Below, in pieces: positions 1-8,612 of a stretch of DNA of 8,612 nucleotides; positions within the stretch are counted from its first letter, which is position 1, and each line of letters opens with the position of its first letter. The position numbers were made by a program, and so were the translations under genes. Source of the DNA: a virus; IMG/VR virus record IMGVR_UViG_3300031418_000564, positions 1-8,612 of that record. One strand, 5' to 3'. Below the pieces are notes generated by a model. The model had not been told where the DNA came from and did no database searches. It saw nothing but the letters and a program-made list of their open reading frames with translations.

Positions 1-27
1 GGTTCGCATAATAACGTTATGCAAAAG
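1..27 (+). other. dif-like XerC/XerD recombination site A
   Basis: GGTTCGCATAA-TAACG-TTATGCAAAAG compared with E. coli dif GGTGCGCATAA-TGTATA-TTATGTTAAAT (recalled). The XerC arm matches 10/11 and the XerD arm 8/11. The spacer is only 5 nt. Confidence 0.6.
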
Positions 28-28
28 A

Positions 29-64
29 GCCGCCTGCGAGATTCTATTTTCGCAGGCGGCTTTT
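29..64 (+). terminator. Bidirectional rho-independent terminator (first copy)
   Basis: Perfect 11-bp GC-rich stem, 29-39 gccgcctgcga pairing with 50-60 tcgcaggcggc, with a 10-nt loop. TTTT follows at 61-64 and AAAAGA precedes at 23-28, which gives a T-run on the other strand. Confidence 0.75.
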
Positions 65-94
65 CTACATAACGTGTGGCACATTATGCGCACC
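62..94 (-). other. dif-like site B, inverted relative to site A, with a long spacer
   Basis: The minus strand reads GGTGCGCATAA-TGTGCCACACG-TTATGTAGAAA. The XerC arm is identical to E. coli dif (11/11). The first 3 nt of the spacer (TGT) equal the dif central region. The XerD-like arm matches 8/11 but sits 11 nt away. Confidence 0.6.
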
Positions 95-388
95 TAGATA
101 AGGATACGTGGAATCTGGGGTTTTGGCGCTGTCATTGTGCTGCTCGCGGATCTGCGGTTTTGCGATATGATTGTAATCGCAGTCCGTAAGTGATTATGCA
201 AAGCGGATTGTTATGCTGATGCCTCACCAGTTGAAACATAACAAAACGTCTGCGATGACACAGGCTGGATGAATTTTGTGGCAATGCGATGGCTCATAAC
301 CTTACTTGCCTCTTTCCACAGAAAGACTTCAGTTTCCTGAATTTGTTAGAGTTCAGGATCTCTTACGGCTGTATCAGTAGTCCAAATC

Positions 389-410
389 ATTGGTAAATCT
401 GTACCTCATA
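389..410 (+). repeat. 22-bp perfect direct repeat, copy 1 (attggtaaatctgtacctcata)
   Basis: Identical 22-mer at 492-513, 103 bp away, in ORF-free intergenic DNA. Confidence 0.9.
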
Positions 411-442
411 GCCTGATATCACGGCCTATCATCGACTATCGC

Positions 443-463
443 ACTCATTATAAATCAATGAGT
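443..463. promoter_or_regulatory. Inverted repeat ACTCATT-N7-AATGAGT, resembling the operator motif of the 6813-6901 region
   Basis: actcatt (443-449) and aatgagt (457-463) are reverse complements. They share the ACTCAT core with the four ACTCATG copies upstream of the regulator gene. The site lies between the two 22-bp repeats. Confidence 0.35.
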
Positions 464-491
464 TAATGCGGCTACTTGTCTACTTGAAGCA

Positions 492-513
492 ATTGGTAAA
501 TCTGTACCTCATA
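492..513 (+). repeat. 22-bp perfect direct repeat, copy 2
   Basis: Identical to 389-410. Confidence 0.9.
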
Positions 514-823
514 CCGTTTGAATCCTTTCTCTCGTAATTTATAACCTACTGTATTATTTGGTTTTATCTTCGCTGAAACGTTCTCTCGTCTTCGACCATT
601 AGATGCAGAAATCGCTGTAAGTCGAGTTAAAAGCAAAACCGCTTTGCAGTGGGCTGACGCAGTCCCGCATTCTATGACGATACGCCTCTTTTATCGGCGG
701 CCTGACGACTGAGTTATCTAAATGGACAATGTGCCGCCTCCCATGCCCTGATGGGCATAATCCGCAGCCAAGCCGGAGAAAAATGAAGGGATTTATCGCG
801 ATTATTAGAAGAGTAATAACAGC

Positions 824-865
824 GCCCTGAGAGTATCAGGCAGGGCTTACGCACCTACCTGATAC
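824..865 (-). other. Set of mutually exclusive stem-loops immediately downstream of gIV (candidate gIV terminator or packaging-signal region)
   Basis: Three alternative pairings: gccctg 824-829 with cagggc 841-846, cctga 826-830 with tcagg 836-840, and gtatcagg 833-840 with cctgatac 858-865. The position matches that of the Ff morphogenetic-signal hairpin just after gene IV. There is no clean T-run. Confidence 0.3.
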
Positions 866-868
866 CCT

Positions 869-2176
869 TCAGAGCTGCCGGATAACATGAGCGGTCAGCA
901 AAACGTACATAGTCCGATCACTACTGCTATCGGAATGGCTGCGGAAAAGCCAACCGATTAAAGGAATTTTACTGAGAAATGGCACGGAGCGATCGCTATC
1001 TGTCTTGTTTGAGTCAATAAGGCCACCGAGCAATAACGTCTGGCCATCCTTGATTTGAACCGTAGTCTGGATCTGACGTTGATTGGTAATGATATCGGAT
1101 GCACTTTCATTGTTACTGATGGAATCTGCTCGCGTATCGATGGAAAGTACTAACTGACCACCGGACATAACAACGGGTGTGACTTTAAGAGAAACGCCCA
1201 CATCGTGGCGCTCGATTGTCTGGAACGGGTTATTAACGTTGGCTGACTCACCGGTGACACGGCCAGTGATAAACGGCACGTTCTGTCCGACCGATATGTA
1301 CCCAGACTGACCAGACTGTGTGAGTATTTGTGGCGTTGAAATAACCCTCGCATGGCTGTCAGAACGGACTGCCTGTAGTGATAATGCAAGAATATTGCCG
1401 TCAAAAATGCCAAAAGCGCCTCCTGATGTAGACAGAGCTGAGCCTAAGGAAGAAGTATTAAAGCCCCCTGCTACCTTATGACCAGAAGCTGAACCAGCGG
1501 CAAATGAGAGATCCAGACCGTCTGCAAGAGTAGTATCAAACATAAGAGACTGGATCAGCACTTGGTCACGGGCCACATCGACAGAATGAATAAAATCACC
1601 CAACGCCGGCATTAAGACGTCAGGAGCAGAAACAATGATTGAGTTATTGCCTGGGTTATCAACTGCATTCCCGGTTCCATTCGCCTGAAGAAATACGGTT
1701 ACCAGTTGAAGAACATCAGTTGATCTAACGCTGCTCAGACGGAAACTGCGGACGGATAAAGCGATCGGTGCTGGTAATGCTTCTTGCGTGACAGTAGCCG
1801 AATAATCAGCGTCATCAGATGGTGATGATTCTTCATAATAAACAGGCTCTTGTGATGCGAGTCGTGATGTTGGAAGAGAAACAACGAAAGGATCGCCATT
1901 CATCAGGATAAAGCCATTTGCGTTAAGTACTGACTTAAAAAATGTATCAATATTGGCTTGGTTAACATCAGCATTAAAGACAGTAATAAACCCTTTAACG
2001 TTTGGATTAACAATAACTGCCCTGCCCGTTTTCTGTGAATACCACTGAACGAAAGAGCGTACTGGTGCATTATTTAAATTCAAAGGTTCAGCCAACACAT
2101 TGAATGTAAAAGCCAATAGAAAAGGAATGAATAAAAATCTTATGTATAAATATGATTTATTATTTAAAGTGTTCAT
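869..2176 (-). CDS. gIV: Secretin pIV (virion export channel), 435 aa
   Basis: Long stretches align with M13 pIV as recalled: SVGQNVPFITGRVTGESANVNNPFQTIER, DGQTLLLGGL and the secretin C-motif VPFLSKIPLIGWLF. I place the start at ATG 2176, 1 nt after the gI stop (TAAAATG). This gives the signal peptide MNTLNNKSYLYIRFLFIPFLLAFTFNVLA/EP. The 25 extra codons in the ORF track overlap gI and are unlikely to be translated. Confidence 0.95.
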   Translation of the reverse strand: MNTLNNKSYLYIRFLFIPFLLAFTFNVLAEPLNLNNAPVRSFVQWYSQKTGRAVIVNPNVKGFITVFNADVNQANIDTFFKSVLNANGFILMNGDPFVVSLPTSRLASQEPVYYEESSPSDDADYSATVTQEALPAPIALSVRSFRLSSVRSTDVLQLVTVFLQANGTGNAVDNPGNNSIIVSAPDVLMPALGDFIHSVDVARDQVLIQSLMFDTTLADGLDLSFAAGSASGHKVAGGFNTSSLGSALSTSGGAFGIFDGNILALSLQAVRSDSHARVISTPQILTQSGQSGYISVGQNVPFITGRVTGESANVNNPFQTIERHDVGVSLKVTPVVMSGGQLVLSIDTRADSISNNESASDIITNQRQIQTTVQIKDGQTLLLGGLIDSNKTDSDRSVPFLSKIPLIGWLFRSHSDSSSDRTMYVLLTAHVIRQL

Positions 2177-2177
2177 T

Positions 2178-2552
2178 TTAACCTTCACAAGTGATTTTCT
2201 GTATATATTTGTCTTTTCGGATAGTAACGTGACAGGCATCTTTAATATCAATGCTATAACCGTCTTTAATGAAATCGAAAGAATAATATTGCGTTCCTTT
2301 GATATCTTTGAATATTACAGAGACATCATAGCCCATTTGAGAAAATGAACTAATAGATAATCTAGGTAAAAAGACGGTCGCTTGGTCTGTTTTATTAAAA
2401 CTCTCATTTTTTAATGTTTCACTCAACGCATTAATTTCAAGATCATTCTTTCCAGACTTGTATAAAATACCCATAGCGGCACCCAATGCAAGGAATGAAG
2501 CCATTATCCAGATGCGATTCATACGTTTAAAGTATATCTTAGTTATACGCAT
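2178..2552 (-). CDS. gXI: Possible pXI, an in-frame internal-start product of gI (124 aa)
   Basis: Internal Met241 (ATG 2552-2550) starts MRITKIYFKRMNRIW. This aligns with the M13 pXI start MKLTKIYLKKFSRVL, just before the TM helix. The call is by analogy only. Confidence 0.45.
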   Translation of the reverse strand: MRITKIYFKRMNRIWIMASFLALGAAMGILYKSGKNDLEINALSETLKNESFNKTDQATVFLPRLSISSFSQMGYDVSVIFKDIKGTQYYSFDFIKDGYSIDIKDACHVTIRKDKYIQKITCEG

Positions 2553-3272
2553 ATAATATTTCATATCTCGTTCAATAGAAAATTGGCCATGTGTGAAAAA
2601 AGGCGGGATTAAACAAAATGTGCCCCGCTCATAATTAGCCGAAAAAACCTGTTTTGTATCATAAGCCGGATATAAATCTTTACCTGTGTACACCCATTTA
2701 TCTACAGTCAGCGCTTGGGGGTTATCACCATATTTCACAATGCCAAAGTGGACTTTAGGTAACGGAACGCGAGAGTTAGCAAAAAGAGAAACCAACCCGC
2801 CAATAATAGGAATGTTTAATTTATCCATTCGACGACAATAAACAACATGCTCAGCCAAAGCCTCCCTCGCCTGCTTATCCATAAGAGAAATATCCTGAAT
2901 AATAAAAATAATATCCCAGCCAAGTTTTCGAGCGTGTAAGCACCAGTCAATCACTGGCTGTCTGCTTTTATCACTCCAGCTACGAGAATTAAACCAAGTT
3001 CCACATTCATCGAGCACAAGCAAACCATTATCGGCTTCATTATAAGATAATGTCCCACGGCCGATAGATTCAAAATCATCTAGTGTTGGCTTATCGGGGA
3101 TCCTTATTACACGAGTTCTTTTCGCATAACGACCAACCCGCGGCATATGGTGTAATTTTAGATTTAAGTTAGTTGCAACTATTCTACCTCGGGCTAAATA
3201 ATCCTGAATACGGCCTATCGTAACGAGGGTTTTTCCTGAACCTAACTTACCTGTGACAACATGCACTGCCAT
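2178..3272 (-). CDS. gI: Assembly ATPase pI (Zot-like), 364 aa
   Basis: The N-terminus MAVHVVTGKLGSGKTL carries a Walker A motif. LLVLDECGTWFNSRSW, HARKLGWDIIFI and AEHVVYCRR are near-identical to M13 pI as recalled. There is one TM segment (WIMASFLALGAAMGILY). Confidence 0.95.
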   Translation of the reverse strand: MAVHVVTGKLGSGKTLVTIGRIQDYLARGRIVATNLNLKLHHMPRVGRYAKRTRVIRIPDKPTLDDFESIGRGTLSYNEADNGLLVLDECGTWFNSRSWSDKSRQPVIDWCLHARKLGWDIIFIIQDISLMDKQAREALAEHVVYCRRMDKLNIPIIGGLVSLFANSRVPLPKVHFGIVKYGDNPQALTVDKWVYTGKDLYPAYDTKQVFSANYERGTFCLIPPFFTHGQFSIERDMKYYMRITKIYFKRMNRIWIMASFLALGAAMGILYKSGKNDLEINALSETLKNESFNKTDQATVFLPRLSISSFSQMGYDVSVIFKDIKGTQYYSFDFIKDGYSIDIKDACHVTIRKDKYIQKITCEG

Positions 3273-3273
3273 A

Positions 3274-3615
3274 TTAAAGCACCTTATTAGCCATGCCTAA
3301 TAAGCGATCTTTTATATCAAAGACCAATACAGCAATACGCATAGACATAATAACGGTGACGCATTGTGTTGTACCATCAGGCAGAACAGATGACATTAAA
3401 TTACCGAAATCAGTTGGCATATATCCATATACAACTTCCGACAACCATTGTAAGCCAAGTAAAAGCACGCCCATAATAGCAGCAACAAGAGCCGCAGCAA
3501 TCAGGCCAGTTCGTGTGGCGAGCTTTGTTAATAAACTAGCGAAGTACCCAACGGCAAGCGGAATTAATCCAACTAGAAAGCGCAATAGCGCAGGAATACC
3601 AAGAAGGAACGGCAT
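3274..3615 (-). CDS. gVI: Minor capsid protein pVI, 113 aa
   Basis: [14 protein letters not shown] matches the M13 pVI start MPVLLGIPLLLRFL. The protein is hydrophobic and the size is right (112 aa in M13). Its ATG overlaps the gIII stop (TAATG). Confidence 0.9.
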
Positions 3616-4835
3616 TATTCATCACCTTTTCGAAGAAGAGAGGTAATCGAAGTAAATACATACCAAAATGTTAGGCAGTACATTACCCATGAAAGCATTG
3701 ACTTAATATCACTTAATTTATCGCAACCTATTTCAAGTTGATAAACGGTCCCGGAAAACATAATGAAGTCCGTACATCCCTTACCTGTTGGAATATTCGG
3801 ACGTAATGCCCCATTATTTAAAAATGCTTCCCAAGAAGCACCATGAGAGTCTTTGTCTATGCCAAGCTGGCTTTTAGCAAGAGAAGTAGCAAGGTCCATT
3901 TCAGAACGACCTTCACCATAACGGGCATTAGAATTATCAGGGTCGGCAAATTTTCCAGCTCCTCGAACGCCGTCATTTAGCGCCTTTTCAATCGAGGTTA
4001 AGTTAGCCTGAGTTTTCTCTTCTGCTGCTTTTTGATCTTTAGTAAAAGTATTTTCTTCCGTCAAAGAGTCTTTGATTTCAGAGGCTACAGTTGATGCCGC
4101 AGACTTAACGCCAGTCTGTACAGCGGCGGCTATATCATCTTTAGAAATGGATGAGCCAGAACTACCACCGGATGAACCTCCGCCTGATGAGCCAGAGTCG
4201 CCACCGGGACCACCGCCAGAAGAGTCATCGGATACGGGGCGCGATTGCGTCTCGCCAGAATCAGGCACATAGCCAGTAGGTTTCCAGCTAGCGGCACAAA
4301 CAGTCTTGTCGTTGCGGCAAACAATGACGCCAGTCGCTTCATACTCACAGCCATTATAATTAATATAACCGTCAGAGACGTTATTGAAGGTATTATCAAT
4401 AATTGGTTTGGCGGCACAGACCTCTTCTGGTGTTTTTTCTTCAGAGGGATCATTTTTATCAGGGATAGAACGATCTACCGAAAAAGTTATAGTCGCTGAT
4501 GTAGTATATATATCATCCTGTTTTCCAAGGTTATTTTTGATTGCACAATCATCTTGGAAAGCCAAACGCCACTGTGAGTCAGGCCATACGGATTTATAAG
4601 TAGGCAGGACGCTATCATAAATATTTTTTGCATTATCCTTTGCCGATGGGCAAAGCTGACTAAGCTTGGTCGGTGATATTTGCCAATAGGTAACAGTTTT
4701 ACCATTAACCATTTCTTGAAAAGAATCTGACGCATCAGATGCGCTGGCAGTCCCCGTATAAACGCTTTCCCATTTATCCGCAAAAGAAAAATGAGAAAGC
4801 ATAAATAATGCAGGAACGAATATTTTATATTTCAT
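3615..4835 (-). CDS. gIII: Adsorption/minor capsid protein pIII, 406 aa
   Basis: Signal peptide [19 protein letters not shown]. Cys-rich N-terminal region. One Gly/Ser linker (residues 203-229, nt 4149-4229). The C-terminal domain and anchor ...[17 protein letters not shown] resemble the IKe/Ff pIII C-terminus. The gene sits after gVIII and its terminator. Confidence 0.9.
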
Positions 4836-4852
4836 AATACCCCGAGCTGGGC

Positions 4853-4876
4853 AAAAAAAAGGGCGCGAAAGCGCCC
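4853..4876 (-). terminator. Rho-independent terminator downstream of gVIII
   Basis: The minus strand reads GGGCGC-TTTC-GCGCCC followed by TTTTTTTT (plus-strand A-run at 4853-4860). The Ff terminator after gene VIII occupies the same position. Confidence 0.85.
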
Positions 4877-4892
4877 TATTACTACAGTGTAA

Positions 4893-5141
4893 TTAGACTG
4901 CTTTAGAAGAAAACTTCTTAAACAAACGAATTGCCAGACCCGCACCTACAACAACAGTAACTACAGGCCACGTCTGCGCAATTAAATCCGTTGCCTGAGT
5001 TTTAAGGGAGTTCATGGCTTCTGTAGCATAATTGGTAGCCGTGTCTCCATCAGCGGCAAATGCGCCCGCAGAAACCAATAAAGATGCTGCACCCAGAGCA
5101 ATTTTATTTTTAGCATTTAAAATAGAAGAAAGAACACGCAT
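4893..5141 (-). CDS. gVIII: Major coat protein pVIII precursor, 82 aa (29-aa leader plus 53-aa mature)
   Basis: The mature part ADGDTATNYATEAMNSLKTQATDLIAQTWPVVTVVVGAGLAIRLFKKFSSKAV is very close to the IKe coat protein as I recall it (AEPNAATNYATEAMDSLKTQAIDLISQTWPVVTTVVVAGLVIRLFKKFSSKAV). It has an acidic N-terminus, a hydrophobic core and a basic C-terminus. Confidence 0.97.
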   Translation of the reverse strand: MRVLSSILNAKNKIALGAASLLVSAGAFAADGDTATNYATEAMNSLKTQATDLIAQTWPVVTVVVGAGLAIRLFKKFSSKAV

Positions 5142-5151
5142 TGTATTTACC

Positions 5152-5253
5152 TTATATCATACGTTCAGAAATTGACTTAAAGAAAGCAATTCCATAAAAA
5201 AGGGCAAAGCCCAAGAAATATGCCCCGAGGAATAAACCTACATAATTAATCAT
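5152..5253 (-). CDS. gIX: Minor capsid protein pIX analogue, 33 aa
   Basis: Not in the ORF track; hand-translated as MINYVGLFLGAYFLGFALFYGIAFFKSISERMI. It is a small hydrophobic protein. Its ATG overlaps the stop of the preceding small ORF (ATGA), as for gVII/gIX in Ff. It ends 8 nt (5142-5151) before the gVIII start. Confidence 0.6.
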   Translation of the reverse strand: MINYVGLFLGAYFLGFALFYGIAFFKSISERMI

Positions 5254-5339
5254 CGAAGCACTCCAGCAGTAACAGCACCAAGACCAAAAGATATAACAAG
5301 GCCAAGTGCTATTACGACATGAATTAATTCATCAGTCAT
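5250..5339 (-). CDS. gVII: Minor capsid protein pVII analogue, 29 aa
   Basis: Not in the ORF track; hand-translated as MTDELIHVVIALGLVISFGLGAVTAGVLR. It starts 4 nt after the gV stop. It is hydrophobic and ends like M13 pVII (...GIIAGGQR). Confidence 0.6.
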   Translation of the reverse strand: MTDELIHVVIALGLVISFGLGAVTAGVLR

Positions 5340-5343
5340 TAAC

Positions 5344-5613
5344 TTAGGCTTTAATTGATTCTAAAAGAATACGTCCAACTGAGAGATTTCCGTAGCGATT
5401 AACCTCAAAAGAACTAAGATGAAGTCGATATTTCCCTACACTATAAGGCGGTTGACCATCTTGAAGGTTTAGCTTGAACAACTGGGGATAAGCACCGCCA
5501 AGATAGGCATAAGCACTCTGTTCACGGATGGTATAGGGCTTCCCTGTGCGTTGCGATACGCCGGATCTCTCTTCGAAGTTGACCTGAGACTCATGAATTT
5601 CTATTGTGATCAT
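5344..5613 (-). CDS. gV: ssDNA-binding protein pV, 89 aa
   Basis: Aligns along its whole length with M13 gVp as recalled. Shared motifs: RSGVS, GKPY, EQ, YP, GQP.Y..G.Y..HLSSF.V...G.L. Confidence 0.95.
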   Translation of the reverse strand: MITIEIHESQVNFEERSGVSQRTGKPYTIREQSAYAYLGGAYPQLFKLNLQDGQPPYSVGKYRLHLSSFEVNRYGNLSVGRILLESIKA

Positions 5614-5626
5614 AATTATTACCTAA

Positions 5627-5926
5627 TTAAGCGACTTTTAAATGAGATGGTTTTATATACCATGTTGGGATAACGCAATCTTTTACCTTTATCTCTCTAA
5701 TATCTTTGACAATAACAGGTGAGAACTTAGAAACATTACAGCGCTGAGCAATGTCGATACCTATCTTCCGTAACCTAGCGCGATGCACCCTGACCTGATT
5801 TTTTGAAAGGTCAAAGTTATGGCCATGAAACCACTGAATCGCGTACATGGCTGTGGTATTGGCCGCACGAGTGGTTTCGACAATACTACGAGATAACAAA
5901 TGTTCGCTGATAGTTTCAAAGTCCAT
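5627..5926 (-). CDS. gX: Possible pX, an in-frame internal-start product of gII (99 aa)
   Basis: Internal Met273 (ATG 5926-5924) is preceded by GGTGA 5 nt upstream. The size and position match Ff pX (C-terminal ~110 aa of pII). The call is by analogy only. Confidence 0.4.
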   Translation of the reverse strand: MDFETISEHLLSRSIVETTRAANTTAMYAIQWFHGHNFDLSKNQVRVHRARLRKIGIDIAQRCNVSKFSPVIVKDIREIKVKDCVIPTWYIKPSHLKVA

Positions 5927-6742
5927 AGCATTCACCGATAGTTTTTCATCAAGCTCTAAAAAAGAATTATGTAATTCATTGAGTACTGAGTAATCTGAAA
6001 GGCCCCAAAATAATAGATTCTGTTTCTGCAAATATCGTGATTTTAGTTTTTGTTCAAAACGGACTATGCCATTTTCGCAGCAATGAGTAATGATGTTATT
6101 AACATAAATAAACTCTTTTGATTCTGTACCAAATTTGTTCTTTATTTTCTGCAATGAGTGAAGCTCAATTTCATTCGCTTTGTTATAAACCGTTGGATAA
6201 ATCAGACTTACATTGCCCTTTTTTGATAACCAGTCTACCGATTTACCGTTGCTGTGTAATCGTGGGACGCTATTCCTATAAGGCTGAGTTGATAACCCTG
6301 AGATATATTCATCTTCATTGCCCTTCCCTACGGACTTGTTCGAGGTTATATGCAATTCACGGATATAAGCACCATCAGATAACAACGTTGCTTTTTCGCC
6401 TTCCTTGGCTTGGCTGAAAAATATCTTTGTGCATTTTGTAAATTGTGGAAGCCCAAGTTCAGACAATATCTGATTAAAAACGGCGACACATGAATCTACG
6501 GTAGGAAGCCCAAAAAGATTGTCTAACCTTCCCCACTTTGAGGGATTACCTGACATTTTTAACGACGACCCACGGATCGAAATTGACACTACATCGCAAA
6601 AGGATCCTTTATGTTGAAATGTTGGCTGGGAGAGTGCACTCGCCTCTCCACTTTCAAGGTGAATACGTTGATAGGCAACATCGCTCAGTATGGGTAACTG
6701 ATAGCCAAAATCTTGTTCAATCGCCAACCAGTCAAAAAACAC
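5627..6742 (-). CDS. gII: Replication initiation (nicking-closing) protein pII, 371 aa, GTG start
   Basis: GIVRFEQKLKSRYLQ compares with M13 pII GLVRFEARIKTRYLK, and the C-terminus PTWYIKPSHLKVA with PDWYNEPVLKIA. The gene sits directly upstream of gV. An AAGGTG Shine-Dalgarno lies 8 nt before the GTG. The N-terminal third is more divergent. Confidence 0.85.
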   Translation of the reverse strand: MFFDWLAIEQDFGYQLPILSDVAYQRIHLESGEASALSQPTFQHKGSFCDVVSISIRGSSLKMSGNPSKWGRLDNLFGLPTVDSCVAVFNQILSELGLPQFTKCTKIFFSQAKEGEKATLLSDGAYIRELHITSNKSVGKGNEDEYISGLSTQPYRNSVPRLHSNGKSVDWLSKKGNVSLIYPTVYNKANEIELHSLQKIKNKFGTESKEFIYVNNIITHCCENGIVRFEQKLKSRYLQKQNLLFWGLSDYSVLNELHNSFLELDEKLSVNAMDFETISEHLLSRSIVETTRAANTTAMYAIQWFHGHNFDLSKNQVRVHRARLRKIGIDIAQRCNVSKFSPVIVKDIREIKVKDCVIPTWYIKPSHLKVA

Positions 6743-6762
6743 GTGAATGCACCTTACTTCAA

Positions 6763-6791
6763 ATCGTAGGTAAACCCTTCTCGCATGACAA
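6763..6791 (-). promoter_or_regulatory. Candidate sigma70 promoter for gII
   Basis: The minus strand reads TTGTCA (6791-6786), a 17-nt spacer, then TACGAT (6768-6763), just upstream of the gII Shine-Dalgarno and GTG. Confidence 0.4.
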
Positions 6792-6812
6792 AACCGTAAT
6801 ACATGACGAGGG

Positions 6813-6901
6813 TGAACTCATGAGCACATTAGCTCAACAGAAAAAATAATACACTCATGAACACATGAGTTCAAGAGGTTTGGCGTTAATGAACTCATGA
6901 G
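6813..6901. promoter_or_regulatory. Operator array in the divergent gII/regulator control region
   Basis: The identical 12-mer TGAACTCATGAG occurs at 6813-6824 and 6890-6901. A palindrome ACTCATG-AACA-CATGAGT lies at 6853-6870, and its right half extends to TGAACTCATG on the minus strand (6864-6873). This gives four ACTCATG copies in total. A -10-like TATACT lies at 6906-6911, and GGAG (6927-6930) lies 7 nt before ATG 6938. Confidence 0.55.
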
Positions 6902-6937
6902 GATGTATACTCTGGAAAAATATTCTGGAGTATCAAA

Positions 6938-7213
6938 ATGGCTAAACGTGCTACGTACAATGTCACCGAAGAGCGAAAATTGAAGCTTGAGCGGCTGGCT
7001 ATAGATGCAAGTGTCAAACTTGGGAAAACAGTAACGTGGACTGAATTGATGGGTCTGCTAATCGATGGCTATGCGAAAGACGCCGCTGATGACTTGATAG
7101 CTCAAGATTTAAGAGAGTTTGAGAAAGAGGTAATACTAGAAATGGAAGATGCTGAAATGGTCGGTGGTCGGGGGCCAGTAAGGGCTAAAAAAAATCAACC
7201 TAAAGTAAAATAG
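6938..7213 (+). CDS. Ribbon-helix-helix (CopG/Arc/MetJ-like) DNA-binding protein, 91 aa; putative phage repressor or regulator
   Basis: The N-terminus KRATYNVTEERKLKLERLAIDASVKLGKTVTWTELMGLLIDGYAKD fits a beta-strand/helix/G-x-T turn/helix pattern, comparable to CopG KKRLTITLSESVLENLEKMAREMGLSKSAMISVALENYKK (recalled). It has a good Shine-Dalgarno, is divergent from gII and lies next to repeated operators. Classical Ff/IKe phages have no counterpart. Confidence 0.6.
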   Translation: MAKRATYNVTEERKLKLERLAIDASVKLGKTVTWTELMGLLIDGYAKDAADDLIAQDLREFEKEVILEMEDAEMVGGRGPVRAKKNQPKVK

Positions 7214-7268
7214 TACGGGAAACCGTACTAAAGTTCGGGTGTCACAGAACCCCGAACCGCTTCGCGGT
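7211..7268. other. Cluster of three GC-rich stem-loops between the regulator and the cargo ORF
   Basis: Stem-loop 1: tagtacgg-gaaa-ccgtacta (7211-7230, 8-bp stem, GAAA loop, overlaps the TAG stop). Stem-loop 2: gttcggg-N11-cccgaac (7233-7257). Stem-loop 3: accgc-ttc-gcggt (7256-7268). None is followed by a T-run, so they are not classical terminators. Confidence 0.35.
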
Positions 7269-7341
7269 GCTAATGAATGGAAGTTGCGCTTCCTAAAATA
7301 AAAACCAGCTCAATAATGTTGCATTTTAAAAGAATTGGAAT

Positions 7342-8460
7342 TTGATAAAGATGAATGCACTCTTAGAGAAAATTGCAGGTGCAATAGCAACCTTTACAGT
7401 CGCTCTTATTTTGAATAAATTTTTTTCTACCTTTCGTGTAAGACAGCTTTATTTAGCATATGAAAACGCCCTTGAGTATACAACTCAAAGCAAATCTGGG
7501 CACACAGTGATGCTCACCATATCTAATAAAGGGAAAGAGAAAGAGAAAAATGTAAATGTGATAATACCTAGGAGTAAAAAAATATCAATTTTATCGTCAA
7601 GCTGTCCTGATATAGATTGTGATAATAATCAATTTAAGATTGAGAGAATTCTTTCAGGTGAATCCATCACGCTAGTTCTGTTGATTAAAGATGGTGAGAA
7701 AATATCAAAATCAAATTTACCAATAATTAAATCAGATGACGTGAATGGCAAGTGTTATAGCAGTGTAAAAAATATGCCACCAAGTCTTGGGCCTGCTATT
7801 TTTAGTTTGTCTTTGTTTTTTGCAGTTATCGCACTATTAGGTGTGAGTGCATATAAAGGATATGACCCATTTGAGGTTGCGTACTCTCAATACTATAAAT
7901 TGAGATTTAGTACATTTTATTCTCGTGGTTTCGATAATAATACATTTGATGAAAATTCCCTTATTAAACAATATGATACATCTAAAAACGAATTCCCAAT
8001 AGATCTTAAGAGTATCGAGATAATAAGTAATAATATTGAATATACATTTTTAGTAAATAATAGTACGAGTCAAAACATCAGTGTTGGCTTGAGTTTTACT
8101 GTCAAGAATAGCAGAGCATACTATGATGAGTTGGGCGAATCCCTTAATATAAGGGAAGATAAGGTGAGACGGGCTAAACTAACCGAGTTAAGGAAAAAAT
8201 ACAATATCCTAGAAAACGAATACGGATATACATATTCAGTTGATCAGTGGGTTGATAAAGGGCAGGCAAAAGAAATAAAAATAATTAGGCCGATTGTTAA
8301 AGGGCTAGATTACCAAAGCCTTGGGGTGAATATTAGAATGAGAAATGATTCTAATAACAAAGATTTCTATGGTGATTATACTTTCAAACCTGAACTCTCT
8401 GCTCTTGCAAAAAACAAATTAGATCCGATTCTCAGGTTTAACCAATATCCATTAAAATGA
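7342..8460 (+). CDS. Hypothetical membrane protein with two predicted TM helices, 372 aa (369 aa from ATG 7351); AT-rich accessory cargo gene
   Basis: Long uninterrupted ORF on the strand opposite all phage genes. It is visibly more AT-rich than the phage core. Hydrophobic helices lie at about residues 11-27 (IAGAIATFTVALILNKF) and 149-169 (LGPAIFSLSLFFAVIALLGVS). Each is followed by a strand-rich soluble segment. A charged helical stretch follows (EDKVRRAKLTELRKKYNILENE). I recognise no motif. The ORF track starts at TTG 7342, but ATG 7351 is the more likely start. A weak candidate promoter is TTCCTA-16-AATAAT (7290-7317). The bidirectional terminator lies 56 bp downstream. Confidence 0.75.
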   Translation: MIKMNALLEKIAGAIATFTVALILNKFFSTFRVRQLYLAYENALEYTTQSKSGHTVMLTISNKGKEKEKNVNVIIPRSKKISILSSSCPDIDCDNNQFKIERILSGESITLVLLIKDGEKISKSNLPIIKSDDVNGKCYSSVKNMPPSLGPAIFSLSLFFAVIALLGVSAYKGYDPFEVAYSQYYKLRFSTFYSRGFDNNTFDENSLIKQYDTSKNEFPIDLKSIEIISNNIEYTFLVNNSTSQNISVGLSFTVKNSRAYYDELGESLNIREDKVRRAKLTELRKKYNILENEYGYTYSVDQWVDKGQAKEIKIIRPIVKGLDYQSLGVNIRMRNDSNNKDFYGDYTFKPELSALAKNKLDPILRFNQYPLK

Positions 8461-8487
8461 AGCTATAAGTTACATGATATAAAAATT

Positions 8488-8514
8488 GGTTCGCATAATA
8501 ACGTTATGCAAAAG
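8488..8514 (+). other. dif-like site A, second copy
   Basis: Identical to 1-27. It lies 28 bp after the stop of the cargo ORF. Confidence 0.6.
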
Positions 8515-8515
8515 A

Positions 8516-8551
8516 GCCGCCTGCGAGATTCTATTTTCGCAGGCGGCTTTT
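8516..8551 (+). terminator. Bidirectional rho-independent terminator (second copy), positioned to terminate the cargo ORF
   Basis: Identical to 29-64: 11-bp GC stem plus TTTT. Confidence 0.75.
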
Positions 8552-8581
8552 CTACATAACGTGTGGCACATTATGCGCACC
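8549..8581 (-). other. dif-like site B, second copy
   Basis: Identical to 62-94. Confidence 0.6.
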
Positions 8582-8612
8582 TAGATAAGGATACGTGGAA
8601 TCTGGGGTTTTG

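Follow-up and report, generated by a model that had tools for sequence, protein, structure and literature searches.

The question raised by this locus is how a filamentous phage whose genome contains no integrase could enter the chromosome of its host, and whether the 94-nt imperfect hairpin at the start of the sequence is the site at which it does so. The sequence analyzed here (the window) is a stretch of 8,612 nt of viral DNA, positions 1 to 8,612 of IMG/VR record IMGVR_UViG_3300031418_000564. We consider it probable, at roughly three chances in four, that positions 1 to 94 are the attP of the phage and that two inverted dif-like sites, folded together in the (+) single-stranded DNA (ssDNA), are used by the host XerCD recombinases for insertion at dif.

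Results

The phage is filamentous and lacks an integrase; its morphogenesis genes are IKe-like, its gene II is If1-like, and its host is an enterobacterium. The inovirus core genes were identified with Pfam and PHROGs, and an antisense accessory module adjoins the proposed attP:

869..6742, minus strand (virion-sense): inovirus core genes
5627-6742, minus strand: gII
5344-5613, minus strand: gV
5152-5253, minus strand: gVII/gIX-like gene, 33 amino acids
4893-5141, minus strand: gVIII
3615-4835, minus strand: gIII
3274-3615, minus strand: gVI
2178-3272, minus strand: gI
869-2251, minus strand: gIV, secretin
6938..8460, plus strand: antisense accessory module, ORF91 (6938-7213) and ORF369 (7351-8460)
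8488..8581, minus strand: second copy of the hairpin, inside an exact 125-nt terminal repeat

The pI protein is 73% identical to IKe pI, while gene II shows 74% nucleotide identity to its If1 counterpart. The minus strand was taken as the virion strand from the orientation of the genes and by analogy with Ff and IKe. Positions 8488 to 8612 are an exact copy of positions 1 to 125, with a repeat unit of 8487 bp; thus, the genome is circular or tandem, and the hairpin does not lie at a true end. One of the other contigs (L032) is a circularly permuted form of the phage.

As the sequence-only reading had claimed, no integrase domain was found in the phage genome with Pfam or PHROGs, and neither resource assigned a function to ORF91 or ORF369. 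The latter and the CUS-1 ORF at the equivalent position share 61% identity. ORF369 was considered as a hidden recombinase and rejected, as it has no domain match and is missing from most of the dif-integrated relatives; its absence from most hairpin-bearing loci also means that it is not required for dif integration. A scan based on ORF369 found no relatives among the species-representative genomes covered, which can be explained by ORF369 being variable cargo. The window has no homologues of the small CUS-1 ORFs or of the CUS-1 HTH regulator.

The hairpin holds two dif-like sites in inverted orientation, reading GGTGCGCATAA-11-TTATGTAGAAA on the minus strand and GGTTCGCATAA-5-TTATGCAAAAG on the plus strand, with the following parts:

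1..94, minus strand: candidate attP hairpin region (folds, family alignment and pair counts, integration junctions)
84..94, minus strand: top-strand XerC-binding arm GGTGCGCATAA, identical to E. coli dif (11 of 11)
73..83, minus strand: top-strand central region TGTGCCACACG, 11 nt (sequence and fold)
62..72, minus strand: top-strand XerD-like arm TTATGTAGAAA, 8 of 11 identical to dif TTATGTTAAAT
1..27, plus strand: partner site B, made up of GGTTCGCATAA (1-11), the 5-nt spacer TAACG (12-16), and TTATGCAAAAG (17-27)
28..61, strand unassigned: hairpin tip, putative bidirectional intrinsic terminator (sequence and folds)

All of the pairings that had been listed from the sequence are present, namely, 1-12 with 83-94 (one T4/C91 mismatch), 14-21 with 68-75 (8 of 8), and 29-39 with 50-60 (11 of 11). 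The placement of A13 opposite a 7-nt bulge (76-82) is correct as a listed pairing, but in the minus-strand fold a G·T wobble leaves a 6-nt bulge that faces no unpaired bases. The matches given above bear out the earlier assignment of the outer stem to the XerC arm of dif and of the second stem to a XerD-type arm, and the family consensus for the latter, TTATGTTGAAA, is identical to dif at 9 of 11 positions. Spacers of 11 nt (minus strand) and 5 nt (partner site), also proposed beforehand, can be read directly from the sequence, and this asymmetry gives an asymmetric internal loop in the predicted fold. In the long spacer, TGT (81-83) corresponds to the start of TGTATA, the dif central region, on its XerC side. 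The predicted unpaired bulge is TGCCAC (76-81), T81 being also the last base of TGT, and ACG (73-75) is paired with the partner strand in the fold. The XerD side reads CG here and TA in dif, leaving homology to dif on the XerC side only and a match of just 3 nt in the central region. The XerC cleavage point would lie between 84 and 83 on the minus strand.

Along the minus strand, the order is XerC arm, asymmetric central region, XerD arm, terminator stem-loop, and partner arms; in the predicted fold, the complement of site B in the virion strand forms the bottom strand of the duplex arms. The tip consists of a GC-rich 12-bp stem (28-39 with 50-61) and a 10-nt loop, with TTTT on the plus strand, 27 nt past the ORF369 stop, and TCTTTT on the minus strand. 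On direct inspection, it resembles an intrinsic terminator for both directions, set between convergent transcription units. The consensus terminator scan, with a maximum loop of 8 nt, did not list the inner stem because of its 10-nt loop.

Folding of both strands, which had been suggested as a check, gave a stable hairpin on each, with the virion-sense strand the more stable of the two. As ssDNA, positions 1 to 94 folded at -29.1 kcal/mol (plus strand) and -31.7 kcal/mol (minus strand), compared with a mean of about -11 for shuffled versions (z = -8.2 and -9.1, respectively), and none of 200 shuffles folded as well. It was the most stable hairpin among those folded from this genome. All 11 positions of the XerD arm are duplex in the minus-strand fold, including two wobbles and one mismatch, and the hairpin is therefore one continuous unbranched structure without a fork. 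When a 394-nt stretch was folded, the minimum free energy structure retained the XerD-arm and terminator stem, and a rival partner segment took the outer bottom arm; because of this competitor, formation of the outer stem is not proven by thermodynamics alone. An Rfam search of the whole window returned no credible family.

Searches for relatives uncovered a family of such hairpins with conserved outer stems. The module was present in 27 loci found by two loose DNA pattern scans and in 13 further loci found with the long-spacer site (site A) alone; in the latter scan, 30 of the 31 viral contigs with site A also carried the inverted partner. All named hosts of hairpin loci belong to the Enterobacterales. 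The window hairpin is 73 to 85% identical to the hairpins of the fetched loci and is the most divergent member found, with a terminator stem that is changed with compensation, an A at XerD-arm position 7, and the bottom spacer CGTTA. The arms are nearly invariant across the family (the top XerC arm and a portion of the bottom one were preset in the search patterns), and they are conserved across phages with unrelated morphogenesis modules. The TGT, which was not imposed by the first search pattern, is invariant in all 31 viral contigs and in 9 genomes. The bases on the XerD side are CG across the family and CA in one member, and a G/A mismatch at XerC-arm position 4 is kept in most members. 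The bulge occurs in 16 variants and the loop in 15 variants in 36 loci. Top-strand spacers range from 9 to 11 nt and bottom spacers from 5 to 6 nt; a bulge tolerates such length variation in the top spacer, while a duplex Xer site would not. One locus (L040) has kept the arms with an unrelated and longer tip.

The pairing itself also appears to be maintained by compensatory changes. Alignment A2 had a mean column identity of 91%. Across the family alignment, 94.3% of the cells were paired, compared with 28 to 51% in slid registers. Seven pairs had changes on both sides, three in the central/XerD helix and four in the tip stem, and a compensatory A-T/T-A change was seen at XerD-arm position 7 (columns 29/72). 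None of 500 shuffles attained the observed pairing and double-change values, a covariation signal made up of few independent changes among closely related sequences. The hairpin architecture was predicted in all 18 unique relatives. In 17 of the 18 unique hairpins, the virion strand was more stable than its complement, as G·T wobbles turn into C·A mismatches on the complement.

Inspection of the flanking junctions placed the element at dif. Two metagenome contigs (L030 and L031) contain the same phage, at 99.95 to 100% identity, inserted at a perfect 28-bp dif. In both, a perfect GGTGCGCATAATGTATATTATGTTAAAT is fused straight to window position 95 onward, whereas the far end carries the complete hairpin followed by non-phage DNA. 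The phage sequence at the fusion is the following:

95..165, strand unassigned: phage sequence adjoining the XerC arm, which abuts the regenerated dif once integrated (L030 and L031 junctions)

The crossover lies within a 14-nt identity block, GGTGCGCATAATGT, common to the hairpin arm and dif. The topology agrees with what XerC top-strand exchange with a folded virion strand would produce, and integration by host XerCD at dif, the route foreseen in the sequence-only reading, appears to be borne out by copies with the predicted junctions. L031 runs on into a second copy of the phage. All loci that hold both elements have the hairpin 5' and dif 3' on one strand (co-linear), and the same topology was found in the CUS-1 tandem prophage of E. 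coli NU14, beside hipA.

L030 also carries a copy of 95..165, approximately 90% identical, on the chromosomal side of the integrated hairpin, and direct repeats of approximately 80 nt are located beside dif. A blastn comparison of its left flank with 5,426 E. coli genomes gave no match, from which we infer that the host is not Escherichia, and neither flank matched the other fetched loci. Separately, the stretch between dif and hipA in E. coli has a weak likeness to the window flank (11 of 2000 shuffles score as high), which is only a hint that it may be a phage remnant, and it showed no similarity to the CUS-1 flank.

Comparison with known systems

The closest known attP sites are those of CUS-1φ (E. 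coli O18:K1:H7 and other ExPEC) and YpfΦ (Yersinia pestis), with 82 to 84% identity over 94 nt and homology extending to about 120 nt. Among the matches listed for E. coli, the attP query showed 80.5 to 83.2% identity over positions 1-118/122, and in 162 E. coli genomes a stretch matched over 80% or more of the query. The CUS-1/Ypf attP has the same length, the same 11- and 5-nt spacers, the TGT, the XerD arm, and the terminator tip, and the hairpins of Y. pestis (L023) and CUS-1 do not differ from each other. At dif, both phages occur as tandem prophages whose junctions match those of the window phage. In contrast, the rest of their genomes is unrelated to the window (pI, 29% identity over 99 residues; pII, 27% over 137 residues). 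Published reviews assign CUS-1φ and YpfΦ to the CTX class and describe inverted XerC/XerD sites. In the literature covered, Xer binding, XerC cleavage, and the CTX-like use of ssDNA stand as proposals for these phages.

The attP(+) of CTXφ (Vibrio cholerae), folded with the same tool, likewise has two inverted dif-like sites, duplex arms, and an asymmetric internal loop. Its 5' site has a central region of 12 nt starting with TGT (11 nt in the window), and its 3' site has one of 7 nt (5 nt in the window). Both phages lack an integrase, integrate at dif, regenerate dif, and form tandem arrays. However, no homology was detectable past the dif-derived arms, and the hosts and their dif sequences differ. 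The CTXφ attP is approximately 152 nt long, with a 90-nt insert, and forks into two hairpins, whereas that of the window is 94 nt long and straight with a terminator tip. Of the CTXφ-style forked attP that had been proposed for the window, the two inverted dif-like sites and the CTX-class homology therefore stand, and the fork does not. The CTXφ mechanism was experimentally tested, while that of the window phage is proposed here from its sequence, predicted fold, and junctions.

The CTX-type integrative mobile elements (IMEX) were taken as defined by the Das 2014 classification (PMC4246890). In agreement with that type, the window has inverted sites, a predicted (+) fold, homology on the XerC side only, and dif integration that leaves attP and a regenerated dif; its duplex spacers of 11 bp and 5 bp (9 to 11 and 5 to 6 in the family) resemble the central regions of about 12 bp and of 5 to 7 bp in the description of the type. 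It belongs to neither the VGJφ nor the TLCφ attP type, although all three phages are filamentous, lack an integrase, and use, or in the window phage probably use, XerCD at dif. The VGJφ site is one 29-bp duplex whose central region measures 7 bp, and its integration is reversible, whereas the window has two inverted sites with 11/5 spacers; TLCφ has a degenerate XerD arm, uses XerD first, and has a near-dif XerC arm and central region, whereas the window has a good XerD-like arm.

The earlier statement that classical IKe/I2-2/Ff phages are non-integrative needs a correction where IKe-like phages are concerned, since the UPΦ viruses, IKe/I2-2-like prophages of Enterobacterales integrated at dif and often in tandem, were described in 2020 (Shapiro & Putonti 2020). 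Thus, dif-integrating IKe-like phages were already known, and the CTX class already covers the CUS-1/Ypf attP. The tandem repeats of UPΦ match only the first ~15 nt of dif; the paper speaks of a dif-site copy, and neither a hairpin nor an attP is mentioned in it (Shapiro & Putonti 2020). UPΦ and the window phage share a Lineavirus-like morphogenesis module, dif integration, and antisense accessory ORFs beside the site. The window pI is 64 to 67% identical to that of most loci with a UPΦ-like gene set, and those loci bear the same hairpin. In contrast, genes II and V of UPΦ and YpfΦ share more than 85% identity, while the If1-like gene II of the window has no significant match to CUS/Ypf gene II.

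Discussion

We propose a mechanism that starts from what is observed: the structure, its match to dif, integration at dif with these junctions, and conservation with covariation in relatives. In packaged or rolling-circle (+) ssDNA (the minus strand of the window), the two inverted dif-like sites would fold back on each other, turning GGTGCGCATAA into a duplex XerC arm with two base pairs of the central region (T-A and G·T) beside it; a 6-nt bulge on the 5' strand, three pairs, the duplex XerD-like arm, and the closing terminator stem-loop would follow. Host XerC and XerD would bind the folded structure as a mimic of dif and bring it into synapsis with the chromosomal site. XerC would then cut and exchange top strands where the XerC arm meets the central region, and the shared TGT would allow the exchanged ends to pair. 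Catalysis would be by XerC only, since the XerD side of the central region (CG versus TA in dif) has no homology that would permit XerD strand exchange. Replication would then turn the pseudo-Holliday junction into an integrated prophage with the whole hairpin region as duplex at one end and the regenerated dif at the other. With spacers of 11 bp and 5 bp, neither site would be usable by Xer once duplex; insertion would be irreversible, and new genomes would have to arise from tandem copies (by rolling circle) or by homologous recombination between flanking repeats. The hairpin tip would double as a bidirectional transcription terminator.

An unlikely variant of this mechanism uses the same hairpin, extruded as a cruciform from supercoiled double-stranded RF rather than formed in free ssDNA. 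The 94 bp are a near-perfect palindrome with a centre of only 10 nt, integron attC sites are a described case of cruciform extrusion, and our computed results fit both routes. What favors the ssDNA route is its experimental support in CTXφ and the consistently better folding of the virion strand, an asymmetry expected if selection acts on the ssDNA form.

We regard it as quite improbable that site A alone acts as a double-stranded VGJφ-type attP in the RF, with XerC-only exchange and a partner site due to the terminator or to chance. The L030, L031, and NU14 junctions fit such an exchange and a hairpin substrate alike, and the TGT homology rule holds for both duplex and ssDNA modes. However, known duplex Xer sites have spacers of 6 to 8 bp, whereas that of site A is 9 to 11 bp long, variable in length, and hypervariable in sequence. 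The VGJ attP is 29 bp long, and CTX attP1, with a 12-bp spacer, was reported to be nonfunctional as a duplex. The partner arm accompanies site A in all but one of the 31 contigs, with L040 and its different tip among those that have it, and the compensatory changes, like the wobbles confined to one strand, suggest that pairing is under selection.

It is very unlikely that the hairpin is chiefly a virion packaging signal or complementary-strand origin with a secondary likeness to dif. Packaging signals of Ff and IKe are indeed long imperfect (+)-strand hairpins in the intergenic region, and the stability of 1-94 noted above would suit such a role. However, a separate 46-nt hairpin bearing an AGGGT...GGTG motif follows right after the gene IV stop (~827-872, minus strand), the canonical Ff/IKe position, while the 1-94 hairpin is ~775 nt from that stop; furthermore, the dif crossover maps inside its arm, and its arms are exact dif half-sites kept across phages with unrelated morphogenesis modules. 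That only the inner stem is functional, as a GC-rich bidirectional terminator with T-runs on both strands between convergent units, and that the outer symmetry is incidental is scarcely credible, because the outer arms reproduce dif half-sites exactly, are conserved in about 40 loci, are retained in L040 despite its different tip, and are the physical crossover point with dif, so that the junctions contradict it. On this evidence, both the packaging-signal and the terminator-only readings were rejected.

Returning to the hairpin as a folded attP used by XerCD, a further and rather doubtful extension is that the straight 94-nt hairpin combines attP and terminator in one compact, self-contained cassette, which passes among enterobacterial inovirus backbones that are unrelated to one another. 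Three carrier backbones may be distinguished, with IKe-like, CUS/Ypf-like, and If1-like replication modules, and the breakpoints may lie exactly at the hairpin edges. Transfer could take place when mixed tandem arrays at dif give rise to hybrid rolling-circle products. With each integration, phage-derived sequence may stay behind beside dif, and the remnant repeats of ~80 nt, as in L030, could provide a RecA-dependent route of precise excision for a CTX-type prophage whose insertion would else be irreversible. The bulge, which evolves fast, could adjust the efficiency or the compatibility of integration.

The result leaves the current understanding of the mechanism unchanged. What it indicates is that the CTXφ strategy, in which folded inverted dif mimics in ssDNA are inserted at dif by XerCD, is no peculiarity of Vibrio, and that one cassette is common to a mosaic pool of filamentous phages across the Enterobacterales, including those with IKe-type morphogenesis. 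The family offers a natural data set on what XerCD needs of a hairpin, i.e., invariant arms and TGT together with a free bulge (9 to 11 nt in total for the top-strand central region), and this set includes one phage in both the integrated and the circular or tandem states. A hairpin attP would account for tandem prophage junctions that match only the first ~15 nt of dif, and, for annotation, a simple sequence pattern locates the borders of such prophages.

Structure and genomic setting of the hairpin

The pairings that the sequence-only reading had claimed for window positions 1-94 were all confirmed by a sequence check and by ssDNA folding, although the predicted fold was one unbranched hairpin and not the forked structure proposed. 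On the minus strand, site A reads GGTGCGCATAA / TGTGCCACACG / TTATGTAGAAA (XerC arm, 11-nt spacer, and XerD-like arm) and is followed by the terminator-like stem-loop and then by the partner arms. The inverted partner, site B (window 1-27), reads GGTTCGCATAA / TAACG / TTATGCAAAAG on the plus strand. The ssDNA folding energies were -31.7 kcal/mol for the minus strand (z -9.1) and -29.1 kcal/mol for the plus strand (z -8.2), while shuffled controls averaged about -11 kcal/mol and none of 200 folded as well as the hairpin.

Elements of the predicted hairpin, from base to tip
XerC-arm duplex: outermost stem, one mismatch at arm position 4
Central bases after the XerC arm: two paired
Bulge: 6 nt on the 5' strand (window 76-81)
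Inner central pairs: three, between the bulge and the XerD-arm duplex
XerD-arm duplex: 11 positions, among them two G·T wobbles and an A/C mismatch
Tip: 12-bp GC-rich stem and 10-nt loop (window 40-49), with T-runs on both strands

The mismatch at XerC-arm position 4 (G/A on the minus strand; window 91 and 4) was kept in most relatives and may make duplex site B a poorer XerC site; in relatives without it, this base pairs but the outermost 2 to 3 nt of the arm are unpaired. When 394 nt of context were folded, the minimum-free-energy structure retained the inner stems and the outer bottom arm acquired a rival partner. At window 196-207, the bottom XerD-like arm is partly duplicated (TTATGCAAAG, plus strand); this partial copy is conserved in the fetched locus L017 and, in the long-context fold, is a rival for base pairing with the hairpin's outer arm.

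The window is made up of an 8487-bp unit and an exact 125-nt terminal repeat (1-125 = 8488-8612) and thus corresponds to a genome that is circular or repeated in tandem; the hairpin, which recurs at 8488-8581, is internal to it. The minus strand carries a full filamentous-phage gene set (gII, gV, a 33-amino-acid gVII/gIX-like gene, gVIII, gIII, gVI, gI, and the gIV secretin), with ORF91 and ORF369 oriented oppositely; Pfam and PHROGs searches gave neither of these two ORFs a function. In Ff and IKe, the packaged (+) strand bears all core genes and, by analogy, the window's minus strand would be the virion strand, because the core genes sit there. The label "IKe-type" held for the morphogenesis module, with a pI 73% identical to that of IKe (72% to Erwinia PEar and 69% to I2-2), whereas gene II is instead If1-like (74% nucleotide identity). 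No integrase domain was found among the proteins encoded in the window. ORF369 (window 7351-8460), a cargo gene adjoining attP, shares 61% identity with the ORF that CUS-1 carries at this position and has a hydrophobic N terminus; it belongs to PHROG 17621, a family of unknown function, a Pfam search with it gave no domain, and most relatives lack it.

Integration at dif

A search for exact matches to the ORF369 protein gave three contigs, which carry the phage of the window at 99.95 to 100% identity. In two of them, L030 (13.7 kb, with chromosomal genes on either side) and L031, a perfect 28-bp dif is joined directly to window position 95 onward, the minus strand of the junction reading ...ATCCTTATCTA GGTGCGCATAA TGTATA TTATGTTAAAT, then chromosome. 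The opposite prophage end consists of the complete hairpin, beyond which the DNA is non-phage. Because GGTGCGCATAATGT is common to phage and dif, the crossover lies within those 14 nt, a block that takes in the predicted XerC cleavage position. These hybrid junctions, seen beyond the window, place the element at dif. The third contig, L032, is circularly permuted and lacks host flanks, and L031 runs beyond the hairpin into phage-identical sequence; thus, these contigs show the phage in an integrated state as well as in a circular or tandem one. Wherever a fetched locus had a hairpin as well as a dif, the two were on one strand, with the hairpin on the 5' side and about 2.5 to 10 kb between them.

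In L030, the integrated hairpin is immediately followed by ~70 nt of "chromosome" (10298-10365) that are ~90% identical to the phage flank (window 95-165) and look like a relic left on the XerC side of dif by an earlier integration. With this copy, the prophage is bracketed by direct repeats of ~80 nt, through which RecA-dependent precise excision could occur. In E. coli NU14 (L001), the sequence from dif/hairpin to the hipA stop (21681-21758) bears a weak in-register likeness to the window flank, covering AGAATC, TTGGCG, and ATTGT-CTGCTC (11 of 2000 shuffles scored as high). Its likeness to the CUS-1 flank was not significant, and this native XerC-side flank may be an ancient phage remnant. 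In Erwinia sp. OLFS4 (L027), a hairpin is followed just 2.5 kb downstream, at 6250-6277, by a dif whose XerC arm is GGTTCGCATAA, with T at position 4 as in the phage site B arm; this could be a short satellite or remnant element or else a variant of the host dif.

Conservation of the hairpin in relatives

Homologues of window 1-122 were found in E. coli at ~82% identity, and in 162 E. coli genomes 80% or more of the 125-nt query was covered at one place. The NU14 matches belong to a tandem CUS-1 prophage adjoining hipA, in which the left junction is a full dif and the internal and right junctions are full hairpins. A loose pattern, constrained at the top XerC arm, at TTATG, and over a portion of the bottom arm but nowhere else, matched 18 IMG/VR contigs and nine species-representative genomes (Lelliottia, Phytobacter, Yersinia pestis, two Erwinia, Enterobacter, Rosenbergiella, Kluyvera, and one Nanosynbacter-labelled contig). 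The last, from a metagenome bin, may be mis-binned, since its flank and hairpin are E. coli/CUS-1-like. The site-A-only pattern matched 31 viral contigs, 30 of which have the inverted partner; the exception, L045, is truncated in the loop. The outer stems were kept even where the tip differs, as in L040 from the same scan, whose perfect arms enclose a different, longer tip; the refuting condition set out in the sequence-only reading, loss of the outer stems with the terminator retained, was thus not borne out.

Stem-preserving covariation, taken as evidence of selection on the pairing, was seen as well. Across 18 unique hairpins, which are close kin with few independent changes and were found with patterns fixing part of the arms, standard pairs occupied 94.3% of cells (28 to 51% in slid registers), and both sides had changed at seven pairs, of which three belong to the central/XerD helix and four to the terminator-like stem. 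The observed pairing and double-change values were not attained in any of 500 shuffles. The virion strand out-folded its complement in 17 of the 18 (mean, ~2.5 kcal/mol), because its G·T wobbles turn into C·A mismatches on the complement.

Among 36 loci, the arms and stems were nearly invariant, while the loop (window 40-49; columns 46-55 of A2, the alignment of the relatives' hairpins) had 15 variants and the 6-nt bulge (A2 columns 15-20) had 16. The bulge is the fastest-evolving part of the module, and several hairpins differ there alone, which could reflect neutral drift, ssDNA damage, or selection. The TGT after the XerC arm was invariant, although the first pattern did not require it; the two bases preceding the XerD arm were CG in 35 of 36 loci and the TA of dif in none, and the top-strand spacer measured 9 to 11 nt. 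This pattern fits a protein-bound hairpin with a free bulge.

Proposed mechanism of integration and alternatives

We put the probability that the window hairpin is an XerCD/dif attachment site at about 90%, and folded ssDNA is probably the integration substrate. The best explanation is a CTX-type attP(+), and the CTXφ-style attP at dif put forward in the sequence-only reading is upheld by the L030 and L031 junctions and the conserved outer stems. Where the XerC arm meets the central region, the folded virion DNA and dif would swap their top strands, and the exchanged strands would be fixed by subsequent replication. One end would then have the host XerC arm joined to the phage central region and the remainder of the hairpin, and the other would have the phage XerC arm joined to the dif central region and XerD arm; the L030 and L031 junctions are the product expected of such an exchange. 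Homology on the XerC side would support strand exchange, and the missing homology on the XerD side would block a second exchange.

The CTXφ attP region was retrieved and folded with the same tool. The 5' arm of its (+) strand reads AGTGCGTATTA-TGTGGCGCGGCA-TTATGTTGAGG, the spacer of the inverted partner is 7 nt, and an insert of ~90 nt forks into two hairpins; the region as a whole measures 152 nt, with a folding energy of -41.5 kcal/mol. The window site shares the logic and polarity of CTXφ attP but is shorter and unbranched, with a terminator-like tip, and sequence homology is confined to the dif-derived arms. The XerC-side homology and absent XerD-side homology in the window family match the rules reported for CTXφ.

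Extrusion of the hairpin as a cruciform from the replicative form is a variant not separable here from the ssDNA route. The junctions alone are also compatible with site A acting as a duplex, VGJ-type attP, but this is unlikely given that the spacer is long, length-variable, and hypervariable and that the partner is obligatory. A role as the packaging signal is likewise unlikely, since the dif crossover maps within the 1-94 hairpin and another hairpin, with AGGGT...GGTG on its ascending limb, holds the canonical position just past gene IV:

Window ~827-872, minus strand: 46-nt imperfect hairpin directly downstream of the gene IV stop; candidate Ff/IKe-type packaging signal

The reading of the hairpin as simply a terminator is contradicted by the dif junctions.

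Other repeated elements

A perfect 22-nt direct repeat, ATTGGTAAATCTGTACCTCATA, occurs at window 389-410 and 492-513, 103 nt apart, in the 775-nt non-coding stretch from gene IV to the hairpin, and is iteron- or operator-like. Copies of TGAACTCATGAG, some inverted, lie at 6813-6900 between gene II and the divergent ORF91 and look like phage-repressor operators. Additionally, a 67-bp string of three to four small hairpins (7202-7268), in the If1 "major intergenic region," is 85 to 100% conserved in most loci with window/If1-type gene II and had no match in Rfam. It also occurs on plasmids (six E. coli examples listed, at 88% identity), in one of which it adjoins a truncated ISNCY transposase. 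The string, which may be the cognate replication origin, may also underlie many of the 424 places matched on E. coli plasmids.

A shared attP module in mosaic phages

YpfΦ and CUS-1φ have been listed in the CTX class (Das 2014), and the CUS-1 and Ypf attP sites were stated to have features for direct ssDNA integration (Das et al. 2011). The encapsidated Ypf genome has an inverted XerC/XerD site pair, for which a CTX-like route was proposed (Derbise & Carniel 2014). The UPΦ viruses were described as IKe/I2-2-like prophages in tandem at dif in several Enterobacterales, with repeats matching only the first ~15 nt of dif and no mention of a hairpin (Shapiro & Putonti 2020). The window hairpin is a somewhat divergent addition to this already described attP type. 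Among the fetched loci L001-L048, mosaic phages combine IKe-type gI with Ypf-type or If1-type gII, or CUS-type gI with If1-type gII, and all combinations share one attP hairpin type; several loci have the UPΦ-like set (IKe-type gI and Ypf-type gII) with the same hairpin, and the window phage has a further combination, IKe-type gI and If1-type gII. The sequence 3' of the hairpin diverges between phages right from the last arm base. The window and CUS-1 are alike only in the hairpin, a short flank, and ORF369; thus, the attP module is shared property of a mosaic phage pool.

What the first reader, a model, noticed from the sequence alone, without database searches (positions are those of the whole stretch)
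7342..8460. AT-rich two-TM 372-aa cargo protein of unknown family, encoded antisense to the virion strand: candidate exclusion, defence or virulence moron
Every other gene has a clear Ff/IKe counterpart. This ORF has none, and it is the largest single addition to the backbone. It lies on the strand complementary to the packaged ssDNA, so it can only be expressed from the double-stranded replicative form or the prophage. It is markedly more AT-rich than the phage core, which suggests separate acquisition. It sits just downstream of an RHH regulator and is closed off by its own strong terminator. The architecture is TM helix, ~115-aa strand-rich domain, TM helix, then a ~200-aa domain with a charged helix. 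Both soluble parts carry a similar strand motif (TVMLTISNKG near residue 55, YTFLVNNSTS near residue 234), which hints at an internal duplication. Lysogeny-expressed membrane proteins on prophages typically mediate superinfection exclusion, abortive infection or defence, or host-interaction phenotypes. An RHH gene followed by a membrane effector also resembles a toxin-antitoxin or Abi-like pair. I cannot assign a function from sequence.
Basis: partly seen in the sequence, partly recalled or inferred. Interest (0 to 1): 0.8.

Follow-up and report, generated by a model that had tools for sequence, protein, structure and literature searches.

The report
Swappable membrane cargo gene, filamentous prophage
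This is a real, conserved gene for a two-pass inner-membrane protein of untested function that filamentous and tailed prophages carry as interchangeable cargo beside their integration site, most plausibly to keep other phages out.

Summary
The ORF is real. The true start is probably ATG 7351, giving 369 aa. The window is one circular unit (8487 nt) of an If1-like filamentous phage that integrates at dif. The gene lies on the strand opposite all phage core genes. It sits between a conserved hairpin just 3' of the small regulator gene and the dif-like attachment hairpin. It has no Pfam, NCBIfam or PADLOC match. It does belong to a family of about 180 clusters (PHROG 17621, function unknown), which includes the terminal accessory ORF of prophage CUS-1 in E. 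coli UTI89. A confident model shows TM helix, beta-sandwich, TM helix, second beta-sandwich with a helical hairpin. Charge bias places the conserved first domain in the cytoplasm and the variable second domain in the periplasm. In E. coli prophages that are 99.6-99.7% identical, three alleles (28-63% identical to this protein) replace one another exactly between the two hairpins. Other members sit at the edges of tailed prophages, one between two PADLOC candidate defence systems. My best reading is a stand-alone, lysogeny-expressed phage-exclusion or defence protein (confidence about 0.45). The toxin-antitoxin pairing with the RHH gene, the internal duplication and the puvA link are not supported.

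The parts
7351..8460 (+). CDS of the 369-aa cargo protein. The TTG at 7342 would add 3 codons and is probably not used.
   Evidence: homologues all start at the equivalent ATG; ATGAATGCAC is conserved; a weak GGA(T) motif lies 10-13 nt upstream
7354..7431 (+). TM helix 1 (residues 2-27). It is followed by the family motif S-x-F-R-x-R-Q-L-Y-L. Predicted orientation is N-terminus out.
   Evidence: Across 103 family representatives, K+R averages 0.19 before TM1 and 3.27 in the 15 residues after it
7441..7770 (+). Domain 1 (residues about 31-140). A beta-sandwich and the most conserved part of the protein. Motifs: NKGK(D/E)KE, IDRxL, KS(E/D)DxNGK, VPPSxGP. Predicted cytoplasmic.
   Evidence: pLDDT about 90; 38% mean pairwise identity versus 20% for domain 2
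7789..7854 (+). TM helix 2 (residues 147-168)
7855..8436 (+). Juxtamembrane helices carrying the G(F/W)...S-L...Y...EFP motif (169-216). Then domain 2, a beta-sandwich (217-345) with an inserted charged helical hairpin (254-283), and a C-terminal helix (351-362). This is the variable part. Predicted periplasmic.
   Evidence: In P0148 this module is duplicated in tandem; P0083, P0070 and P0061 add further C-terminal modules
7230..7267 (+). Conserved 38-nt double-hairpin element, AAAGTTCGGGTGTCACAGAACCCCGAACCGCTTCGCGG. It marks the 5' boundary of the cargo slot. It belongs to the If1-type backbone, not to the gene family.
8488..8581 (.). The 3' boundary of the slot: a 94-nt hairpin with two inverted dif-like sites (8488-8514 on +, 8554-8581 on -). 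Its tip (about 8512-8553) is a bidirectional intrinsic terminator. It acts as the attachment site for XerCD-type integration at dif.
   Evidence: Integrated copies L025 and L026 have a perfect dif exactly 8487 nt from the hybrid site
6938..7213 (+). The 91-aa upstream gene (RHH-like by sequence pattern only; phrog_2503, function unknown). It is a backbone regulator candidate, not a partner of the cargo gene.
   Evidence: (45% identical to an unannotated If1 ORF)

Best explanation
The gene encodes a stand-alone, bitopic-hairpin inner-membrane protein. It can only be made from double-stranded phage DNA (replicative form or dif-integrated prophage). It most likely protects the lysogen by excluding or aborting infection by other phages.

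Proposed mechanism (inferred): the short acidic N-terminus and the variable C-terminal beta-sandwich face the periplasm. There the variable domain recognises a component of an incoming phage or of the entry route. The conserved beta-sandwich between the two TM helices sits on the cytoplasmic face and provides the common effector or anchoring function. That function could be blocking genome entry, or oligomerising the TM hairpins to collapse the membrane potential. Alleles with different periplasmic domains are exchanged as cassettes between the regulator-proximal hairpin and the dif-like attachment hairpin.

Shown here: gene reality, family, architecture, cargo status, cassette replacement, genomic associations. 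Inferred: topology, expression state, any anti-phage activity, and the Sie-versus-Abi mode.
For: (1) It is cargo, not backbone. It is absent from If1, which has the same regulator and hairpin. GC is 32.6% versus 41.5%.
(2) In E. coli dif prophages, backbone identity is 99.6-99.7% up to the last base of the 38-nt element and resumes at the dif hairpin. The cassette between holds family alleles that are 63%, 28% and 32% identical to this protein and do not align with one another at the DNA level. This pattern is typical of specificity-bearing immunity genes.
(3) The family occurs on unrelated mobile elements at classic moron or hotspot positions. In a P2-like contig it lies after gpU/gpD and Dam, between PADLOC candidates PDC-M38A/B and PDC-S52. 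In a tailed prophage it lies between the integrase and a host gene. In Pseudomonas farsensis it lies directly after a spanin/endolysin cassette. It also occurs in Pf-like Pseudomonas inoviruses and in IncF plasmids beside TA modules.
(4) There is no conserved neighbour, so it is a single-gene module.
(5) Architecture: two TM helices, a conserved inner domain and a variable outer domain. Relatives duplicate the outer domain or append further modules to it.
(6) No enzymatic or known-function domain is found by Pfam, NCBIfam, PDB sequence search or Foldseek. Only generic beta-sandwich hits appear.
Against: There is no homology to any of the 5027 PADLOC models or to any PHROG with an annotated function (only function-unknown PHROGs matched). 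The defence link rests on one clear defence-island context plus generic moron positions. Several non-inovirus copies (IS-flanked island, Serratia, IncF plasmid) still carry the If1-type hairpin. They may be inovirus remnants rather than independent acquisitions. No promoter was identified upstream, so lysogenic expression is assumed. Topology rests on the positive-inside rule only. CUS-1 and YpfPhi have been linked to host fitness in animals, which fits a non-defence role equally well (PMC4266046).
Confidence: 0.45

Rival explanations
1. It is a host-fitness or envelope factor. In this reading the membrane protein changes envelope physiology (stress tolerance, colonisation, virulence) of the lysogen and has no effect on phages.
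For: The P0004-type allele (61% identical to this protein) is the terminal accessory ORF of CUS-1 in ExPEC O18:K1:H7 strains UTI89, NU14 and RS218. Its 90% cluster is seen on 959 contigs, including Salmonella Typhi. CUS-1 and YpfPhi give modest in vivo fitness advantages (PMC4266046). Accessory slots next to dif carry the toxin genes in CTXphi (PMC4266046).
Against: The published CUS-1 phenotype maps to puvA (the pIII-like gene), not to this ORF (PMC4266046). The family is also found in environmental Pseudomonas, Aquitalea, Pantoea and Thiopseudomonas, and in tailed prophages. The extreme allelic divergence in near-identical prophages is not expected for a housekeeping-like envelope function. 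The protein is predicted to sit in the inner membrane, not at the surface.
Confidence: 0.15
2. It is an addiction or toxin module. Here the membrane protein is a toxin that stabilises the episome or prophage, neutralised by the upstream RHH-like protein.
For: A small DNA-binding-type gene lies directly upstream on the same strand. Two-TM proteins can depolarise membranes. Neighbouring TA modules occur on the IncF plasmids and in Serratia.
Against: The RHH-like gene occurs in If1 without the ORF. Upstream genes of family members in 10 other contexts are unrelated to it and mostly to each other. The two genes are separated by 137 nt containing two hairpins. At 369 aa with two folded domains it is unlike known small membrane toxins. 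Frameshifted copies exist with intact neighbours.
Confidence: 0.07
3. It has a phage life-cycle function specific to integrating inoviruses, for example assisting XerCD integration or excision, replicative-form maintenance, or assembly-site organisation.
For: It is always adjacent to the attachment site in dif-integrating inoviruses. It is membrane-located, like the assembly machinery.
Against: It is present in tailed prophages that do not use XerCD or filamentous assembly. It is replaced by an unrelated 88-aa ORF in a closely related phage and absent from If1. Pseudogenised copies occur in an otherwise intact CUS-1-like 9.5-kb replicon.
Confidence: 0.08

Closest known systems
Terminal accessory ORF of prophage CUS-1 (UTI89_RS08395 / WP_001555908.1; probably one of the two ORFs, 'orf1' and 'orf1a', that the review PMC4266046 places in the attL-adjacent segment of CUS-1)
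   Same: It is 369 aa and lies in a 90%-identity cluster whose representative, P0004, is 61% identical to this protein over the full length. It has the same orientation (opposite to the core genes) and the same position, as the last gene before the dif-side junction next to hipA.
   Different: CUS-1 has a different backbone: an HTH repressor of 148 aa instead of the RHH-like gene, an extra 140-aa multi-TM ORF between repressor and cargo, and no 38-nt element. No function has been reported. My equation with 'orf1' or 'orf1a' is an inference; the 2002 paper could not be read.
Prophage superinfection-exclusion membrane proteins (P22 SieA, T4 Imm, HK97 gp15). Comparison from general knowledge.
   Same: They are prophage-encoded inner-membrane proteins, expressed as single genes, located at moron sites, and highly variable between related phages.
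   Different: There is no sequence similarity: the only PHROG matches are to families of unknown function. This protein is much larger, with two folded beta-sandwich domains on opposite membrane faces. Activity is untested.
PADLOC/DefenseFinder-type single-gene candidate defence systems (e.g. PDC-S52, the neighbour in L014)
   Same: It is embedded between such candidates in a P2-like contig, and it is a single gene without a partner.
   Different: No PADLOC model matches this protein or 78 family members, apart from one chance-level hit.
Variable accessory slots of dif-integrating enterobacterial inoviruses (YpfPhi YPO2271/2272, UPphi accessory ORFs, ctxAB in CTXphi)
   Same: These are cargo positions next to the XerCD attachment site, with content that differs between otherwise near-identical phages (PMC4266046, PMC7307601).
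   Different: Here the slot boundaries are defined to the base, and the slot is repeatedly filled by divergent alleles of one protein family rather than by unrelated genes.
CARDB/DUF11-type and CBM2-type beta-sandwich domains
   Same: The fold class of both soluble domains matches. Foldseek gives TM about 0.5-0.6 on about 110 residues to CBM2 domains. There are weak DUF11 hits for the window protein (E 0.12) and for 4 of 78 members.
   Different: All hits are below Pfam thresholds. There is no carbohydrate-binding or adhesion context. Domain 1 is predicted to be cytoplasmic.

Membership tests
PHROG 17621 (phage protein family, function unknown) | Full-length match to the family HMM | tested here: met
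   E 4.3e-135; residues 4-361 match profile positions 1-361 of 363
CUS-1-type terminal accessory ORF family (this family; 182 clusters at 50% identity) | TM1 + FRxRQLYL, NKGK(D/E)KE, KS(E/D)DxNGK, VPPSxGP + TM2, and G(F/W)...EFP motifs in order | tested here: met
   Alignments A1, A3 and A4. Invariant across 78 sequences: N59, E65, S128, G133, N237
Known or candidate anti-phage defence proteins (PADLOC-DB v2) | Match to any of 5027 models | tested here: not met
   0 hits for the protein. 1 chance-level hit among 78 members
Annotated superinfection-exclusion families in PHROGs | HMM match to a PHROG annotated as superinfection exclusion | tested here: not met
   Only phrog_17621 plus four weak hits, all of unknown function
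Superinfection exclusion / abortive infection (functional class) | Reduces productive infection by other phages when expressed from the prophage | not testable with these tools
   Needs plaque and survival assays
Type II toxin-antitoxin pair (RHH antitoxin + toxin) | A conserved, co-inherited gene pair | tested here: not met
   The RHH-like gene is present in If1 without the ORF. Upstream neighbours in other contexts are non-homologous
Inovirus core (morphogenesis or replication) proteins | A homologue in Ff/IKe/If1-type genomes | tested here: not met
   tblastn against 50,697 phage records gave no match. All core genes are accounted for elsewhere in the window
Pfam DUF11 / CARDB-like domain | Score above the gathering threshold (24.6 bits) | tested here: not met
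   13.2 bits, E 0.12. 4 of 78 members reach E <= 0.01
Pfam DUF3592 (UniRef's name for the Pseudomonas peli member) | Pfam HMM match | tested here: not met
   Not among the families hit by any of 78 members at E <= 0.01. The name is seen only
Internally duplicated two-domain protein | Detectable profile-profile similarity between domain 1 and domain 2 | tested here: not met
   hhalign probability 0.7% (local) and 0.1% (global) on 30-sequence profiles

The most novel reading that the evidence does not exclude
This is the founding member of an undescribed single-protein anti-phage exclusion or defence family. The family has a conserved cytoplasmic beta-sandwich clamped between two TM helices and a hypervariable, modular periplasmic sensor. 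It is carried mainly by filamentous prophages, including CUS-1 of ExPEC and related phages in Salmonella. Alleles are exchanged as a cassette between a backbone hairpin and the XerCD attachment hairpin. If so, chronic non-lytic inoviruses would act as vehicles of transferable phage immunity with allele-specific target ranges.
Probability: 0.35. Interest if true: 0.7.

Novelty: new variant of a known kind. Interest (0 to 1): 0.5.

Why it matters
Filamentous prophages at dif are common in pathogenic Enterobacteriaceae (ExPEC CUS-1, Y. pestis YpfPhi, Salmonella). For two decades their terminal accessory ORFs have been listed as having 'no predictable function'. This analysis does three things. 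It ties one of those ORFs to a sizeable family. It gives the family a confident architecture and a topology prediction. It shows that divergent alleles replace each other at base-precise boundaries in otherwise identical prophages, and that relatives sit in tailed-phage hotspots beside candidate defence systems. Together these results turn an orphan ORF into a directly testable candidate for a new membrane-based phage-exclusion family, with natural allele sets ready for specificity-swap experiments. If the result is negative, the same allele series would point to a host-interaction role relevant to ExPEC and Salmonella biology.

Tried and rejected
(1) Pfam, NCBIfam and PADLOC scans of the protein and of 78 relatives gave nothing above threshold.
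(2) Foldseek of two models (pLDDT 72 and 86) against PDB and BFVD gave only generic beta-sandwich hits. The top whole-chain hit, AmoB, has TM 0.17 and was rejected as meaningless.
(3) A profile search of PDB sequences gave only E about 0.04 to IsdB NEAT domains, rejected as chance.
(4) Internal duplication was rejected by hhalign.
(5) The RHH gene as a partner was rejected.
(6) puvA as a comparator was rejected: it is the pIII-like gene.
(7) I asked whether the 38-nt element is the end of ISKpn21. An intact ISKpn21 copy lacks it, so this was rejected. Rfam gave no family for it.
(8) I asked whether the element travels with the gene family. It does so only on If1-type backbones and their remnants, not in CUS-1, Pseudomonas or tailed-phage contexts.
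(9) tblastn of a 300-aa subgroup member (P0052) against the phage and plasmid collections found nothing.
(10) The search for related loci with broad alignments failed for lack of a conserved 7-10-column stretch. The first genome scan found nothing.
(11) A promoter search upstream of the ORF found no consensus site and no conserved hexamers.
(12) A literature search for UTI89 locus tags and accessions found no paper. Gonzalez et al. 2002 is not held.

Full report
**What the window is**

The 8612-nt window is one unit of a circular filamentous-phage genome plus a 125-nt overlap: positions 1-125 equal 8488-8612 exactly, so the unit is 8487 nt. The - strand carries pII (5627-6742), pV, pVIII, pIII, pVI, pI (Zot) and pIV (secretin). 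The closest sequenced phage is If1: pII is 70% identical, pI 53% and pIV 49%.

The same phage occurs integrated in two metagenome contigs. There a perfect E. coli-type dif (GGTGCGCATAATGTATATTATGTTAAAT) lies exactly 8487 nt from the hybrid site that follows the target gene. So this is a dif-integrating (XerCD-type) inovirus, like CUS-1 and YpfPhi. The target gene is the last gene before the attachment site.

**The observation**

The ORF at 7342-8460 exists. Every homologue begins at the equivalent of ATG 7351 (MNALL...). One homologue has an in-frame stop just upstream of that ATG. I therefore take 7351-8460 (369 aa) as the CDS.

At 32.6% GC, an open frame of this length has a chance of about 1e-13 (my arithmetic). 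It is also conserved full-length across 182 clusters at 50% identity. It is a real gene.

- It is the most AT-rich gene: 32.6% versus 41.5% for the rest.
- It lies opposite all core genes.
- It follows a 91-aa gene (6938-7213).
- It is followed 28 nt later by a 94-nt hairpin (dG -48.8 kcal/mol, z = -7.3). The tip of that hairpin is a GC-rich stem with flanking A and T runs, a bidirectional terminator. The arms are two inverted dif-like sites.

**What the protein looks like**

With a 30-sequence alignment, AlphaFold2 gives mean pLDDT 86.3. The model shows:

- helix 2-27;
- a beta-sandwich at 33-136;
- helix 147-168;
- two short helices at 173-191;
- a second beta-sandwich at 217-345, interrupted by a charged helical hairpin at 254-283;
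- a C-terminal helix.

Hydropathy finds the same two TM segments.

Charge bias across 103 family representatives is strong. The N-terminal tail carries 0.19 K+R on average. The 15 residues after TM1 carry 3.27. The 15 before TM2 carry 2.37, and the 15 after TM2 carry 1.56. By the positive-inside rule, the N-terminus and domain 2 are periplasmic and domain 1 is cytoplasmic. This is an inference, not a measurement.

Domain 1 is the conserved half: 38% mean pairwise identity versus 20% for domain 2. Its motifs are FRxRQLYL, NKGK(D/E)KE, IDRxL, KS(E/D)DxNGK and VPPSxGP. Domain 2 is variable and modular:

- a subgroup of about 310 aa has a shorter version;
- one relative has it duplicated in tandem;
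- three relatives append further C-terminal repeats.

Foldseek against PDB and BFVD returns only generic beta-sandwiches: CBM2, DUF11/CARDB-like and transglutaminase Ig domains. Pfam, NCBIfam, PADLOC and PDB sequence searches give nothing significant. Profile-profile comparison of the two domains is negative, with probability 0.7%. The suspected internal duplication is therefore not supported.

**It is cargo, with base-precise boundaries**

If1 encodes an unannotated homologue of the 91-aa gene (45% identity). Directly 3' of that gene it has the exact core of a 38-nt double-hairpin element (window 7230-7267). It has no counterpart of the ORF.

Three E. coli dif prophages provide the key comparison. 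Their backbones are 99.6-99.7% identical to each other up to the last base of that element. They align again from the dif-like hairpin onwards at 90-96%. The DNA between does not align. Yet each fills the gap with a member of this same protein family, 63%, 28% and 32% identical to the window protein.

A related phage in E. coli G5 (pII 83% identical) has an unrelated 88-aa ORF in the same slot. The slot between the hairpin and the attachment site is thus a cassette site. This family is its recurrent occupant, in highly divergent allelic forms.

**Where else the family lives**

*Inoviruses.* The P0004-type allele (61% identical to this protein) is the terminal ORF of CUS-1 in UTI89, NU14 and RS218, next to hipA. 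Its 90% cluster is seen on hundreds of contigs, including Salmonella Typhi. A Pf-like integrase-bearing inovirus of Pseudomonas peli also carries a member. A CUS-1-like 9.5-kb replicon carries a pseudogenised copy.

*Tailed phages.*
- In a P2-like contig the gene lies after the tape-measure, gpU, gpD and Dam genes, flanked by PADLOC candidates PDC-M38A/B (E 1e-260 and 8e-79) and PDC-S52 (E 1e-80).
- In a prophage it lies between the integrase and a host gene.
- In a Pseudomonas farsensis prophage or tailocin it lies immediately after the spanin/endolysin cassette.
- In P. capsici it lies between tgt and a Bro-N gene.

*Other contexts.* It occurs on Enterobacter IncF plasmids beside TA modules and in IS-flanked islands. 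Some of these, together with the Serratia copy, retain the If1-type hairpin. They may be inovirus remnants rather than independent acquisitions.

Upstream neighbours are unrelated across contexts, so there is no conserved partner gene.

**Interpretation**

The following features together are the signature of prophage immunity or exclusion genes:

- a single-gene membrane protein;
- location at moron or hotspot positions of unrelated mobile elements;
- extreme allelic divergence inside near-identical prophages;
- a conserved inner domain and a variable, modular outer domain;
- one unambiguous location between candidate defence systems.

I therefore favour a lysogeny-expressed phage-exclusion or defence protein (confidence about 0.45). 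In this model the periplasmic domain is the specificity determinant. The conserved cytoplasmic domain plus TM hairpin is the common effector or anchor. Whether it blocks entry (Sie) or kills the infected cell (Abi) cannot be decided from sequence.

The rival readings are a host-fitness or envelope factor (0.15), a life-cycle function of integrating inoviruses (0.08), and a toxin controlled by the RHH-like gene (0.07). The remaining probability is an unknown other role. No activity has been tested anywhere. I found no literature on the UTI89 locus.

**Comparison with the known, and novelty**

The gene is not new as a sequence. It belongs to phrog_17621 and appears as 'hypothetical protein' in many genomes. 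Its slot corresponds to the 'variable accessory regions' already noted for CUS-1, YpfPhi and UPphi (PMC4266046, PMC7307601).

Four things are new here:
- the link of the CUS-1 terminal ORF to a broad family;
- the architecture and topology model;
- the base-precise cassette replacement;
- the association with tailed-phage hotspots.

The protein fails every membership test for known defence, Sie, TA or inovirus core families. So it would be a new family within a known kind of system: prophage-borne membrane exclusion or defence morons. I score interest at 0.5. It is a well-founded, readily testable candidate, but finding cargo of unknown function at this position in an inovirus is not in itself surprising.

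Noticed in passing
window 7230-7267 (also L012/If1 5061-5085, minus strand; L004 4001-4065): A 38-nt double-hairpin element, AAAGTTCGGGTGTCACAGAACCCCGAACCGCTTCGCGG. It is exact in If1 and in several E. coli dif prophages. About 88% identical copies occur in about 670 E. coli records (424 plasmid places), often beside ISNCY/ISKpn21 transposase remnants. An intact ISKpn21 lacks it, and Rfam has no match. It could be a terminator, an origin-type signal or a recombination boundary; this is unresolved.
   Followed up: partly
window 1-94 and 8488-8581: The attachment region is a 94-nt hairpin carrying two inverted dif-like sites: GGTTCGCATAATAACGTTATGCAAAAG on the + strand and GGTGCGCATAATGTGCCACACGTTATGT on the - strand. 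The terminator forms its tip. This is reminiscent of the folded single-stranded attP of CTXphi. Integrated copies sit at a perfect dif (L025, L026).
   Followed up: partly
L012 (If1, NC_001954) 5388-7086: If1's annotated 'ORF348, homologous to eryA' is an IS200/IS605-type TnpB, with a Y1 TnpA-like ORF on the other strand. I assigned both from the ORF translations alone; no family search was run. An RHH-like ORF (5119-5322, minus strand), homologous to the window's 91-aa gene, is unannotated inside If1's 'major intergenic region'.
   Followed up: partly
L005/L032 (E. coli G5, NZ_CP060065): A tandem duplicated inovirus prophage lies at dif, with an ISKpn21-family (ISNCY) element inserted immediately beyond the terminal dif-like site. 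From memory, this fits reports that IS1202-group elements target XerCD sites.
   Followed up: no
window 2069-2468: A second strongly AT-rich patch (26-30% GC) spans the pI C-terminus and pIV N-terminus overlap. It is lower in GC than the cargo gene itself, and may mark a recombination joint in the morphogenesis module.
   Followed up: no
L015 9529-10275, L023 11095-11850, L024 11086-11832: In Pseudomonas Pf-like contexts the family member is followed by a conserved 248-251-aa ORF (60% identical between two species) with no Pfam match. It may be a lineage-specific partner.
   Followed up: no
L034 (UTI89) 9063-9485; L033 7862-8284: CUS-1 has an extra 140-aa multi-TM ORF between its HTH repressor and the family member. 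This ORF is absent from the window phage.
   Followed up: no
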